A DNA stretch of 64,000 nucleotides from Bacteroidota bacterium (GTDB taxonomy: Bacteria; Bacteroidota; Bacteroidia; Bacteroidales; VadinHA17). Shown in pieces: positions 1 to 64,000 of this stretch; the stretch's first letter is position 1; every line of letters starts with the position of its first letter. Below the pieces are notes generated by a model, which worked only from the letters and a program-made list of their open reading frames with translations, was not told the DNA's origin and ran no database searches. A program made the translations under genes and the position numbers. The stretch lies in assembly GCA_034659275.1 (NCBI GenBank), contig JAYEGY010000049.1:121-64120 (forward strand). The letters are read 5' to 3'.

Positions 1-853
1 GATATGACCATACAGGAAAGGGAAAACGACCTGGTGCTGGCCAGCTTCGGAAGGGGATTCTATGTTCTCGACAACTATGCACCAATGCGGGAGATAAGTC
101 CGGAAGTGATTAATCAAGCGGGGCATATTTCCCCAGTAAAAGATGCCCTTATCTTCAATACCTGGAGACCACTAGGTGGATTGGGAAGCAAAGAGAAAGG
201 CTTCCAGGGGGAAGATTATTTCAGTGCACCAAACCCTGAACAGGGAGCAATTTTCACGTACTGGGTAAAAGAAGGGCTTACCACACTGGAAGCAGAAAGG
301 GAAAAGAGAGAAGCAGAAGCCTTCAAGGAGAAAAAAGACATTCCATACCCCACACTTGAAGAGTTCAAGGCTGAGCAGGATCACATGGGATCTGAAATAC
401 CCTGCCGATCTTGCGGTAAGGGAAAATCAGGCATCAGCCAAAAATGGCTTGCCCTCATCGAATGTATTTGTACTGGCCGGCAAGGTGGAATTTTCGGTAC
501 TTGATCTTGATCCCGTTTCATCACTGCGCAGCCGGGTACGAACAGCTGTTTACAGTGTTTCAGGTTCCACATCCAATATAACTGGAACGGCAAAGAAAAG
601 CTACGAAACAGCCGTTGAAGAATTTGAATCTGTATATGCTGAGATCAAAGCCCTTGTAAAAGAGTTTGAAGCATTTGACAAAAAGCTTAACGAACTTGGA
701 GCGCCAACGACACCCGGTAGATTTCCGGATTGGAAGCAGGGACGACTAATGACTAAAAGAATAGGGCTGGCACGGATTGGGAAATCCGTGTCAGCAATTT
801 TGTTCAGGAGGACACACGCATTTTTTCCGCGCCAAAGTGCTGATCGAGTATAG
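1..853 (+). pseudogene. 3' part of a large VPS10/BNR-repeat (sortilin-like, glycosyl hydrolase-annotated) protein; frameshifted near 371-380; 5' end outside window
   Basis: Frame 1 reads DMTIQERENDLVLASFGRGFYVLDN (last propeller blade motif). The expected continuation LSRITWDLKYP...LGAPTTPGRFPDWK is in another frame (356..853), whose stop runs 50 bp into the convergent gene. Confidence 0.6.
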
Positions 854-1673
854 ATACTATTTCATTGGCATTTGTTTCTATTGGGCGGTGTGTTACCTTA
901 AGTACGTGAAAGCCGCCCTTTGCAAATATATTTTTAGCATAGTCTAGCTCCATCCGCACTTTTCTCGGATTAATATAATCATGGTCGTCTGAGAGCCCCA
1001 TCTCCCTGATCCTGTTAGTTCGCTGGGTAATCAGGTAATTGGTCATTGTGATAAGCCCGAATACCCTTCGTGAATCAACTTCAAATAACTCCTCCGGAGG
1101 TTTGTGTCCGAGGATTATAGGTACGTTGGCCACCCTCCAACCGAACATACCAAGATAAATACTCAGGGGTGTCTTGCCTGTTCTGGAAACCCCGGTAAGT
1201 ATAATGTCAGCCTTTGAAAGCCTGTGGACATTAAGACCGTCATCATGCTTCATTGTGAATTCAATGGCCTCAACCCTCCTGAAATATTCAATGTTACTGA
1301 GCCTGTATAATCCCGGCTTGCTTAATGGCTGAGTGTCCAGAGATTCAGAGAGATAATCGGAAAGGCCACCAACAATGTCAAAATTCGGGACTCCATGCTC
1401 CTCACAGGTCCTGATCACCTCTTTGCGCATTACGGGGTCAACCATAGTGTGAACAATAACACCTTTTCTTGTCTTTGCCTTCTCAACAGTTTCAAGAATA
1501 ATCTGTTTTGAATTAACATCAGGTACAACCTTTATAGGGCACTTATATTCTGGAAACTGTATAAGAACCGATCTTACTACATTAGTACCTGAAAGACCTT
1601 TCCCTCCTGAAACAATAAATATTTTAGGACATATTTTGTTATCGCTGTTACTGCTGTTTTTGCTGTTTTGCAT
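804..1673 (-). CDS. ppsR: PEP synthase/pyruvate phosphate dikinase regulatory protein (kinase-pyrophosphorylase, DUF299)
   Basis: YFRRVEAIEFTMKHDDG, DIILTGVSRTGKTPLSIYL P-loop, VANVP; 289 aa. Confidence 0.9.
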   Translation of the reverse strand: MQNSKNSSNSDNKICPKIFIVSGGKGLSGTNVVRSVLIQFPEYKCPIKVVPDVNSKQIILETVEKAKTRKGVIVHTMVDPVMRKEVIRTCEEHGVPNFDIVGGLSDYLSESLDTQPLSKPGLYRLSNIEYFRRVEAIEFTMKHDDGLNVHRLSKADIILTGVSRTGKTPLSIYLGMFGWRVANVPIILGHKPPEELFEVDSRRVFGLITMTNYLITQRTNRIREMGLSDDHDYINPRKVRMELDYAKNIFAKGGFHVLKVTHRPIETNANEIVSILDQHFGAEKMRVSS

Positions 1674-1732
1674 GATATCCTGCCTTATGAAAAACTACTT
1701 CCAAAAGATAAGATATTTTATTTAATTACTTT

Positions 1733-1776
1733 CCACCTTCACTAAGGCTTCTGCGGGTGAAGCACAAAGGATGACA
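1733..1776. repeat. Degenerate REP-like module (ccaccttcactaaggcttctgcggg...aggatgaca)
   Basis: Resembles the 6042-6071 module and ends in AGGATGACA as at 6132-6140. Confidence 0.45.
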
Positions 1777-1820
1777 ATTTTTCTTTAAATTAGCAAATAG
1801 AATATTAAAAGAGAATTGTC

Positions 1821-2471
1821 ATGAAAACTCCATTTCTCAGAAGGTTACGGAATTTTTTCCGCACGACGGCGCTTGGTGGGCTGGTTGCAATATTACCCCT
1901 TGTATTGATCATTATCTTCTTCCGGTGGATAGTAAACCTTATACAGAGATACCTTGAACCACTGGTAAATCTTATTAATACCGAGTCGGAATTGATGATA
2001 ATTGCATTATACATACTGGCAGTTATCGCCATTATATTTTTATTTTTCCTGCTAGGCCTTTTCATCAAGACCAGGATTGGAAATTTCTTCCGCACCATCC
2101 TCGAGGAGCAATACCTTTCAAAAATCCCCGGTTATAAACTGGCCCGGGAGACTGTCATGCAATTTTTCGGTAAACAAAAGTCATTCTTCAAGGAAGTGGT
2201 GCTGGTTGATATCTTTAATTCGGGTTCACTCATGACGGGTTTCATCACTGATGACCATGAAGACAGTGATTTTCTGACCGTTTTTGTTCCAACAGGGCCT
2301 AACCCCACATCGGGCAATATTTACCATGTCCTGAAGGAAAAAACTATTCGTACAAAAACCACCGTAGACATAGGTATGAAGTCAATAATAAGCTGTGGTG
2401 CAGGATCATCGAACATCTTTAAAGACCGTAAGGAAAGGATGAACCTGGAAGATGATTTACGCAATAAGTAA
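1821..2471 (+). CDS. DUF502 membrane protein
   Basis: Two N-terminal TM segments; IPGYK and VFVPTGPNPTSG motifs. Confidence 0.85.
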   Translation: MKTPFLRRLRNFFRTTALGGLVAILPLVLIIIFFRWIVNLIQRYLEPLVNLINTESELMIIALYILAVIAIIFLFFLLGLFIKTRIGNFFRTILEEQYLSKIPGYKLARETVMQFFGKQKSFFKEVVLVDIFNSGSLMTGFITDDHEDSDFLTVFVPTGPNPTSGNIYHVLKEKTIRTKTTVDIGMKSIISCGAGSSNIFKDRKERMNLEDDLRNK

Positions 2472-2487
2472 AGCGAGGTAATGATGC

Positions 2488-3939
2488 CTATTGTTTCTCA
2501 ATAAGATCAGTGCTTACCTCCCAGTTATCTGTACGGAAGGGTGATGCCGGCAGCCCTTCAGAGTTAAACAGATTGGGTTCCGGGGCATTTGTAAAGCCAT
2601 ACCTCACAGCCACCGGCTCTTTAACCATATCAGACCATACAATTACATTATTCCCTTCAATGATGGCCTGAGCCTCGTAAAAAACCCTGTCATAACCGGC
2701 TATCTGAAAACATCTCAGTTTTCCTTCGGTATATTCCAGTCCACGGGCTGTATGGCTGAAAAATAAACGGGCCTTTTTTATACCCTCATCTTCTTCTATC
2801 TCCATTTTCTTGAACACAGGGCCTGAATAAGTAAGCCCTTTTACACCATAATGCAATGCCAGTGCGTTTCGTGCCAACCTGCGACCCACCTCCTGCTTTC
2901 TTACCGGGTGAATATCATCAGGATTACCTATGTCAGAAGTAACGACCATCCCAGTTCCAGGTACTTCAAGAGCCATGAGCTGAGCTTCACGGACCAGTGC
3001 ACCCACCATCGGCCTGTCATACTTATACGGAGCAATCTGTACGTAGTAAAAAGGGAAATCACCCTGGTTAAAATGTTTCCTCCAGTCTTTTATCATTGCC
3101 GGCAAAAGTTTACGGTAATGAAGAGCATCATGGCGGTTTGCCTCCCCCTGGTACCATATTGCTCCTGAAATGGACATTTTCAACAACGGCTTTATCATGG
3201 CATTGAATAAGCGTGCTGGTTTCCTGTGCTCTTCAACCTCCGAATAATCCCTTTGGGCATAAAAAGACAGGTCCTTATTGCTTTCAAGCTCCCGGGCACT
3301 TGTCCATGCCTCAGCCGGTGTTCTTCCCCAGCTGGTCAGTACCAATCCAACGGGGACTCCTATCTTCCTGTTCAACTCCCTGCCAAAGAAGAAAGCCACA
3401 GCACTGAATTCAGCTACCGTTTGGGTATTTACAGGCATCCATTGCCCCTGGCAGTCATCAAGCGGAGTATCCGATGTGTTTTTCTTTAGCTGGAATAACC
3501 TTATTAAAGGATATTTATTCCTTTCAATATCAATACTGTCACGCTCAAACCATGGATTGCTCCATCCACCCATCCAGTTTATTTTATATTCCATGTTCGA
3601 TTGCCCGGAGCATATCCACACATCACCCAGTAATATATTTTTCACTATTATATCACTTGAACCGCTTATATAAATATTATAAGGACCGCCTGCAATTGTT
3701 GTGGGGATACTCACCGACCATTCGCCATTTTCATCGGCTGTTGACACGAATTCATCAAGAGCCCATCCGGCCCTTACTTTTACTTCTGCACCGGGATCAT
3801 CCCAGCCCCATACAGTGGCTTCAGCGTTACGCTGCAAGACCATGCTGTCAGCAATCACAGCGGGCAGCCGAAGCTGGGAAAGCGCTGAATGGCCCGGGAT
3901 TACGATTGCCAAAAAGAAGATTACAGTTTTGATTTTCAT
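2488..3939 (-). CDS. Sialate O-acetylesterase (SASA/SGNH family)
   Basis: Signal peptide; ADSMVLQR, GDVWICSGQSNME, WYQGEAN, DIHP. Confidence 0.9.
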   Translation of the reverse strand: MKIKTVIFFLAIVIPGHSALSQLRLPAVIADSMVLQRNAEATVWGWDDPGAEVKVRAGWALDEFVSTADENGEWSVSIPTTIAGGPYNIYISGSSDIIVKNILLGDVWICSGQSNMEYKINWMGGWSNPWFERDSIDIERNKYPLIRLFQLKKNTSDTPLDDCQGQWMPVNTQTVAEFSAVAFFFGRELNRKIGVPVGLVLTSWGRTPAEAWTSARELESNKDLSFYAQRDYSEVEEHRKPARLFNAMIKPLLKMSISGAIWYQGEANRHDALHYRKLLPAMIKDWRKHFNQGDFPFYYVQIAPYKYDRPMVGALVREAQLMALEVPGTGMVVTSDIGNPDDIHPVRKQEVGRRLARNALALHYGVKGLTYSGPVFKKMEIEEDEGIKKARLFFSHTARGLEYTEGKLRCFQIAGYDRVFYEAQAIIEGNNVIVWSDMVKEPVAVRYGFTNAPEPNLFNSEGLPASPFRTDNWEVSTDLIEKQ

Positions 3940-4094
3940 AACTGGAGATTTGAAAAACTTTTGATTTTAAAAATAGTAAGAACATTTCTCTTATGTGAAA
4001 AAACGTTAAAAATCTTCTTTTAAATCAAAAACAGGCCGGATAATTCCTTATAATTTATTAATATTTGAAAGAAAAAAAAGAAAAAATATCCACT

Positions 4095-6020
4095 ATGCTA
4101 ACAAATTCCCGGAAAAGAATCCCTGTATTCGCAGGGATAATTATTGCATTTATCCTGGTGCCAGTAACACTGAAAGCCCAGGATGTACCAATCAGTTTCG
4201 ACCGGTACCATAGTTATAACGGTACTTCTGAATACCTGAAAAAGGTGAACAAAGCATACCCTGGTATCACGGAACTGATGACAATAGGTGAAAGCACAAT
4301 GGGAAGACCCATTTACCTGCTCGTAATATCCAATATGAGTAAGGGAACAACCATTGACAGGCATATCGATCTTAGGAATGAGCGAAAAGAAAATATCGAG
4401 AATGTACCTCCGATGAAAATACACCAGGGTAAGCCCGGTCATTTCATAAGCGGATCAACACATGGCAATGAATATACGGGGACAGAGGTCTGCCTGTATA
4501 TGATTGATAAACTTGTTAGCTCTTATGGTAATGATGAAACAATCACCGGCCTGGTTGATAACAGGGCATTTTATATATGCCCTGTAATAAATCCCGATGG
4601 TGTGTATAACAGTGTTGAAAAGGGAATAAGACAGCGTAATAACTCCATGGAAAAGGATGATGATGAAGATGGAAGGATAAACGAAGACGGCGTGGATGAT
4701 ATTGATGGTGACGGTTTTATCACATCATTCAGGTATGAGGATGATGAGGGCAGGTATGTTATTGATGATGTTGATCCCCGGCTGATGGTAAGACTGGGAC
4801 GTGATGAAGAAACAGATAAACAGAGGTATTCAGTCATAAGGGAGGCCCTGGACAATGACAAGGACGGTAAAATAGGAGAAGATCCGGAGTCAGGCATCGA
4901 TCTGAACAGGAACTTCCCTGAAGGCTGGAACCTGGATGCGGGTAATCCTTATCCCATGTCAGAACCCGAGACACGCAATGTATTCGAATTCCAGCTTGAT
5001 CATCCCAATATCTTTGTGTCTTTTCATTATCACAATACCGGCAGGCTGATCATGTTCCAGGCCCCACCTCCAGTGCAACTGTCGTCCAGCCAGACCGAGG
5101 AACTGCGGGAAAGAACGGAAGAACGCCTTGAGGAAATGAGAAAAACAGATAAATATGCCCAGCTTTTCGCAAGGCGTGTAAGCGATGAATACCAGCATGA
5201 TATGGATGTTCAAACAAAAATAGTAAGCGAGGGAGCATATATACTGAAGAACTATAGACCGGTTATAGGCGGGCTGTCCGGGCAGGCCCATGCAGCAACC
5301 TACTACATGCTGGGGGCCTACTCCTACCTGATCGAATTATGGGGGTCGCCCGTCACCATAGCTGACACCGATAATGATGGCAAGCTGTCAGACGAAGAAT
5401 ATATGAAATGGATAGATCTCGACCTGGCAGGTGACGGATGGATAGACCCACATAAGGTCAAGCATCCCGACCTGGGTGATGTATGGATAGGCGGTTCAGC
5501 TAAAAAGCATATGCAAAGAACACCACCCTCCAGGTATATTGAAATGGAGGCTGAAAAGAATGCAAGGTTTGTCATGTATTGCGCCAGCCAGTTCCCTGAG
5601 GTGAAAATAGATGATATAAGTATCAAAGCAATAAGCAATAAAATATACCAGGTGGATGTCAGGGTGGAAAATGAGAGTGAATACCCCACCGCATCTGACA
5701 GGGCGGTACAGCTTAAGCGTCATACACCCGACATCCTGATGTACGAGGGGTCGGATAATATCACCCTGGTTGAAACTTCAGGAAAAGACCTTGATGACGG
5801 AAGCAGGCGCCGTCGCTATTCATATTTAAGGAGGTCGGCACCGGAGACTGAAACACAGCTGTCGGCCGGAGAAAAAACCGAATTCCGCCTGAAAGGAAAA
5901 GAGAAAAAAGTTATAAGGTATTTCATTGCCATGGAAGGCAGGAAGGGCACAGTTGATTTTACCCTCGAGTCAAAAACAGGGGGCAGCGATAAGGAGAGTA
6001 TATCGATTGTTGTAGAATAA
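4095..6020 (+). CDS. M14 zinc carboxypeptidase with Asp-rich Ca-binding loops
   Basis: HGNE, NPDG, DLNRNF, SEPET, YHN, IELW motifs; signal peptide from ATG 4095 (TTG at 4065 is an alternative start). Confidence 0.85.
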   Translation: MLTNSRKRIPVFAGIIIAFILVPVTLKAQDVPISFDRYHSYNGTSEYLKKVNKAYPGITELMTIGESTMGRPIYLLVISNMSKGTTIDRHIDLRNERKENIENVPPMKIHQGKPGHFISGSTHGNEYTGTEVCLYMIDKLVSSYGNDETITGLVDNRAFYICPVINPDGVYNSVEKGIRQRNNSMEKDDDEDGRINEDGVDDIDGDGFITSFRYEDDEGRYVIDDVDPRLMVRLGRDEETDKQRYSVIREALDNDKDGKIGEDPESGIDLNRNFPEGWNLDAGNPYPMSEPETRNVFEFQLDHPNIFVSFHYHNTGRLIMFQAPPPVQLSSSQTEELRERTEERLEEMRKTDKYAQLFARRVSDEYQHDMDVQTKIVSEGAYILKNYRPVIGGLSGQAHAATYYMLGAYSYLIELWGSPVTIADTDNDGKLSDEEYMKWIDLDLAGDGWIDPHKVKHPDLGDVWIGGSAKKHMQRTPPSRYIEMEAEKNARFVMYCASQFPEVKIDDISIKAISNKIYQVDVRVENESEYPTASDRAVQLKRHTPDILMYEGSDNITLVETSGKDLDDGSRRRRYSYLRRSAPETETQLSAGEKTEFRLKGKEKKVIRYFIAMEGRKGTVDFTLESKTGGSDKESISIVVE

Positions 6021-6040
6021 TGTCGTAGCCAGGCACGGAT

Positions 6041-6140
6041 CCCGCCTCCGCAGAGCTACGGCGGACGGAGCTGGAGATCCGCGCCAGCGTAGGTGGAGAC
6101 TTAGCCTAAACTCAGATCCTTCACTTCGTTCAGGATGACA
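6041..6140. repeat. Composite REP-like palindromic element between convergent genes
   Basis: ccgcc-N-ggcgg hairpin module followed by cagatccttcacttcgttcaggatgaca, which matches the inverted copy at 63839-63866 at 25/28 nt. Confidence 0.75.
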
Positions 6141-6141
6141 G

Positions 6142-6855
6142 TTATTTCTTAAGTACCTTCTTCAGCACCTCATCCTTGTTGAGCTTCTTGGTGCAGAAGA
6201 ACCAGTCGTGGCATGTTACATCGGGGTCACTCTTGCTCATCCTTTCTTCTGCCACTCCGCATGATCCCGCGGTAGGCACTATCACCTCGTCACCCGGATG
6301 CCAGTCGGCAGGGGTTGCAACCTTAAATTCATCCGCAGTTTTAAGTGCAATCAATACCCTGTAAAGCTCATTGAAATTACGTCCGAGGCTTAACGGATAA
6401 TAAATGATCGTACGTATTATTCCTTCAGGGTCAATGTAAAATACTGCCCTCACAGCCTGAGTTGCAGCTTCATTTGGCTGTACCATTCCGTATTTGCTGG
6501 CCACATTCATGCTGACATCGTCAATGAGGGGAAACTTAATCTCAATATTTTTCATCCCTTTGAATTCAATCTTCTCCTTAATGGTTCTTAACCATGCTAT
6601 ATGGCTGTATAAACCATCTACCGAAAGGCCTATAAGCTTGCAGTCAGCTTCTTCGAACTGGTCTGCCATTTTCCCGAAAGTCATGAATTCAGACGTACAC
6701 ACAGGCGTGAAGTCAGCCGGGTGACTGAATAAGATGGTCCAGTGTCCTTTGAAATCTTCAGGAAATTTAATTTCACCCTGTGTGGTTTTAGCTGTAAATG
6801 CAGGTGCCTTTTCACCTATTTTTGGCATTCCTACAATTTCTTTGTTCTCTTCCAT
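6142..6855 (-). CDS. Peroxiredoxin (Prx6/archaeal-like subfamily)
   Basis: FSHPADFTPVCTSEF peroxidatic motif, GRNFNE, PADW, C-terminal SCG and WFFC cysteines. Confidence 0.92.
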   Translation of the reverse strand: MEENKEIVGMPKIGEKAPAFTAKTTQGEIKFPEDFKGHWTILFSHPADFTPVCTSEFMTFGKMADQFEEADCKLIGLSVDGLYSHIAWLRTIKEKIEFKGMKNIEIKFPLIDDVSMNVASKYGMVQPNEAATQAVRAVFYIDPEGIIRTIIYYPLSLGRNFNELYRVLIALKTADEFKVATPADWHPGDEVIVPTAGSCGVAEERMSKSDPDVTCHDWFFCTKKLNKDEVLKKVLKK

Positions 6856-6883
6856 TGTTATTGATTTTTAGTGTTAGTAATTA

Positions 6884-7309
6884 TTATTTGTCAAAAAATT
6901 TTCCTTTAATCTGTAACTGTATATCCTCAATCCTGAAACCGGGAATCTTTCGTTTATTAAAATATTCATTCAGCATTCTGTTTAGCTCCTCGTCATGATA
7001 ATCCTCAATCCTGCCGGAATCAAGTGAGTAAAGATGATGGTGCTGATATGTGCAGGCATCATATCTCATAACATCCCTGTCAGTGTTTACCCTCCTTATA
7101 AGTTTATGCTCCACAAAAACTTCCAGGATTTTATAAATGGTGCCCATGGCTATATTTGGATTCTTTTTCCTGATAACATCAATAATGTATTCCGCTGAAG
7201 GATGCTCACCCTCACAGTTATAAAGAACTTCCAGTACAGCCACCCTCTGGGGCGTTATTTTAAGCCCCTTTTCTTTTAAAAGGCCTGCTATATCCGGTGT
7301 CTTCATCAT
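6884..7309 (-). CDS. Fur-family regulator, PerR-like
   Basis: LKITPQR, HPSAE, TIYKIL, RYDA, HHH; lacks CxxC pairs; directly upstream of peroxiredoxin. Confidence 0.85.
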   Translation of the reverse strand: MMKTPDIAGLLKEKGLKITPQRVAVLEVLYNCEGEHPSAEYIIDVIRKKNPNIAMGTIYKILEVFVEHKLIRRVNTDRDVMRYDACTYQHHHLYSLDSGRIEDYHDEELNRMLNEYFNKRKIPGFRIEDIQLQIKGKFFDK

Positions 7310-7320
7310 TCGAAAATGTA

Positions 7321-7339
7321 AATAAGATTAATTCCTATT
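7321..7339. promoter_or_regulatory. Candidate Fur/PerR operator (autoregulatory)
   Basis: AATAAGATTAATTCCTATT, 14/19 self-complementary, 12 bp upstream of the fur-like start. Confidence 0.45.
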
Positions 7340-7451
7340 TAAGAATCAGTAAATTTACAAATATTATCACAAGATGCAAAGAAAAAACACATTTTGATTC
7401 TGATTCTACGGTATAATTATTGTACCATTGCATTAACAATTAACCCTTTTC

Positions 7452-9692
7452 ATGAGATTAATTCACCTGGTAATATTATTATTCCCTGTCCTGCTCTCTG
7501 CCCAGGAAAGCTATACCATCAGTGGAAGGATAACGGAAAAAAATACGGGTGAAGATCTTATAGGTGCCACTGTTGTACTTGAACCCTCTTTGCAGGGAAC
7601 AGTCACCAATGATTACGGTTTTTATTCAATTACGGCCCCTGCCGGCACTTACCGCATCAGGTTCAGTTTTATCGGATATGAAACCATAGAAAAAGACATT
7701 GCACTCGATAAAAATATCAAGCTGGACGTTGAGCTAAGCCAGACAAGCATTGAACTTAATGAAGTGGTAATTTCAGCTATCCGTTCTGACCGTAATATAT
7801 CGAAAGCCGAAATGAGTGTTGACAGGCTTGACATAAAACAGGTTGACCTCATCCCGGTACTTATTGGCGAAAAGGATATATTGAAAACGCTACAGTTACT
7901 ACCGGGCATAAGCACTGTTTCGGAAGGCAGCACGGGCTTTAACGTAAGGGGAGGGTCAATTGATCAGAACCTTATTTTACTCGACGAAGCATCGGTTTAC
8001 AGTGCTTCCCACCTGGCCGGTTTCTTCTCGGTTTTCAATTCTGATATCATTAAAGATATCACAGTTTATAAGGGAGGCATCCCTTCACTCCATGGAGGCA
8101 GGGCTGCCTCGGTAGTTGACATAACAATGAACAACGGCAACAATAAGGAATTTGCCGGGAAAGGGGGCATTGGTCTTTTATCCACGCGCTTGAGCATCGA
8201 AGGCCCCGTTATCAAAGACAAAATGTCCTACTTATTATCAGGTAGAAGATCCTATGCCGACATAATCCTAAAAGCTCTTCCTTTGGATATTATTGAAGAA
8301 GGCACACGCTTATTTTTTTATGATTTCAATGCCAAGCTCAACCTCACAGCAAATGATAAAAACAGGTTTTTCCTTTCCGCGTACATGGGGAGAGATGTGT
8401 TCGGCTATGAAAAATACGGTACAACCTGGGGTAATTATACCGGCACTTTCAGGTGGAATCACCTCTTCAGTGACAGGGTATTTTCCAACACCTCTCTTAT
8501 ATACAGTGATTTTTCCTACGGCTTTAACCTGGAATCGGATATTAAATATGATTCAGGTATCAAGGATTATGGTATAAAACATGACATATCCATATTCCTT
8601 AAGCCGGATAATACAATAAACACAGGGCTTGAGTTACATTACAGGGATTTTAATCCCGGCTCATTACTTTCTTCCGGAAGCGATGCAACGGATATTATTA
8701 TTGAAAAGAAAAAAGCCATTGAAGCCGGGATGTACATTCAGAATAAGCATAAGATAAGCCGGGTAATCAATGCAAATTATGGCTTAAGGCTCTCGGCTTT
8801 TGGTCAGTTAACCGACGCCGGTGAAATGAGGAATTACATTACTGCAGAACCCAGGCTGTCATTAAACTGCAGGATCAACGATAAATCATCATTCAAGGTA
8901 TCATACAACAGGATGAGCCAGTACCTCCACTTGCTTTCAAACAGCACTGCCGGCCAGGTTACGGATATCTGGGTCCCCAGTTCATCGCGTATCAGCCCGG
9001 TTATAGCAGACCAGCTGGCCACGGGCTTTTTCAGGAACTTTTTAAATGACAGTTTTGAATCATCAGTTGAGATATATTATAAAAAACTTCAAAACATAAC
9101 TGACTTTGAGGACGGGACAAACATAATCCTTAACGAGAATATAGAAGAGCAGATAATTGCAGGCATGGGCAGAAGCTACGGTGCCGAATTATATATCAAG
9201 AAAAATCAGGGCCGCTTCAGGGGCTGGCTGAGCTATACCCTCTCACGTACCGAGAACAGGATAGAAGGCATAAACAATAATGAATGGTACCCTTCGAAGT
9301 ATGATAAGATACACGATATAGCCATTGTGGGGTCCTATGATCTCACAGGCCGCATATCATTATCATCCGTTTTTGTTTATGCCACGGGGAATGCCGTAAC
9401 CTTCCCCAGCGGTAAGTACGAACTCAACGGTAAAGTCATACCGTATTTCACTGAAAGAAACGGTTACCGCATGCCCTCATATCACAGACTTGATTTAAGC
9501 ATGAAGATAAGAGGAAAAAAAGGAAAGCGTTTTAATACGAGCTGGGATATATCAATTTACAATATATATAACAGGCATAATGCTTATTCAATATATTTCA
9601 GGGAAGATGAAAACAATGGTGGGGCAACGGAAGCTGTTAAGCTGAGCTTATTTGGGATTGTTCCCTCTGTAACATTTAATATGAGTTTCTGA
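7452..9692 (+). CDS. TonB-dependent receptor with carboxypeptidase-regulatory-like N-domain
   Basis: Signal peptide, TNDYGFYS, LPG/GFNVRGG plug, YKGG, NIYNRHN, terminal Phe. Confidence 0.9.
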   Translation: MRLIHLVILLFPVLLSAQESYTISGRITEKNTGEDLIGATVVLEPSLQGTVTNDYGFYSITAPAGTYRIRFSFIGYETIEKDIALDKNIKLDVELSQTSIELNEVVISAIRSDRNISKAEMSVDRLDIKQVDLIPVLIGEKDILKTLQLLPGISTVSEGSTGFNVRGGSIDQNLILLDEASVYSASHLAGFFSVFNSDIIKDITVYKGGIPSLHGGRAASVVDITMNNGNNKEFAGKGGIGLLSTRLSIEGPVIKDKMSYLLSGRRSYADIILKALPLDIIEEGTRLFFYDFNAKLNLTANDKNRFFLSAYMGRDVFGYEKYGTTWGNYTGTFRWNHLFSDRVFSNTSLIYSDFSYGFNLESDIKYDSGIKDYGIKHDISIFLKPDNTINTGLELHYRDFNPGSLLSSGSDATDIIIEKKKAIEAGMYIQNKHKISRVINANYGLRLSAFGQLTDAGEMRNYITAEPRLSLNCRINDKSSFKVSYNRMSQYLHLLSNSTAGQVTDIWVPSSSRISPVIADQLATGFFRNFLNDSFESSVEIYYKKLQNITDFEDGTNIILNENIEEQIIAGMGRSYGAELYIKKNQGRFRGWLSYTLSRTENRIEGINNNEWYPSKYDKIHDIAIVGSYDLTGRISLSSVFVYATGNAVTFPSGKYELNGKVIPYFTERNGYRMPSYHRLDLSMKIRGKKGKRFNTSWDISIYNIYNRHNAYSIYFREDENNGGATEAVKLSLFGIVPSVTFNMSF

Positions 9693-10480
9693 TGAAAAAA
9701 GCTTTTTTCATAATATTCATTACTTCTTTTGTAGCAATATCCTGCGAGGAAGTCATTGACATCAATCTCAATGATTCGTCACCCCGGCTGGTTGCCGAAG
9801 GCAGTATACTGTATAATTCAGTATGCAATGTGAGACTGACATATACATCCAACTACTTCGACACTACAGGAGCTACTGTTGAAGAGAATGCCATCATCAC
9901 CATATCCGACAGTGAAGAAAGATCTGAAGTTCTGGAATATACAGGCGAAGGTAATTACAGGGGCGATGTGATTACAGGACTCCCCGGGCATATTTATACC
10001 ATAACCATTACCGTGAGCAATAATGAGTACCAGGCTCAGTCGTCATTACACCATCATCCCACACTTCTTAAGCTTATATACGAAGAGCTTGAAATCCCTC
10101 ATTATACTGAAAAGACTATTTACACAATAAAAAGCCTGATTGTGGATGACAGATACCATGAAAATTATTACCTGTTCAGGTACTACAGGAACGGTGAAAT
10201 GTTGAATGACTATTATTCAACATACAGTGACCGTTTCATTCAAAGTGACACCGTATTATATTCCGATTACATGCTTGATTTTTACCGGGGCGACACTGTA
10301 AAGGTTGAATTTTATGCCATTGACAGGAAGGTATACAATTATTTCAACCTGGTAAATGATGTTTTATTCAGTCCCATGAACTCTTCAACGCCTTTTAACC
10401 CCGCATCCAACTTCACCGGCGGCATTCTTGGTTATTTTATGGCTGCTTCATTCGACAGTAAAACTATAATCATTGATTAA
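9692..10480 (+). CDS. DUF4249 family lipoprotein
   Basis: Lipobox AISC then EEVIDINL, PASNF..G.LGYF; coupled to the TBDR (TGATG overlap). Confidence 0.85.
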   Translation: MKKAFFIIFITSFVAISCEEVIDINLNDSSPRLVAEGSILYNSVCNVRLTYTSNYFDTTGATVEENAIITISDSEERSEVLEYTGEGNYRGDVITGLPGHIYTITITVSNNEYQAQSSLHHHPTLLKLIYEELEIPHYTEKTIYTIKSLIVDDRYHENYYLFRYYRNGEMLNDYYSTYSDRFIQSDTVLYSDYMLDFYRGDTVKVEFYAIDRKVYNYFNLVNDVLFSPMNSSTPFNPASNFTGGILGYFMAASFDSKTIIID

Positions 10481-11289
10481 TCATACATACTATCATAGTC
10501 CCTGTTTGCTTTCCGTAGTATTATCCTGACCATGCAGGGGAAAAATCTCAGAGCAAATCCCTGTAATTTGCCCACTGTGCTCAGGGTCACTGATTTTTTC
10601 TTTTTATATACCAGCCTGGCTATTTCTTTTGCCACATCCTCCCTTCTTGCTTTCTTCTGACCCCTTTCAGGAAGTTTTTTGTATGTTCCGTCGGGGTATA
10701 ATATTTGCTTATTTTCTTCATTCTCGGTAAAGCCGACGTATATTATCCCGGTATGGAGTCCTTTTTTTTCCAGCTCAACCTGCATTGCTTCAGCCAGTGC
10801 ACTCAGGCCCATTTTAGAAACACTGTAAGTAGAATGACCCGGCATCCCCACTTTGCCTGCGAGGGTGGATATAAAAACAACACTGCCTTTTGTCTTAATA
10901 AGATGGGGAAGTGCAAATGTACTCATATACACCGGTCCCATCAGGTTGATGCCGACCACCCTGTCCCAGGCATCTATTGACAGTTCACGAAATTTACCAT
11001 GGCTTCCAATCCCTGCATTATTGATAAGAATATCCAGTTTGCCATATTCTTTTATTATACTGTCTATCATGCCACGGCATTGATCACTGTCAGATACATC
11101 ACCGGCCAGCTTCAGACATGTAATATTATTTTTCTCTAGCTCCCGGCATGTCTCCTCAAGCGACTCAAGCTTACGGCCATTGATACATACTTTAGCACCA
11201 TAGCTGCCCAGAAGCCCGGCAGTTGCCTTCCCTATGCCCTTGCTTGATCCTGTGATAAATACAACTTTATCCTTAAAATGTTTCTCCAT
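10477..11289 (-). CDS. Classical SDR oxidoreductase
   Basis: TGSSKGIG, NNAG, YSVSK. Confidence 0.9.
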   Translation of the reverse strand: MEKHFKDKVVFITGSSKGIGKATAGLLGSYGAKVCINGRKLESLEETCRELEKNNITCLKLAGDVSDSDQCRGMIDSIIKEYGKLDILINNAGIGSHGKFRELSIDAWDRVVGINLMGPVYMSTFALPHLIKTKGSVVFISTLAGKVGMPGHSTYSVSKMGLSALAEAMQVELEKKGLHTGIIYVGFTENEENKQILYPDGTYKKLPERGQKKARREDVAKEIARLVYKKKKSVTLSTVGKLQGFALRFFPCMVRIILRKANRDYDSMYD

Positions 11290-12280
11290 TATCTTTCTTT
11301 ATATAATCATTATCCCTGAACCATTTAACCGCTTCCCTCAATGCATCACTCACCGGTGTCTGGGGCATTCCCAGTTCATCCACGGCTTTTTTGCTTGAAT
11401 AAAAGTGTTTTTCGGTAGATATAAGTGCCATGGGATAGTTAAGCGGTGGCGTGAACCTGAAAATTGCAGAGCCCAATGAAAGAAGGCCTCCGTATGCCAG
11501 TGTAAGGAATTTGGGCATTTTCAATGAGGGTGCTTTTACACCGAGGGCAGTGGCCATTTTTTCAAAAGCTTCCTTATAGGTAAGGTTTTCATTGGCCAGG
11601 ATATAACATTCGCCGGTTCGACCTTTGTCTATTGCATTGATTATTGTTTGTGCTACATCTTTCACATACACAAAATTCCTTCCACCGGCAGGGTACCCGG
11701 GTAGTTTACCCTGGCCCACAGCTAATATCATGGTCCCTGAACTGGGTTTTGAATCATAGGGTCCGATCATAAAGGTAGGGTTCAGGATAACAGCATTCAG
11801 TCCTTCTTCCCTCACTGCTTTTAATACCTCCTGTTGAGCCGCATTTTTTGAACACATATAATCCAGTTTAAACTTCTCCCCTGCATAGGGTCGACCCTCG
11901 TCACCCGGATCGGATTCATCGCCCGGCCCGAAAGAATTTGCTGTACCAATATGAATTAACTTTGATATTCCCAGCTCTTTAACCGCAGCGATAACATTCC
12001 TAGTACCTTCAACATTAATTTTCCAGTAGTTTTTATTCCTCGGGGGCAAGGTATCTGTTTTTGCCGCAGCATGAATAACAACATCATACCCTTTCATTGC
12101 ATTTTTCAGCTCTTCATAGTTGAGTATGCTGCCCCATGATTTTGTTATGTTCAGCTCCCTGAGATAGCGGGCCTCTTTACCCGTTTCAATGAATACTTTT
12201 ACGTCATAATCCCAGTCAAGGAGTATTCTCACAAGGTTATTACCCAGTATACCGTCAGCCCCGGTAATAAATATTTTCAT
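11273..12280 (-). CDS. Extended SDR, NAD-dependent epimerase/dehydratase (dihydroflavonol reductase/HpnA-like)
   Basis: TGADGILG, HAAA, NVEGT, YMCSK, NPTFMIGP. Confidence 0.85.
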   Translation of the reverse strand: MKIFITGADGILGNNLVRILLDWDYDVKVFIETGKEARYLRELNITKSWGSILNYEELKNAMKGYDVVIHAAAKTDTLPPRNKNYWKINVEGTRNVIAAVKELGISKLIHIGTANSFGPGDESDPGDEGRPYAGEKFKLDYMCSKNAAQQEVLKAVREEGLNAVILNPTFMIGPYDSKPSSGTMILAVGQGKLPGYPAGGRNFVYVKDVAQTIINAIDKGRTGECYILANENLTYKEAFEKMATALGVKAPSLKMPKFLTLAYGGLLSLGSAIFRFTPPLNYPMALISTEKHFYSSKKAVDELGMPQTPVSDALREAVKWFRDNDYIKKDNGETF

Positions 12281-12303
12281 TTTTTATTCTTTTCATAAGT
12301 ATT

Positions 12304-14652
12304 TCACCTGACAATTATCTCATCGGCAAATATCCATGCTTTATCTCCTGCTCCGGCATGCCACTCCGGGCATTCAATAATACTCTGGCCCAATACGCGT
12401 ACATACCTTACCTGCCGGGGTTTTAACGTAAAGGCAAATTCTTTTATTTCCCTATCCTGTCCCCTGGTCTTGAGGTCATTATCCGCCCTCGCAAGGTCAG
12501 TGAATGATTCCCCGTCGACCGAGGTCTGGAAGAGAACATATTCCGGGAGGAAGACCCAGCTTCCCACGCTGCTTAAAAAGCTTATTGAGACCGATGACAC
12601 ATCTGTTATTGCATTCAGATCAATGGTAACATCAAGATCTTTACCATCAAATCCCTGCCACTGGCCATCGGCAAAATTCAGGGATCCTTTTATCCCGTTC
12701 ACCAGTGTCAGTTCTCCAGAAGCCTCATATTTATCGCTGTACTTATGGGCGTAGGTAACATCACATCCGGTTGCTTCATGGATATATACTGTTTCCTCGC
12801 TTATTCGGCCTCTTGATGTGTCCCCGGTAAAAACAGCTGCTTTAATGCTGCGTGTAGAGTCAACCATAAGTGGTTGAGAGTAAATCGCGGAACCAGCGGA
12901 CGCGTCAGTGCCATCAAGGGTATAATGTATCTCCGCACCGGGGAACCCTGATTCCATGCTCACTACTACCGCGTTCTTGCTTTCATCGTATTTTGCTTCT
13001 ATATAAACACTGAATAAGGCCTTTGAATAATTAAGTCCCATTATATCTAATCTCTCGAAGAATTTGCTCAACCTGCGGCTGAAATCTTTCCAGTCAAGTT
13101 TATCCTGCGGCAGCCATAATACTTCAGCGAGTGCTGTCATACGGGGCAAAACCATATATTCAGCATGATCACCGGTTTTAATATACTCAGTCCAGAGGTT
13201 AGCCTGTGCTCCCAGGATATATTTCTCTTCCTCTTCAGAGAGGGCATCTGGTACGGGATCAAATGAGTATACTTTTTTCACCGGGGTATATCCCCCTATA
13301 GCCCTGGGTTCAGTTGCTTCATCATCCTGGTAGTGATCAAAATAGCAATGGGAACCAGGGCTCATCACTACATAATGACCGCTATGGGCAGCTTCAATAC
13401 CTCCCGACATTCCCCTCCATGACATTACTGCTGCGCCTGGCGCCAGTCCGCCTTCCAGTATTTCGTCCCATCCAATTAGCTTCCTACCGTTTGCGGAAAG
13501 AAATTTTTCTATTCGCTTAATGAAATAACTCTGTAGTTCAGCTTCATCCTTTAATCCTTCCTGCCTTATTTTTGCCTGGCAGTCAGGACATTCCTCCCAC
13601 CTCGACTTATCAGCCTCGTCGCCACCGATATGTATATATTCAGAAGGAAAAAGATCCATTACTTCCGTTAACACATCCTGGAGGAAGTCGAAAGTTTTCT
13701 CTTTACCGGCGCAATAGATATCGCTAATGGGCCAAAATCCTCCGGGGGGAACGGTAAAAGGTCCACCGGTGCATGATAACTCGGGGTATGCTGCCAGGGC
13801 CGAAGTAACATGTGCGGGCATTTCTATTTCAGGAACAATTGTAACATGCCTTTCCTGCGCGTATTTTACTATATCCCTGATCTCTTCCTGTGTATAGAAA
13901 CCACCATAAGTGGCAACCTCTCCCGGTTTCTGAGGTTCCCGTGCATTCCATGGCTGATCTTCACGGTTAACACGCCAGCCACCAACTCCGGTAAGCTTTG
14001 GATATTTCTTTATCTCAATCCTCCATCCCTGGTCGTCGACCAAATGCCAGTGAAAGACATTCATCTTATGCATGGCAATAAGATCTATGTAACGCTTAAC
14101 AAATTCCACTGGAAAAAAATGCCTGCTTACGTCAAGATGCATACCACGCCAGGAAAACCTTGGATAATCTTCAATGTAAATACAGGGGACCTCCCATGAT
14201 ATAATATCAGCTTTTCCCGAAGCTTCAAATTCAGGTGGGAAAAGTTGCCTCACGGTCTGGATACCATAAAAAATACCCACGGGATCGGGTGCACTGATAT
14301 GTATCTTTCTCCTGTCAATCTCAAGAGTGTAAGACTCATCACCATTTATTGAAGTATCTGCAAGTTCCAGGATAATACCTTTCGGGGCGTCGATATCATT
14401 GTCTATAGCCAGGGAGTAGCCTGTAGGTGCTTCAATCATTTCTGCAAAATGTTTTGCTGTTTGCTGCAAGCGCGGGCTATCAGTTACATGAATAACCGTT
14501 GCCTTGTCGAGCCTGAAAACACCGCCTCGCTCTTCAATGCAAACAGGCTTTGGCAGAAGTACAAGTTCCCTGACTTCGCTTCTTTGCCTTTTACATGAAA
14601 AGAATGACAGCAGGGTAATTACCATAATAAGTTGGATTACAATTGCCCTCAT
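12304..14652 (-). CDS. GH20 beta-N-acetylhexosaminidase lipoprotein with Fn3-like and F5/8-type C-terminal domains
   Basis: Lipobox FFSC; DYPRFSWRGMHLDVSRHF, EIEMPAH, HIGGDEA, ANLWTE. Confidence 0.93.
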   Translation of the reverse strand: MRAIVIQLIMVITLLSFFSCKRQRSEVRELVLLPKPVCIEERGGVFRLDKATVIHVTDSPRLQQTAKHFAEMIEAPTGYSLAIDNDIDAPKGIILELADTSINGDESYTLEIDRRKIHISAPDPVGIFYGIQTVRQLFPPEFEASGKADIISWEVPCIYIEDYPRFSWRGMHLDVSRHFFPVEFVKRYIDLIAMHKMNVFHWHLVDDQGWRIEIKKYPKLTGVGGWRVNREDQPWNAREPQKPGEVATYGGFYTQEEIRDIVKYAQERHVTIVPEIEMPAHVTSALAAYPELSCTGGPFTVPPGGFWPISDIYCAGKEKTFDFLQDVLTEVMDLFPSEYIHIGGDEADKSRWEECPDCQAKIRQEGLKDEAELQSYFIKRIEKFLSANGRKLIGWDEILEGGLAPGAAVMSWRGMSGGIEAAHSGHYVVMSPGSHCYFDHYQDDEATEPRAIGGYTPVKKVYSFDPVPDALSEEEEKYILGAQANLWTEYIKTGDHAEYMVLPRMTALAEVLWLPQDKLDWKDFSRRLSKFFERLDIMGLNYSKALFSVYIEAKYDESKNAVVVSMESGFPGAEIHYTLDGTDASAGSAIYSQPLMVDSTRSIKAAVFTGDTSRGRISEETVYIHEATGCDVTYAHKYSDKYEASGELTLVNGIKGSLNFADGQWQGFDGKDLDVTIDLNAITDVSSVSISFLSSVGSWVFLPEYVLFQTSVDGESFTDLARADNDLKTRGQDREIKEFAFTLKPRQVRYVRVLGQSIIECPEWHAGAGDKAWIFADEIIVR

Positions 14653-14817
14653 AAATGTGATTTTCGGTATTTAATAATATTCGGGGCGGGAAATTATAAA
14701 ATAATAAGCAGAAAATAAGCTAAAGGGACTATTTTTGTTATACCATATGCTTTGTTTGATATTGCTTATACTTTAAAGGATACGGCATATTTTATCAGGG
14801 ACCATAAGAGGTATAAA

Positions 14818-15858
14818 ATGAAAGAATCTTTGTTCGGGAAAAGTATAGATGAGTTAATCCCAATAGTAAAGGAGGAAGGTCTGCCGGCATTTACAGCCCG
14901 ACAGATAGCTGAATGGCTCTATAAACACAGGGTCAGCAGTATTGATGATATGACAAACCTGTCGAAACGTGCCAGGGAAGGTCTGAAAGAAAAATATGTC
15001 ATTTCACATGCAGGCCCGGTTGGTGTTATGGAATCAGCTGATGGGACAAAGAAATACCTCTTCCCGGCCGGCGACGGTAAATTTATTGAAGCAGCTTATA
15101 TACCTGAAAAAAGCAGGAATACATTATGTTTATCAAGCCAGGTTGGGTGCAGGATGGGATGTCCTTTCTGCATGACCGGCAGGCAGGGCTTACAGGGGAA
15201 CCTGACTGCCGGGGAAATACTGAACCAGGTAATACGCATCCCCGAAACCGAAGACATCACCAACCTGGTATACATGGGAATGGGCGAACCTTTTGATAAT
15301 ACTGAAAACGTTATACGTTCTGTTGAAATCCTGACCTCAGAATGGGGTTTTGCCATGTCGCCCAGACGTATCACCGTATCGACCATCGGAATAATACCCG
15401 GTATTAAGGAGTTTCTTGCTTCAACCGGGGCACATCTTGCAGTAAGTATGCATACTCCTTTCAGTGATGAACGCAGGGAACTGATGCCCGTTGAAAATAA
15501 ATACCCACTTGAAGAAATAATGAAGGTCATAAAAGGTTACGACTGGGGTAGGCAGCGAAGAATATCATTTGAATATATAATGTTCAGGGGTATTAATGAC
15601 AGCGACCGCCACGTAAATGAAATTACCAGGATGCTTGGCGGCTTGCGCTGCCGTGTTAACCTGATACGTTATCATTCTGTTCCCGGCATGCCTTACGAAA
15701 GCAGCAGTGATGAAACCATCACGAGATTCAGGGATAAATTAACTGCTAAAGGTATTACCACGACAATACGTGCATCCAGGGGCGAGGATATCATGGCGGC
15801 CTGCGGGATGCTGTCGACGATGAAAGATGAAATGCGAGATGCGAAAGATGAGATATGA
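14818..15858 (+). CDS. rlmN: 23S rRNA/tRNA m2A methyltransferase RlmN
   Basis: CLSSQVGCRMGCPFC, MGMGEP, NLI, RASRG.DI.AACG; ATG 14818 preferred over TTG 14752. Confidence 0.95.
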   Translation: MKESLFGKSIDELIPIVKEEGLPAFTARQIAEWLYKHRVSSIDDMTNLSKRAREGLKEKYVISHAGPVGVMESADGTKKYLFPAGDGKFIEAAYIPEKSRNTLCLSSQVGCRMGCPFCMTGRQGLQGNLTAGEILNQVIRIPETEDITNLVYMGMGEPFDNTENVIRSVEILTSEWGFAMSPRRITVSTIGIIPGIKEFLASTGAHLAVSMHTPFSDERRELMPVENKYPLEEIMKVIKGYDWGRQRRISFEYIMFRGINDSDRHVNEITRMLGGLRCRVNLIRYHSVPGMPYESSSDETITRFRDKLTAKGITTTIRASRGEDIMAACGMLSTMKDEMRDAKDEI

Positions 15859-15859
15859 A

Positions 15860-15918
15860 TTTCATTATTGCTCGCTTCCACTGTCCAGAATCATTACCAC
15901 CTCGCTAGCTCGGCCTCA
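15860..15918. repeat. ~60-bp dispersed repeat, copy A
   Basis: tttcattattgctcgcttccac...ctcgctagctcggcctca aligns by eye with 57077-57138. Confidence 0.7.
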
Positions 15919-15927
15919 GCCTTATTG

Positions 15928-18114
15928 TTAAATCTCAAGGTTGGACATTTCTTCGCTTATCTCAAACTCATATTCCGGGTATTCATAAACCGGTATCCTG
16001 GGTTCTGTTTCACCTATTGAATATCCCCATATGCTTTCATATTCATTGGGGTTCTCACCCAGGTCTGCCAGCTGGCTAAGGTATTCACTTATTGACTTTG
16101 ATTCAATAATGATAACCTTGCCCATTTTATTAATGATGGGACTATGCAGCCTGGTGGGATCATGGTCAAACTCGAGTATTCTCCGTCCATACCTTGTTAT
16201 ACCTATCACCCTGTATGTCAGGCTTTTGCCCACGCCGGGAAGGTTAATCACGTTCCTGTCGGTTGCAAGGAAGGGTATATTGGCTTTCTGCCTTAATGAA
16301 TTTATATTTTCCTGGATGTTTTCGGCTTCTGTAGGAAATTCCTTTATCTCATCATAATATTCCTCAGGTATGAAGCCAAGGACTTTTTCTTCAATCTGCT
16401 CCTGGACAGCCCTTGCATTGGGCGAAAAATTAAAATTATTCTCCATATAACCTTTCACTGAGAAAGTATAATATGTTAACACTCCGATGTCATTAAGCAC
16501 CTTTCTCAGTTTGGAAGTGTGGCCCCTCCTCGAAGCCGCGGTGGTAAATACCAGCTGGTTTGTGACAGTCCAGCCTGCCCCTATCAGTTGTCTCAATCCG
16601 TCTCTTGCTTCAGGTGTCACTTCCATCGGTGATTCAAAATGTGTCTGTATGAGAAACTGTTTTATTCCTATGGCAGAGGCCTTTACCTTGAAATCACGTA
16701 AGACGGCAGCCAGTTCAGGACTTAATCTCTGGGGCAGGTATACCGGCAAGCGTGTACCTAATCTTACCCTTTGTATTTCGGCATGCTTTTCTCCCTCCTG
16801 AAGGTTTTTATTTGCTTTCTTTTTTCTCAGTGCCATATCGTAGACCGCATCGAGTATCTTTGCAAGTGATTTATCGGTACTCATAAGGGCATCCCCACCT
16901 GTAATTAGAATATCCCGTATCTGGGTATCCTTTTCGAAATACAACATTATATCTTTGAGCTTTTCACTCCATGATTTTCTAGGCTTAAGTTTATCAAGGT
17001 TGAAGTTAAGGTGACCTCTCTGGAAATCATACATGCGCTGGCATGATGAACATAAACCTGCACATGCCCTACCCATGGTATCAGGTATCAGTATTGCCAC
17101 TTCAGGATACCTGCGGTGCACATTATTATAGGTTGGTAATATCCATCCTGCAGCATTGGGTTTCCCGGGTTCAACCAGGTCTTCTTTTTCCCATGCCACT
17201 ATATGCCCGAATTCGTCAACCAGTTGCTGGCTGTAAAGGACATAATACCTGATTGCAAGGTCGGCTCCAATTGCAAAATACGGAACCCTGACATGCAATA
17301 AAGACAGGTAATAAGGATTGACAAAGAAAGGTATTCCTTTTGCCCTGGCCTGGTTCAGTATCTTCATAGTATCAGGATCAAGGGAATTGCCCAGCATTTC
17401 GTTCAATAAGTCGGGCGACCTGACGGCAAACTTGAGGTGGAACGAAGGTTCCTTCCACCATTTAAGCATCTTAAGGAATTTTTGCTCTCTTGATAATCCT
17501 TCTTCGAAATAATATTTCTTATCATTGATAAGTCCTGCCTCCATCTTATCAATGAATATTTTTATTATCCTGTCCCTGTTTTCCTCCCTGAGCTTCACTA
17601 TCCTGGGATCCAGTCCCGAGGGGAAGCGTTCCATCCATGACCTCATCTGCTTTTTATCGGGTTTCCTGCATACATAGGTTCCTGCCAGCTGCCTGAACAG
17701 GTACAGCATATCATCAAAGAATGCCGGCTTGGCACCTCCCGTACCGTAAGTTACGGCCATCCATATCATTTTTATGGGATTACTTATTGCCTTCTCTCCC
17801 CTCAAGTTAAGATCCTCATAGGAGCGTCCTGCATGATCAACATAATCCAGAATCCTGATAGCTGCATAATCTTTCCATTCCAGCCTTTCAAATGCTTCTC
17901 TTCCCTTGACTTCTGCTTTGTAAAATTTATAGGCTTCGGGCCTGCTTTCAAGTATGCCTGATACCCAGTCTTTGACACCAATTAAGGCTTCAGTCTCATT
18001 CCTCGCATTTCTCATTATCTCTTCCAGTACCGGGTTTTCTTTCAGCAGTTGTTTAAGTGTACGGTGAGCTTTTACATTAATGGCAATCCTGTCAAGATCT
18101 AAAAATTTGTCCAT
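15928..18114 (-). CDS. Long KamA-family radical SAM/PLP aminomutase (glutamate 2,3-aminomutase-like residues)
   Basis: HRRYP, CAGLCSSCQR, LITGGDAL, RLGTR, THF, YYTFSVK, NLPGVGK; 728 aa. Confidence 0.88.
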   Translation of the reverse strand: MDKFLDLDRIAINVKAHRTLKQLLKENPVLEEIMRNARNETEALIGVKDWVSGILESRPEAYKFYKAEVKGREAFERLEWKDYAAIRILDYVDHAGRSYEDLNLRGEKAISNPIKMIWMAVTYGTGGAKPAFFDDMLYLFRQLAGTYVCRKPDKKQMRSWMERFPSGLDPRIVKLREENRDRIIKIFIDKMEAGLINDKKYYFEEGLSREQKFLKMLKWWKEPSFHLKFAVRSPDLLNEMLGNSLDPDTMKILNQARAKGIPFFVNPYYLSLLHVRVPYFAIGADLAIRYYVLYSQQLVDEFGHIVAWEKEDLVEPGKPNAAGWILPTYNNVHRRYPEVAILIPDTMGRACAGLCSSCQRMYDFQRGHLNFNLDKLKPRKSWSEKLKDIMLYFEKDTQIRDILITGGDALMSTDKSLAKILDAVYDMALRKKKANKNLQEGEKHAEIQRVRLGTRLPVYLPQRLSPELAAVLRDFKVKASAIGIKQFLIQTHFESPMEVTPEARDGLRQLIGAGWTVTNQLVFTTAASRRGHTSKLRKVLNDIGVLTYYTFSVKGYMENNFNFSPNARAVQEQIEEKVLGFIPEEYYDEIKEFPTEAENIQENINSLRQKANIPFLATDRNVINLPGVGKSLTYRVIGITRYGRRILEFDHDPTRLHSPIINKMGKVIIIESKSISEYLSQLADLGENPNEYESIWGYSIGETEPRIPVYEYPEYEFEISEEMSNLEI

Positions 18115-18174
18115 GATGCTGAGGCTTGATTAAAAACTTATTAAATGTAATAAAAATGTTTAAAATAACTAAAA

Positions 18175-18258
18175 GGCGTGGGTCTGGAACCGAACAGCCT
18201 GAACATGCTGTAAGCATGTGAGGGCTGTGAGCTCGACGAAATTAGTCAGACCCACACC
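18175..18258 (-). ncRNA. Candidate structured cis-regulatory RNA or sRNA in the 5' leader of the kamA-like gene
   Basis: Nested stems GGTGTGGGTCTG/CAGACCCACGCC, GAGCT/GGTTC, ACAGCC/GGCTGT, ACATGC/GCATGT; G-U pairs on the minus strand are C-A mismatches on plus; followed by TTTT. Confidence 0.6.
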
Positions 18259-18318
18259 AGCAAATAGCAATGAGGTTATCACTTTGATTTTCTGGGGAAT
18301 ATTTCTTACCTTTTATTT

Positions 18319-19473
18319 ATGAATCAGATTATTTCAACGGAGAAAAAGCCAATCAAGCTGTGGATCGATGATATCGAAGAAGGTGCCTTGCAGCAGGCAA
18401 AGAACCTTGCCAATTTACCCTTCACATTCAAGTGGGTGGCAATCATGGCAGACAGTCACCAGGGCTATGGCATGCCTATTGGTGGTGTTCTTGCGACAAG
18501 AGATGTGATTATCCCAAATGCAGTAGGTGTTGACATCGGTTGTGGAATGTGTGCCGTTAAGACTTCTCTCCAATCAATCGAACACGACCCCCTAAAGCAG
18601 GTTATGAGTGGGATACGCAAGCGTGTTCCCCTTGGGTTCAACCATCACAAAGAACCGCAAGACTGGGAAGGTTTTGATAAAGCTCCTGATGTGGCTGTAA
18701 TCCAGCAGGAACTGGACAGCTCACGATACCAGCTTGGCACCCTTGGCGGAGGAAATCACTTCATTGAGATCCAGCATGGCTCTGATGGCTACGTGTGGCT
18801 CATGTTGCATTCCGGTTCTCGTAACTTCGGGCTTAAAATAGCGAACGAGTATCATAAAAAAGCCCGGCGGCTATGTGAAAGGTGGCACACGGACCTTCCG
18901 GATAAAGACCTTTCTTTCCTGCCGGTTGAAACGAAGGAAGCAGAGGAGTATTCAGAGGCAATGAATTTTGCACTCGATTTTGCCAGGGCTAACAGATACA
19001 AGATGATTGATGCCATGAAGGCTTCCGTCCGGGAAGTTATCGGGAATGTTGAGTTCGACGAAACAATTAATATCCATCATAACTATGCCGCGTGGGAATA
19101 CCATTTCGATCAGAACGTTATTGTACATCGCAAAGGTGCTACCTCGGCAAAAGAAGGTGAAATGGGGATTATCCCCGGTTCCCAGGGCATGAAAAGCTAT
19201 ATCGTGCGTGGTAAGGGAAACCCAGAATCATTCATGTCATGCTCCCACGGTGCAGGGCGTAAGATGGGACGCAAGCAGGCAAGACGCGAATTAAGCCTGG
19301 AGGACGAAAAGAAACTGCTCGATGAAAAAGGCATCATACATGCAATACGATCTAAAAAAGACCTTGACGAAGCGTCAAGTGCATATAAAGACATCAACGT
19401 TGTGATGCAAAATCAGAGCGATCTTGTTGATATAGTAATTGAATTATCACCGCTTGCGGTAATAAAGGGCTGA
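18319..19473 (+). CDS. rtcB: RtcB RNA ligase
   Basis: DSHQGYGMPIG, VGVDIGCGM, GTLGGGNHFIE, HSGSR, HHNYA, HRKGAT, IPGSQG, SHGAGR. Confidence 0.95.
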   Translation: MNQIISTEKKPIKLWIDDIEEGALQQAKNLANLPFTFKWVAIMADSHQGYGMPIGGVLATRDVIIPNAVGVDIGCGMCAVKTSLQSIEHDPLKQVMSGIRKRVPLGFNHHKEPQDWEGFDKAPDVAVIQQELDSSRYQLGTLGGGNHFIEIQHGSDGYVWLMLHSGSRNFGLKIANEYHKKARRLCERWHTDLPDKDLSFLPVETKEAEEYSEAMNFALDFARANRYKMIDAMKASVREVIGNVEFDETINIHHNYAAWEYHFDQNVIVHRKGATSAKEGEMGIIPGSQGMKSYIVRGKGNPESFMSCSHGAGRKMGRKQARRELSLEDEKKLLDEKGIIHAIRSKKDLDEASSAYKDINVVMQNQSDLVDIVIELSPLAVIKG

Positions 19474-19494
19474 GCGTATATCCAAAAAAGATTT

Positions 19495-19525
19495 TTTGAA
19501 ATCAATCAATTATGGTTTATATTTG
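19495..19525 (+). promoter_or_regulatory. Bacteroidota housekeeping sigma promoter
   Basis: TTTG (19495-19498), 19-bp spacer, TATATTTG (19518-19525). Confidence 0.7.
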
Positions 19526-19564
19526 CCATAATAATAAAGTGTAAATAATACATTTATAATAATC

Positions 19565-21850
19565 ATGAAAACACGTTTATTCCTCTTAATCACCATTGTC
19601 ATAATGCTATCATCATGTAATTCGTCTGTGAAAGAATACCGTATAGAAACAGACGGACCTGAAGAGGTTGACTTCAGGGTGCTTCCTTTTGACCTTACCC
19701 AGGTTAAACTCCTGGATGGAAGGTTTAAGCATGCTACCGAGCTTAATAAGAAGATTTTGCTTGACTATGAACCTGACCGTTTCCTGGCAACCTTCAGGAT
19801 GGAGGCGGGCCTGGAACCAAAGGCCGAGCATTACAGGGGATGGGAGGACTACCCCAGGCGTAATCTTAATGGCCATAGCCTGGGTCATTACATGAGTGCT
19901 CTTTCTATGATGTACAATACAACAGGTGAGCAGGAGTTTCTTGAGAGACTGAACTACATTGTAGACGAACTGGCACTATGCCAGGAGGCAAACGGGGGAG
20001 GATACCTAGGAGCCCTGCCCGGAGCACAAAAAGTGTTCGAGGAGGAAATTGCAAAGGGTGAAATACGTTCTGCAGGCTTTGACCTTAATGGCTACTGGGC
20101 TCCTTTTTATATAATGCATAAAATACTTGCCGGCCTGAACGATGCCTACCTCCTATGCGGCAATGAAAAAGCACTCGATATAGCGCTGAACTTTGCCAAC
20201 TGGATAAGAGGTATTGTCACACCGCTCAATGATGAGCAGGTACAGAAAATGTTACATTGTGAGCATGGGGGTATTAATGAATCCTTCGCCGAATTATACG
20301 CTATCACGGGTGAAGAGAAATACCTGGAAACAGCGAGGATATTTCATCACAAAGCCATACTTGATTCACTGGCCCATCATGTGGATGTGCTGCCGGGCAA
20401 GCATGGCAATACACAAATACCTAAGCTTATTGGCCTGGCCAGGCTTTACGAGCTTACCGGTAATAAGCAAGACAGGGAAACAGCAGAGTTTTTCTGGGAC
20501 AGGGTGGTTCACCATCATTCGTATGTAACGGGTGGACATGGTTTCAATGAATATTTTGGTGAACCCGACCAGTTGAGTGACAGGCTTGGTGAGGGGACCA
20601 CTGAAACCTGCAATGTTTATAACATGCTCAAGCTTTCCCGTCATATCTTTATGTGGAAGGCATCTGCTGAGGTTGCTGACTATTACGAAAGAGCCCTTTT
20701 CAATCATATACATGCCTCACAGCATCCCGAAACGGGTCATGTAATATACAATCTTTCTCTGGCCATGGGAGGTGCAAAAAATTACCAGAACCCGGGTTAT
20801 TTCACTTGCTGTGTAGGCACAGGCATGGAAAATCATGCCAAGTATGCAAGGAATATATACTTCCATAATGATAAAGAGTTGTACATCAGCCAGTATATAG
20901 CTTCCGAACTCAAGTGGGATGAAAAAGGACTAGAAATGGTTATGGAGACATCCTATCCTGATGAGCAGGGTGCTACAATAAGCTTTAATAACGAAGAGCC
21001 TGTAGATCTGATCATACAGGTAAGATACCCGTCGTGGGCAGAGGAAGGAATAGAGATACTGGTTAATGGCCGCAAAAAAAACGTAAGGCAGGAGCCCGGC
21101 AATTTTGTACCTGTAAAAGGCTCCTGGAAGGCAGGCGACAGTATTGAGATATCCATACCTTTCACTCTAAGGCTTGAATCAATGCCTGATGATTCCAGCA
21201 GGGTTGCCATTATGCACGGACCCGTTGTCCTGGCGGGTGATCTTGGCCCCGAGAATGATCCCGACGCATATGATGCAATGTATGTACCTGTTCTGGTCAC
21301 CGAAAACCGCCCCCCGGAAGAATGGCTTAAGCCTGTTGAAGATGAGCCCAATGCTTTCATGATGGATGGCGTGGGTCAGCCCAGGGATGTTAAGCTGATA
21401 CCTTTTTACGACATGCATAACAGGAGGTATACTGTTTACTGGGATATATTCACCATGGAGGAGTGGGAAAAGAAAAAGGAGGACTACAGGCTCAGAACCG
21501 AGAAAATGAAGGAGATGGAGCAGATGACCGTTGATTTTGCCCAGCCCGGCCAGATGCAACCTGAACGTGATCATAATTTCAAAAGCGAAGACAGCAGGCC
21601 TGTACGTTTCCGGGGAAGGGATGTAAGGAACACAAATTTTGAAATACTGGTTAACGACCGGGTAATAGCCACCGAGACAATAGACAGAAATGATGGTGAC
21701 TTCATAAGTATCAGTTACCCCATACCCAGGGAGCTGACCGTAGGCAAATTCAAAGCCACGGTCAAATTCAGGGCTGTAGAAGAACGGTCAGAGGTTGGCC
21801 CCGTTTATGGTGTGAGAATAATAAGAAGGAAACAGGAAGGGCAGCAGTAA
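19565..21850 (+). CDS. GH127/GH146 beta-L-arabinofuranosidase-family lipoprotein
   Basis: Lipobox LSSC; GHSLGHY, EHGG.NE, H.NTQIPK, ETCNVYNMLK, CCVGTGMENH. Confidence 0.9.
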   Translation: MKTRLFLLITIVIMLSSCNSSVKEYRIETDGPEEVDFRVLPFDLTQVKLLDGRFKHATELNKKILLDYEPDRFLATFRMEAGLEPKAEHYRGWEDYPRRNLNGHSLGHYMSALSMMYNTTGEQEFLERLNYIVDELALCQEANGGGYLGALPGAQKVFEEEIAKGEIRSAGFDLNGYWAPFYIMHKILAGLNDAYLLCGNEKALDIALNFANWIRGIVTPLNDEQVQKMLHCEHGGINESFAELYAITGEEKYLETARIFHHKAILDSLAHHVDVLPGKHGNTQIPKLIGLARLYELTGNKQDRETAEFFWDRVVHHHSYVTGGHGFNEYFGEPDQLSDRLGEGTTETCNVYNMLKLSRHIFMWKASAEVADYYERALFNHIHASQHPETGHVIYNLSLAMGGAKNYQNPGYFTCCVGTGMENHAKYARNIYFHNDKELYISQYIASELKWDEKGLEMVMETSYPDEQGATISFNNEEPVDLIIQVRYPSWAEEGIEILVNGRKKNVRQEPGNFVPVKGSWKAGDSIEISIPFTLRLESMPDDSSRVAIMHGPVVLAGDLGPENDPDAYDAMYVPVLVTENRPPEEWLKPVEDEPNAFMMDGVGQPRDVKLIPFYDMHNRRYTVYWDIFTMEEWEKKKEDYRLRTEKMKEMEQMTVDFAQPGQMQPERDHNFKSEDSRPVRFRGRDVRNTNFEILVNDRVIATETIDRNDGDFISISYPIPRELTVGKFKATVKFRAVEERSEVGPVYGVRIIRRKQEGQQ

Positions 21851-22246
21851 TCAAACTGCTTCCTGCTTTTCTCCCCTGAACAGTTCAATTGTATCATCCT
21901 GCACAAGTGCCCATATTGAGTATACGCCTTTAGCAGTACCTACGGGCACATTCAAACAGTTTATTGCCGACATCACAATGATCAGTATTCTTGCCCATTC
22001 CTTATAGCTGAACAGCCAGATAGCACCAATTACGCTTAAGAGTGAAATCAGGCCGATTAGGGCCGGCAGGAAAATCTTGACAGCGGTCAGTACAGCTACT
22101 GCAATCTCTTCGCCTTCAACAAATGACTGGGCAAAATTAATTGAAAAGAATACTATCAGTGCCCCGACAATACCAAGTATTCCAAAGCCAATGTGCAATG
22201 CACCCACAACGGTTACATGCTTTCTCATATTTCTTACTTTTTCCAT
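21851..22246 (-). CDS. Hypothetical membrane protein
   Basis: Three to four hydrophobic segments; P.GTA.G.Y..W.L motif; start may be 22228. Confidence 0.7.
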   Translation of the reverse strand: MEKVRNMRKHVTVVGALHIGFGILGIVGALIVFFSINFAQSFVEGEEIAVAVLTAVKIFLPALIGLISLLSVIGAIWLFSYKEWARILIIVMSAINCLNVPVGTAKGVYSIWALVQDDTIELFRGEKQEAV

Positions 22247-22293
22247 GCTGATCAGTTTTTACTGCAAGTTAAGAATTTTCTAAATTCCCAATG

Positions 22294-23103
22294 TTAATAC
22301 ACCGGATTTATCCACTTCTCTTTTTCTCCATATTTGCTTTCCGAAGCCCATTTAATCCCTCTTTTCATTATTTCAAGAGCTTCCGGTACATCGTAATCGG
22401 CTGCAACATGACCCAGGGATGAATAAAAAACACCTCCTTCCCCGTAGTACTTTTTCCATGCCACGGGAACAACACATCCGTCTATCCATTCAGCATGCCT
22501 GCCATTAAAGGTGGTTGTGGCCAATACTTTTACATTGGGATCCACATGCATGTAATACTGTTCTGAGTGCATCTTAAAATCATCCAGTCCATGTGTTACA
22601 GGATCCTCCCTGTCAGTAATATTAACTTCATAATCAATAACTCCGCCAGGGTGAGCCACCCATTGACCACCAACCATAAACTGGTATTCGGTATTATTCC
22701 TGAAGGAATCACCCAGGCCACCGTGCCAGCCTGCCAGGCCAACACCATTTTTTACTGCATTCAGCAATCCCTGTTCCTGTTCCCCGCTTATTGTTCCCAT
22801 GGTCCATACCTGGATGACCAGGTCCCGGGTTTTCATCAATTCTTCATCAAGGTATGAGTCAAGGCTGTCTGACACTATTACGTCAGCACCTGATTCCCTC
22901 AGCCAGGGCACAAATATATCCCTGCATTTCTCAGGCTCATGACCTGACCATCCTCCCCATACGAAGAGTATTTTTTTATTCAATAATTTGTTATCGCGAC
23001 TCTTTGATCTGCTTAATCCTGTGAGCGGTATTGAGGATGATAAGAGGGAAGCGCCTGCCAGAAGAGAGGTTTTTTCCACAAATTTCCTGCGGTTCATAGG
23101 CAA
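22294..23103 (-). CDS. ThuA-like domain protein with Tat signal
   Basis: NRRKF twin-arginine leader; [32 protein letters not shown]. Confidence 0.85.
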
Positions 23104-23159
23104 CCATTTTAGTTTATAATTAGTCTGTATAAATAAATTACGTTATAAAGCTTATTTAG

Positions 23160-23167
23160 TAACTTTG
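23160..23167 (+). promoter_or_regulatory. -7 promoter box for the small lipoprotein pair
   Basis: TAACTTTG matches TAnnTTTG; no clear -33 box. Confidence 0.5.
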
Positions 23168-23232
23168 TAAATAGGATCAGTGGATTTTGATTGCATTAAG
23201 CTAGTGGTATTATTTCATAAAATCAAACCAGG

Positions 23233-23478
23233 ATGAGAAAGAAAATTCTTGTTTTTGCTGCTTTCTTGGTAATTGCTGCAGGGGTCACTTCATGTGAGAA
23301 TCTTTTCCAGCATTGCGAAACATGCAGGTATAATGTCTACGTCAATGGCGTTTTCTCTTATTCTGAACTGGAAGCTGAGTATTGTGGTTCAGACCTGGCC
23401 ACAAGGAAAGCGGCACCTGACGTAGTCACCGGCGAAGGCACTACATATGAAACGGTTACCAAATTTGAATGTGATTAA
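23233..23478 (+). CDS. Small 4-Cys lipoprotein, paralog 1
   Basis: Lipobox VTSC; CxxC...EAEYCG...ECD; homologous to the next ORF. Confidence 0.8.
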   Translation: MRKKILVFAAFLVIAAGVTSCENLFQHCETCRYNVYVNGVFSYSELEAEYCGSDLATRKAAPDVVTGEGTTYETVTKFECD

Positions 23479-23497
23479 GCAATAATTCTGTATTAAA

Positions 23498-23722
23498 ATG
23501 AAAAAAATTGTATTTATTTTTCTCCTTTTCCTCTCAGCAGCCGCTTTAACTTCTTGTGAAGGATTCGAGAACTGCAAGATATGCCGGCTCAACATCTATG
23601 AAAACGGTATCCTGATTAATTCAATGCAGGAAGCTGAATATTGCGGGGCAGAATTGATAACGATAGAGAATACGCCCCCTGAAACAGATGGTGCTTTCAC
23701 CACCAAGTGGGAATGTGATTGA
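23498..23722 (+). CDS. Small 4-Cys lipoprotein, paralog 2
   Basis: Lipobox LTSC; CKICR..NG..EAEYCG..TKWECD. Confidence 0.8.
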   Translation: MKKIVFIFLLFLSAAALTSCEGFENCKICRLNIYENGILINSMQEAEYCGAELITIENTPPETDGAFTTKWECD

Positions 23723-23728
23723 GTATTG

Positions 23729-25606
23729 CTAATACCTTATACCTATTACTGTAACATCATCGACCTGGGGTGTATCCCCTTTCCATTCTTCGAATATTTC
23801 ATTTAGTTTCTCTCCCTGCTCGAGCATGGGCAGATGTGATAGTTCAACGAATTTCATTTTCAGGTTTTTCACCATAAATTTCTTTTCCCTGGGACCCCCA
23901 AACTGATCGCCGTAGCCATCTGAATACATATACAGGCGATCTCCTTTTTTCAGTTCAATTTCCTGCATACTGAAGGGTTTCATATTATAGTGTATAGCCA
24001 CGGGCATTTTTTCTGCTTTAAAGACCATTAGTTTTTTATCGCGCACTATGCAGAGGGGATTGTTGGCAGCTGCATATTGCATTTTACCATTTTTGAAATC
24101 AATTACTGATACGGTCATATCCATACCATCTTTTACCCTGTCCTCCTCGATCGACTGTTTCAGTGAAACGATAATTTCATCCCGCAGAGTATTTAATATT
24201 TCGTCGGGTCGTGTAATCCCACGGCCATTTACTATTTCATTTAGCATGGTAACGCCCAGCATACTCATGAATGCCCCTGGCACTCCGTGCCCGGTACAGT
24301 CGGCAGCAATAATTATTTGCAGGTTGTCCTGCTTGCTCACCCAGTAAAAATCGCCACTCACTATGTCCAGTGGTTTATAGAGCACGAAATGTTCAAATTC
24401 GTCACTGAACAGTTCAAGTGATGGGAGAAGAGCAGTTTGTATGCGTTTTGCATACATTATACTGTCGGTTATATGTTTTTTCTGGTAAGCTATCTGGTCC
24501 CTTTGTTTTTCTGCAATATCCCGCTGTTTTTCTATTTCATCTTTCTGGACAAGTATTGTCCTGTTCTTTTCTTCCAGTTTAATATTTGCCTCTTTCTTAA
24601 TCTTGTAGCTCCTGTATATATAATAAGCAAGGAAACTGAGCAGGATAAGGACGAATATTGCCGCATAAAGCATTAATTTCTGCTTTTCGATTGATTCAAG
24701 CTGTATTTTGATTTTTTCTTCCTGCTGGTTTATGAGTTTGAGCTGTTCATCTATCTGGTTTAGTTGCCTGTCGATATCGGCCTTTTGCATTTCCAGGGTA
24801 TCTTTTTGCGCCTGAACTTCGGCCTGTTGATCTATTATCAGGGCCTGCTGCAAACGTATTTCATGTGATTGATTCGCGATCCTTGCTGCCTGCTCTTCGA
24901 GTTCTTCTTGTTTTGCTTCAAGTGTTATTTCCTTTTCCTGAATCTCCCTGTCGAGGCTATCGAGGAGAGCTTTTTGCTTTTCTATTTCCTCTTTCTGCTC
25001 CTGTATAATTCTTTGCTGTTCGCGTACCACTTCAAGCTGTCGCTCAAGTTCGGCGTTTGTTATGTCGTACAGCTTCTCCCAATCTTCCCTTGTTTTTACA
25101 GCCTGGGTCAGGAGGCCAACATCAACACCAAGCCCGGCTTTTTCTATTGCAGCCTGGTTAATTTCAAATCTTGGCTGGTCATTTACCACTATAAAATTAA
25201 ACATTGTCTGGCCGAACTCATATCCCTCTGTCATTAAAAGTATTTTCTTTCCCTCTATCATACTTTTGACCTTATTCAGGTTAAAGCCTTCATCTTTTGA
25301 CATATACAGCACATTGGTATATTCAATCCTGTTTTCATCCCTGAAAACCACAACAACAACCGGTTTGCCCTGTATCTCTCGCCGGGTTTTTGCCAGGTTG
25401 GCCAGATCAAAATAAAGCTCATTCTCTTTTGAAAGCACTCCAACCTTAAAAAACGCCATAGTATCAAGTGAACCGCCATAGTCCACATAGCGTGCAACAT
25501 CAAAAATATAAACAGCCCGTGTTCTGCTATCAAAGCCTTCCTGGGCATAGGAGCCACTATAGCATAGCGTTAAAAACGCCACCAGGATTAGAATTTTTCT
25601 ATTCAT
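23729..25606 (-). CDS. YfiR/HmsC (DUF4154)-like sensor, coiled coil, TM, SpoIIE/PP2C phosphatase
   Basis: Signal peptide, FKVGVL, RFEIN; Q/E-rich heptads; TM; YAKRIQ.ALLP, SGDFYW, DCTGHGVPGAFMS, DGMD, SDG, DDV. Confidence 0.85.
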   Translation of the reverse strand: MNRKILILVAFLTLCYSGSYAQEGFDSRTRAVYIFDVARYVDYGGSLDTMAFFKVGVLSKENELYFDLANLAKTRREIQGKPVVVVVFRDENRIEYTNVLYMSKDEGFNLNKVKSMIEGKKILLMTEGYEFGQTMFNFIVVNDQPRFEINQAAIEKAGLGVDVGLLTQAVKTREDWEKLYDITNAELERQLEVVREQQRIIQEQKEEIEKQKALLDSLDREIQEKEITLEAKQEELEEQAARIANQSHEIRLQQALIIDQQAEVQAQKDTLEMQKADIDRQLNQIDEQLKLINQQEEKIKIQLESIEKQKLMLYAAIFVLILLSFLAYYIYRSYKIKKEANIKLEEKNRTILVQKDEIEKQRDIAEKQRDQIAYQKKHITDSIMYAKRIQTALLPSLELFSDEFEHFVLYKPLDIVSGDFYWVSKQDNLQIIIAADCTGHGVPGAFMSMLGVTMLNEIVNGRGITRPDEILNTLRDEIIVSLKQSIEEDRVKDGMDMTVSVIDFKNGKMQYAAANNPLCIVRDKKLMVFKAEKMPVAIHYNMKPFSMQEIELKKGDRLYMYSDGYGDQFGGPREKKFMVKNLKMKFVELSHLPMLEQGEKLNEIFEEWKGDTPQVDDVTVIGIRY

Positions 25607-25743
25607 CGGAGGAAAGGTTTGTTTGGATTTTCTAATTTCAAAATAAATATCTGTATTTGCAAGTATTGGGGCCTTGTTATTTTTTTGTGAATATCTTGTT
25701 CACAATTCTGAGTATTTAAAATATATTATGTATATTGATATCG

Positions 25744-25751
25744 TATTTTTG
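25744..25751 (+). promoter_or_regulatory. -7 promoter box for the response regulator
   Basis: TATTTTTG 21 bp before the ATG. Confidence 0.45.
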
Positions 25752-25772
25752 CTATAGCAAAGATAAAAGCAA

Positions 25773-26186
25773 ATGCATTCTGACCAACACAACTTAGATC
25801 TAACAGGAAAAACCGTAGCCATTGTTGACGATGACCTGGCAACAATACGTTATTTTGAGATACTTCTTAAGACAACTTCTGCTGAAGTATTCACCTTTCT
25901 AAATGGTACTGATTTCCTCAACGTCATAAAGGATAATCCAAAAAAATTTGACCTTGTGATGATGGATTATCTTATTCCTTATGTCAATGGGATAGAATGT
26001 GTAAAATCTTTGCGCAAGTATAACAGGCATGTTCCTGTAATAATGATCACGGCATATTATACCAGGGAATCAAGAGAAGAATCAATTCTTGCAGGAATAA
26101 ATGAATATATACTTAAACCTGTCATACCTGAGAAAGTACTGAGCATCCTGGAGAAATACCTCACAAGGAAAGAATTCGCTTATTAG
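25773..26186 (+). CDS. Stand-alone response regulator receiver
   Basis: IVDDD, MMD, ITA, KP. Confidence 0.9.
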   Translation: MHSDQHNLDLTGKTVAIVDDDLATIRYFEILLKTTSAEVFTFLNGTDFLNVIKDNPKKFDLVMMDYLIPYVNGIECVKSLRKYNRHVPVIMITAYYTRESREESILAGINEYILKPVIPEKVLSILEKYLTRKEFAY

Positions 26187-26189
26187 TAT

Positions 26190-29100
26190 TTACCCCTGAA
26201 TATTACCGTAGTACCTTGCCATATATTCCTGAAGCATGGCGTCAATTTCTTTTGCCGTTTCTTCCAGTCCGTTACGCCTGCAGGAAGAAGCCACCCGCTG
26301 GAGGAAGCCCAATGACATCTGAATCTCCATCTCAGCATTTTTCATATAATATGCAGGTAGTTTAGTATAATAATCCAGGTTAGCACTGTAATAATCTTTC
26401 ATCCCCGTTATTAAATCAAGTGCTGTTTCCTGGTCTCCAGCAAGGAGGTAGGAATCAATTATGTTAGGCATATAATTATCCCAGGGTAAATTATACAGGG
26501 GTAATTTCTCCATGATGTGATCAAGTGCTTTAACTGCTCTTTCGTTATCTCCTTCAAGGACAAGGGCCTTCGCCAATTTTGCGTAATTAAGTCTTGCTCT
26601 TACGACCAGGAGTGTATGGCGGTGATAATAATCCAGGTATACATCGGGATCATTGGCATTGCCCCAGGTAAATTTATTCATCAGGTTATCATACAGGATA
26701 TCCGTATCTATACGTCCATAATCAAGCCAGTTATAATTCTGTGATTTAATAGGTACAAGCCTGTAGGCATTACCCTCAAGCTGAAAATACTCTTCCATCC
26801 CCAGGGCATCATTATGATACCCTGTTACAAAATATACAGGCCTTTCCCAATCATTCTGTGCCAAAAAGTCGAGCATCATCATCTGGCTTTTCAATATGTA
26901 GTTACCTTCAAGGGTGATATCAATATGCGGCACTATCATGTCTGCATCTTCAGGCTTCACCGTCCCGGAGGCCAGCACTTTCTCACGGTCGACGGGTATA
27001 CGGATTTTTCGTGTTGGCAGGTAATCATGTTCTTCCCCGTCAGGGAACCTGTATTTGGTTCCCTTGTTATCGCTCCTGATAAACTCCACAACCTTATCAA
27101 TATCCACAAAACCCGTCAGCCGCGGATTTTCAATTATAAATACCTGGTTGTTCACGCCGTCATAATATTTTGTTTTGGGCATGGTAAGCTTCATGGGTTC
27201 AGACTCATAGGTTTTTCTCTTCATCTGGTCAATGTACCAGTCGGTATTGAATAGCATGAGGTTACAAACCCTGACATCGGTTCTAACGCCTTCCACTTCC
27301 TGGGCGTACCACAGGGGGAAGGTATCATTGTCGCCATTGGTAAACAATACTGCATTGGGAGCTACGGTCTGCAGGTAATTTGTTGCCACTGCAGTTGCTG
27401 TGTACCTGCCTGAACGGTCATGATCATCCCAGTTCTGTGATGCCATCAGCACGGGCACCGCCACCAGGGACAGTATACCCGCGGCTATTGCAGAAAGCTT
27501 CTGTCCCGCAACTTTACTGAACAACTCGTACAGGAACAGCACCCCCAGGCCTATCCATATTGCAAATGCATAAAAGGAGCCGGCATAAGCATAATCCCTT
27601 TCCCGTGGCTGGTTGGGGTATTGATTTAAGTAAATCACTATTGCTACACCCGTCATCAGGAACAGTAATAAAACCACCCAGAAATCCTTTTTGTTTTTGT
27701 TTAACTGGTAATAGAAACCTGCCAGCCCCAGTAGCAATGGCAACAAGTAATATTTGTTCCTGGAAGGATGGTTTTTCATGTGATCGGGCATATTGTCCTG
27801 GGGACCCAGTCGCGATTCATCCAGTGCCTTGATCCCTGATATCCATTTGCCGTTAAAAGGGCCACCGTAGCCCTGAGTGTCATTCTGCCGGCCGGCATAA
27901 TTCCACATAAAATACCTGAAGTACATATGGCCCAGCTGGTATGTGAACATAAATTTCAGGTTTTCGGCAAATGTCGGTTTACGCACTATCCTCCTTTCCC
28001 CTGAATTGTCAGTAACCTGGACAGGAGTGCCACTGAAATCATTCCACTGTTTGTATACTTCCACATGATCTGACTGGGAACTGTACATCCTGGGGAAAAG
28101 GGTGACAAACCTCTCATCGTACTCGGGAACAAGTTCATGGTTGGTTATCTTATATTCTCCTTCAATAGGGTTGTACGTTGGTTTTTCCCTCTCATATGAA
28201 ACAACAGGAGCATTGAAATAAGGACCTTTAACAAGTGGCCTGCTGCCATATTGTTCACGGTTCAGGTAATATAGAAAACTGAATATGTTTTCGGGGTTAT
28301 TTTCATCCATTGGAGGATTGGCATTGGAGCGAATATAAATCGTAGCAAATGACGAATACCCTAGCATGATTACGAGCACCACTGTGAGTGCTGTATTCAA
28401 AACCGGCAGTCCTTTTTCCGAGAAACGCCACACCAGGAAAGTAAGAAGGGCAAGAAGCAGTAAGTTCAGGAATGTACTTTCTGTCATAAACCACATACCA
28501 CTGAACAGTACCGTGGCAATGCCAAATACCACTATTTGCTGTTTATTGGTCCCTTCATGACTTGATCTCAGTGCAAGGATTATTGCCACTGTAAACAATA
28601 TTAATAAGAGGTAGAGGCCACTGTTGTATGGTAAACCAATGGTATTAACAAGGAAGAGTTCGAACTTGCTGGCAAGTATTATGAAGCCTGGTAAGAGGCC
28701 CCACATGATAATTGCAATAAAGGCAATGGAAAGTATTATTGCATAGGTGAATCCCTTCCATGAAAATTCATATTTCCGGAAATAATATACGAATACAATA
28801 GCCGGGATGGCCAGCAGGTTAAGCAGGTGTACCCCTATTGACAGACCTATCACGTAGGCAATAAGGATAAGCCACCTGTTTGCATAAGGTTCATCAGCCA
28901 CGTTCTCCCATTTCAAAATAGCCCAGAAAACGAGGGCGGTCATCAGTGATGATGTGCCATAAACTTCTCCCTCAACCGCTGAAAACCAAAAAGTATCCGA
29001 AAAAGCATAGGCCAGGGCACCTGTAAGCCCGGCTCCCATTATTGCTATCATTTGTCCCGTGCTCATTTCTTTGTCACCTCCTGCAATTAATTTCCTTGCA

Positions 29101-29399
29101 AGGTGGCTTATGGTCCAGAACAGGAACATTATGGTAAAAGCGCTTGCCAGGGCTGACATAATATTCACCGAGAGTGCAACCTTGCTGACATCAGGTGCAA
29201 AAAGCGCGAAAAATCTTGCCATGATCATAAACATTGGAGCCCCGGGTGGATGACCAACCTCAAGTTTGAATGCAGTAGCTATGAACTCACCGCAATCCCA
29301 TAAACTGAGTGTGGGTTCAACAGTTAAAATATAAGTAATTGCAGCTACCAGGAAAGACACCCATCCAAGCGATATATTAACCAACCTGTACTTTTTCAT
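26190..29399 (-). CDS. DUF2723 (TMEM260-like GT-C) membrane protein
   Basis: WDCGEFI, HPPGAP, AVEGEVY, HLL, ERDYAY, GDNDTFPLWY; many TM segments. Confidence 0.9.
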   Translation of the reverse strand: MKKYRLVNISLGWVSFLVAAITYILTVEPTLSLWDCGEFIATAFKLEVGHPPGAPMFMIMARFFALFAPDVSKVALSVNIMSALASAFTIMFLFWTISHLARKLIAGGDKEMSTGQMIAIMGAGLTGALAYAFSDTFWFSAVEGEVYGTSSLMTALVFWAILKWENVADEPYANRWLILIAYVIGLSIGVHLLNLLAIPAIVFVYYFRKYEFSWKGFTYAIILSIAFIAIIMWGLLPGFIILASKFELFLVNTIGLPYNSGLYLLLILFTVAIILALRSSHEGTNKQQIVVFGIATVLFSGMWFMTESTFLNLLLLALLTFLVWRFSEKGLPVLNTALTVVLVIMLGYSSFATIYIRSNANPPMDENNPENIFSFLYYLNREQYGSRPLVKGPYFNAPVVSYEREKPTYNPIEGEYKITNHELVPEYDERFVTLFPRMYSSQSDHVEVYKQWNDFSGTPVQVTDNSGERRIVRKPTFAENLKFMFTYQLGHMYFRYFMWNYAGRQNDTQGYGGPFNGKWISGIKALDESRLGPQDNMPDHMKNHPSRNKYYLLPLLLGLAGFYYQLNKNKKDFWVVLLLFLMTGVAIVIYLNQYPNQPRERDYAYAGSFYAFAIWIGLGVLFLYELFSKVAGQKLSAIAAGILSLVAVPVLMASQNWDDHDRSGRYTATAVATNYLQTVAPNAVLFTNGDNDTFPLWYAQEVEGVRTDVRVCNLMLFNTDWYIDQMKRKTYESEPMKLTMPKTKYYDGVNNQVFIIENPRLTGFVDIDKVVEFIRSDNKGTKYRFPDGEEHDYLPTRKIRIPVDREKVLASGTVKPEDADMIVPHIDITLEGNYILKSQMMMLDFLAQNDWERPVYFVTGYHNDALGMEEYFQLEGNAYRLVPIKSQNYNWLDYGRIDTDILYDNLMNKFTWGNANDPDVYLDYYHRHTLLVVRARLNYAKLAKALVLEGDNERAVKALDHIMEKLPLYNLPWDNYMPNIIDSYLLAGDQETALDLITGMKDYYSANLDYYTKLPAYYMKNAEMEIQMSLGFLQRVASSCRRNGLEETAKEIDAMLQEYMARYYGNIQG

Positions 29400-29445
29400 A
29401 AACTATAATAGATACAATATGTTAAAAGATTATATATACAATTGG

Positions 29446-29487
29446 CGAATTTAATCAATTTGATTTAACTTTTATATTTTTAAATTC
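29446..29487. promoter_or_regulatory. Back-to-back divergent -7 boxes
   Basis: TAAATTCG on minus (29446-29453) and on plus (29480-29487), each one mismatch from TAnnTTTG. Confidence 0.5.
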
Positions 29488-29494
29488 GCAAAAC

Positions 29495-32380
29495 ATGGGC
29501 AAGAAAATAGTCATAGCATTCATTATGGTACTGGTAAGCCTCGGCATAAAAGGCCAGTATTATGAAACGGGTCAGGAGCCGGCATCACTGAGATGGGAAG
29601 AACTGAACTCGTATCATTTCAGGTTTATCTATCCCGAATCCTATTCAAACCGTATGAAGAAGGTGGTGTATAGCTTTGAAAAAGCCTATGACCTTCTCAA
29701 GGGATCTTACAATGAGCCCCTTCTGGATAAGATACCCGTAATAATTCACAACCATACAACTGCGTCAAACGGTTACGTGGCCTGGGCACCAAAAAGGATA
29801 GAACTATATCCTTTACCGGCTCAGGATAATATCCCGATGAGCCATATTGAACAGCTGGCCCTTCATGAGCTGACACATGTTTTGCAAATGCACAGTTTCA
29901 GAAGAGGCGTATCAAAAACCCTATCATATTTTTTTGGGCAGCAGTACATCGGTGCACTCGGCATTTTTACTCCCTACTGGTTCCTGGAAGGCGAAGCAGT
30001 AATTGCCGAAAGTGCATTGTCATACTCCGGCAGGGGGCGTGTTCCTTCATTTGAAAAGAAACTTAAAGCCGCGCTGCTCAACAACGATAAAATATACAGC
30101 TATGATAAAATGATCTTTGGGTCCTATAAAGATTACACACCCGATCATTACCAGTTTGGATACCAGATGAGTGCATGGGCCAGAACAAAATTCGGAGCCA
30201 GGGCATGGCAGGAACCCATGGATTACGTTGCACTGAGGCCATATACATTAAATCCTTTCAATGCTGCCCTCCGCAAATATACCAACCACACCAAGGAGGA
30301 CATATATTTTGAAACAATGGTATATCTGAGGGACCGTTGGGAAAAGGAAGAGTCAGAAAGCCAGCGTGAGACATACGGTGTTATTAATCCGCCAAAAAAT
30401 AAAGAGTATATAAATTATTATTCACCGGTTTCGGCAGGTAAGGACAGTGTTATTGCCATAAAAACATCCCTTTACCGTCCACCCTCTTTTGTCCTTATTA
30501 ATACGGCAAAAGGAAGGGAAACCATACTTCACACCCCCGGCGATATATGGCCTTACAAGTTAAATTATGGAGGCAATACAATTGTGTGGGCTGAAAATTT
30601 CGGTGATCCCAGGTGGGCAAACAGAGAGTATTCGGTAATAAAAACATTAAACATCACAACAGGCCAGTCACGCACATTAACAACAGGAAGCAGGTTATTC
30701 GGTCCTGACCTGTCACCTGATTCAAGGCTGATAGCCGCCGCTGAAAGTACTGTGAACTATCAAAACAGTCTGGTAATACTTGATGCACAATCAGGTAAAA
30801 TCCTGAGCAGGCATGAAAGCCCCGGTAACAGGTTCATCTCATACCCTTCATGGTCAGAAGATATGAAAGAGATAATATTCATCTCATCAAACGAACACGG
30901 GGAAGGAATATGGTCGCTTAATCCTGAAACAGGTGAATGGAAAACTTATATGGAAGAAGGACGTGATGATCTTCAGTCTGTGAGGAAACGTGGTACATCA
31001 ATATTTTTTGTCAGCTCGGCTTCCGGCATTGACAATGCCTATAGGATGGAAGCAAACGGGGATACATATCAAATCACTTCGGCACGATTCGGAATAGCTG
31101 ATATCTCACTTACCGCCGAAGGTATTTTTTTCTCCGATTATTCTGCTGCCGGAAATAATATAGCGGCTACAGACATTGGCCTGGCATCATACAAAAAAGG
31201 ACGAGAGACAATAAAACATGAACGTTTCATTGATGAGTTCGACAGGAAAGAGAAGCTGCTATGGCAGGAAGACTATACTATGCCTGCAAACTACGATAAA
31301 GAGAGATACAATAAAATAAGCGACCTTTTCAGGTTTCACAGCTGGATGCCCTTTTATGCCGATATAAATAATATTTCTTTTGATGATATACCTGTAAGCC
31401 TCGGGGCCATGGTCATGACACAGAACAACCTCAGCACCCTTATCAGCACCCTGGGCTACGAATACACCGGAGGGAAACATCTTATACATTCAAACATAAG
31501 CTGGAAAGGCTGGTACCCGGCAGTTGATTTTAATATGAGTTACGGAGGCGATCCGGTAATATACAATGGTAATGATACAAGCCTTGTGCCCTCAACAATT
31601 TATAATCGCCTGTCAACCAGTACCACTGTATACATCCCCCTGCGTTTTTACCGCAGCAGGTTTATACAGACATTCTGGCCATCCATTAATATTAAGTATT
31701 CAAACAAATATGTACTGGACGATGATAAGCAAATGTTTGACTACGGGCAAACATTACTCAACCCCCGATTGTATTTTTCCAATCTTCACAAGATGTCACA
31801 CCGGGATATATGGCCACGATATGGCCAGGTATTTGATCTTTATTACACAAGCTCCCTTTTTGACAAAGATCTGTATGGTCCGGTTACCACATTGAGAACA
31901 GCATTTTATTTTCCGGGCCTCTTCAGAAATCATGGTCTCAGGTTGAGGTACCAGTATGAAAAACAGGACTTCAGGCGATTGCTCATTCACAACCGCGTAT
32001 CACTTCCACGGGGCTATAAAAATATTATCTCGGAAAATATCAACAGTTTCAGTGTTGATTATGCCTTCCCCGTAGCCTATCCCGATTTTCATCTTGGTAA
32101 TTTTCTCTATGTAAACCGGATCAGGAATACCCTCTTTTATGATTACGCCATCAGCAATAGTCTCTATGACATAGAAGAACAGGAAGAGGTGGAAGGTAAA
32201 GATTATTTATCCTCAGCAGGTCTTGAACTGCTTGCTGATTTTTATGTTCTGAGGATTCCCATAAAGCTGTCTGCAGGTGTGCAGGCTGCATATCTGCCAT
32301 TTGAGAAATCATCACATCTTAAGTTTTTGCTCAATATGGATGTTTTCGGCTTTGTCCTGGGCAGGAATCGTTCTTATTGA
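29495..32380 (+). CDS. Large secreted/outer-membrane protein: gluzincin-like N-domain, beta-propeller, probable C-terminal barrel
   Basis: Signal peptide; HELTH and WFLEGEA; PDLSPD, PSWS, FFVSS.SGIDN propeller-like motifs; aromatic-rich beta strands at the C-terminus. Confidence 0.65.
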   Translation: MGKKIVIAFIMVLVSLGIKGQYYETGQEPASLRWEELNSYHFRFIYPESYSNRMKKVVYSFEKAYDLLKGSYNEPLLDKIPVIIHNHTTASNGYVAWAPKRIELYPLPAQDNIPMSHIEQLALHELTHVLQMHSFRRGVSKTLSYFFGQQYIGALGIFTPYWFLEGEAVIAESALSYSGRGRVPSFEKKLKAALLNNDKIYSYDKMIFGSYKDYTPDHYQFGYQMSAWARTKFGARAWQEPMDYVALRPYTLNPFNAALRKYTNHTKEDIYFETMVYLRDRWEKEESESQRETYGVINPPKNKEYINYYSPVSAGKDSVIAIKTSLYRPPSFVLINTAKGRETILHTPGDIWPYKLNYGGNTIVWAENFGDPRWANREYSVIKTLNITTGQSRTLTTGSRLFGPDLSPDSRLIAAAESTVNYQNSLVILDAQSGKILSRHESPGNRFISYPSWSEDMKEIIFISSNEHGEGIWSLNPETGEWKTYMEEGRDDLQSVRKRGTSIFFVSSASGIDNAYRMEANGDTYQITSARFGIADISLTAEGIFFSDYSAAGNNIAATDIGLASYKKGRETIKHERFIDEFDRKEKLLWQEDYTMPANYDKERYNKISDLFRFHSWMPFYADINNISFDDIPVSLGAMVMTQNNLSTLISTLGYEYTGGKHLIHSNISWKGWYPAVDFNMSYGGDPVIYNGNDTSLVPSTIYNRLSTSTTVYIPLRFYRSRFIQTFWPSINIKYSNKYVLDDDKQMFDYGQTLLNPRLYFSNLHKMSHRDIWPRYGQVFDLYYTSSLFDKDLYGPVTTLRTAFYFPGLFRNHGLRLRYQYEKQDFRRLLIHNRVSLPRGYKNIISENINSFSVDYAFPVAYPDFHLGNFLYVNRIRNTLFYDYAISNSLYDIEEQEEVEGKDYLSSAGLELLADFYVLRIPIKLSAGVQAAYLPFEKSSHLKFLLNMDVFGFVLGRNRSY

Positions 32381-33789
32381 ATATTATTTGCCGTTTCTGT
32401 AATAAGGGCCCAGGCCCTCTGTACATTCTCCATCTCAACGTTTGTCTGGGAAATCACCATTCTTAGTGAATATTTATCTTTTATTCTGGTGTGTGTCAGG
32501 TAAATTTTGCCTGTATCATTGAGTTTATGGTTGAGTCTTTCATTAATTTCATTCAATGATTTTGCATCTCCTTTTCCGGGTCTGTACCTGAAACAAACAG
32601 TATTAAGGCTCGGTGGGGCTGTCATTTCAAAGTCGGGGTGCTCTTCCACCCTGTTGGCCAGCCATGCAGCATATGAAATATGATTTCTCACTTTTTCTCT
32701 TAATCCTTTCAGTCCAAAGGACCTTATCACAAACCACAGCTTAAGTGCCCTGAAACGCCTTCCGAGTGGTATCCCCCAGTCGCGATAATCATTTACCTGC
32801 CCCCTGGTCCTGGTTTTAAGATATTCAGGCAATATTTCGAATGTCTGTATCAGGCTTTCTGCATCCTTAACGAAATAGGCTGAGCAATCGAAATTGGTGA
32901 ACATCCATTTATGGGGGTTAAAAACAAAGCTGTCTATATATTCCTTACCATCAATCATCCAGCTGTACTCCGGCAATATGAGGGCGGTTCCCGCCAGTGC
33001 TGCATCCACGTGGAGCCAGATATTATGTTTACTGCACACTTCACCTATTTCCCTGACAGGGTCTATTGCCACTGTTCCCGTGGTTCCCACGGTAGCCATG
33101 ACGCAACAGGGGACAAATCCCTGTGACTTATCCTGTTCAATGGCTGCAGCCAGCTGGGCGGGATCAAGAGAAAGATCATCCCGCACATCCACTTTAACCA
33201 GATTTTTACGTCCGAAGCCGGCTATTTTAACCGCCTTTTCAATGGATGAATGGGTTTGAGTTGAACCATATATCCTGTAAACCGGTTCGTCCTGGAATCC
33301 CTTTTCATTTATCCTGAAATCGCTTATTCTTTCCCTTGCGGTGATCAGTGCTGCCAGAGTGGCTGTTGAAGCTGTGTCCTGTATCACTCCTTCGAAATTT
33401 GACGGCAGGCCAATAATATCTCTGAGCCAGTTCATCACTCTTTCTTCCAGCTCTGCAGCAGCGGGTGATGTTTCCCATATCATACACTGTGCTCCCAGGG
33501 CTGCAATGAGCATTTCTGCCAGCACTGACGGGGCAGAGCTGTTTGCGGGGAAGTAGGCGAAAAAATTAGGGCTCTGCCAGTGGGTCATCCCCGGCATTAT
33601 TATCTCTTTGAAATCTTTGAATATGTCCTGGAATTTCTCGGCTTCCAGGGGTGGCAGTTCGGGCAGGGAAGAATAAATTTCTCCCGCTTTGACCTGTGAT
33701 TTTACCGGGTATTCATCAATGCTTTCCAGGTAATCGCCTATCCAGTCAACCAATTCATGGGCTCTTGTTATAAATTCCTCATTTGTCAT
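32374..33789 (-). CDS. Group II PLP-dependent decarboxylase (aromatic L-amino acid decarboxylase-like)
   Basis: THWQSP.FFAYFP, HSSIEKA, GTTGT, HVDAA, NPHKW, LGRRFRALKLW. Confidence 0.9.
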   Translation of the reverse strand: MTNEEFITRAHELVDWIGDYLESIDEYPVKSQVKAGEIYSSLPELPPLEAEKFQDIFKDFKEIIMPGMTHWQSPNFFAYFPANSSAPSVLAEMLIAALGAQCMIWETSPAAAELEERVMNWLRDIIGLPSNFEGVIQDTASTATLAALITARERISDFRINEKGFQDEPVYRIYGSTQTHSSIEKAVKIAGFGRKNLVKVDVRDDLSLDPAQLAAAIEQDKSQGFVPCCVMATVGTTGTVAIDPVREIGEVCSKHNIWLHVDAALAGTALILPEYSWMIDGKEYIDSFVFNPHKWMFTNFDCSAYFVKDAESLIQTFEILPEYLKTRTRGQVNDYRDWGIPLGRRFRALKLWFVIRSFGLKGLREKVRNHISYAAWLANRVEEHPDFEMTAPPSLNTVCFRYRPGKGDAKSLNEINERLNHKLNDTGKIYLTHTRIKDKYSLRMVISQTNVEMENVQRAWALITETANNIQ

Positions 33790-33849
33790 ATCATCAGGGG
33801 ATAAAAAAAAGAATATGGCGTCGTCCCGTTTACGGAACGGTATTATATC

Positions 33850-34095
33850 TCAGCCCACGCTTTCAGCCAACAGTATTATAGTATTATTACGGACTTCAAC
33901 AACGCCTCCCTCGATCTTGAATTCTGAATCTATGCCTTTCATATCGGTAACTGTCACTTTCCCTTCAACCAATGTGGAAACTATGGCAGCATGGTCTTTG
34001 AGAACCTGGAAAGCGCCTTTTTTACCGGGTACTTTAAGTGAGCGGATATCTCCCTCGTACACTTTTTCTTCGGGTGTAATAATTTCTATTTTCAC
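33850..34095 (-). CDS. atpC: ATP synthase F1 epsilon
   Basis: IITPE, PG..G.FQVL.DHA; short form without the C-terminal helices. Confidence 0.9.
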   Translation of the reverse strand: MKIEIITPEEKVYEGDIRSLKVPGKKGAFQVLKDHAAIVSTLVEGKVTVTDMKGIDSEFKIEGGVVEVRNNTIILLAESVG

Positions 34096-34108
34096 TCCTC
34101 TTGCTTTT

Positions 34109-35644
<1,536 letters not shown>

Positions 35645-35648
35645 TTAA

Positions 35649-35656
35649 CAAATTTA
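35649..35656 (-). promoter_or_regulatory. -7 promoter box for atpDC
   Basis: TAAATTTG on the minus strand, 34 bp upstream of atpD. Confidence 0.55.
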
Positions 35657-35741
35657 TCAAATACCTGGGATTTGGGGCAGTATTTTTGGTGCTTTTATTA
35701 TGCTTTGGGCATCCCGGCATTGTATTATTAATTTTTTCAAG

Positions 35742-35749
35742 TAAATTTG
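35742..35749 (+). promoter_or_regulatory. -7 promoter box for the OMP gene
   Basis: TAAATTTG. Confidence 0.55.
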
Positions 35750-35778
35750 GTTTTGAATGAACCTTAAACAACCCGAAA

Positions 35779-36378
35779 ATGAAAAAAATTATTTTTACCC
35801 TTTTCATTGTAACCTGTTTTGTCATTTCATCTTATGGGCAGTTTACGAAGGTAGGAGGCTCATTATCCTACAACACTGGTTATTATTTCAACAACGAGAG
35901 ATTAAGTGACCACAAAACAGGGAACCCCGTGCTATCAGCCACAGGTATCTATGAAATCTCCCTTCGCCTTCATTTAAAACCTTCAATTAACATATTCATG
36001 CCTAACATCCACAAGGATGACTTTATTGAGGGATCATATAAGAGAGTGGTGTCTGCATTTTCCTTGGATATTGATGCGCATTATGTCTTCAATTATCTCG
36101 ACAGGTTCGAATTCTATGGGCTTGCCGGCTTTAACATGTTATATGCAAGGATGAAACTTAAAGAGGAGTTTGTGGGATCTGAACCTTATACTATAACCAG
36201 CAACAACACCGCACTTGGTTTTAACCTGGGAGCGGGTACATATTTCAAGATGAAAGATGAATTTGATCTTTTCTTTGAGTTGAAGGCCATAATCGGGAAG
36301 CAGGTACAGGGGGTGGTAACGGCCGGTATCCTCCTTAATATCGAATGGATGAAGGAACATGAAAACAGGGAGATATAA
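35779..36378 (+). CDS. Small outer-membrane beta-barrel protein (OmpA/porin-like membrane domain)
   Basis: Signal peptide; alternating strands; FEFYGLAG, GFNLGAG. Confidence 0.75.
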   Translation: MKKIIFTLFIVTCFVISSYGQFTKVGGSLSYNTGYYFNNERLSDHKTGNPVLSATGIYEISLRLHLKPSINIFMPNIHKDDFIEGSYKRVVSAFSLDIDAHYVFNYLDRFEFYGLAGFNMLYARMKLKEEFVGSEPYTITSNNTALGFNLGAGTYFKMKDEFDLFFELKAIIGKQVQGVVTAGILLNIEWMKEHENREI

Positions 36379-36379
36379 A

Positions 36380-37378
36380 TTATTTTGTCCGGTTAAGGAG
36401 GCTGGAAGCCAGTTGTCTTAATTCCTTTTTCCTTTTTTCTTCAACCTTCACTTCCTCAAGTGAGGAAAAGGCAAGGTCAGTATATTGCCCGGCAATATCT
36501 TCAACAGCCGATCTTATATTCAATTCGTCAAAAATATTCTTTACCGCTGATATTTTTTCTTCATCATCAAATTCTTCCTGCTGTAATTGCTGGTTAAGTG
36601 TTTTAAGCTGTGCACCCGAAGCCAATTCCAGGGCTTTTATAAGAAGTATTGTCTTCTTATTCGATACTATGTCGGTACCTATTTTTTTCCCGAATATCTT
36701 AGGATCGCCATATGTATCAAGCAGATCATCCTGTATCTGGAAGGCAAGGCCGAGGTTTCTGCCGAAGCTATACATTTTATCAGCCCCCTCAGGGTCTGCA
36801 TTGCCTATAACGGCACCTATTTTGAGTGATGCGGCAAGCAGAACAGCTGTTTTCAGCTCTATCATACGCAGGTAATCGGTATGTGAAACAAAGCTTGTTT
36901 TTTCAAAATCCATATCCATCTGTTGTCCGCTGCACACATCTATGGCTGTATCATTATATATTTTCATTACCTGCATGAGGACGGTGGCCGGAGAAGCTAT
37001 GATACATTCATTTGCAATAAAAGCCATCACGTCGCCTGATAATATTGCCTGGTTTACGTCCCACTTCGTATGAACGGTAGCTGAGCCCCTCCTCATTTGT
37101 GACTTGTCCATGATATCATCATGCACAAGAGTAAAATTATGGAAGACCTCCATTCCCACAGCCGGCAATATGGCTTTCTCAATTTTATCATCAAAAAGAT
37201 TACATGCCATAAGAGTCATTACGGGACGTATCCTTTTGCCCCCCAATGACATCAGATACTTAACGGGTTCGAAAAGCTTTTCGGCTTCATAGTCATATGA
37301 CATATTGTGAACGGCCCTGTTAACGATTTCCTTCAGTTCTTCGTATTTATACATAAGCAGAGGTGTGAGGTACGGCAT
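36380..37378 (-). CDS. ispA: Short-chain polyprenyl (GGPP/FPP) synthase
   Basis: GGKRIRP, HDDIMD..RRG, GQ..D, KT, FQIQDD; start overlaps the atpG stop (TAATG). Confidence 0.9.
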   Translation of the reverse strand: MPYLTPLLMYKYEELKEIVNRAVHNMSYDYEAEKLFEPVKYLMSLGGKRIRPVMTLMACNLFDDKIEKAILPAVGMEVFHNFTLVHDDIMDKSQMRRGSATVHTKWDVNQAILSGDVMAFIANECIIASPATVLMQVMKIYNDTAIDVCSGQQMDMDFEKTSFVSHTDYLRMIELKTAVLLAASLKIGAVIGNADPEGADKMYSFGRNLGLAFQIQDDLLDTYGDPKIFGKKIGTDIVSNKKTILLIKALELASGAQLKTLNQQLQQEEFDDEEKISAVKNIFDELNIRSAVEDIAGQYTDLAFSSLEEVKVEEKRKKELRQLASSLLNRTK

Positions 37379-38262
37379 TAACGGCCTTTCAGTGCCTGGG
37401 CTCCATTAACAACTTCCAGTATCTGGTTTGTTATGCTTGCCTGACGGGCCTTATGGTATTCGAGATTAAGATCCCTGATCAATTCTGTTGCATTATCTGT
37501 AGCCTTGTGCATTGCAGTCATCCTGGCACCGTGCTCAGCAACATATGAATCAAGTATTGTTCTGTAGAATTGTATTCTCAGTGTTTTGGGTATTAATTCA
37601 TTTATTATATCCTCCTTTGACGGCTCAAAAATGTATTCCTCTATTTCCATATCTTCTTCATCTTTACCGGCCTCGAGGGGAAGAAAATTTTCATAGCTGA
37701 GATCCTGGTTAGCAGCATTCCTGAATTTATTGTATACAAATTCAATCCTGTCAAATTCCTCATTCAGGAAGGAGTCGATTACTTTACTGGCCAGGGCCGA
37801 ACAATTTTCAAAAGTAAGATCATCAAACAGGTCACTGTGGTCTTCATATATCTGGTAATCCCTCCTGCTGAAGTAATCATAGGCTTTTTTACCTATTGTC
37901 ATCAACCACAATGTATTATGCTTATACTGATTATTGTATTTTTCCTCTGTTATCCTTATGGTTTCCTTTATCACGTTCATGTTGAACGAGCCGCACAGTC
38001 CCTTGTTTGAAGTAACCACGATCAATAATACTTTTTCATATTCTGCCCTGCGACCGTATTCTTTTTCATCTTCAGATTCTTCAATCCTCATGCTTATTCC
38101 TTCAAGCAGTTCATGCAATTTGGAAGCATAGGGCCTCAGTTTCACTATTTTGTCCTGTGCTTTACGCAGGCGTGCCGCGGCAACCATCTTCATTGCCGAG
38201 GTGATCTGCCTCGTTGACTTGACAGAAGTTATTCTTTTCCTTATTTCCTTTAAGCTGGTCAT
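37378..38262 (-). CDS. atpG: ATP synthase F1 gamma
   Basis: ITSAMKMVAAA, KGLCGSFN, ARMTAM..ATDNA, RQA.IT. Confidence 0.97.
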   Translation of the reverse strand: MTSLKEIRKRITSVKSTRQITSAMKMVAAARLRKAQDKIVKLRPYASKLHELLEGISMRIEESEDEKEYGRRAEYEKVLLIVVTSNKGLCGSFNMNVIKETIRITEEKYNNQYKHNTLWLMTIGKKAYDYFSRRDYQIYEDHSDLFDDLTFENCSALASKVIDSFLNEEFDRIEFVYNKFRNAANQDLSYENFLPLEAGKDEEDMEIEEYIFEPSKEDIINELIPKTLRIQFYRTILDSYVAEHGARMTAMHKATDNATELIRDLNLEYHKARQASITNQILEVVNGAQALKGR

Positions 38263-38268
38263 ATATTA

Positions 38269-39870
38269 TTATTCTCCGGCTTCAGGTTCTTTCTCTTCAA
38301 ATTTTGAGCTTATGTCTGCAGCTACTTTTTCAAGCACAGAAGTTATTTCGTCGTTAAGTATTCCCTCTCCCAGTTTCTCAAGTGTATCGCCATGTTTCAG
38401 TTCGAGATATTCCAGGTATTCATTTTCAAACTGTTTCACTTTATCAACAGGGACATTTTTCAGTAAGCCTTTTGTACCGCAGTATATAATTGCAACCTGG
38501 TTCCCTAACTTCATTGGTTGATACTGCTTTTGTTTTAATATCTCAACATTTTTCGAGCCTTTGTCGATCAATGCCTTTGTAGAAGCGTCGAGATCGGATC
38601 CAAACTTGGCAAAAGCTTCCATTTCCCTGTACTGTGCCTGGTCCACTTTCAGTGTACCGGCGATTTTCTTCATTGATTTTACCTGGGCGTTACCTCCGAC
38701 ACGTGACACTGATATACCCACATTAATCGCAGGCTTCACTCCAGCGTTAAAAAGATCGCCTTCAAGGAATATCTGGCCGTCGGTAATAGATATTACGTTT
38801 GTCGGTATGTATGCTGACACGTCACCTGCCTGTGTTTCAACTATTGGCAGGGCTGTCAGGGTACCGCCTCCTTTGATCATTCCCTCGAGCGATTCTGGCA
38901 GGTCATTCATTTTGAGCACCACCTCATCGGATTCTATGACTTTGGCAGCTCTTTCAAGCAAGCGTGAGTGCAGGTAAAAAACATCTCCGGGGTATGCTTC
39001 CCTTCCCGGGGGGCGTCGCAGGAGCAATGACACTTCGCGGTAGGAAACAGCCTGTTTTGAAAGGTCATCATAAATAATCAATGCATCCCTTCCCGTATCC
39101 CTGAAAAATTCACCTATGGCAGCACCGGCAAAGGGGGCGTAGAACTGGGCGGCAGCGGGATCAGCAGCGGTTGCAGAGATGATAACCGTATAATCCATTG
39201 CGCCACGTTCTTTAAGCACCGATGCTATATTGGCAGTAGAAGAAGCTTTCTGACCTATTGACACGTATATGCAATAAACAGGTTTGCCCTTCTCGTAATT
39301 ACTTTTCTGGTTTATGATTGTATCTATGGCAATAGCTGTTTTGCCGGTCTGGCGGTCACCAATAATAAGTTCTCGCTGTCCGCGACCTATAGGTATCATG
39401 GCATCGATGGCCTTGAGTCCTGTTTGCAAAGGCTGTTTAACCGGCTGGCGGAATATAACACCCGGGGCCTTGCGCTCAAAAGGCATTTCATATAATTCCC
39501 CTTCTATGGGTCCTTTACCGTCAATAGGCTGCCCTGTTGGTGTTATGACCCTGCCAAGCAGGCCTTCACCTGTCATTATTGAAGAAATGCGTTTGGTACG
39601 CCTGGCAATGTCTCCTTCTTTAATGCCTTCACCCGAGCCAAGGAGAACAGCACCGACATTATCTTCCTCAAGATTAAGTACAATTGCCTCAACACCATTC
39701 TCAAATTCGATAAGCTCATTTGCCTGCACATTTGAAAGACCGTACAATATTGCAATGCCGTCACCTATCTCCAGGACAGTGCCCACCTCATCAAGAGCGG
39801 CGCCCGTCTGTATTCCTTCAAGTTGTTCCTTTAGTATTTTTGATACCTCTGCTGGTTTTATACTTGCCAT
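38269..39870 (-). CDS. atpA: ATP synthase F1 alpha
   Basis: [31 protein letters not shown]. Confidence 0.98.
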
Positions 39871-39916
39871 AGTTAATTAAAATAGTTTTACGCGATATTA
39901 ACCGCTTTTTAATTAT

Positions 39917-40453
39917 TTATTGCCTTGTCAATTCTTTTCTTATTTTTTGCAACTGTGTCCTTAAGCTTGCATCAACATAAAGGTCCTCAATCTTCAGTGT
40001 ATATCCACCTGCTAACTCTTCATCCACTATTTCTTCAAGATCAGCCTTTGTTTCCAAATCCTCTTCTATTATGCTTATAAATCTCTTCCTGTTTTTTTCA
40101 CTGAGGGAAACGGGTACTTTAAGTGTCACTTTTGTTATGCCCTCGTGCTTATCAGCCAGGTCAATATAACACCTTGCGATACCAGGCAGGAAGACTTCCC
40201 TGTTTTTGTTAACAGTAAGGGTAATGAGGTTGAATGTTATGTCACCCACATTTTTTTTGAACAGGGCAGTCATAATTTCTCTTTTCTTTGAATTCGGTAT
40301 TACAGGGCTGTCTATGACATCCCTGAAATCATCCATGGCCGCCAGCTTCAGGATAAAGAGCATATCATTTCTTACCTCTTCAATCTTTTTCTCTTCCTTT
40401 GCTGACAGAAAGAGGGCTTTAGAATATCTTACTGCTATTATACTTTCATTCAT
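39917..40453 (-). CDS. atpH: ATP synthase F1 delta
   Basis: AVRYSKAL, VDEELAGG, DAS; position between atpF and atpA. Confidence 0.92.
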   Translation of the reverse strand: MNESIIAVRYSKALFLSAKEEKKIEEVRNDMLFILKLAAMDDFRDVIDSPVIPNSKKREIMTALFKKNVGDITFNLITLTVNKNREVFLPGIARCYIDLADKHEGITKVTLKVPVSLSEKNRKRFISIIEEDLETKADLEEIVDEELAGGYTLKIEDLYVDASLRTQLQKIRKELTRQ

Positions 40454-40464
40454 TGCCTGAGTCT

Positions 40465-40977
40465 CTAATTACCCTTTAGATTCATATCATCGAGGAGCCT
40501 CCCAATGAGTTTATTCTGTGCCTTACTGTCTTTGAGTTTTTTACCCAATATTTTTTCCGCTATATCTACTGACAGAGTGGCTATCTGATTTTTTATATCA
40601 GTAATTGCCATTGTTTTTTCTCTTTCGATAGTGATACGCGCTTTTTTGATCATTTTGTCGGCTTCATTTCCTGCCTGTTTTTTTGCTTCTTCGATCATTT
40701 TATTCTTTGAATCGCGGGCTTCTTTGAGCATCTCATCATATTCTTCACGCGCTTCCTGCAGCATGGCTTCATTATTTGCCTTAAGGCGTTCCATCTCCTT
40801 ACGGGCTTCTTCAGCTGACTTCAGCGAGCTCCGTATGCTCTCTTCCCTTGCTTTTATTGCCGCCAGGATCGGTTTCCAGGCAAAAGCTCTCAGTAAAAGG
40901 AGAAGAAGGGTAAAAATAATGGTGGTCCATACTATTGTCCCCACATCCGGTGTTGTAACACTACTGGCAAGTATCAT
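40465..40977 (-). CDS. atpF: ATP synthase F0 b
   Basis: N-terminal TM, FAWKPIL, coiled coil. Confidence 0.95.
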   Translation of the reverse strand: MILASSVTTPDVGTIVWTTIIFTLLLLLLRAFAWKPILAAIKAREESIRSSLKSAEEARKEMERLKANNEAMLQEAREEYDEMLKEARDSKNKMIEEAKKQAGNEADKMIKKARITIEREKTMAITDIKNQIATLSVDIAEKILGKKLKDSKAQNKLIGRLLDDMNLKGN

Positions 40978-41043
40978 GATTCTGATAATTTTAAATTTAA
41001 AGGCATGCCTGCAAGCAATCCTTACAGGCTGCCAACAATTTCA

Positions 41044-41244
41044 CTACACAATAAGAGCAACCACAACAGCAAACAGGGCAACCCCTTCAATCAGGGCAGC
41101 TGAAATAATCATTGATGTGTTTATATTCGATGCTGCTTCGGGCTGGCGTGCTATTGCTTCCATAGCCTGTGCGCCAATTCGTCCAATACCCCAGGCGGCC
41201 CCAATAACTGCAATTGCTGCTGCGAACGCTGATAAACCTTCCAT
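41044..41244 (-). CDS. atpE: ATP synthase F0 c
   Basis: ARQPE loop, ALIEG. Confidence 0.96.
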   Translation of the reverse strand: MEGLSAFAAAIAVIGAAWGIGRIGAQAMEAIARQPEAASNINTSMIISAALIEGVALFAVVVALIV

Positions 41245-41269
41245 AATAATTAATTTTAGTTTAAAAATA

Positions 41270-42385
41270 TTAATGATGCTCCTCTACGGCCAAGCCAATA
41301 AACAGGGCCGATAATAAGGTAAAAACGTATGCCTGAATAAATGCCACCAGTATTTCGAGGCAATTCATAAATAAACCCATTAAAATCGATATCGGTGCCA
41401 TTGTCAGCGACCTGAAAATAAATATCAGGGCAACAAGGCTAAGCAGAATGATATGTCCTGCCATTATATTGGCAAAAAGACGAATCATAAGCGAAAAGGG
41501 TTTCACAACAATACTTATCATTTCAATGACAGGCATTATTGGGACCGGTGCCTTAAGCCACCACGGCACTCCCGGAGTATTGAAAATATGCTGCCAGTAC
41601 GCTTTGCTTCCGCTTAAATTTGTGATAAGCATGGTGAATGCAGCCAGTGTAAATGTAACGGCTATGTCTCCTGTTACGTTGGCACCGCCGGGAATAATGG
41701 GCACCAGGCCCAGAAGATTATTTATAAGTATGAAAAAGAATACCGTCAAAAGATAAGGTAAAAAGCGTCTGTGCTTACCCTGTCCGATATTGGGTTTTGC
41801 AATATCATCCCTTATAAAAAGTATCAGCGGCTCAAGAAAGCCCTGTTTCCCTTTGGGGGTACTGATACCCGTTTTCCGGTATGACCTTGCGAGTGATATA
41901 AAAATCCATAATAACAAAACTGAGGCCATAAGCATGGCCGCCACATTTTTTGTCACTGAAAGGTCAAAGGGCAGGTAATCCGTGTTCACCATGCCCTCCT
42001 CATCCAGTTCCACAATCCTGCCTTCCAGCTCTCCCTCATCCATTATCTTAAAACCCCTGTGGCTATGACCATGGGCAAGGTGCCTGGATGAAAAAACATT
42101 CAGTCCCTTTGTTTTACTGTATACTATGACAGGAAGATAAAGGCTTACATGATGCCCGTCAGGGGTGGTTAATATATGCCATTCATGAGCATCATCTATA
42201 TGGTCAAAAATAAATTTACGTGCATTAAATTCCTCATCATCTTCTATGTCTTCATCTTCTGTTATTGCAGACGGGAATGTAGTATTATAAGCAGGATAAT
42301 CCCCGTAACGGGCCACCTCCGCAGAAGAATTTACCCCGGGACCAACAATGAGTATTATTATGAGAAGAATGCTCCTTATCTTCAA
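41270..42385 (-). CDS. atpB: ATP synthase F0 a with N-terminal extension
   Basis: HIDDAHEWH, TGDIAVT, IRLFANIMAGH, FIQAYVF. Confidence 0.95.
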   Translation of the reverse strand: MKIRSILLIIILIVGPGVNSSAEVARYGDYPAYNTTFPSAITEDEDIEDDEEFNARKFIFDHIDDAHEWHILTTPDGHHVSLYLPVIVYSKTKGLNVFSSRHLAHGHSHRGFKIMDEGELEGRIVELDEEGMVNTDYLPFDLSVTKNVAAMLMASVLLLWIFISLARSYRKTGISTPKGKQGFLEPLILFIRDDIAKPNIGQGKHRRFLPYLLTVFFFILINNLLGLVPIIPGGANVTGDIAVTFTLAAFTMLITNLSGSKAYWQHIFNTPGVPWWLKAPVPIMPVIEMISIVVKPFSLMIRLFANIMAGHIILLSLVALIFIFRSLTMAPISILMGLFMNCLEILVAFIQAYVFTLLSALFIGLAVEEHH

Positions 42386-42392
42386 TCCTTGC

Positions 42393-42782
42393 TTATTTTA
42401 AAGACCTTACTTTCAGCACCTTAAGCATAACCTTAAGGAGGTAAACCGTGAAGGCTAAATATAACAAAAAAAACAACACTATATACTCCGGCCCGGTTCT
42501 TTTCAGGATAATGAAATATGTCAGGGCAAATATGCTTGAGAGTACGAACTTAAGTCCAATTGTTACCATGGTGAATACCGGTTGTCGTTCCGCTTCCCTG
42601 GTTATCCCGACGATAAACACAATGAAGGACAGGGCAATAATCACAGGGAATACAATTCCCGGAAGCAAGAGATCTCTGACGGTAAGCCCGGCCGGTAAAA
42701 CATATATGGCCACGGCCGATAAGGCAAAAAGAAGCAAGGAAAATAATAAAAGGTGTATAAATATTCGTACGGGGCTTTTCAT
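42393..42782 (-). CDS. AtpI-like four-TM membrane protein
   Basis: Four TM segments; immediately upstream of atpB. Confidence 0.65.
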   Translation of the reverse strand: MKSPVRIFIHLLLFSLLLFALSAVAIYVLPAGLTVRDLLLPGIVFPVIIALSFIVFIVGITREAERQPVFTMVTIGLKFVLSSIFALTYFIILKRTGPEYIVLFFLLYLAFTVYLLKVMLKVLKVRSLK

Positions 42783-42848
42783 ACGTTAAAATTTTTATTC
42801 ACTTAATTGATGAAATTGCTATGCTGGGCGCCTGGTCTTATCATCATT

Positions 42849-43118
42849 TTATTTTTTCCCGATAAAATCCTTCAGTGATGTATACAGCGCGGCAAAGACC
42901 CCAAGGAGGGAAAGTATTACAGTAAATACAGGTGTTTCGCCACCTCTGCGTTCATCAAGTTTAACACCGGCATAAGTCATCAGCCCGATAATAATGATCA
43001 TCTGAAAAGCTATGCTTGAATACCTGGCATATGATTTTACATCTTTACTCTTCTTTTGTGACTTCTTTTTTTGTGATTGGCTGTTGTTTTTCTGCTCCTG
43101 GTCTTTCTTGCTGCTCAT
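42849..43118 (-). CDS. AtpZ/AtpI family protein
   Basis: YARYSSIAFQM, G.KLD, two TM segments. Confidence 0.8.
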   Translation of the reverse strand: MSSKKDQEQKNNSQSQKKKSQKKSKDVKSYARYSSIAFQMIIIIGLMTYAGVKLDERRGGETPVFTVILSLLGVFAALYTSLKDFIGKK

Positions 43119-43461
43119 GATCGTCAGTCATATTACAATTGCCGGTAAATCTGGCCCCGGGCTCAATTGATAGTTTATCAGTTATGATATCCCCATTAAT
43201 GCGTGATGATATTTTAAGTGTGAGCAACTGACTTACGCTTATCTTACCATTCACTTCTCCGGAGACTTCCGAATTTTTGCACGCCACTTCTCCTTTTACT
43301 TTCCCCGTGTTCCCAATAACAACTTTCCCCTTGGTTGAAAGGTTACCAATCAGTGTTCCATCTATCCTTATATCTCCTTCTGAATTAACGTCTCCTGTTA
43401 TCTCAGTGCCGTTACTTATCAGGTTGATATTTGAATTTTCCGTTTCATTAACCTTTGCCAT
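43045..43461 (-). CDS. Bactofilin (polymer-forming cytoskeletal protein)
   Basis: ISNGTEITGDV..EGDIRIDG, GDI....L.IEPGARF.G.C.M. Confidence 0.9.
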   Translation of the reverse strand: MAKVNETENSNINLISNGTEITGDVNSEGDIRIDGTLIGNLSTKGKVVIGNTGKVKGEVACKNSEVSGEVNGKISVSQLLTLKISSRINGDIITDKLSIEPGARFTGNCNMTDDHEQQERPGAEKQQPITKKEVTKEE

Positions 43462-43529
43462 GTCTTACATATTATAATATTAATTTGATAACTCTCAAAG
43501 TTAATAAGTATTGTGATAAAAACAGGTAT

Positions 43530-44534
43530 TTATTTCTTTTTAGTATCGTACGACCATTTAATATATACTGATCCCCAGGTAAATCCTCCACCAAAAGCAG
43601 CCAGGATAATATTATCCCCTTTATGCATCCTGCTTTCGTATTCCCACATGCACAATGGTATTGTTGCCGCGGTGGTATTACCAAATCTTTCAATATTAAT
43701 CATTATTTGTGAAGGTTCAAGTCCCATTCTTTTCCCTGTTGCATGAATTATCCTCAGGTTGGCCTGGTGTGGTATCAACCATGCAATGTCATCCGAAGTG
43801 AGCTTATTTCTTTTCATCACTTCCACTGCCACATCTGCCATATGAGATACCGCGAACCTGAATACTGCCTGTCCTTCCTGGAAAACAGAATGTTCTTTTG
43901 CATCAACGGTTTCATGGCTTGCCGGTTTTTCTGAACCTCCTGCTTTCATATGGAGATATTGCTTGCCTCTTCCGTCACTGTGTAAGAGGTGGTCTATTAT
44001 CCCATTGTCATCTGTGGCGGGCTCAAGCAGGACAGCCCCGGCAGCATCACCAAAGAGTGGACATGTGGTTCTGTCAGTGTAATCAGTTATTGATGACATT
44101 TTATCGGCTCCCACCATGATTACTTTTTTATACCGTCCCGAGCAGACATATTCGGCTGCAGTTTGCAAGCCAAAAATAAAACCTGAGCATGCAGCATTAA
44201 GATCAAAACTGAATGCATTCTTTATTCCTACCTTATCTGAAATGATAGTTGCTGTGGCAGGGAAAATCATATCGGGTGTCACGGTTGCACAGATCAGAAG
44301 GTCAATCTCATCGGGGCGGGTTCCTGTTTTTTCAAGCAAGCCTTTTACAGCTTCGGCACCCATAACGGAAGAACCCATGTTTTCTCCTTTCAATATCCTT
44401 CTTTCTTTTATGCCAACCCTTTGCATTATCCATTCATCGGAGGTGTCAACCATCGTTGCCAGTTCGTCATTTGTCAACCTGTATTCAGGGAACCATGCGT
44501 TTACCCCGGTTATTGCAGCTCTAATTTTTTCCAT
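43530..44534 (-). CDS. fabH: Beta-ketoacyl-ACP synthase III
   Basis: AACSGF, FGDAAGA, PHQAN, GNTTAA. Confidence 0.96.
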
Positions 44535-44535
44535 G

Positions 44536-45474
44536 TCAAATTTCTTCTGTGATTTTTTTCGCCAGATCGGCGTTTATAACATCTCTTGTCTGCAGGATCA
44601 TATTCACAACAGTCCTTCGGCGTGATATACCGTGTCCGATTACAACATTAGCATTAATCCCGACAACAGGCGTACCGCCGAAATTTTCAAAATTCAGGCG
44701 TTCAAAAAATTCATCCTTAAGATTTCTCTCTTTATATATGTAATAAAAAGCCTCACCCTGTTTAATTATTATGTTACCAACAAAACCGTCACACACAACC
44801 ACATCTGTCATGCTGGCTGTAAAAAGGACATTAGCTTCGACATTGCCAACAAAATTAACAGCCGGATTATCTTTAAGCAATTCATGCGCTCCTCTTACAG
44901 CAACAGAGCCCTTTGTTTCTTCTTCACCTATGTTCAGTAAGCCTACGGTTGGATTATTTATTCTTAGTACATATTTTGCATAAAGGCTGCCCAATTTTGC
45001 ATATTGAAGCAGAACATCGGGCTTGCAGTCAGGATTGAGACCTACATCAAGCAACACTGACTTACCGCCGTCAGATGTGGGAATGGCTAATACCAGTGCG
45101 GGTCGAAAGACTCCCGGTATTACATTTACGGTATAACTGGCCCCCACCAGCATGGCTCCTGTATTACCTGCGCTGGCGAAACCATCAATTTCACTTTCTT
45201 TCAGAAGCTTGTAACCAACAGCAATACTCGAATTTCTTTTTTGTGAAAATGCGCGGGCAGGATGTTCTCCCATCTCAATAACTTCTGTGGAGGGTACCAA
45301 TTCAAATGCAGAAAGATCTATACCTTCCCTCTTTGCCTGATCCCTGAGTACCTTTTCATCACCTATCAGTACAATTTCCTCCCCCGGCATAAGGGACCCT
45401 AAAGCATCAAATGCACCTTCGAGGATTGCCCCGGGTGCATAATCTCCGCCCATTACATCGAGCCCTATCTTCAT
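44536..45474 (-). CDS. plsX: Phosphate acyltransferase
   Basis: [36 protein letters not shown]. Confidence 0.95.
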
Positions 45475-45484
45475 ATTTCAGTGT

Positions 45485-45670
45485 TTAAGCAGATATATCC
45501 TTCTCTATAGCCAGCTTACCCCTGTAATGACCGCATTCAGGGCATACCCTGTGAAACTTCACCGCTGCACCGCAGTTCGGACAGTTCGTTATTGTAGGAG
45601 CTGTGGCTTTATAATGGGTTCTGCGTTTATCCCTTCTTGTCTTAGATATTTTTCTTTTAGGATGTGCCAT
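45485..45670 (-). CDS. rpmF: 50S ribosomal protein L32
   Basis: MAHPKRKISKTRRDKRR, CxxC...CxxC. Confidence 0.97.
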   Translation of the reverse strand: MAHPKRKISKTRRDKRRTHYKATAPTITNCPNCGAAVKFHRVCPECGHYRGKLAIEKDISA

Positions 45671-45683
45671 TTTTTCCCTATTT

Positions 45684-46208
45684 CTAGTTATTAGTATTTT
45701 TTAATTTCTCCAGTTCCGTCCATCGAGGATCAAGATCTTTATTTCCACGAACAAGGTGTTCCTCGAGCTTCTTGAGCATCTTCGGGTTACATGTAGAGTT
45801 GCCATATTCATCATCAGGATGCATTTTCTTAAGCGGTAGCCCCAGGTGGGCAAATTCATAAAAGAGCTGGTCTAAAACAAATTCATTTTCACCATAGGGT
45901 ATTATAATAACCTCATCATTAACCTCTTCCCATTGCTCCCCGAACTTAATCAATACACCGTCATCGGTGTTCAAATCCTGTGTATACATATCAAGACACC
46001 TGTCACACATAAGTCTGACCGTGCCACTTAGTTTGATCCCGATCTCTATATGAGCTGATCGTTTTTCAAGACTGACGGCAGCCTGCAGTTCCGCCTCTTG
46101 GATCTCTGATTTCTCAAAGTGAGAAAAAAAATTTCTATCAATTTTAAAATCATATAGATGATTCCCCTCTTTCAATCCCGTCAATGGTATTTTGTATAAT
46201 CCCGTCAT
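45684..46208 (-). CDS. yceD: DUF177/YceD protein
   Basis: CDRCL, DPRW; upstream of rpmF. Confidence 0.9.
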   Translation of the reverse strand: MTGLYKIPLTGLKEGNHLYDFKIDRNFFSHFEKSEIQEAELQAAVSLEKRSAHIEIGIKLSGTVRLMCDRCLDMYTQDLNTDDGVLIKFGEQWEEVNDEVIIIPYGENEFVLDQLFYEFAHLGLPLKKMHPDDEYGNSTCNPKMLKKLEEHLVRGNKDLDPRWTELEKLKNTNN

Positions 46209-46228
46209 AATATTCTAAAATTGGTGTG

Positions 46229-46236
46229 CAAAAATA
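46229..46236 (-). promoter_or_regulatory. -7 promoter box for the yceD-rpmF-plsX-fabH cluster
   Basis: TATTTTTG on the minus strand, 20 bp upstream of the ATG. Confidence 0.5.
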
Positions 46237-46393
46237 AAAAAGCTTATCCAATTATTAAAGACAATGGGTAAAAAAGTAGAAAAATAAGCAATCAGGAGCT
46301 GTTTACCGGCAAAAAATTGTCTTTTGCCGATTAAGCATAGCATCACAAGGTTGTTAATAGTTATTTTTGAACTACAATTTAAATCTTATTATC

Positions 46394-46735
46394 ATGAACG
46401 ATAAAAAACATAATCCCGGTCAAAAGGTAGGAATTTTTCTTATTATACTGGGTTTATTCCTGGGTGCTGTCATGCTGGATGTTCTTAACCTGGGCAGCTT
46501 CCGGGAATATTTTGTATGGCCAATGCTTGTAATATTTATCGGGATGGTTTCCTTTTTCAACAGTAATGCCGCCGCAGGTATTATACTGGTAGCCGTAGGT
46601 GGATACTTCTTCCTGCCACGCATAGACTATGAACTACCGCTGATCTATGAGAAACTTTATTGGCCAACGGCCATCATACTGGCAGGACTGGCATTTATTG
46701 TATCAGGTATAATAAGACGGCACCGCAGAATTTAA
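46394..46735 (+). CDS. LiaF-type transmembrane domain protein (DUF5668-like)
   Basis: G..LI.LG, WP...I.IG, YWP.A.ILAG; ATG 46394. Confidence 0.75.
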   Translation: MNDKKHNPGQKVGIFLIILGLFLGAVMLDVLNLGSFREYFVWPMLVIFIGMVSFFNSNAAAGIILVAVGGYFFLPRIDYELPLIYEKLYWPTAIILAGLAFIVSGIIRRHRRI

Positions 46736-46763
46736 TTGTCAAATTATGCAATAATCAAAAAAA

Positions 46764-47507
46764 ATGAGAGATATGAAACACCGTTCAAATTTAGAAAACA
46801 GACCTCACCGCAGTTATTCGGCCACAAGCAAGATTGCTATAGGTGTGGTACTGATACTGTTGGGATTTATGCTGATCATAAGAAACACCGGCTTTATGCC
46901 AAATTATTTTGAAGACATAATCTTCAGCTGGCAAATGCTGCTTATTGCCATAGGTTTTATAATGACCCTGGGTACCGGGAACAAAACACCCGGGCTTATA
47001 GTGATGGCTGTTGGTGGATTTTTTATAATCCCTGAAGTATTGGATATACCCTTCAGGACTTACAGGTTATTCTGGCCTGCAGTACTTATAATCATTGGTA
47101 TAATAGTAATAACAAATGCAAGGTTGTTCAGAAGAGAACACTGGAGATCAGAAACGAGCTCATCAAATGATGTCATTGACATGGTCAATATCTTTGGTGG
47201 GGGGGAAAGGCGGATCCTGAGCCAGAACTTCCAGGGAGGGAAAATCTCCTGTGTGTTCGGAGGCGGCGAAATTGACCTTACAAAGGCCAGGCTGGCAGAA
47301 GGCACCCATGAGCTGGAAATAGCATGTGTCTTCGGAGGGGTATCACTCGTTGTTCCGCCCGACTGGAATATCATTATTGATGTGACGCCCGTTTTGGGAG
47401 GATTCTCCGATGACCGCAAGACGGCGGGTTCAGTTATAGATATGTCTAAAACACTTGTTGTTAGAGGAGCTGTTGTTTTTGGCGGAGGTGAAATAAAAGG
47501 TTACTGA
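46764..47507 (+). CDS. LiaF-like cell-wall antibiotic response protein
   Basis: TM domain plus IFGG, CVFGGGEIDL, VPPDW, VVFGGGEIK beta-helix motifs. Confidence 0.85.
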   Translation: MRDMKHRSNLENRPHRSYSATSKIAIGVVLILLGFMLIIRNTGFMPNYFEDIIFSWQMLLIAIGFIMTLGTGNKTPGLIVMAVGGFFIIPEVLDIPFRTYRLFWPAVLIIIGIIVITNARLFRREHWRSETSSSNDVIDMVNIFGGGERRILSQNFQGGKISCVFGGGEIDLTKARLAEGTHELEIACVFGGVSLVVPPDWNIIIDVTPVLGGFSDDRKTAGSVIDMSKTLVVRGAVVFGGGEIKGY

Positions 47508-47509
47508 TA

Positions 47510-48574
47510 ATGGTCCATCCCTTCCTCGGCAAACGAAACAGGCTGCTTGTTTACTGGCTGATCTGGCTCATCATAGGGCTGGGTCAGTCATTACTGATAA
47601 GCCTATCATCAGATATAAGTATTAATGCATCATTTAGTGATGGCTTTTTTTCAGCCTTGATATTTGCAGTTATAGCCTTGGCATTCTGGTTCCCCGTTAA
47701 GCAGTTTAATGCAAGGCGGAGCGGTTTATTGATGGCCATTGTCAATCATCTGCTTATGGCAGCTATAGCCCTGGTGATATGGATCTTTTTGACAAAGTTC
47801 CTTGTCATTTCAATACTGGAAGATTATTCAGCATACCAATCGTTCTGGAGAAACTCAATATATTACAGACTGGGAGCAGGCGCATTCATATATGCAGTGA
47901 TAATACTTACATATTATCTTACCATAAGCATTGACAACATTACAAAAAAGAATATGAGGGAAGCCCACCTTGAAAATATGCTGAAAGAAACAGAGCTTAT
48001 GATGTTACGGTCCCAGATAAATCCTCATTTTCTTTTCAATAGCCTGAACTCGATAAGTTCCCTTACAATATCAGATACTGAGAGAGCCAGAGAAATGGTC
48101 ATTAAACTGTCAGATTTCATGAGGTATGCCCTTTCCCGTAAAGAAGACCGTACCGTGAGCCTGGCAACTGAACTGGAGAACCTGAGACTCTACCTTGATA
48201 TTGAGAAAATACGTTTCGGGGAAAGACTTGTGCTTGAAGAGAAGGTCCAAAAAGAATGCCTGACCGTGAATATCCCCAATATGATATTGCAACCCCTTTA
48301 TGAAAATGCTATTAAACATGGTGTATATGAAAGCTCTGATGCGGTTAATATAAAACTGAATGCTAAAAGAATAAATGGGGCAATAATTATAAGTATCAGT
48401 AATGATTATGATCCGGAAAGCATTACATCAGGGGGCACGGGTACAGGCCTAAAAAATGTAAGGAGAAGGCTTGAACTGTATTATGGCAACAAGGCATGGC
48501 TGAAGACAACCAGGGATAAGGGGATGTTTACCGCCGAATTATTTATACCCGAACAAGCTGATATTAAATTATGA
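47510..48574 (+). CDS. LytS/YehU-type sensor histidine kinase
   Basis: Multiple TM segments; QINPHFLFNSLN, LQPLYENAIKHG, GTGL.N. Confidence 0.92.
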   Translation: MVHPFLGKRNRLLVYWLIWLIIGLGQSLLISLSSDISINASFSDGFFSALIFAVIALAFWFPVKQFNARRSGLLMAIVNHLLMAAIALVIWIFLTKFLVISILEDYSAYQSFWRNSIYYRLGAGAFIYAVIILTYYLTISIDNITKKNMREAHLENMLKETELMMLRSQINPHFLFNSLNSISSLTISDTERAREMVIKLSDFMRYALSRKEDRTVSLATELENLRLYLDIEKIRFGERLVLEEKVQKECLTVNIPNMILQPLYENAIKHGVYESSDAVNIKLNAKRINGAIIISISNDYDPESITSGGTGTGLKNVRRRLELYYGNKAWLKTTRDKGMFTAELFIPEQADIKL

Positions 48575-49332
48575 ACGAAAGAGATCAAATTACGGCACTG
48601 ATAATCGAAGATGAGGAGCCGGCAAGAAACATAATCGAGCATTACCTGGAGAAACATGAGTCCGTTAAGATTGTAGGAGAGTGTGCCGATGGTTATTGCG
48701 GACTTATGTCAATAAAAGAACTAAATCCCGATCTTATCTTCCTTGATATTCAAATGCCCAAATTAAATGGCTTTGAATTACTGGAAATCCTGGAGGAAAA
48801 ACCAGAGATAATATTTACCACCGCCTTCGATGAATACGCAATAAAAGCCTTCGACATGAATGCAGTGGATTACCTGCTCAAGCCCTTCCCCGAGAAACGC
48901 TTCGATGAAGCTGTTGAAAAAGCAATAACAAGGATCAGGGCAGGCGAGGATTCAACAGCTAAAGTCACCAGGTTGACCTCCGGGCTCACGGAAAGGGCTG
49001 CGCCCCTGAACCGGATAGTCATAAGAAAAGGCAATGCTATCAGCTTTATTCCTGTGAAAAACATAAGGTATATGCAGGCTGAAGATGATTATGTTATGAT
49101 TTACCACCTGAACGGCAAAGCACTTAAGCAGCAAACAATGAAATACTATGAAGGGAACCTTCCGGATAATGATTTTGTGCGCATCCACAGATCATTTTTA
49201 GCATCGATTGAACATATTGCAAGGATTGAACCATATGGTAAAGACACATATATAGCTGTTATGAAGGAAGGTGAACGCCTTCCTGTAAGCCGCACGGGAT
49301 ATAAAAAGCTTAAGGAAAAGATCAGTTTTTGA
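48571..49332 (+). CDS. LytTR response regulator
   Basis: IIEDE, FLDIQMP, FTTAF, YLLKP, F.RIHRS, VSR. Confidence 0.95.
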   Translation: MNERDQITALIIEDEEPARNIIEHYLEKHESVKIVGECADGYCGLMSIKELNPDLIFLDIQMPKLNGFELLEILEEKPEIIFTTAFDEYAIKAFDMNAVDYLLKPFPEKRFDEAVEKAITRIRAGEDSTAKVTRLTSGLTERAAPLNRIVIRKGNAISFIPVKNIRYMQAEDDYVMIYHLNGKALKQQTMKYYEGNLPDNDFVRIHRSFLASIEHIARIEPYGKDTYIAVMKEGERLPVSRTGYKKLKEKISF

Positions 49333-49334
49333 AC

Positions 49335-49640
49335 TCATCGTTTTAACCTGTTTTCCCTTGGCCACTTACCCCTGTATGTCATACATGGCCTGTATCTCTT
49401 TATCCATATCCTCGGTACCGGATCGTAACCATGAGTACCCCCGGGCCGGCACCTTGAAATACGGTTTGTTGCAAGGCAAAAACCCCTGAATGGCCCATGC
49501 AGTTTCAGTGCTTCAATAGTATATTTAGAACAGGTGGGTACATGCCTGCATGAGGGCCCTGTTAAAGGAGAAATGAACCACTTATAGAGATAAAGTGGAA
49601 TCAGCAGAATGTATATGAGTATTTTCTTAAATGCTGCCAT
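49335..49640 (-). CDS. yidD: Membrane protein insertion efficiency factor
   Basis: ISP, CRHVPTCS.Y..EAL..HG, RISRCRP, GYDPVP. Confidence 0.9.
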   Translation of the reverse strand: MAAFKKILIYILLIPLYLYKWFISPLTGPSCRHVPTCSKYTIEALKLHGPFRGFCLATNRISRCRPGGTHGYDPVPRIWIKRYRPCMTYRGKWPRENRLKR

Positions 49641-49648
49641 GTCAGATG

Positions 49649-49656
49649 CAAAGATA
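49649..49656 (-). promoter_or_regulatory. -7 promoter box for yidD
   Basis: TATCTTTG on the minus strand. Confidence 0.55.
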
Positions 49657-49663
49657 CCGATAA

Positions 49664-49756
49664 ATGGAATGATGGAATAGTGGAATAATGGGGTTGGAGC
49701 ATTAAAATTTTAACCACTAACACATCATTCCAATATTCCAGTATTCCAATATTCCA
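49664..49756. repeat. Inverted arrays of TGGAAT/ATTCCA units
   Basis: atggaatgatggaatagtggaataatgg ... tcattccaatattccagtattccaatattcca. Confidence 0.8.
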
Positions 49757-49766
49757 CTTTTTAGGA

Positions 49767-50501
49767 TTACCTGCCGGGGACATCCAGCAGGGTGGTTCGT
49801 TTCTTCATGATTCTCAGGATAAGCCAGCTTAGAAAACCGAAGGCTAGAAGCACAGCCCACATCGGGTGAACATCCAAACGTCCTTCAATAGTATAGTTTC
49901 TGGCAATATCAAGGAGTGCAAATACCAGGAATATTGCTCCAAAGCCGTTATATTCTCTTTTAAGTACGTTCCTCATGGAAAAGGGAAGGTCAGACCGGGT
50001 GTAGTTACGGAATGAAGGGATGAACGAACGCACTTTTTCTGACCACAGGTCATAAGATTCGCTGAACTTGTTTCTCAGGAACTGTTCTTCGGCAAACATT
50101 ATCCTTTCATAATACAGCCAGTATGCAAGGCAAAAAATAATGACTATCCATACTGACCGGAGGAAAATAACTGGGCCGAGCCACATAAAAAAGTTACCAA
50201 GGTAAAGGGGATGCCTTACCATCGAATAGATGCCTCTTGTATTAAGGCTTTCAGCCACCTGTTTATTTATATTTCTTCCGGAAGTGTTTTTGGGCGTCCG
50301 TCCCACTGTTAGTGCCCTTATTACCTGCCCAAGGAGGCTTACAGCAAGGCATCCTACTTCCACTGTCGGGCGATATTCAAGATTTCTGACTCCTGAAAGG
50401 TAAATATATACCAGCGAGGGGATAAAAATACACAGTGGCAGCCAGCCCCTCCTTTTAAAAAGCCAGTTTCCGCTTCTCTCAAATTCATGCACCAGTGCCA
50501 T
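49767..50501 (-). CDS. ICMT/PEMT-family membrane methyltransferase (lipid A phosphate methyltransferase LmtA-like)
   Basis: G.WLF..R..LP, LNT.GIYS.VRHPLY.GNF, YYERI..AEE.FL, KREY. Confidence 0.75.
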   Translation of the reverse strand: MALVHEFERSGNWLFKRRGWLPLCIFIPSLVYIYLSGVRNLEYRPTVEVGCLAVSLLGQVIRALTVGRTPKNTSGRNINKQVAESLNTRGIYSMVRHPLYLGNFFMWLGPVIFLRSVWIVIIFCLAYWLYYERIMFAEEQFLRNKFSESYDLWSEKVRSFIPSFRNYTRSDLPFSMRNVLKREYNGFGAIFLVFALLDIARNYTIEGRLDVHPMWAVLLAFGFLSWLILRIMKKRTTLLDVPGR

Positions 50502-50542
50502 GGATCATTGCTTTATTCTACCGGCCAAATGTATTAAATAAT

Positions 50543-51694
50543 TCAGAAACTGTACTTCATCCTTAAATAAACCAGGTTCATCCTGGTTCGTTCATCATTC
50601 AGTTCAGCATTGAAATATTGCCATATAAATGAGAAATCAAGGTTTTCTGCCAGTGATATATCCGCGCCTGGGCCTGCATAAAATCCATCGAGTCCGGGAT
50701 ACCAAATAGCTGACAGGCTGAGCTTAAACAGGGGTGTCACGGGGTATGTCACGCTTCCAAATAATGAAAATTCCGAGAACGCCAGGTCTTTTGCTGACAG
50801 GTTTTCGGAATAAAAATCATTGAAACTGCTGAATGTAAGAGGTTCATTGCAATACATTGCCTGTAACTGCAACATGCCTGTTCCGGAGAATGCACGATCG
50901 AAGCCTATTGTAAACAGGCCTGTTCCCGTAGTATCGGAAAAATTATCTTTTGGCTGGAACCAGCTTACCTCACCTCTGAATGAAGTGCTTCCTATAGCTC
51001 CTGACCAGCCTGTGCCAAAAACAATATCTTCATTGTCGACCATTCCCGCCAAAAACTGTATATCGTATCCCCATTTATTAAACCTGTACAAGCCTGCAAG
51101 TGTAAGATCTTCTTCACTGTTCATGGCTGCTGCCACCTCAATGGTGGAAGAAAAACTGGGATACACCTGTAATCTGACGGCATCACTTCCCGGCCTTTCG
51201 GGGTAATCAATATCAAAATAGGAATATGCATTGAAAATATCATTGGGATTCCATACAAAGGTCTGGCCCCAGTTTATCCTCTGGCGACCCGCCTTCAATT
51301 GAACGGGTCCCATTGCAATATCGATCCAGAAACGATCAATCCTGCTGTTCAGAATAAAGGAATTTTTATTGAAAATATTTGTTGCAAGATCCACTAAACC
51401 ATTGTCTGCAGCGAGTCTGGAGGCATAGGTCGGATCCAGTTTTATCATATCACCCGTAAAAAAACGGTTTCTTAACTCCAGTGCAAAAGTCACCTTTGAC
51501 CCGGCATACAGCCTGAAATTTAACCTGTTATGTATCAGGTTATCATTTATCCAGTCTCCTTCCACTTCTTCAAAGATCATGCTCTGCAGATTACTTACAT
51601 AACCGTTTAAACTTACCGGTGATTGTTGGTTCTGCCCTTTTGCTGCAGGCAGAGTAAGAATGAATACCATCAACAGGATGCTTAATATCCTCAT
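50543..51694 (-). CDS. Probable outer-membrane beta-barrel protein
   Basis: Signal peptide; GRQRINWG..FVWNP.D.F, terminal KYSF. Confidence 0.75.
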   Translation of the reverse strand: MRILSILLMVFILTLPAAKGQNQQSPVSLNGYVSNLQSMIFEEVEGDWINDNLIHNRLNFRLYAGSKVTFALELRNRFFTGDMIKLDPTYASRLAADNGLVDLATNIFNKNSFILNSRIDRFWIDIAMGPVQLKAGRQRINWGQTFVWNPNDIFNAYSYFDIDYPERPGSDAVRLQVYPSFSSTIEVAAAMNSEEDLTLAGLYRFNKWGYDIQFLAGMVDNEDIVFGTGWSGAIGSTSFRGEVSWFQPKDNFSDTTGTGLFTIGFDRAFSGTGMLQLQAMYCNEPLTFSSFNDFYSENLSAKDLAFSEFSLFGSVTYPVTPLFKLSLSAIWYPGLDGFYAGPGADISLAENLDFSFIWQYFNAELNDERTRMNLVYLRMKYSF

Positions 51695-51700
51695 AATACT

Positions 51701-52393
51701 CTACTTTCTTTTCCTTATTTCGTCAGATGCCACTTTCCCGTCTTCAAGGGTTATCACTCTCCTTGCTTTTTTCACCACCCTGTTATCATGTGTTGAGAAA
51801 ATAAACGTGATATGCTCATCCTTGTTGAGCTTTTCCATAATATCAAGGAGAGTTTCGGTTGATTTTGTATCGAGGTTGGCGGTGGGCTCATCCGCCAGGA
51901 CGAATCTTGGCTTCGAGGCAAGCGCACGTGCCACTGCAACCCTTTGTTGCTGGCCTCCTGATAAGCGTGCCGGCCGGCTGTCAACACGGTCTTCCAGACC
52001 CACTGCCTTAAGCAGTTCCATTGTCCGTGCATCTCTTTTCTCCCTGGGCCATTTCTGGAGGTTCATTATGAACTCTATGTTTTCCTTTGCCGTAAGAACA
52101 GGGATCAGGTTGTATGACTGGAAAACAAATCCTATATTTTTCATCCTGAAATCGATGATAGCTGATGATTTTAAGGTTGACAGATCAGTGCCGTTAACCA
52201 ATATTCTTCCTTCAGTGGGCATGTCAAGTCCGCCTATCATATTTAGCAGCGTTGTTTTCCCGGAACCGGAGGGTCCTACTATGGCAGCAAATTCACTCTC
52301 CTCAACATCCAGGCTTACATCATTTACAGCATGTACTTTAACATGAGTGGTGTTGTAAACCTTATGCACATTATTTAACTCAAGTACTTTCAT
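51701..52393 (-). CDS. ABC ATP-binding protein (LolD/MacB type)
   Basis: GPSGSGKT, GFVFQ, LSGGQQQR, LADEPT, STH. Confidence 0.95.
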   Translation of the reverse strand: MKVLELNNVHKVYNTTHVKVHAVNDVSLDVEESEFAAIVGPSGSGKTTLLNMIGGLDMPTEGRILVNGTDLSTLKSSAIIDFRMKNIGFVFQSYNLIPVLTAKENIEFIMNLQKWPREKRDARTMELLKAVGLEDRVDSRPARLSGGQQQRVAVARALASKPRFVLADEPTANLDTKSTETLLDIMEKLNKDEHITFIFSTHDNRVVKKARRVITLEDGKVASDEIRKRK

Positions 52394-52421
52394 TGCTTAT
52401 TATTTAAATATTTATTATCAT

Positions 52422-53849
52422 CTATTCTGTTCTCAATGCTTCGGCCGGGTCGAGTTTCAGTGCCTTAATTGCGGGATAAACCGAAGACAGTACGCCGGTT
52501 ATTATTATTAAAACAGTTACTATCAGGAAAAAATTAATCCCTATATTGGGATAGATATGTACTGAAAAACCCATGGCTTCAAATCCTTCCTGCATTGACC
52601 CGAAGTTTATGCCTTTCGTAGATGTGATTTCAATTGCTATCCAGCTAACTATCATTCCGGCCACACCGCCGGTCAGCGACAGGAAGACCGATTCGGTCAT
52701 TATCATCCTGAATACTTTCTTCTTATTCATCCCGATAGCCGTCAGCATTCCAAGTTCCTTTGTTCTTTCAAGGACAACCATAAGCATGGTATTCACTATG
52801 CCGAATGCGAGAGCAGCAAGTATAATAAGCATGAAGAAACCATACATTGCTTCTGCGAACTCTGTCAGCATAGCCATATCCGGTTGGATTTCCTTCCAGT
52901 TCATCACCTCAAAGTCAGGGAACTCGGTCCTGAGCCTCCTGGTCATGGCTTTGGTATCATCAACATCTTTTAACCTTACTATGATCTTGTGAGCGGTGTT
53001 TTCAGGTAATTCAACCAGGCGTCTCAGTATGCCGTCACGGACAAATACATGGCTTGATTCAAATGCACTGTTTGGAATATCATAAATACCTCCAACCCTG
53101 AAAACACCACCTGTCTGGTGATTATTCACGTCAACAAAAGTCAGGGTGAACTTGGCTCTTTGCCTGAATGTTTGTGATTTTTCCAGTATCATCCTGCCGT
53201 ATTCCTTTTCCTGTTTAGCTGAAATAACTGATCTCATTGCTTTCTTAAAACTTCTCTCGTTGTCAAACCTCTCACCTGAGAATTGACTTATACCTGATAT
53301 AATTTCCTCGGGCAATTCCTCTGAGCGCAATTCTTCAATCACTTTTTCATTGATTTCGTACCTGATAATATTCAGGTTTTTTGCCAGTTCGAAGCCTACG
53401 TATGCCAGCTCCTCCCTCTCGGTGTCGCCAAAATAATCACCTGTACCGGGTTCAAGTTCTTTATATAAGCCGAATACTTCTTTTTCTTTTTCTGGATTTA
53501 TCCCTATGATGTTTACACCGGCACCTTTCCTGGCCGTGTTTGCCATGCCGACAACAAATAGTCTGTCGCATACAGCTTCCACCTCCTCCATCCCCGATAT
53601 CTGATCCTTTATTGACTTAACGTTCTCGATATTACATGCAAGGTCATTATTTGACCTGAAGTCTTTCTGGCTTATCTGTATATGAGCCAGTTCGTTTTCG
53701 AGCACTTCATCAACGCGCTGATCGACGGCTCCGTTCATTACGCCAACTGCAAATACTCCGGCAAAGATGCCCACCGTAACCGAGGCAATAACCACAAGAC
53801 TTCTTATCTTGTTTCGCCATACGTTTTTCCAGGCTGTTTTTGTAATCAT
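52422..53849 (-). CDS. ABC permease (MacB/FtsX family) with insert domain
   Basis: WKNVWRNK.R, NTMLM.V.ER..ELG.L.AIG, P..AL. Confidence 0.92.
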   Translation of the reverse strand: MITKTAWKNVWRNKIRSLVVIASVTVGIFAGVFAVGVMNGAVDQRVDEVLENELAHIQISQKDFRSNNDLACNIENVKSIKDQISGMEEVEAVCDRLFVVGMANTARKGAGVNIIGINPEKEKEVFGLYKELEPGTGDYFGDTEREELAYVGFELAKNLNIIRYEINEKVIEELRSEELPEEIISGISQFSGERFDNERSFKKAMRSVISAKQEKEYGRMILEKSQTFRQRAKFTLTFVDVNNHQTGGVFRVGGIYDIPNSAFESSHVFVRDGILRRLVELPENTAHKIIVRLKDVDDTKAMTRRLRTEFPDFEVMNWKEIQPDMAMLTEFAEAMYGFFMLIILAALAFGIVNTMLMVVLERTKELGMLTAIGMNKKKVFRMIMTESVFLSLTGGVAGMIVSWIAIEITSTKGINFGSMQEGFEAMGFSVHIYPNIGINFFLIVTVLIIITGVLSSVYPAIKALKLDPAEALRTE

Positions 53850-53862
53850 CTTAGTATTTATT

Positions 53863-55275
53863 TTATGCTTTGAGTGCGTTCACTTCTTTCATCTTCATTA
53901 TTTTGACAACAGGATATATTGCTGCTACAAGTACTATTATTGCAACAACCAGTGATTGCGACAGGAAGTAATTATCAATCCACTGGAATGCCATAACGGG
54001 TTCGAATCCATAATCTTCCCATATTTTTGCCAGATTGGCTGAAAAATGTATGGGATGGTAATACCCGTAAATTATTGTTGGTACGGCCACTGCCACACCT
54101 GCCAGTATGCCAAGCAATCCAATGAAAATCAATTCGTAAACCATCACCCCGGCCATTTTCGTTTTCTGCATGCCGATGGCAATAAGCACACCAGTTTCCC
54201 TTCTCCTCTCTGCTGTCATCATAAGTACGGTGCCAAATACACCAAAGGCAATCACCAGGTACAGGATGCCGATCATTATCATACCGCTCTTGTTGTCTGC
54301 TTCCAACTGCTGTACAAGGGTCTCATTCATTTCTTTCCATCCCAGGACGCGGTATGGACTTTCAAGCTTTGAATCAAGGCGTTGAATGGTGTTTTCAATT
54401 GCATCATTATCGTTGTTCTTCAGATGCACCACCAATGAAGTTAACATACCATCAGCATAGTACAAGGTCTGGCAGACATCCACAGGCAGGTAAACGATTT
54501 TATTGTCAATATCCGGGTTTGGAACACTTACTATCCCCTTAATTACGTATTTACCTGCCGCGGTATGTCCATGATAAGCCTGCCCAATCAGGATAATTGT
54601 ATCTCCCCGCTCCAGTCCCAGGTAGCGGGACAGCCTGTCACCAACGAGGGCCGCATTCTCCCCCATGCTGAAATAGGCATTATCAACACCTGCATATTTT
54701 TCAAACAACGGCATGAGCAATTCTTCATCATCCTTCTTGATCCCGAGGTCAACCTGCAGCCTTCCGTCGGAAGAATAAGCATTACCCTTGAAAAGATCCA
54801 TGTTTTTTGCCAGGTAAGCGGGGATGTCTTCAGATTTAATAGCTGTTATTGCTTCCTCAGTCAGACGGTATTTAACCAGTTTGTCTTCCACATCCGACAA
54901 TAGTTTTTCCTTTTCAGGGTCGATACCCATAACCATTACTCCCTTTGAACGGGATCCACTTGATGCAAGGGCAAAGGACTCGAAACGGGGAATGACATCC
55001 TCGACGTTCTTATCATCTGTTATTTTACTCCTCAGCTCGGGTGTATTCCTGATTACATTATCAACTACTTTATTTTCCCAGAACTCTTCATCCTGAACCT
55101 GGATATAGCCCGAGTATGATTCTATTACATTCTTATACATCGAATCATAGGTCCCAAGCTGTATTGATCTCATTACTAGAGCAAAGAATACTGCAAAGAA
55201 TACTGACGATGCCGTAATAATCGTCCTTCGCTTATTCCGCCAGAGATTTCGCCAGGCCATTATATAATTTTTCAT
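53863..55275 (-). CDS. ABC permease (MacB/FtsX family) with insert domain
   Basis: AWRNLWRNKRRT, ERRRE.G.L.AIG. Confidence 0.92.
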   Translation of the reverse strand: MKNYIMAWRNLWRNKRRTIITASSVFFAVFFALVMRSIQLGTYDSMYKNVIESYSGYIQVQDEEFWENKVVDNVIRNTPELRSKITDDKNVEDVIPRFESFALASSGSRSKGVMVMGIDPEKEKLLSDVEDKLVKYRLTEEAITAIKSEDIPAYLAKNMDLFKGNAYSSDGRLQVDLGIKKDDEELLMPLFEKYAGVDNAYFSMGENAALVGDRLSRYLGLERGDTIILIGQAYHGHTAAGKYVIKGIVSVPNPDIDNKIVYLPVDVCQTLYYADGMLTSLVVHLKNNDNDAIENTIQRLDSKLESPYRVLGWKEMNETLVQQLEADNKSGMIMIGILYLVIAFGVFGTVLMMTAERRRETGVLIAIGMQKTKMAGVMVYELIFIGLLGILAGVAVAVPTIIYGYYHPIHFSANLAKIWEDYGFEPVMAFQWIDNYFLSQSLVVAIIVLVAAIYPVVKIMKMKEVNALKA

Positions 55276-55293
55276 CTTTATATATTTTTTGAA

Positions 55294-56043
55294 CTATCTC
55301 ACCCTCTTCAGGTTTTGCTGTGAGAAGAAACCATCTTCTATAGCTATATTGAATTCAATCTCCATTATTTCCACCACGGTCTTATATCCTTCTTCGTCTT
55401 CAGGTATTATTTCGAGTATGGTGGGAATAAGCCTTCCATCCATAGTTTTTATGTTTTTTCCAAGTTCTGTTCTCACGAGGTAACCGTCTTCGTCATAAAG
55501 TTCAGCCTTCAGGAAGAGGTAATCCTCTTTATCGATCCATCTTATCTGGTGGCCCCAGATTACTGCAGCGTCTTCCCTGGGCGTCATTTTTATGCGGTAA
55601 CACAGTCGGTCTTCGATCTCTTCCTCGCCTGTAATTTCGTGGGTATAATCCTCCACAACAGATGATTCGTTAAGAATATCCTCATTCGTATAATCAGATC
55701 CCATCCATCCCTGTGACATCATGGAGGGAGGCAGCTTGATCATCCTGTCTATCGTGGGATTCCAACTCCACATCTCTGACTCCCTTTTCAGATAAGCCTG
55801 CCCTTTGTCCCTGGCAGGGGAAGTAATAAGGGTAAGTGCATAGTCTGTGCCCTTTGTCCAGTTCTTGAATTCCAGTGTCCTTTCCCATTCGGGACGGATA
55901 ATTGTCATTTTCATAATACTGTAACTCGATTCCTCGCCATTTATCTTCTCATTTGCCCTTTTCACTATCTCACTTGCATCCTGGGCCCCTATAAATGAAC
56001 ACGTACAAAAGATCAGTAAAAATGTAAATAGTCCTTTTTTCAT
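55294..56043 (-). CDS. Outer-membrane lipoprotein-sorting (LolA-like) protein
   Basis: Signal peptide; WMGSDYTNED, FF...NL. Confidence 0.85.
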   Translation of the reverse strand: MKKGLFTFLLIFCTCSFIGAQDASEIVKRANEKINGEESSYSIMKMTIIRPEWERTLEFKNWTKGTDYALTLITSPARDKGQAYLKRESEMWSWNPTIDRMIKLPPSMMSQGWMGSDYTNEDILNESSVVEDYTHEITGEEEIEDRLCYRIKMTPREDAAVIWGHQIRWIDKEDYLFLKAELYDEDGYLVRTELGKNIKTMDGRLIPTILEIIPEDEEGYKTVVEIMEIEFNIAIEDGFFSQQNLKRVR

Positions 56044-56054
56044 AATGTATTTGG

Positions 56055-56627
56055 TTATCTGTATTTTTTCAATATTCTCTCTTTTATTTTCTCTACGTGG
56101 AATATATCAGGATATGCAAGATAGTTTATACCTATGCCATCAAGTAAAGCTCCGAAGATAACGGCTTCGGTATAAGGATCCTCGCATCCCCGTGATTCAA
56201 AATACGATTTCAATAAACCAATGTAGTTACCTATTACTTTTGCAAGTCTTTCTTCCACAAGCTTTAATACCGGTTCCTGCAGAAAAAGTGTGAAATAAAG
56301 TCTCCAGAAACAGGTGTCCTCATTCAGTAATTTAAAATATCGGTCAAGCAGAAATTCCATTTCATCGCCTGTGAGCACCCCATCCTTATTCGGATCCATC
56401 AGCTTATCAATATTCTCAAGACCGGTATATATTATAGCCTTAATAAGATCTTCCTTACTCTCGAAATAATTGTACAACAAACCCTTTGATATCTCTGCTT
56501 TTTTGGCAATACTGCTTATTGTGGTTCCATGAAAACCATTTGTTGCGAACAATTCAAGAGCCGTACGCATTATCAGGGCTTTCTTTTCCTCCCTTATTCC
56601 TTCAAGCTGCTGTTTCGTTCTGGGCAT
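56055..56627 (-). CDS. TetR/AcrR family regulator
   Basis: ALELFA..GF..TTI..IA..A.ISKGLLYNYF.SKE; start MPRT at 56627 (alternative 56639). Confidence 0.93.
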   Translation of the reverse strand: MPRTKQQLEGIREEKKALIMRTALELFATNGFHGTTISSIAKKAEISKGLLYNYFESKEDLIKAIIYTGLENIDKLMDPNKDGVLTGDEMEFLLDRYFKLLNEDTCFWRLYFTLFLQEPVLKLVEERLAKVIGNYIGLLKSYFESRGCEDPYTEAVIFGALLDGIGINYLAYPDIFHVEKIKERILKKYR

Positions 56628-56635
56628 ATCGTTTT

Positions 56636-56698
56636 TCATTAAACGTTCAGTCATTAATTCATTAAACAAAATACCGTTTTTGAATGAACGGTCAGTCA
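56636..56698. promoter_or_regulatory. Two candidate TetR operators
   Basis: TGAATGAACGGTCAGTCA (56681-56698, 14/18 self-complementary) and TCATTAAACGTTCAGTCA (56636-56653) share AACG(G/T)TCAGTCA. Confidence 0.7.
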
Positions 56699-56729
56699 AA
56701 TATACTAATTTTAAAATGTAGCCTCCAAA
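56697..56729 (-). promoter_or_regulatory. Housekeeping promoter of the TetR-LolA-ABC operon
   Basis: TTTG (56729-56726), 21-bp spacer, TATATTTG (56704-56697), overlapping the operator. Confidence 0.75.
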
Positions 56730-56769
56730 TTTTTTGTGTTAATTTTTAGTTAATACCTTTTTTATAGAA

Positions 56770-57210
56770 TAATGGAGTGATGGATTAATGGAATAATAGG
56801 GGTTTTATTAATTTATGACACTATTAAATTTCATATAATCGGTCTCTTTATTCTAAATCCTGTTGGTGTTGATCTCCAGATCAACGCCTCATGATGGGGT
56901 GGGTCTTTATGCCTCCTATGTCGCGGTTCTACTTCTGTCCCCGACTTTGTCAGACGAAGACTTTGGGCAAAGTCTGAAGCTCGAAGAGCGTAGGTGGAAG
57001 AACCGTGCCGCGGGACTTCGTCGAGCTTGTAAAATTTCGTTTGCTTTCGGTAAATTAAGTTTCCTCGGTTCCATCATTTCAGTATTGCTCGCTCCCACAT
57101 GCCACAATCACCATCCGCTCGCGAGCTCGTCACCCTCACTTGTTTTCAGCAAGTTCAGGTTTCTCGGTTCCATTTTCCCCATATTCCATTTTAATGAACC
57201 CCACCCCCTC
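56770..57210. repeat. Mosaic of nested REP-like and simple-repeat modules
   Basis: TGGAAT-type arms, hairpin ggtgttgatct/agatcaacgcc, agacttt/aaagtct hairpin, two ctcggttccat copies, and the 60-bp repeat copy B (57077-57138). Confidence 0.7.
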
Positions 57211-57319
57211 TTATCCCCTGTATCGTCAAAATCCAGCAACACAATAATATTGGACCTTTCATGTTATATTTTTGAAAGATTTTTTATCTTTAGCAGGTTA
57301 TATACAAAGAATTTAAGCA

Positions 57320-58960
57320 ATGGCTAAGCTCAAACTGTCACTTGGATTAATCCCCTCAACATCAAAGATAGAGCAGGAAGAAAATGCCCTTATCGCAGAA
57401 TATGAAAAACTGAAAAAATTCAGTGAGTCAGACGAACTGAAGCACTTTAATGAACTGGATGTTAAGGTTAATTCCACCGATTTCAAAACCAGGAAGCAAC
57501 ATATTGAAAACCTCCGGTTCAAAGATTCTGAAGAACATAACAAAGAGCAGGAGTTTAAGCGTCTTAACAAGAGCAAGGACCTGGTGATGTATTTCAAAAC
57601 ACGCGACAGTGTGGATTTGAAGAAATACCAGGAGCTCGAAGGTTCGGACAAGATCAAACGTTTTGAAGAACTCAAAAAAACAGTTAATTCAGCTGCCTTT
57701 AAGGAAAAGCAAAAAATGAAGCCCATAACCTTCAAGAGCACTGAAGAATACAGCAAGTTCAAAGAATACAAAAAGCTGAAGTCCGATTCAAACGTTAAAG
57801 CATATAACAAGCTCTTGAAAAAGGGGAAGAAGGAAGAAGCCGAAAAATTGGTTGGATTAGCCAGCATAAAAAGGTATCTCGCCCTGAGTGAATTTATCAA
57901 TTCCGATGCCTTCCTTGAAAAAAAGAATATGAAGCCAATCACTTTCAAGGATACTGATGAATATAAATTGCTGCAGGAATACAAAAGCCTTAAAAACGAT
58001 CCCGATATTAAATTCTTTTACAAGTTTAAGAACTCGAAAGAACTCGCCAACTATAAAAAGCTTGAAGGATCTCAGAAAGTATCCAGGCACGAGGAACTTA
58101 AGAAATATCTCCAGACCGACGAGTTCAAAGAAAGGAAGGAATATCTGCTCGATAAGAAACGATATGAAAAATCCGATCTCTATAAGCTTGAGCAGGAATA
58201 TGAAAAGCTTAAAAACAGTGATGATATCGTATGGTATTTCAAGGTTAAAAACTCAGACAAATTCGACTTCATTAAACACAGGGAGCTTACTTTCAGTGAT
58301 GAATTTGATGAAAACTCCCTTGATACAAAGAAATGGCTGACCAATCATTACTGGGGCGACCGGCTCTTGAATGACAGGTATTCACTGGAAACAGATCTTC
58401 ATTGCTATACTGAATCGGAAAATTTTGATGTGGGCAGCAGCATACTGAGCATAAGCACCAGGCCGCAGAAAAAAGAAGGTAAGGTATGGAATCCTGCCCT
58501 GGGCGGTTTCAGGAACAAAGAATTTAATTACACCTCGGGCATCATAAACACCGGAAAAAGTTTCCGTCAGAAACACGGGATATTCCAGGCAAAGATAAAA
58601 CTGAACACAGCGATAGGCCCCAGGCATGCTTTCTATTTGCTTGCCGACAAGGTAACCCCCCATATCGATGTTTGCCGCAGCGACAAGGGCAAGGTATGCA
58701 TGGATATCTTCACAAATGGTAACAGGTCGGCAAAAACTTCCATCGGTTCAAAATACGGAAGGGGCTTTTATATTTACACCCTTGAATGGACACCGAAGGC
58801 ACTTGTCTGGAAAATCAATGATTACGAGGTTTTCAGGCAGACGGCAAATATCCCCGATGAACCCATGTATATTAATTTTTCAGGAGGCCTCGACAAACCA
58901 ATGTCAGGATCCAGTTCCATGGAAATCGATTGGGTAAGGGTATACCAGTTTAAAAACTAA
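57320..58960 (+). CDS. GH16-fold protein with long Lys/Glu-rich repeat N-terminus; catalytic motif degenerate
   Basis: FSDEF....LD..KW, YTSG.I.T, FYIYTLEWTP..LVWKIND, PMY, MEIDWVRVYQ; ExDxxE position reads HIDVCR; no signal peptide. Confidence 0.8.
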   Translation: MAKLKLSLGLIPSTSKIEQEENALIAEYEKLKKFSESDELKHFNELDVKVNSTDFKTRKQHIENLRFKDSEEHNKEQEFKRLNKSKDLVMYFKTRDSVDLKKYQELEGSDKIKRFEELKKTVNSAAFKEKQKMKPITFKSTEEYSKFKEYKKLKSDSNVKAYNKLLKKGKKEEAEKLVGLASIKRYLALSEFINSDAFLEKKNMKPITFKDTDEYKLLQEYKSLKNDPDIKFFYKFKNSKELANYKKLEGSQKVSRHEELKKYLQTDEFKERKEYLLDKKRYEKSDLYKLEQEYEKLKNSDDIVWYFKVKNSDKFDFIKHRELTFSDEFDENSLDTKKWLTNHYWGDRLLNDRYSLETDLHCYTESENFDVGSSILSISTRPQKKEGKVWNPALGGFRNKEFNYTSGIINTGKSFRQKHGIFQAKIKLNTAIGPRHAFYLLADKVTPHIDVCRSDKGKVCMDIFTNGNRSAKTSIGSKYGRGFYIYTLEWTPKALVWKINDYEVFRQTANIPDEPMYINFSGGLDKPMSGSSSMEIDWVRVYQFKN

Positions 58961-58962
58961 TA

Positions 58963-59055
58963 GCAGGGTGCAGGGAGCATGGGGCAGGGAAAGAGCCTGA
59001 TTTTTTCTCACTCCCTGCCCCCTGCCCCCTGCTCCCTGCTCCCTGCTCCCTGCCC
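58963..59055. repeat. Inverted heptamer arrays (GCAGGGA/G and its complement); possible terminator
   Basis: gcagggtgcagggagcatggggcaggga ... ctccctgccccctgccccctgctccctgctccctgctccctgccc immediately after the stop codon. Confidence 0.8.
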
Positions 59056-59088
59056 AATACCCCTCTTCAACAACATCTCCATCCCACC

Positions 59089-59118
59089 TTTGTATATAAA
59101 AACAATTATGTAAGTTTG
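59089..59118 (+). promoter_or_regulatory. Housekeeping promoter for the M1 peptidase operon
   Basis: TTTG, 18-bp spacer, TAAGTTTG. Confidence 0.55.
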
Positions 59119-59150
59119 GTACGATAATAATTACATAAACAGATACCGAT

Positions 59151-60797
59151 ATGTCCAAAAAATCATTTCTTATCCTTCTATGTCTGATTGTTCTGTCTGG
59201 GCCAATTTTTTCGCAAGGTTACGGTGAACTGACCCGCCAGGACACCCTGCGCGGATCATTAACACCTGAGAGGGAATGGTGGGATCTTACCTTCTACCAT
59301 ATGAATATTAAAACCAACCCTGCCGACAGCACCATACACGGATATGTTTTGATAAGGTACGATGTGTTAAGTCCTTATGACCTGATGCAGATCGATCTCC
59401 AGCCACCCCTGAAAATAAAAAGTATCACCCAGGATGGTAAACAGCTGGAATTCGTTCGCGATGGTAACGCCTGGTTTGTCCGGATGGCCAAGGAACAGAG
59501 GGCAGGTGAATCCAATGAAGTTAAAGTATATTATGGGGGCAAACCCAAGGTAAGCCGCCGACCGCCCTGGGACGATGGACTGACATGGGATTATGACGAT
59601 AACGGTAATCCCTTTTATGCTACGACATGCCAGGGAGGTGGAGCCAGCATATGGTGGCCATGCAAAGACCATATGTATGACGAGCCTGACAGCATGCGGT
59701 TCAGCATAACAACTCCCGGTGACCTTATGGATGTATCAAATGGTAGGTACAAAGGAGTTACGGTAAATGAAGACGGCACAAAAACATGGCACTGGTATGT
59801 TTATAATCCCATCAATAATTACGGGATAAATATCAATGTGGGTGATTATGTTCACTTCGGCGAGGTATATGATGGCATACTCGGTGAGCTCGACTGCGAT
59901 TATTATGTACTGAGCTATAACCTTGAAAAGGCAAAAGAGCATTTCAAACAGGTGCCCATGATGCTCGAGGCCTTTGAATACTGGTTTGGTCCCTATCCCT
60001 TTTACGAAGATGGTTACAAGCTGGTTGAAGCCCCTTACCTGGGAATGGAACACCAGAGCTCAGTTACCTATGGCAATGGCTATATGAACGGATACCGTGG
60101 AAGGGATATTAGCGGTACCGGATGGGGTGAGAAATTTGATTTTATTATCATTCACGAATCGGGCCATGAATGGTTTGCCAATAATATCACCTATAAGGAC
60201 ATTGCCGACATGTGGATCCACGAAAGTTTCATTGCCTATTCCGAAGGCCTTTTTGTAGAGTACTGGTATGGTAAAGAGGCGGGCGCTGAATACCTCAGGG
60301 GCGTTAGGTCGAATATAAACAATGACCGTCCCATCATAGGTATCTATAATGTAAATCGTTCAGGCTCAGGTGATATGTACCAGAAAGGTGCAACAATGCT
60401 TCATATGATACGGCAGATCGTCAATGATGATGATAAATGGAGAGATATATTACGAGGACTTAATAAAACCTTCTGGCACCAGACCGTGAGCACTGACCAG
60501 ATAGAGGGGTACATGGAAGAGCATACCGACTTTGAGTTGAAACCCGTTTTCGACCAGTTTCTTCGTGACACAAGGATCCCGGTGCTGGAGTACCGGTTTA
60601 CGGATAATGGACTTAGGTACCGCTGGGGAAATACCGTGAGGGGTTTTAATATGCCAGTTAAGGTCTACCTCGACGGTAAAGAAACCTGGCTCGAGTTTTC
60701 AGACAGGGGCTGGTCGTTCCTTGAGGGTATTGAACCCTGTGAACTGCTTGTAGATAAAGATTTCTATGTTGCCGTACTTAATATAATGGGAGAATGA
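59151..60797 (+). CDS. M1 family aminopeptidase
   Basis: GMEH, HESGHEW, downstream HES, Y.KG; signal peptide. Confidence 0.92.
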   Translation: MSKKSFLILLCLIVLSGPIFSQGYGELTRQDTLRGSLTPEREWWDLTFYHMNIKTNPADSTIHGYVLIRYDVLSPYDLMQIDLQPPLKIKSITQDGKQLEFVRDGNAWFVRMAKEQRAGESNEVKVYYGGKPKVSRRPPWDDGLTWDYDDNGNPFYATTCQGGGASIWWPCKDHMYDEPDSMRFSITTPGDLMDVSNGRYKGVTVNEDGTKTWHWYVYNPINNYGININVGDYVHFGEVYDGILGELDCDYYVLSYNLEKAKEHFKQVPMMLEAFEYWFGPYPFYEDGYKLVEAPYLGMEHQSSVTYGNGYMNGYRGRDISGTGWGEKFDFIIIHESGHEWFANNITYKDIADMWIHESFIAYSEGLFVEYWYGKEAGAEYLRGVRSNINNDRPIIGIYNVNRSGSGDMYQKGATMLHMIRQIVNDDDKWRDILRGLNKTFWHQTVSTDQIEGYMEEHTDFELKPVFDQFLRDTRIPVLEYRFTDNGLRYRWGNTVRGFNMPVKVYLDGKETWLEFSDRGWSFLEGIEPCELLVDKDFYVAVLNIMGE

Positions 60798-62224
60798 TTA
60801 TGCGTAAATGGATAATTGTCATTGTCTTATTTGCGGCTGCCCTTCTTTCATGCTCCAGGAAAGAAACAAAGCCCAATTTCGTTTTTATTCTTGCCGATGA
60901 CCTCGGTTGGACAGACCTGGGATGTTACGGCAGCACCTTCCATGAAACACCCAATCTCGACAGGCTGGCATCAGGAGGTATGGTCTTTACAGATGCATAC
61001 ACAAGCAGTCCTGTTTGCTCCCCCACCAGGGCAAGTATAATGACGGGTAAACACCCAGCAAGAGTAAACATAACCGACTGGATACATGGCCTTGATCCTA
61101 AAAACAGGAAGCTGCTGGGCCCTGAGGATAAGCACCACCTTGCTCTTGAAGAAGAAACGATAGCCGAGACATTGAAAAAGAACGGCTATAAAACCTTCTT
61201 TGCCGGCAAGTGGCATCTGGGTGATACGGGATACTTCCCGGAAGACCAGGGATTCGATATTAACAAGGGAGGCCATCATATGGGTCAGCCCCCCGGAGGA
61301 TACTATTCACCCTTTAAAAATCCTAAACTGGAAGACGGACCCGAAGGGGAATACCTTACAAACAGGCTGACGGATGAGTCACTAAGCTTCCTGCAATCAC
61401 TTGAAGGAGAGCCCTTCTTCCTCTACCTTGCCTTTTATACCGTCCACACACCAATCCAGGCATGTGAAAAACATATTGATTACTTTGAGGAAAAGAAAGA
61501 AGAGCTGGGTGAAGAAGGTGAGCCGGTCCTTGTTGATGAACATGAAGCAAGTACCACCATAAACCAGGTTAATGCACCTTACGCCTCGATGGTATACAGC
61601 ATGGATGAGAACGTTGGCCGCATTATTGAATATCTAGAGGAAAGTGGTTTGTCAAAAAACACTTACATTATATTCACTTCTGATAACGGGGGGCTAACAA
61701 CAGTGGCCCGTAACAGGTTGGCCCCAACAGCAGTTACGCCTCTTAGGGCGGGCAAGGGCTGGTGCTATGAGGGAGGCATACGTGTACCCCTCATTATTAC
61801 AGGGCCGGGTATACGGAACAAGACAACTGATATTCCTGTTATCAGCACCGATTTTTATCCCACCATACTGGACATGGCGGGACTGCGGTCGATGCCCGGT
61901 CAGCACACCGACGGTAAAAGCCTTTTCCCACTTGTCACTGAAAACAAGGCACCCGAAAGAGAAGCTATTTACTGGCATTACCCCCACTATCATGGAAGCC
62001 AGTGGACTCCCGGTGCTGCCATCCGCAAAGGTGACTGGAAGCTTATTGAGTTTTACCATTACGACAAGACAGAGCTTTACGATCTCTCTGAAGATATTGG
62101 TGAGACAAAAGACCTTTCGGCAGAGTATCCCGAAAAAACAGCCGAGCTAAAAGCATTGTTAAGGAAGATGCAAAAAGAAACAGGAGCTCTTTTACCCGAG
62201 AAAAATCCTGATTTTGGAAAGTAA
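60794..62224 (+). CDS. S1 formylglycine-dependent sulfatase (Cys type), lipoprotein
   Basis: Lipobox LLSC; ADDLG, CSPTR, GKWHLG, SDNGG, GK...YEGG.RVP. Confidence 0.95.
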   Translation: MIMRKWIIVIVLFAAALLSCSRKETKPNFVFILADDLGWTDLGCYGSTFHETPNLDRLASGGMVFTDAYTSSPVCSPTRASIMTGKHPARVNITDWIHGLDPKNRKLLGPEDKHHLALEEETIAETLKKNGYKTFFAGKWHLGDTGYFPEDQGFDINKGGHHMGQPPGGYYSPFKNPKLEDGPEGEYLTNRLTDESLSFLQSLEGEPFFLYLAFYTVHTPIQACEKHIDYFEEKKEELGEEGEPVLVDEHEASTTINQVNAPYASMVYSMDENVGRIIEYLEESGLSKNTYIIFTSDNGGLTTVARNRLAPTAVTPLRAGKGWCYEGGIRVPLIITGPGIRNKTTDIPVISTDFYPTILDMAGLRSMPGQHTDGKSLFPLVTENKAPEREAIYWHYPHYHGSQWTPGAAIRKGDWKLIEFYHYDKTELYDLSEDIGETKDLSAEYPEKTAELKALLRKMQKETGALLPEKNPDFGK

Positions 62225-63018
62225 TGGTAGCTGATGTGTTTCTGAAGGAATATTTTAATACTATAGTAATTGCATGGATTGCCCTTGCAATATTGCTCTT
62301 CCCTCTCCTGTTAAAGGTAAGGGCACCTTACGGGAGGCATGCGAGTGTTAAATGGGGACCTTCGATCGATAACCGGGCTGGGTGGTTTATAATGGAGCTT
62401 CCTTCGTTAGTACTTATAACCGTTCTCTTCCTAACGGGTAATAAATGGGAGATAAACATACTCTGGGTGTTTTTTGGACTATGGTTTGTTCATTATTTCA
62501 ACAGGATATTCATTTTCCCTTTCAGGACCAGGACAAAGGGCAAGAAGATCCCCTTGCTGGTTGTAGCCCTGGCTCTTTTCTTCAACCTGGTAAACGGCTT
62601 CCTCAACGGTTACTGGCTGGGCTATTTAGCAGGGGGCAGGGGGCAGGGGGCAGGGAGATACAATGTTGACTGGTTCACAGATCCGAGGTTTATTATAGGG
62701 ATAGCACTATTTCTCACAGGCTTTCTAATCAACCAGCTTGCCGACAATCACCTTTTCCATTTACGCAACGGGAAAAAATCAGGATATTCAATCCCAGCCC
62801 ACCCCCTCTTCAAATATGTATCCTGCCCGAATTTCTCAGAGAAGATACTTGAATGGACGGGCTATGCAATTATGACTTGGAGTCTGCCGGGATTATCTTT
62901 TGCCATCTGGACGGCAGTCAATCTCATCCCCCGCGCCCTGCAACATCATGCCTGGTACAGGGAAACATTCCCTGATTACCCGGAAAGAAGAAAAGCCTTA
63001 ATACCATTTTTATTATAG
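62224..63018 (+). CDS. Steroid 5-alpha-reductase family protein
   Basis: APYGRH, MELPS, HYFNR, NGFLNG, D..L..LR, CPN, HH.WY, RKALIPF. Confidence 0.9.
   Translation: MVADVFLKEYFNTIVIAWIALAILLFPLLLKVRAPYGRHASVKWGPSIDNRAGWFIMELPSLVLITVLFLTGNKWEINILWVFFGLWFVHYFNRIFIFPFRTRTKGKKIPLLVVALALFFNLVNGFLNGYWLGYLAGGRGQGAGRYNVDWFTDPRFIIGIALFLTGFLINQLADNHLFHLRNGKKSGYSIPAHPLFKYVSCPNFSEKILEWTGYAIMTWSLPGLSFAIWTAVNLIPRALQHHAWYRETFPDYPERRKALIPFLL
62629..62656 (+). repeat. Four tandem GCAGGG(G/A) heptamers inside the reductase CDS
   Basis: gcagggg x3 plus gcaggga; encodes AGGRGQGAG. Confidence 0.85.
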
Positions 63019-63059
63019 GATAACTTATACAGGAAAAAACCAACAAAACAAAGACAGTA

Positions 63060-63824
63060 ATGAAAAAACAATGGTACGAAATACTGTTTGAGAATTACGG
63101 CAGGAAGTATGATAATGAAAGCTTCACGCGGGGAACGATCGGTGAATGTGATTTCATTGAGAAAGAGCTCAATTACGATAAAAGTCTCAGGATACTGGAT
63201 GTGGGTTGTGGAACGGGCAGGCATGCAATAGAGCTGGCCAAAAGAGGCTATGATGTTACTGGCATTGATCTGTCAGAGTCGCAGCTAAAGAGAGCAAGAG
63301 AGAAAGCGAAAAACGAAGATCTTGAAATTGATTTCATTCGACATGATGCAAGGGATTTGCCTTTTAAAGATGAATTTAATGTTGCCATTATGCTTTGCGA
63401 AGGAGGCTTCCCCCTTATGGAAACCGATGAGATGAATTATGAAATATTAAAAAGCGCTACAAAATCGCTTAGGGCTAAATGTAAGTTCATTTTCACAACC
63501 CTTAACGGCTTATTCCCTCTGTATCATTCTGTTGAAGAGTTTGGCGATTCCTCAGACACGGATGGCGGAGCCACATACAGGAGTAATACCTTTGACTTAA
63601 TGACTTTCCGCGACTACAATATAACAGAGTTTGAGGATGATAACGGTAATAAAAAAACCATTGAATCAAACGAGAGGTATTATGTACCTTCTGAAATAAG
63701 CTGGTTATTAAAATCGCTCGGATACAGTAAAATTGACATTTTTGGGACCAGGCTGGGTGCATTCTCACGAAACGATAAATTGACCACCGGGGACTTTGAA
63801 ATGCTGGTTATTGCTGAAATGTAG
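63060..63824 (+). CDS. Class I SAM-dependent methyltransferase
   Basis: ILDVGCGTGRH, GIDLS, DARDL. Confidence 0.9.
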   Translation: MKKQWYEILFENYGRKYDNESFTRGTIGECDFIEKELNYDKSLRILDVGCGTGRHAIELAKRGYDVTGIDLSESQLKRAREKAKNEDLEIDFIRHDARDLPFKDEFNVAIMLCEGGFPLMETDEMNYEILKSATKSLRAKCKFIFTTLNGLFPLYHSVEEFGDSSDTDGGATYRSNTFDLMTFRDYNITEFEDDNGNKKTIESNERYYVPSEISWLLKSLGYSKIDIFGTRLGAFSRNDKLTTGDFEMLVIAEM

Positions 63825-63838
63825 AGCCGCTTTTCTTT

Positions 63839-63998
63839 TGTCATCCTGAACATAGTGAAGGATCTAATTAGCTGGCAATCAACAATAAAATTACTTTCAG
63901 CGAGCTCATCCCGAATTCTCGTGGCTCGGTTCACTAGTGAGCTCGTCCCGTTTTGTAGTCCTCGGTTCAAAGGGAAATCCCTGCTCCCTGCTCCCTGC
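63839..63998. repeat. Composite REP-like/simple-repeat element, possibly continuing beyond the window
   Basis: tgtcatcctgaacatagtgaaggatcta, ctcggttc x2, gagctc motifs, (tccctgc)x3. Confidence 0.75.
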
Positions 63999-64000
63999 AA

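Follow-up and report, generated by a model that had tools for sequence, protein, structure and literature searches.

A 728-residue long-form KamA-family protein from a brine Bacteroidota genome as a candidate glutamate-type aminomutase

Introduction

The locus described here raises the question of which substrate is used by a protein that has the cluster, SAM and PLP motifs of lysine 2,3-aminomutase (LAM; here the Clostridium subterminale enzyme, PDB 2A5H) but is 312 residues longer. The protein, P0001, is encoded within a 64,000-nucleotide stretch of a Bacteroidales contig (the window), and databases label its family as 'lysine 2,3-aminomutase' or just as 'KamA family'. LAM binds the epsilon-ammonium group of lysine through Asp293 and Asp330, while Arg134 binds the alpha-carboxylate. 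A glutamate 2,3-aminomutase, Eam, of the Clostridioides difficile type, is said to have been described by Ruzicka and Frey in 2007. A first-pass annotation of the DNA had proposed that P0001 is not a lysine mutase and that it acts on an acidic amino acid or on an acidic residue within a larger substrate.

The gene and its protein

P0001 is encoded by a complete open reading frame on the reverse strand. The residue-to-coordinate mapping reproduced all of the coordinates that had been given for the reading frame and its motifs. The features discussed below are as follows.

15928..18114, minus strand: complete open reading frame of P0001 (728 amino acids plus stop), a long-form member of the KamA family of PLP/radical SAM aminomutases
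17668..18114, minus strand: residues 1-149, an N-terminal domain that is all-alpha and peculiar to the long forms, the 560-660-residue sister family included
17539..17667, minus strand: residues 150-192, the 'FPSGLDPRIVKLREENRDRII' element, homologous to the N-terminal ~50 residues of bacterial Eam (IPTGI..RKRKIL)
17122..17538, minus strand: residues 193-331, an insert of the 728-type (193-215) followed by the KamA N-terminal helical region
17035..17064, minus strand: residues 351-360, CAGLCSSCQR, the C351-x3-C355-x2-C358 [4Fe-4S] motif followed by Q359-R360
16891..16899, minus strand: residues 406-408, the invariant GGD SAM-binding motif of KamA enzymes
16453..16455, minus strand: Lys554, the end of YYTFSVK (548-554), equivalent to LAM Asp293 and to the Lys of Eam
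16279..16383, minus strand: residues 578-612, a helical insertion found only in the 728-residue subfamily and not in the 600-type, Eam or LAM
16225..16245, minus strand: residues 624-630, NLPGVGK, with Asn624 and the PLP lysine Lys630
15931..16224, minus strand: residues 631-728, the C-terminal domain, which lacks the zinc cysteines of LAM and has the acidic/aromatic tail YEYPEYEFEISEEMSNLEI at its end

The source contig comes from a brine metagenome, in which the exact contig was found. The same genome encodes a second copy, a paralog that is 58% identical to P0001.

The AlphaFold2 model of P0001 has a pLDDT of 84.8 and a pTM of 0.89. Its best fold match in the PDB, and the only significant one, is LAM 2A5H (Foldseek E 1.4e-13, target TM 0.63), all further matches having E > 6e-3. 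In the region of NLPGVGK the model has strands at 620-625 and 629-631. The loop that carries the cluster cysteines (350-376) is of low confidence, which is expected for a model built without cofactors.

Catalytic motifs and the predicted substrate pocket

P0001 was aligned using MAFFT L-INS-i with three LAMs and with four Eams that pass the cut-off of NCBIfam TIGR04368 (650 bits). R360 aligns with Arg134 of LAM, and Lys630 (16225-16227) aligns with the PLP lysine, Lys337. The glycine-rich loop before Lys630 has one residue fewer than its counterparts in LAM and Eam. Asn624 (16243-16245), within VINLPG (622-627), aligns with Asp330 of LAM and with the Asn of Eam. The alignment with genuine LAM and Eam sequences thus bears out the cluster motif followed by QR, the PLP lysine and the Lys/Asn replacement, as they had been read from the sequence in the first-pass annotation, and it is the Lys/Asn pair of Eam, not aspartate, that occupies the 293 and 330 positions.

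The position of Lys554 is also reached by profile methods. HMMER against 2A5H pairs residues 540-552 with LAM 279-291, and the family profile (E 7e-59 against 2A5H) places 'YYtFsvK' opposite 'YYIYQCD' of LAM. The hhalign alignment (probability 100%, E 1.4e-61) runs through the D293 position and ends at residue 570, so that the equivalence of N624 and D330 is based on the MAFFT alignment and the motif. Lys554 is predicted from these comparisons to be the partner of the distal carboxylate of the substrate.

The combination of QR, Lys and Asn is kept in all 121 members of the 728-residue subfamily (121/121) and in 197/198 members of the sister family, and with these counts the pattern is not due to chance. 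In a set of ~320 sequences, with identities as low as 29%, there is no substitution in the cluster cysteines, GGD, THF, NQ or the PLP lysine. An SRR motif (529-530) is likewise invariant in the long forms, while Eam and LAM are without it. Around the predicted pocket, CQR, K554-G555, E558, N624, K630 and SRR are invariant in both the 600-type and the 728-type.

Compared with LAM, P0001 therefore has Lys/Asn in place of Asp293/Asp330, CQR in place of CTR, and RRYP in place of HRYP. The zinc site of LAM (Cys268 plus CxCxxC) is missing, there being no C-terminal cysteines in P0001. In each of these respects P0001 is like Eam, which has the Lys/Asn pair, CQR and RRYP, an N-terminal element similar to 'IPTG..RKRKIL', and no zinc tail. 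By analogy, the PLP/SAM/[4Fe-4S] chemistry of P0001 is expected to be that of Eam. The two differ in length (~420 residues for Eam) and are 25-27% identical in the core. Beyond Eam, P0001 has an N-terminal domain of ~160 residues, insertions and a longer C-terminal domain, in addition to the shortened glycine-rich loop.

Family scores and phylogeny

Among the NCBIfam models, P0001 scores in the order Eam > AblA > arginine mutase > EpmB. It falls below the cut-off in TIGR04368, the Eam equivalog model (99.2 bits against 650), and in TIGR03820, the AblA model (85.8 bits against 525.4). P0001 (135.9 bits) and its paralog (155.3 bits) are also below the 199.2-bit cut-off of TIGR00238, the model for the KamA family, whereas the sister 600-type proteins score 314-347 bits and are above it. 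From the sequence comparisons the KamA homology of P0001 is nevertheless not in doubt. A 594-residue protein of Methanococcus maripaludis also scores below the TIGR04368 cut-off, at 251 bits, and the model thus covers only the short bacterial form.

The tree separates {EpmB, LAM} from {Eam, long forms} with support of 94/89, and the clade of long forms has support of 100/100. Within it, the 728-type proteins form a monophyletic group of their own, which is preceded by a long stem (2.9 changes per column) and is strongly conserved after it. The Lys/Asn pair, the features shared specifically with Eam, the NCBIfam ranking and this split all support the proposal that P0001 acts on an acidic amino acid and would not be a lysine mutase. 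The evidence says that the lysine label is wrong, and the family should belong with the glutamate-type enzymes.

The sister family, of 560-660 residues ('KamA family radical SAM protein'; P0460, P0289 and P0394), is homologous to P0001 over its full length, including the N-terminal extension, and the alignment (A1) covers residues ~5-698 of P0001. Its members include the 594-residue M. maripaludis protein and proteins of M. vannielii and M. igneus. The methanogen-type proteins share with P0001 the N-terminal helical domain, a C-terminal 'GE..YxxIW' region, CQR, RRYP, GGD, SRR, K-G at the D293 position, and N-x-P-x-x-G-K with the shortened loop, and like P0001 they are encoded by stand-alone genes. 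They are only 26-29% identical to P0001, and the 728-residue subfamily differs from them by ~130 extra residues, present as internal insertions, and by the acidic C-terminal tail.

N-terminal region, insertions and tail

The first-pass annotation had described an unexplained N-terminal extension of ~300 residues. There is indeed an extension over LAM, but W220 corresponds to W17 of LAM, so that its size is ~203 residues; the remaining extra length comes from internal insertions and the C-terminal tail. The extension can now be assigned a place, its N-terminal helical domain being the hallmark of the entire long-form clade. Fold prediction added little to this: residues 1-216 modelled alone gave a pLDDT of 84.4, and a Foldseek search of this model against the PDB gave no fold match (best E 1.1).

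Residues 1-149 have a mean identity of 0.69 within the 728-residue subfamily. The 'FPSGLDPRIVKLREENRDRII' element that follows is not present in LAM; within it G167, R176, N179 and I183 are invariant. Further residues of the N-terminal region that are invariant across the long forms are F132, L139, G145 and P165. The KamA N-terminal helical region is marked by W220 and PYYLSLL (266-272), and includes an insert at 313-331.

The inserts specific to the subfamily are 193-215, 313-331, 422-446 and 578-612, together with the acidic C-terminal tail YEYPEYEFEISEEMSNLEI, which is also specific to it. Residues 578-612 are the least conserved segment (0.56).

Distribution and gene neighbourhood

The protein family contains >8000 clusters at 90% identity, and the 728-residue subfamily is mainly confined to Bacteroidales. 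Among the cultured carriers is Saccharicrinis sp. GN24d3, with a protein at 73% identity. Carriers number 4/201 genomes in a sample of the phylum and 75/301 in a sample of the order (about a quarter of the sampled Bacteroidales), which rules out a housekeeping status. Comparison of the control results suggests that Bacteroides thetaiotaomicron carries one. There can be two or three paralogous lineages within one genome, sometimes in tandem. The 728-type and the 600-type occur together in three genomes (G221, G482 and G494). In the order sample they co-occur in 2/301 genomes, which is about what independence predicts, and mutual exclusion is therefore uninformative as to whether the two types have equal function.

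No conserved partner gene was found beside homologues of P0001 in 25 Bacteroidales loci and five sister-family loci. An operon partner (a ligase, carrier or transferase, for instance) was considered, and none is conserved in an adjacent position in the Bacteroidales loci examined. This fits a product made by one enzyme. Synteny with rlmN and rtcB is seen within the genus only. In one paralog lineage, a 221-residue SLFN_AlbA_2 gene is repeatedly found upstream (seven loci); regulation or shared ancestry is the probable explanation, rather than an enzyme partnership.

Searches for a riboswitch or leader upstream gave no Rfam match in the window at E <= 1, and in 19 related loci none that reached the gathering threshold. 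A hairpin of 84 nucleotides at 18175-18258 was rejected as a leader, as it is not conserved in orthologous loci. Canonical LAM or Eam was not found in the genome, which has only a decayed ablA/ablB pair elsewhere. A role in EF-P modification, as for EpmB, was also rejected: the EpmB model gives the lowest score, there is no epmA, and only a single locus has efp nearby.

Proposed function and alternatives

The reading that we favour, with a probability of roughly 55%, is that P0001, as a member of a divergent bacterial subfamily, is a functional glutamate 2,3-aminomutase of the PLP/radical-SAM kind, the most likely reaction being the interconversion of L-glutamate and beta-glutamate. We infer the substrate, reaction direction and physiological role from the observed motifs, alignment, invariance, fold, clade and stand-alone context.

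The mechanism is modelled on those of LAM and Eam. The reduced cluster (C351/C355/C358) would cleave SAM at GGD (406-408), and the 5'-deoxyadenosyl radical would take the C3 hydrogen from the substrate, which would be bound as an external aldimine to PLP freed from Lys630. The amino group would then move from C2 to C3 via an azacyclopropylcarbinyl radical, after which the hydrogen would be returned. Arg360 would hold the alpha-carboxylate, with Lys554 and Asn624 holding the distal carboxylate in place of the two lysine-binding aspartates of LAM.

The function of the 728-residue subfamily may have diverged from that of the methanogen enzyme, considering the low identity of 26-29%, the long stem, the insertions and tail of its own, and the co-occurrence with the 600-type. 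The main alternative, which we consider possible but clearly less probable, is that the same aminomutase chemistry is applied to a substrate other than free L-glutamate, the subfamily being neofunctionalised relative to the methanogen type. It could be another acidic amino acid, for which aspartate, 2-aminoadipate, D-glutamate and a gamma-glutamyl compound are candidates, or the amino-acid part of a larger molecule, and the N-terminal domain and subfamily inserts would then provide recognition or regulation. The long stem branch with strong conservation after it points in this direction, as do the subfamily-specific inserts and acidic tail, the occasional presence of a 600-type protein in the same genome, and the multiple, partly tandem, paralogous lineages. 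So does an N-terminal domain that is under constraint yet has no fold match, together with an invariant SRR motif not found in Eam or LAM. Against it, the 728-type keeps without exception every predicted-pocket residue that is invariant in the 600-type, no ligase, carrier or transferase is conserved adjacent to the gene, and the N-terminal domain is not specific to the subfamily, being common to the methanogen-type proteins. A more speculative version, on which we place slightly less weight again, is that the subfamily has been neofunctionalised either to a new KamA substrate or to a glutamate activity gated by the N-terminal domain and insertions (in response to ionic strength or a metabolite), and that the paralogs form hetero-oligomers which replace the zinc-linked tetramer of LAM. 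If the substrate does differ, an enzyme family that is a classic of mechanistic study would gain a new specificity.

It is improbable that P0001 is a radical SAM protein without aminomutase chemistry, either catalysing some other radical reaction or acting as a structural or regulatory pseudoenzyme. Its failure to reach the cut-off of any curated KamA model, the low-confidence cluster loop and the shortened PLP loop could be read in this way, but the cluster cysteines, GGD, THF, NQ and PLP lysine would hardly be invariant across so many divergent sequences. Least probable by some way is a lysine 2,3-aminomutase making beta-lysine, as several databases name P0001 (KamA): the names, the KamA superfamily to which P0001 belongs and the finding of LAM as its closest PDB match are set against the replacement of both lysine-binding aspartates by Lys/Asn in all members, CQR rather than CTR, the missing zinc tail, an AblA score of only 85.8 bits where 525 is required, and a real ablA/ablB pair that is decayed and elsewhere in the genome, with no ablB or epmA adjacent.

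Osmolyte role and habitat

If P0001 is a glutamate-type aminomutase, the stand-alone gene and the brine habitat make it most plausible that its product is used as such, for instance as an anionic compatible solute. Tunckanat and co-workers are said to have described in 2022 (Biochemistry 61:1077) an N-terminally extended glutamate 2,3-aminomutase of M. maripaludis that makes the osmolyte beta-glutamate. The 594-residue protein discussed above is presumably this enzyme (MmarC7_1783, with an extension of ~160 residues). The earlier suggestion of beta-glutamate as a compatible solute gains support from the full-length homology to the 594-residue protein, from the enzyme reported in 2022, and from the brine metagenome. 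M. igneus accumulates beta-glutamate (PMC1224877). According to a 2005 review, early NMR work spoke against a glutamate aminomutase route in methanogens.

An osmolyte role for P0001 itself is only weakly indicated. Relatives are also present in freshwater sediments and, as the control results suggest, in B. thetaiotaomicron, and there are two trehalose-6-phosphate synthase genes in the genome, all of which count against it. The search for osmolyte genes found no BCCT transporter; the search for ectoine synthase was uninformative, because its control was silent. A search of the literature on beta-glutamate in Bacteroidota found nothing.

If beta-glutamate is made, the gene would be a genetic marker for its production by anaerobic Bacteroidota in sediments, saline ones among them, and possibly in the gut, and the 2022 finding in methanogens would extend to bacteria. 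The family would then also offer natural long-form variants with which to probe the conserved N-terminal domain. Fragments of relatives of P0001 are present in salt-lake metatranscriptomes.

Family assignment

The gene encodes a long KamA-family protein (the query), and on remapping residues to nucleotides its motifs fall exactly where the first-pass annotation had placed them.

Features of the aminomutase gene
15928..18114 (-): long KamA-family open reading frame, 728 aa, by translation
Residues 351-360 (-): CAGLCSSC-QR, by residue-to-coordinate mapping
16453-16455 (-): K554, by the same mapping
16243-16245 (-): N624, by the same mapping
16225-16227 (-): K630, by the same mapping

Pfam gives a single sub-threshold Radical_SAM match, and NCBIfam indicates the KamA family, under every cut-off: the query scores 135.9 with the family model TIGR00238 (cut-off 199.2), 99 with the glutamate 2,3-aminomutase (Eam) model (cut-off 650), 86 with the AblA model (cut-off 525), 76 with the arginine mutase model and 63 with EpmB. 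The sole solved relative is lysine 2,3-aminomutase (LAM; 2A5H), matched with E 4e-11 by the single sequence and 7e-59 by the family profile.

More than 8000 clusters (90% identity) match the query along its whole length, under the names 'KamA family protein' or 'lysine 2,3-aminomutase'. Their sources are chiefly Bacteroidales or Marinilabiliaceae MAGs, with Saccharicrinis also represented. Clustering at 50% leaves just a handful of full-length representatives, and the next tier is a sister family of 560-660 aa (the 600-type), found in Eremiobacterota, KSB1, Fidelibacterota, Desulfobacterales, Ignavibacteria, Bacteroidales and Methanococcales. This family aligns collinearly with the query from the N-terminus through a C-terminal 'GE..Y..IW', exceeds the TIGR00238 cut-off, and again scores higher with the Eam model than with AblA. 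In a maximum likelihood tree the long forms make up one clade (support 100/100), within which the 728-aa sequences form a monophyletic group with a long stem, and {EpmB, LAM} is split from {Eam, long forms} (94/89). From its sequence, the query is predicted to belong to a divergent bacterial subfamily of long-form, glutamate-type 2,3-aminomutases.

Predicted substrate-binding residues

LAM residues 13-304 were rebuilt from the PDB alignment and used as a probe to fetch canonical LAM genes, one of which is 97% identical to 2A5H. The Clostridia genomes carrying them were then searched with the Eam model, and four proteins exceeded its 650-bit cut-off. These LAMs and Eams were aligned with the query, its paralog and relatives using MAFFT L-INS-i.

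Aligned motifs (MAFFT L-INS-i), in the order LAM; Eam; query
D293 position: YYIYQCD; YYIFHSK; YYTFSVK
D330/PLP-lysine region: VVDAPGGGGK; IINAPKGKGK; VINLPGVGK
After the cluster Cys: CTRRR; CQRRR; CQRMY
RYP motif: THRYP; TRRYP; HRRYP

The Lys/Asn swap claimed earlier holds when genuine LAMs and Eams are aligned: K554 and N624 pair with the Lys and Asn of Eam, not with the Asp residues of LAM. LAM also has a zinc CxCxxC tail, which both Eam and the query lack. A profile-profile alignment (probability 100%, E 1.4e-61) spans the Eam N-terminal element to the D293 position and ends before the D330 region, so the equivalence of N624 and D330 rests on the MAFFT alignment, the motif and the model strands. 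The QR, K and N are present in 121/121 subfamily members and 197/198 of the sister family.

The Lys/Asn/QR alignment with Eam supports the suggestion that the protein acts on an acidic substrate, itself a prediction, and the query is predicted not to be a lysine mutase. That it is an active aminomutase whose pocket takes an acidic substrate is considered likely (probability about 0.85). L-glutamate is somewhat favoured as substrate, and a role of the product as compatible solute is suggested tentatively. The main rival, a diverged substrate or regulated function of the 728-aa type, draws on its long stem, private insertions, multiple paralogs and occasional co-occurrence with the 600-type, and is considered less likely.

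The N-terminal extension

The extension, put at ~300 aa by the first-pass annotation, measures ~203 aa against LAM (W220 = LAM W17) and ~163 aa against bacterial Eam. Residues 150-192 (FPSGLDPRIVKLREENRDRII) pair with the N-terminal segment of Eam, which LAM lacks, and residues 1-149 pair with the N-domain of the 600-type; the extension is thus ancestral to the long-form clade, not private to the query. The 728-aa type owes the rest of its extra length to internal insertions (193-215, 313-331, 422-446, 578-612) and an acidic/aromatic tail.

The AlphaFold2 model of the query is compact (pLDDT 84.8, pTM 0.89), with LAM as its sole real PDB match. Modelled alone, the N-domain is all-alpha and has no fold match in the PDB (best E 1.1); its mean identity is 0.69 vs ~0.8 for the core. 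The extension, earlier called unexplained, is placed as to origin, and its N-domain stays without a PDB fold match.

A sub-lineage of 700-712 aa (P0123, P0126), seen among order-level genomes (G378, G497, G495, G376, G310, G334, G339), matches the query only from about residue 86-130 onward, at ~52% identity. Its start is shorter and different, so that across the family the first ~100 residues vary most.

Relation to the methanogen enzyme

The reasoning behind the Lys/Asn signature goes back to 2007; the report of a long-form enzyme followed in 2022. A methanogen enzyme, reportedly MmarC7_1783 with an N-terminal extension of ~160 aa, is said to have had its function predicted from substrate-binding residues and then confirmed when beta-glutamate was detected after expression in a methanogen. 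This is the enzyme of Tunckanat et al., a study cited by other papers and described in a preprint as concerning an archaeal enzyme that produces beta-glutamate as an osmolyte. The 600-type has members of 594-598 aa, with YYLFNTKGK, VFNVPKLGK and CQRNW, in M. maripaludis (C5, KA1), M. vannielii and Methanotorris igneus, the last a known beta-glutamate accumulator (PMC1224877). The query is 26% identical to the M. maripaludis protein over 613 columns (E 9e-48). That protein also falls under the bacterial Eam cut-off (251 bits), so the same failure by the query carries no weight.

Habitat and osmolyte genes

A brine metagenome contains the exact contig. Relatives are represented by fragments in salt-lake metatranscriptomes, but in freshwater sediment metagenomes too.

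Elsewhere in the same genome, contig C99 carries a decayed N-epsilon-acetyl-beta-lysine osmolyte operon (L003:950-1728 (-)). Its canonical ablA remnant is a 77-aa chimera joining an N-terminal 'WKDWQWQ' region straight to a 'GTRMPVVLPYRIT' block, the cluster motif thus being deleted; a truncated ablB follows (170 aa; TIGR03827 128.8 bits, cut-off 205). A BCCT-family betaine/choline transporter was looked for in this brine genome and not found. Two trehalose-6-phosphate synthase domains (C106:6501-7910 and C82:38391-39740) are part of 752-762-aa open frames resembling OtsA-OtsB-type fusions.

Gene context, paralogs and distribution

The gene is monocistronic, with rlmN convergent and rtcB divergent, an arrangement kept only within the genus. 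No metabolic partner is conserved across 25 Bacteroidales loci or at sister-family loci from five phyla, and no Rfam elements were found upstream of the gene. The stretch separating rtcB from the start of the aminomutase contains a hairpin:

18175-18258 (-): long imperfect hairpin, then a U-run

This hairpin has no Rfam match and was not found upstream of orthologous genes at 13 other loci, and so is not a conserved leader of the gene family.

The long aminomutase is patchy, occurring in 39/61 close relatives, 75/301 genomes of the order and 4/201 of the phylum. The second copy in this genome, on another contig, has 738 aa, 58% identity and all motifs. Two copies are usual among relatives, and certain genomes have them in tandem behind a 221-aa SLFN_AlbA_2 gene; the tree resolves at least three paralog lineages. 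The tandem paralogs, unlike the separate copies here, lie ~195 bp apart with ~58% identity (L005:8001-12568; L008, G219:C19:38152-42687), which hints at hetero-oligomers or subfunctionalisation. The SLFN_AlbA_2 protein, of 215-234 aa and HTH-like in its C-terminal region, could act as a dedicated regulator; its gene is directly upstream of and co-directional with one paralog lineage at seven loci:

L001:42-707 (own genome, contig C66): SLFN_AlbA_2 gene
L005, L007, L008, L016, L020, L021: SLFN_AlbA_2 genes at the other loci

Follow-up and report, generated by a model that had tools for sequence, protein, structure and literature searches.

A GH16-fold protein family of Bacteroidales without the catalytic glutamate pair or any recognizable signal peptide, joined to a helical repeat array

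The locus described here raises the question of whether a gene product with the fold of glycoside hydrolase family 16 (GH16), an altered catalytic motif, and a long N-terminal repeat region is a glucanase, the remnant of one, or a protein with a different role. The gene lies in a 64,000-nucleotide stretch of DNA from a Bacteroidota bacterium (hereafter the window), in which an uninterrupted open reading frame (ORF) at 57320..58960 on the + strand, stop codon included, encodes a protein of 546 aa (P0001). Its ATG is the first start codon after a stop, and the orthologues of 546 aa share the same start methionine. The features of the gene and its product were assigned as follows:

57267..57274, + strand: candidate promoter TATTTTTG, 46 nt upstream of the ATG, of putative function
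57320..57373, + strand: N-terminal motif (aa 1-18), MAKLKLSLGLIPSTSKIE, with G9, P12, T14, and E18 conserved
57374..57517, + strand: leading long helix and half repeat unit (aa 19-66), with model helices at 14-35, 38-50, and 53-64
57518..57730, + strand: repeat 1 (aa 67-137, FKDSEE...MKPIT), z = 14.5 and 16.5 against repeats 2 and 3, with five model helices
57731..57943, + strand: repeat 2 (aa 138-208), from shuffle z-scores and the model
57944..58156, + strand: repeat 3 (aa 209-279), from shuffle z-scores and the model
58157..58285, + strand: trailing half repeat (aa 280-322), aligning with the front halves of repeats 1 and 3 at z = 8-9
58286..58957, + strand: GH16-fold beta-jelly-roll domain (aa 323-546), from Pfam, profile comparison with the PDB, and Foldseek
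58622..58636, + strand: RHAFY (aa 435-439), counterpart of the WPxxW strand in the -1 subsite
58661..58678, + strand: HIDVCR (aa 448-453), standing in for ExDxxE
58962..59047, + strand: GC-rich long hairpin of 86 nt directly after the stop codon (MFE -60.3 kcal/mol, z = -7.5)

The candidate promoter matches TAnnTTTG, the -7 consensus of Bacteroidetes promoters. The downstream hairpin is probably a terminator or a REP-like element; Rfam returned just sub-threshold matches to miRNA hairpins on the flanks, located at this hairpin. As the neighboring genes are on the opposite strand or set off by the promoter or the hairpin, the gene looks monocistronic.

Pfam, profile comparison, and structural comparison agreed on the GH16 homology of the C-terminal domain that had been proposed in the first-pass annotation. 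PF00722 matched aa 399-539 (E=3e-11, above the gathering score), and the Pfam and NCBIfam searches of the protein gave no match besides GH16. A profile built from 80 family members matched laminarinases in the PDB (4dfs, E=1e-24; 3azx, E=5e-24). Structure prediction, suggested as a check at the first reading, gave an AlphaFold2 model of the full protein (pLDDT 92.3, pTM 0.67) in which a GH16 jelly roll is preceded by a helical repeat array, and Foldseek aligned the model with 4dfs and 3azx at an E-value of about 1e-15 and a TM-score on the target of 0.7. The family shares the homologous jelly-roll fold with the GH16_3 laminarinases (Thermotoga petrophila 4dfs, T. maritima 3azx, and Zobellia ZgLamA 4bow), together with the landmarks FxDxF at the domain start, YTS, G-x-[FI]-E-x-[KR]-x-K, EW, W-x-[IV]-[ND]-G, and a terminal DW/Y-V-R-V-Y.

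The profile alignment placed the family strand 'thAFW' on WPALW and 'PHIDIFK' on GEIDIME, with H448 at the position of the nucleophile, D450 at that of the retained aspartate, and R453 at that of the acid/base. The coordinates and the alignment thereby bear out two earlier claims, namely that HIDVCR at 58661-58678 replaces ExDxxE and that RHAFY is a WPAFW-type motif. Another placement of the motif, obtained from one pairwise phmmer alignment (3iln), was overridden by the profile and by the AFWML-type strand in the relatives.

The extent of the catalytic loss was evaluated across the family. A word-indexed search retrieved more than 1,180 relatives of the window protein, and an exhaustive search gave 203 clusters at E < 1e-30 (50%-identity representatives, lengths 440-786 aa). 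None of 125 family representatives, each standing for a 50%-identity cluster, had both catalytic glutamates or kept ExDxxE; the six-residue strand read HxDxxK/R, QxDxxK/R, ExDxxK/R, QxNxxE, and so on. Canonical GH16 genes retrieved from the rest of the phylum with the family profile had E-I-D-x-x-E in 19 of 19 cases. The strand was H-[ILV]-[DN]-[IV]-C-[RHK] among 120 close relatives, with His and Cys conserved in 100% and Arg in 97.5%, while the variation across the entire family covered H/Q/E/R at 448, D/N/T at 450, and K/R/E/H at 453. An acidic residue was found at position 443 in 96 of the 125 members, and 12 of the 125 had none at 443, 448, 450, or 453. A maximum-likelihood tree from a quick search placed 44 family domains and 16 canonical GH16 domains on opposite sides of a single branch (SH-aLRT 100, length 1.9). 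Pairwise dN/dS against orthologues 81-93% identical was 0.04-0.10, in the repeat region and the jelly roll alike, which shows purifying selection. The loss of the catalytic residues is therefore old and common to the whole family. Retaining hydrolysis by the window protein, which the first-pass annotation had considered unlikely, appears very unlikely on the basis of the missing motif, the low dN/dS, and the fully supported branch, and the label "pseudoenzyme" seems well supported for the family.

A decaying former glucanase gene without a present function was also considered, as it would explain the lost catalytic residues, and the copy in one genome (G473) carries six stop codons. However, the ORF was intact in 57 of the 58 carriers sampled within the order, the family spans the 203 clusters, and the substituted motif is itself conserved. 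The check across homologues that had been proposed for the lost glutamates found no ExDxxE-intact member among the 125 representatives, which argues against mere decay of this copy. Owing to the family-wide loss, the low dN/dS, and the one-branch split, the window gene is not regarded as a decayed copy; the selection and conservation data refute decay, and we assign this reading practically no probability. The G473 copy illustrates what real decay looks like.

The N-terminal half of the protein was resolved into repeats of 71 aa, in line with the helical repeats of about this length noted at the first reading. Copies of MKPITFK at 57716 and 57929 lie 213 bp apart. The array comprised three full units, which scored z = 11.5-16.5 against composition-preserving shuffles, and two halves; the leading half unit weakly resembles the second half of the repeat unit, and the trailing half runs straight into the jelly roll. 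When folded alone with AlphaFold2, the repeat region reached a pLDDT of 94. The modeled array consists of short helices, 22 in all and five to a unit; successive units also show an isolated beta-bridge at their KPITF segment, and a rod shape of the array is plausible from the model. Foldseek found no fold match for the array in the PDB (best E 0.83, TM-score <= 0.32), and a Pfam search of the repeat region in 37 members gave nothing beyond noise. The weak Foldseek matches were elongated coiled coils. The array shares tandem short helices, conserved aromatic or Leu residues, and a variable copy number with alpha-solenoids (TPR, Sel1, ARM/HEAT, and PUF), but it differs from them in its 71-aa period, five helices, and lack of a match in Pfam or, by Foldseek, in the PDB; it represents an undescribed type of repeat array. 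The region ahead of the jelly roll ranged from about 100 to 590 aa among the relatives. Fusion of the repeats to other domains was considered and rejected: four sequences that seemed to consist of repeats only (P0262, P0225, P0256, and P0257) were truncated or frameshifted copies running into the jelly roll, and P0219 looks chimeric.

The array is preceded by a motif with the family-wide consensus [LIF]-[KR]-x-[LF]-[LF]-G-x-[IFY]-P-x-T-x-K-[IYV]-E, in which G9, P12, T14, and E18 were conserved in 63-75 of 80 aligned sequences. The conservation of this motif equals that of the jelly-roll core.

The full architecture was limited to Bacteroidales in a search of 301 genomes spread over the phylum, and the sample outside this order yielded canonical GH16 matches only. 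Within the order, 58 of 201 genomes carried the gene, mostly once per genome, and these carriers represented 51 of 168 genera. A pattern scan based on a 14-sequence alignment identified 430 species genomes, the best 80 of which were all uncultured Bacteroidales metagenome-assembled genomes (MAGs) from sediments, fens, lakes, soils, and reactors. Williamwhitmania taraxaci is a cultured carrier (WP_092437829.1); Breznakibacter sp. also carries the gene, and its named records are MAGs. The literature searched on Williamwhitmania contained nothing relevant.

In 66 close relatives, the gene is divergently oriented beside an operon encoding TetR, LolA-like, FtsX-FtsX-ABC, barrel, and ICMT proteins. 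The 40 distant members have unrelated housekeeping neighbors, such as atpD (ATP synthase), lepA, gyrB, fmt, kdsA, and pstSCA, and the operon adjacency was therefore treated as lineage synteny; as it is lost in the distant members, the neighborhood was rejected as a guide to function. The SusC/SusD and CAZyme cluster pattern of a polysaccharide utilization locus (PUL) was found in 0 of 111 neighborhoods, conserved genes for glucan synthesis or use were absent from the neighborhoods examined, and no ligand candidate emerged from them. Neither PADLOC nor PHROGs gave matches, and a defense or phage origin was rejected.

Export signals were examined in 126 family N-termini, none of which had a signal peptide; the longest hydrophobic run was at most 8 residues (median 4), which agrees with the earlier observation that a signal peptide is absent. 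The best 10-aa hydropathy had a median of 1.19 in the family, compared with 2.6-3.75 in three secreted neighbors. The protein has no membrane segment, the 18-residue motif is too short and too polar for a signal peptide, and the C-terminal domain of the type IX secretion system (T9SS) is absent, as the protein ends at the last jelly-roll strand. The protein is predicted to be most likely intracellular, a cytoplasmic location being assigned on the sole basis that no recognizable export signal was found.

Export by an unrecognized route would instead make the protein a non-catalytic glycan binder of the cell surface or of vesicles. As a hydrophobic, basic, and very well conserved segment, the N-terminal motif could be a targeting signal, but it is conserved far more than signal peptides are, and the hydrophobic runs are short in 126 of 126 members. 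In P0219, the C-terminal domain of the family is fused to a classical signal peptide, but this is the chimeric-looking sequence mentioned above. The operon adjoining the gene in the close clade is of the LolA-like/MacB-type export kind, and PF17131 co-occurred with the gene (49 of 58 carriers and 70 of 143 non-carriers; odds ratio about 5.7 with kinship ignored); against this, the synteny is gone in the distant members, and the co-occurrence count does not consider phylogeny. With the T9SS domain also missing, we regard export as a quite improbable reading.

The cleft of the jelly roll was then compared with that of the laminarinases, in which the conserved residues include two -1 Trp residues on the WPxxW strand and Asn, Arg, and Trp of the -2 subsite (PMC4606783). 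The first -1 Trp is Arg in the window protein and variable across the family, whereas the second (position 439) is Tyr in the window protein and Trp in 78 of 125 relatives. The position of the -2 Asn is variable, the -2 Arg is replaced by Leu, Ile, or Met, and a seven-residue loop with the -2 Trp is deleted in the family. The cleft residues that persist are an aromatic residue at 439, E/Q423 and an invariant K425 on the neighboring strand, and Asp or Asn at 450. Near-invariant polar residues were N368, S406, K425, and N500 alone, and no conserved catalytic set was visible. The residues of the rebuilt cleft would be mostly basic, and the pI exceeded 8.5 in 77% of members.

These positions bear on two further readings. 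According to the first, the protein would be an active but non-canonical enzyme, working by His/Asp catalysis, by acting on an anionic substrate in a lyase-like or phospho/sulfo-transfer reaction, or by hydrolysis with D450 and D/E443. H448, D450, C452, and R453 are essentially invariant in the 120 close relatives, which could point to chemistry rather than binding, K425 is invariant throughout the family, and an anionic substrate would suit the basic cleft residues. The retention of D450 in the close clade and of an acidic residue at 443 in most members offers a possible carboxylate pair, and jelly-roll lyases with catalysis by His, Tyr, and Arg exist (PL7). Nonetheless, positions 448, 450, and 453 vary freely across the family, which catalytic residues rarely do, the conservation of polar residues is limited to the four named above, and GH16 is the sole match in Pfam and NCBIfam. 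Such an enzyme is considered unlikely.

According to the second reading, the protein would be an intracellular beta-glucan lectin or sensor whose dead cleft still binds a beta-1,3 or beta-1,3-1,4 glucan, such as a cyclic or storage glucan. The fold is nearest to laminarinases, the residues at 439, 423, 425, and 450 persist, and inactive GH16-like domains occur in glucan-recognizing proteins, such as the beta-1,3-glucan recognition proteins (beta-GRPs) of insects. Invertebrate beta-GRPs bind glucan mainly via a separate N-terminal domain. In the window family, however, neither the -2 subsite (Asn, Arg, and the Trp loop) nor the first Trp of the -1 subsite survives (residue roles, PMC4606783), and the same residue losses were held responsible for the lack of glucan binding by Rv0315 of Mycobacterium tuberculosis (PMC4606783). 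Conserved genes for glucan synthesis or use are also missing nearby. The cyclic or storage glucan lectin suggested in the first-pass annotation is not supported, given the subsite losses and neighborhoods that give no pointer to glucan metabolism, and we consider a glucan lectin unlikely.

We consider it probable that the protein works in the cytoplasm, without hydrolytic activity, in a binding or scaffold role, and its ligand is probably not a glucan; this proposal is drawn from sequence comparisons. The conserved 18-residue motif stands at the N-terminus, followed by the repeats and then by the jelly roll. The five-helix repeats of 71 residues, present in variable number, may serve as a spacer or a multivalent platform. 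The GH16 cleft has been rebuilt through replacement of both catalytic glutamates (by His/Gln and Lys/Arg), deletion of the -2 Trp loop, and loss of the -2 Asn and Arg, while K425, the aromatic character of residue 439, and the Asp or Asn at position 450 are fixed. The rebuilt, mostly basic cleft might bind a peptide, an anionic polymer, or a lipid instead of beta-glucan.

A more speculative extension of the scaffold proposal, to which we give little credence, is an intracellular structural system of Bacteroidales consisting of an adjustable solenoid and a jelly-roll docking socket, in which the N-terminal motif of one molecule would sit in the cleft of another to form head-to-tail dimers or filaments. 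Residue 12 of the motif and residue 453 of the cleft vary together: Pro12 was accompanied by Lys/Arg453 in 69 of 83 members, and Lys/Arg12 by Glu/Asp453 in 11 of 22 and by Lys/Arg453 in 3 of 22. This covariation resembles a charge swap; clade structure could give the same pattern. The repeat number varies about six-fold across the family, which would break an intramolecular but not an intermolecular contact. The covariation and the variable repeat number together suggest possible docking of the N-terminal peptide in the cleft of another molecule. The first 20 residues were modeled with more confidence when the jelly roll was present, in a comparison of two models that were based on different alignments.

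Compared with the GH16_3 laminarinases, the window family lacks the catalytic glutamates, the first -1 Trp, the -2 Asn and Arg, and the seven-residue Trp loop; it also lacks a signal peptide, is located outside PULs, and has an N-terminal helical array of about 320 aa. Rv0315 (GH16_9) is a structurally characterized GH16-fold protein without detectable glucanase activity, and the laminarinase -2/-3 residues are not conserved in it, as in the window family (PMC4606783). Rv0315 nonetheless retains the ExDxxE glutamates and both -1 Trp residues and is a secreted single-domain protein with a signal peptide, whereas the window family has lost the glutamates, lacks a signal peptide, and carries a repeat array. 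Another example of the fold under selection after one or both of the catalytic residues had been lost comes from the GH16-like domains of beta-1,3-glucan recognition proteins in invertebrates (PMC6827312, PMC6403176); these proteins are eukaryotic and secreted, whereas those of the window family are bacterial and signal-less. Catalytic residues have been lost in about 9% of GH16_4, in a scattered and not monophyletic manner (PMC6827312), while the loss in the window family defines an entire bacterial clade. GH16 pseudoenzymes are thus already known (Rv0315 and members of GH16_4), and none of these combines the absence of a signal peptide with a fused repeat array. A description of the family was not found in the GH16 subfamily roadmap (PMC6827312) or by full-text literature searches, nor was a bacterial clade with both catalytic glutamates lost throughout described in the literature searched.

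More than a thousand family members are labeled "glycoside hydrolase family 16" or "beta-glucanase" in public databases, which the data on the catalytic motif contradict. This annotation inflates the CAZyme counts of environmental Bacteroidales (digesters, sediments, fens, and soils), since the protein is almost certainly unable to cut glucan. The family would represent a clear monophyletic example in which the fold of an extracellular enzyme has been taken over for a non-catalytic task inside the cell, and it contains a confidently predicted helical repeat without a structural or profile relative. As about 30% of the sampled Bacteroidales genera carry the gene, identification of its ligand would give a common gene a function, and the family could provide a new modular binding scaffold from an ecologically dominant order.

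Features of the pseudo-GH16 gene and its surroundings in the window
49767-56699, - strand: operon adjoining the pseudo-GH16 gene
56700-57320: unusually long (620 bp) intergenic region between the TetR gene and the pseudo-GH16 gene
57353-57355 and 58676-58678: codons for amino acids 12 and 453, the covarying pair in the family alignment
58962-59047: 86-nt hairpin immediately 3' of the pseudo-GH16 stop codon (MFE -60.3 kcal/mol, z -7.5)
59151-62224, same strand as the pseudo-GH16 gene: M1-family peptidase and sulfatase

The adjoining operon encodes TetR, a LolA-like protein (PF17131), two FtsX/MacB-type permeases, and an ABC ATPase, together with a DUF1302-like barrel and an ICMT/PEMT methyltransferase. 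Most close relatives share its synteny with the pseudo-GH16 gene, and in genome G310 it was inverted yet still located beside the family gene. PF17131 co-occurred with the family, being present in 49 of the 58 family-carrying genomes versus 70 of the 143 other genomes, counts that are uncorrected for phylogeny. The peptidase and sulfatase genes overlap by 4 bp (60794-60797), and both products carry signal peptides; this unit was found downstream of the pseudo-GH16 gene in the closest relatives only.

The intergenic region contains a 34-nt direct repeat, the copies of which (57041-57074 and 57140-57173) share 79% identity. Two small ORFs were called in the matching region of one relative (locus L001), and neither had a match in Pfam. 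The hairpin is made up of GCAGGG/CCCTGC units, and its probable identity is that of a terminator or REP-like element; an Rfam search of this segment returned only sub-threshold matches to miRNA precursors.

Within the family alignment, position 12 of the N-terminal motif covaried with position 453, the former acid/base site. Lys or Arg was found at position 453 in 69 of the 83 members with Pro12, and Glu or Asp in 11 of the 22 members with Lys or Arg at position 12.

In the metagenome representative P0219 (472 aa), a classical signal peptide and an unrelated N-terminal region precede the last half repeat and a jelly roll of the family type, which carries EIDVFK. This protein is an assembly chimera or else a family offshoot that is secreted. 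The family gene of G473, a complete genome, contains six in-frame stops (one TGA, one TAG, and four TAA; C1:3844226-3846545, locus L163), and this copy is a true pseudogene, unlike the intact copies in other genomes.
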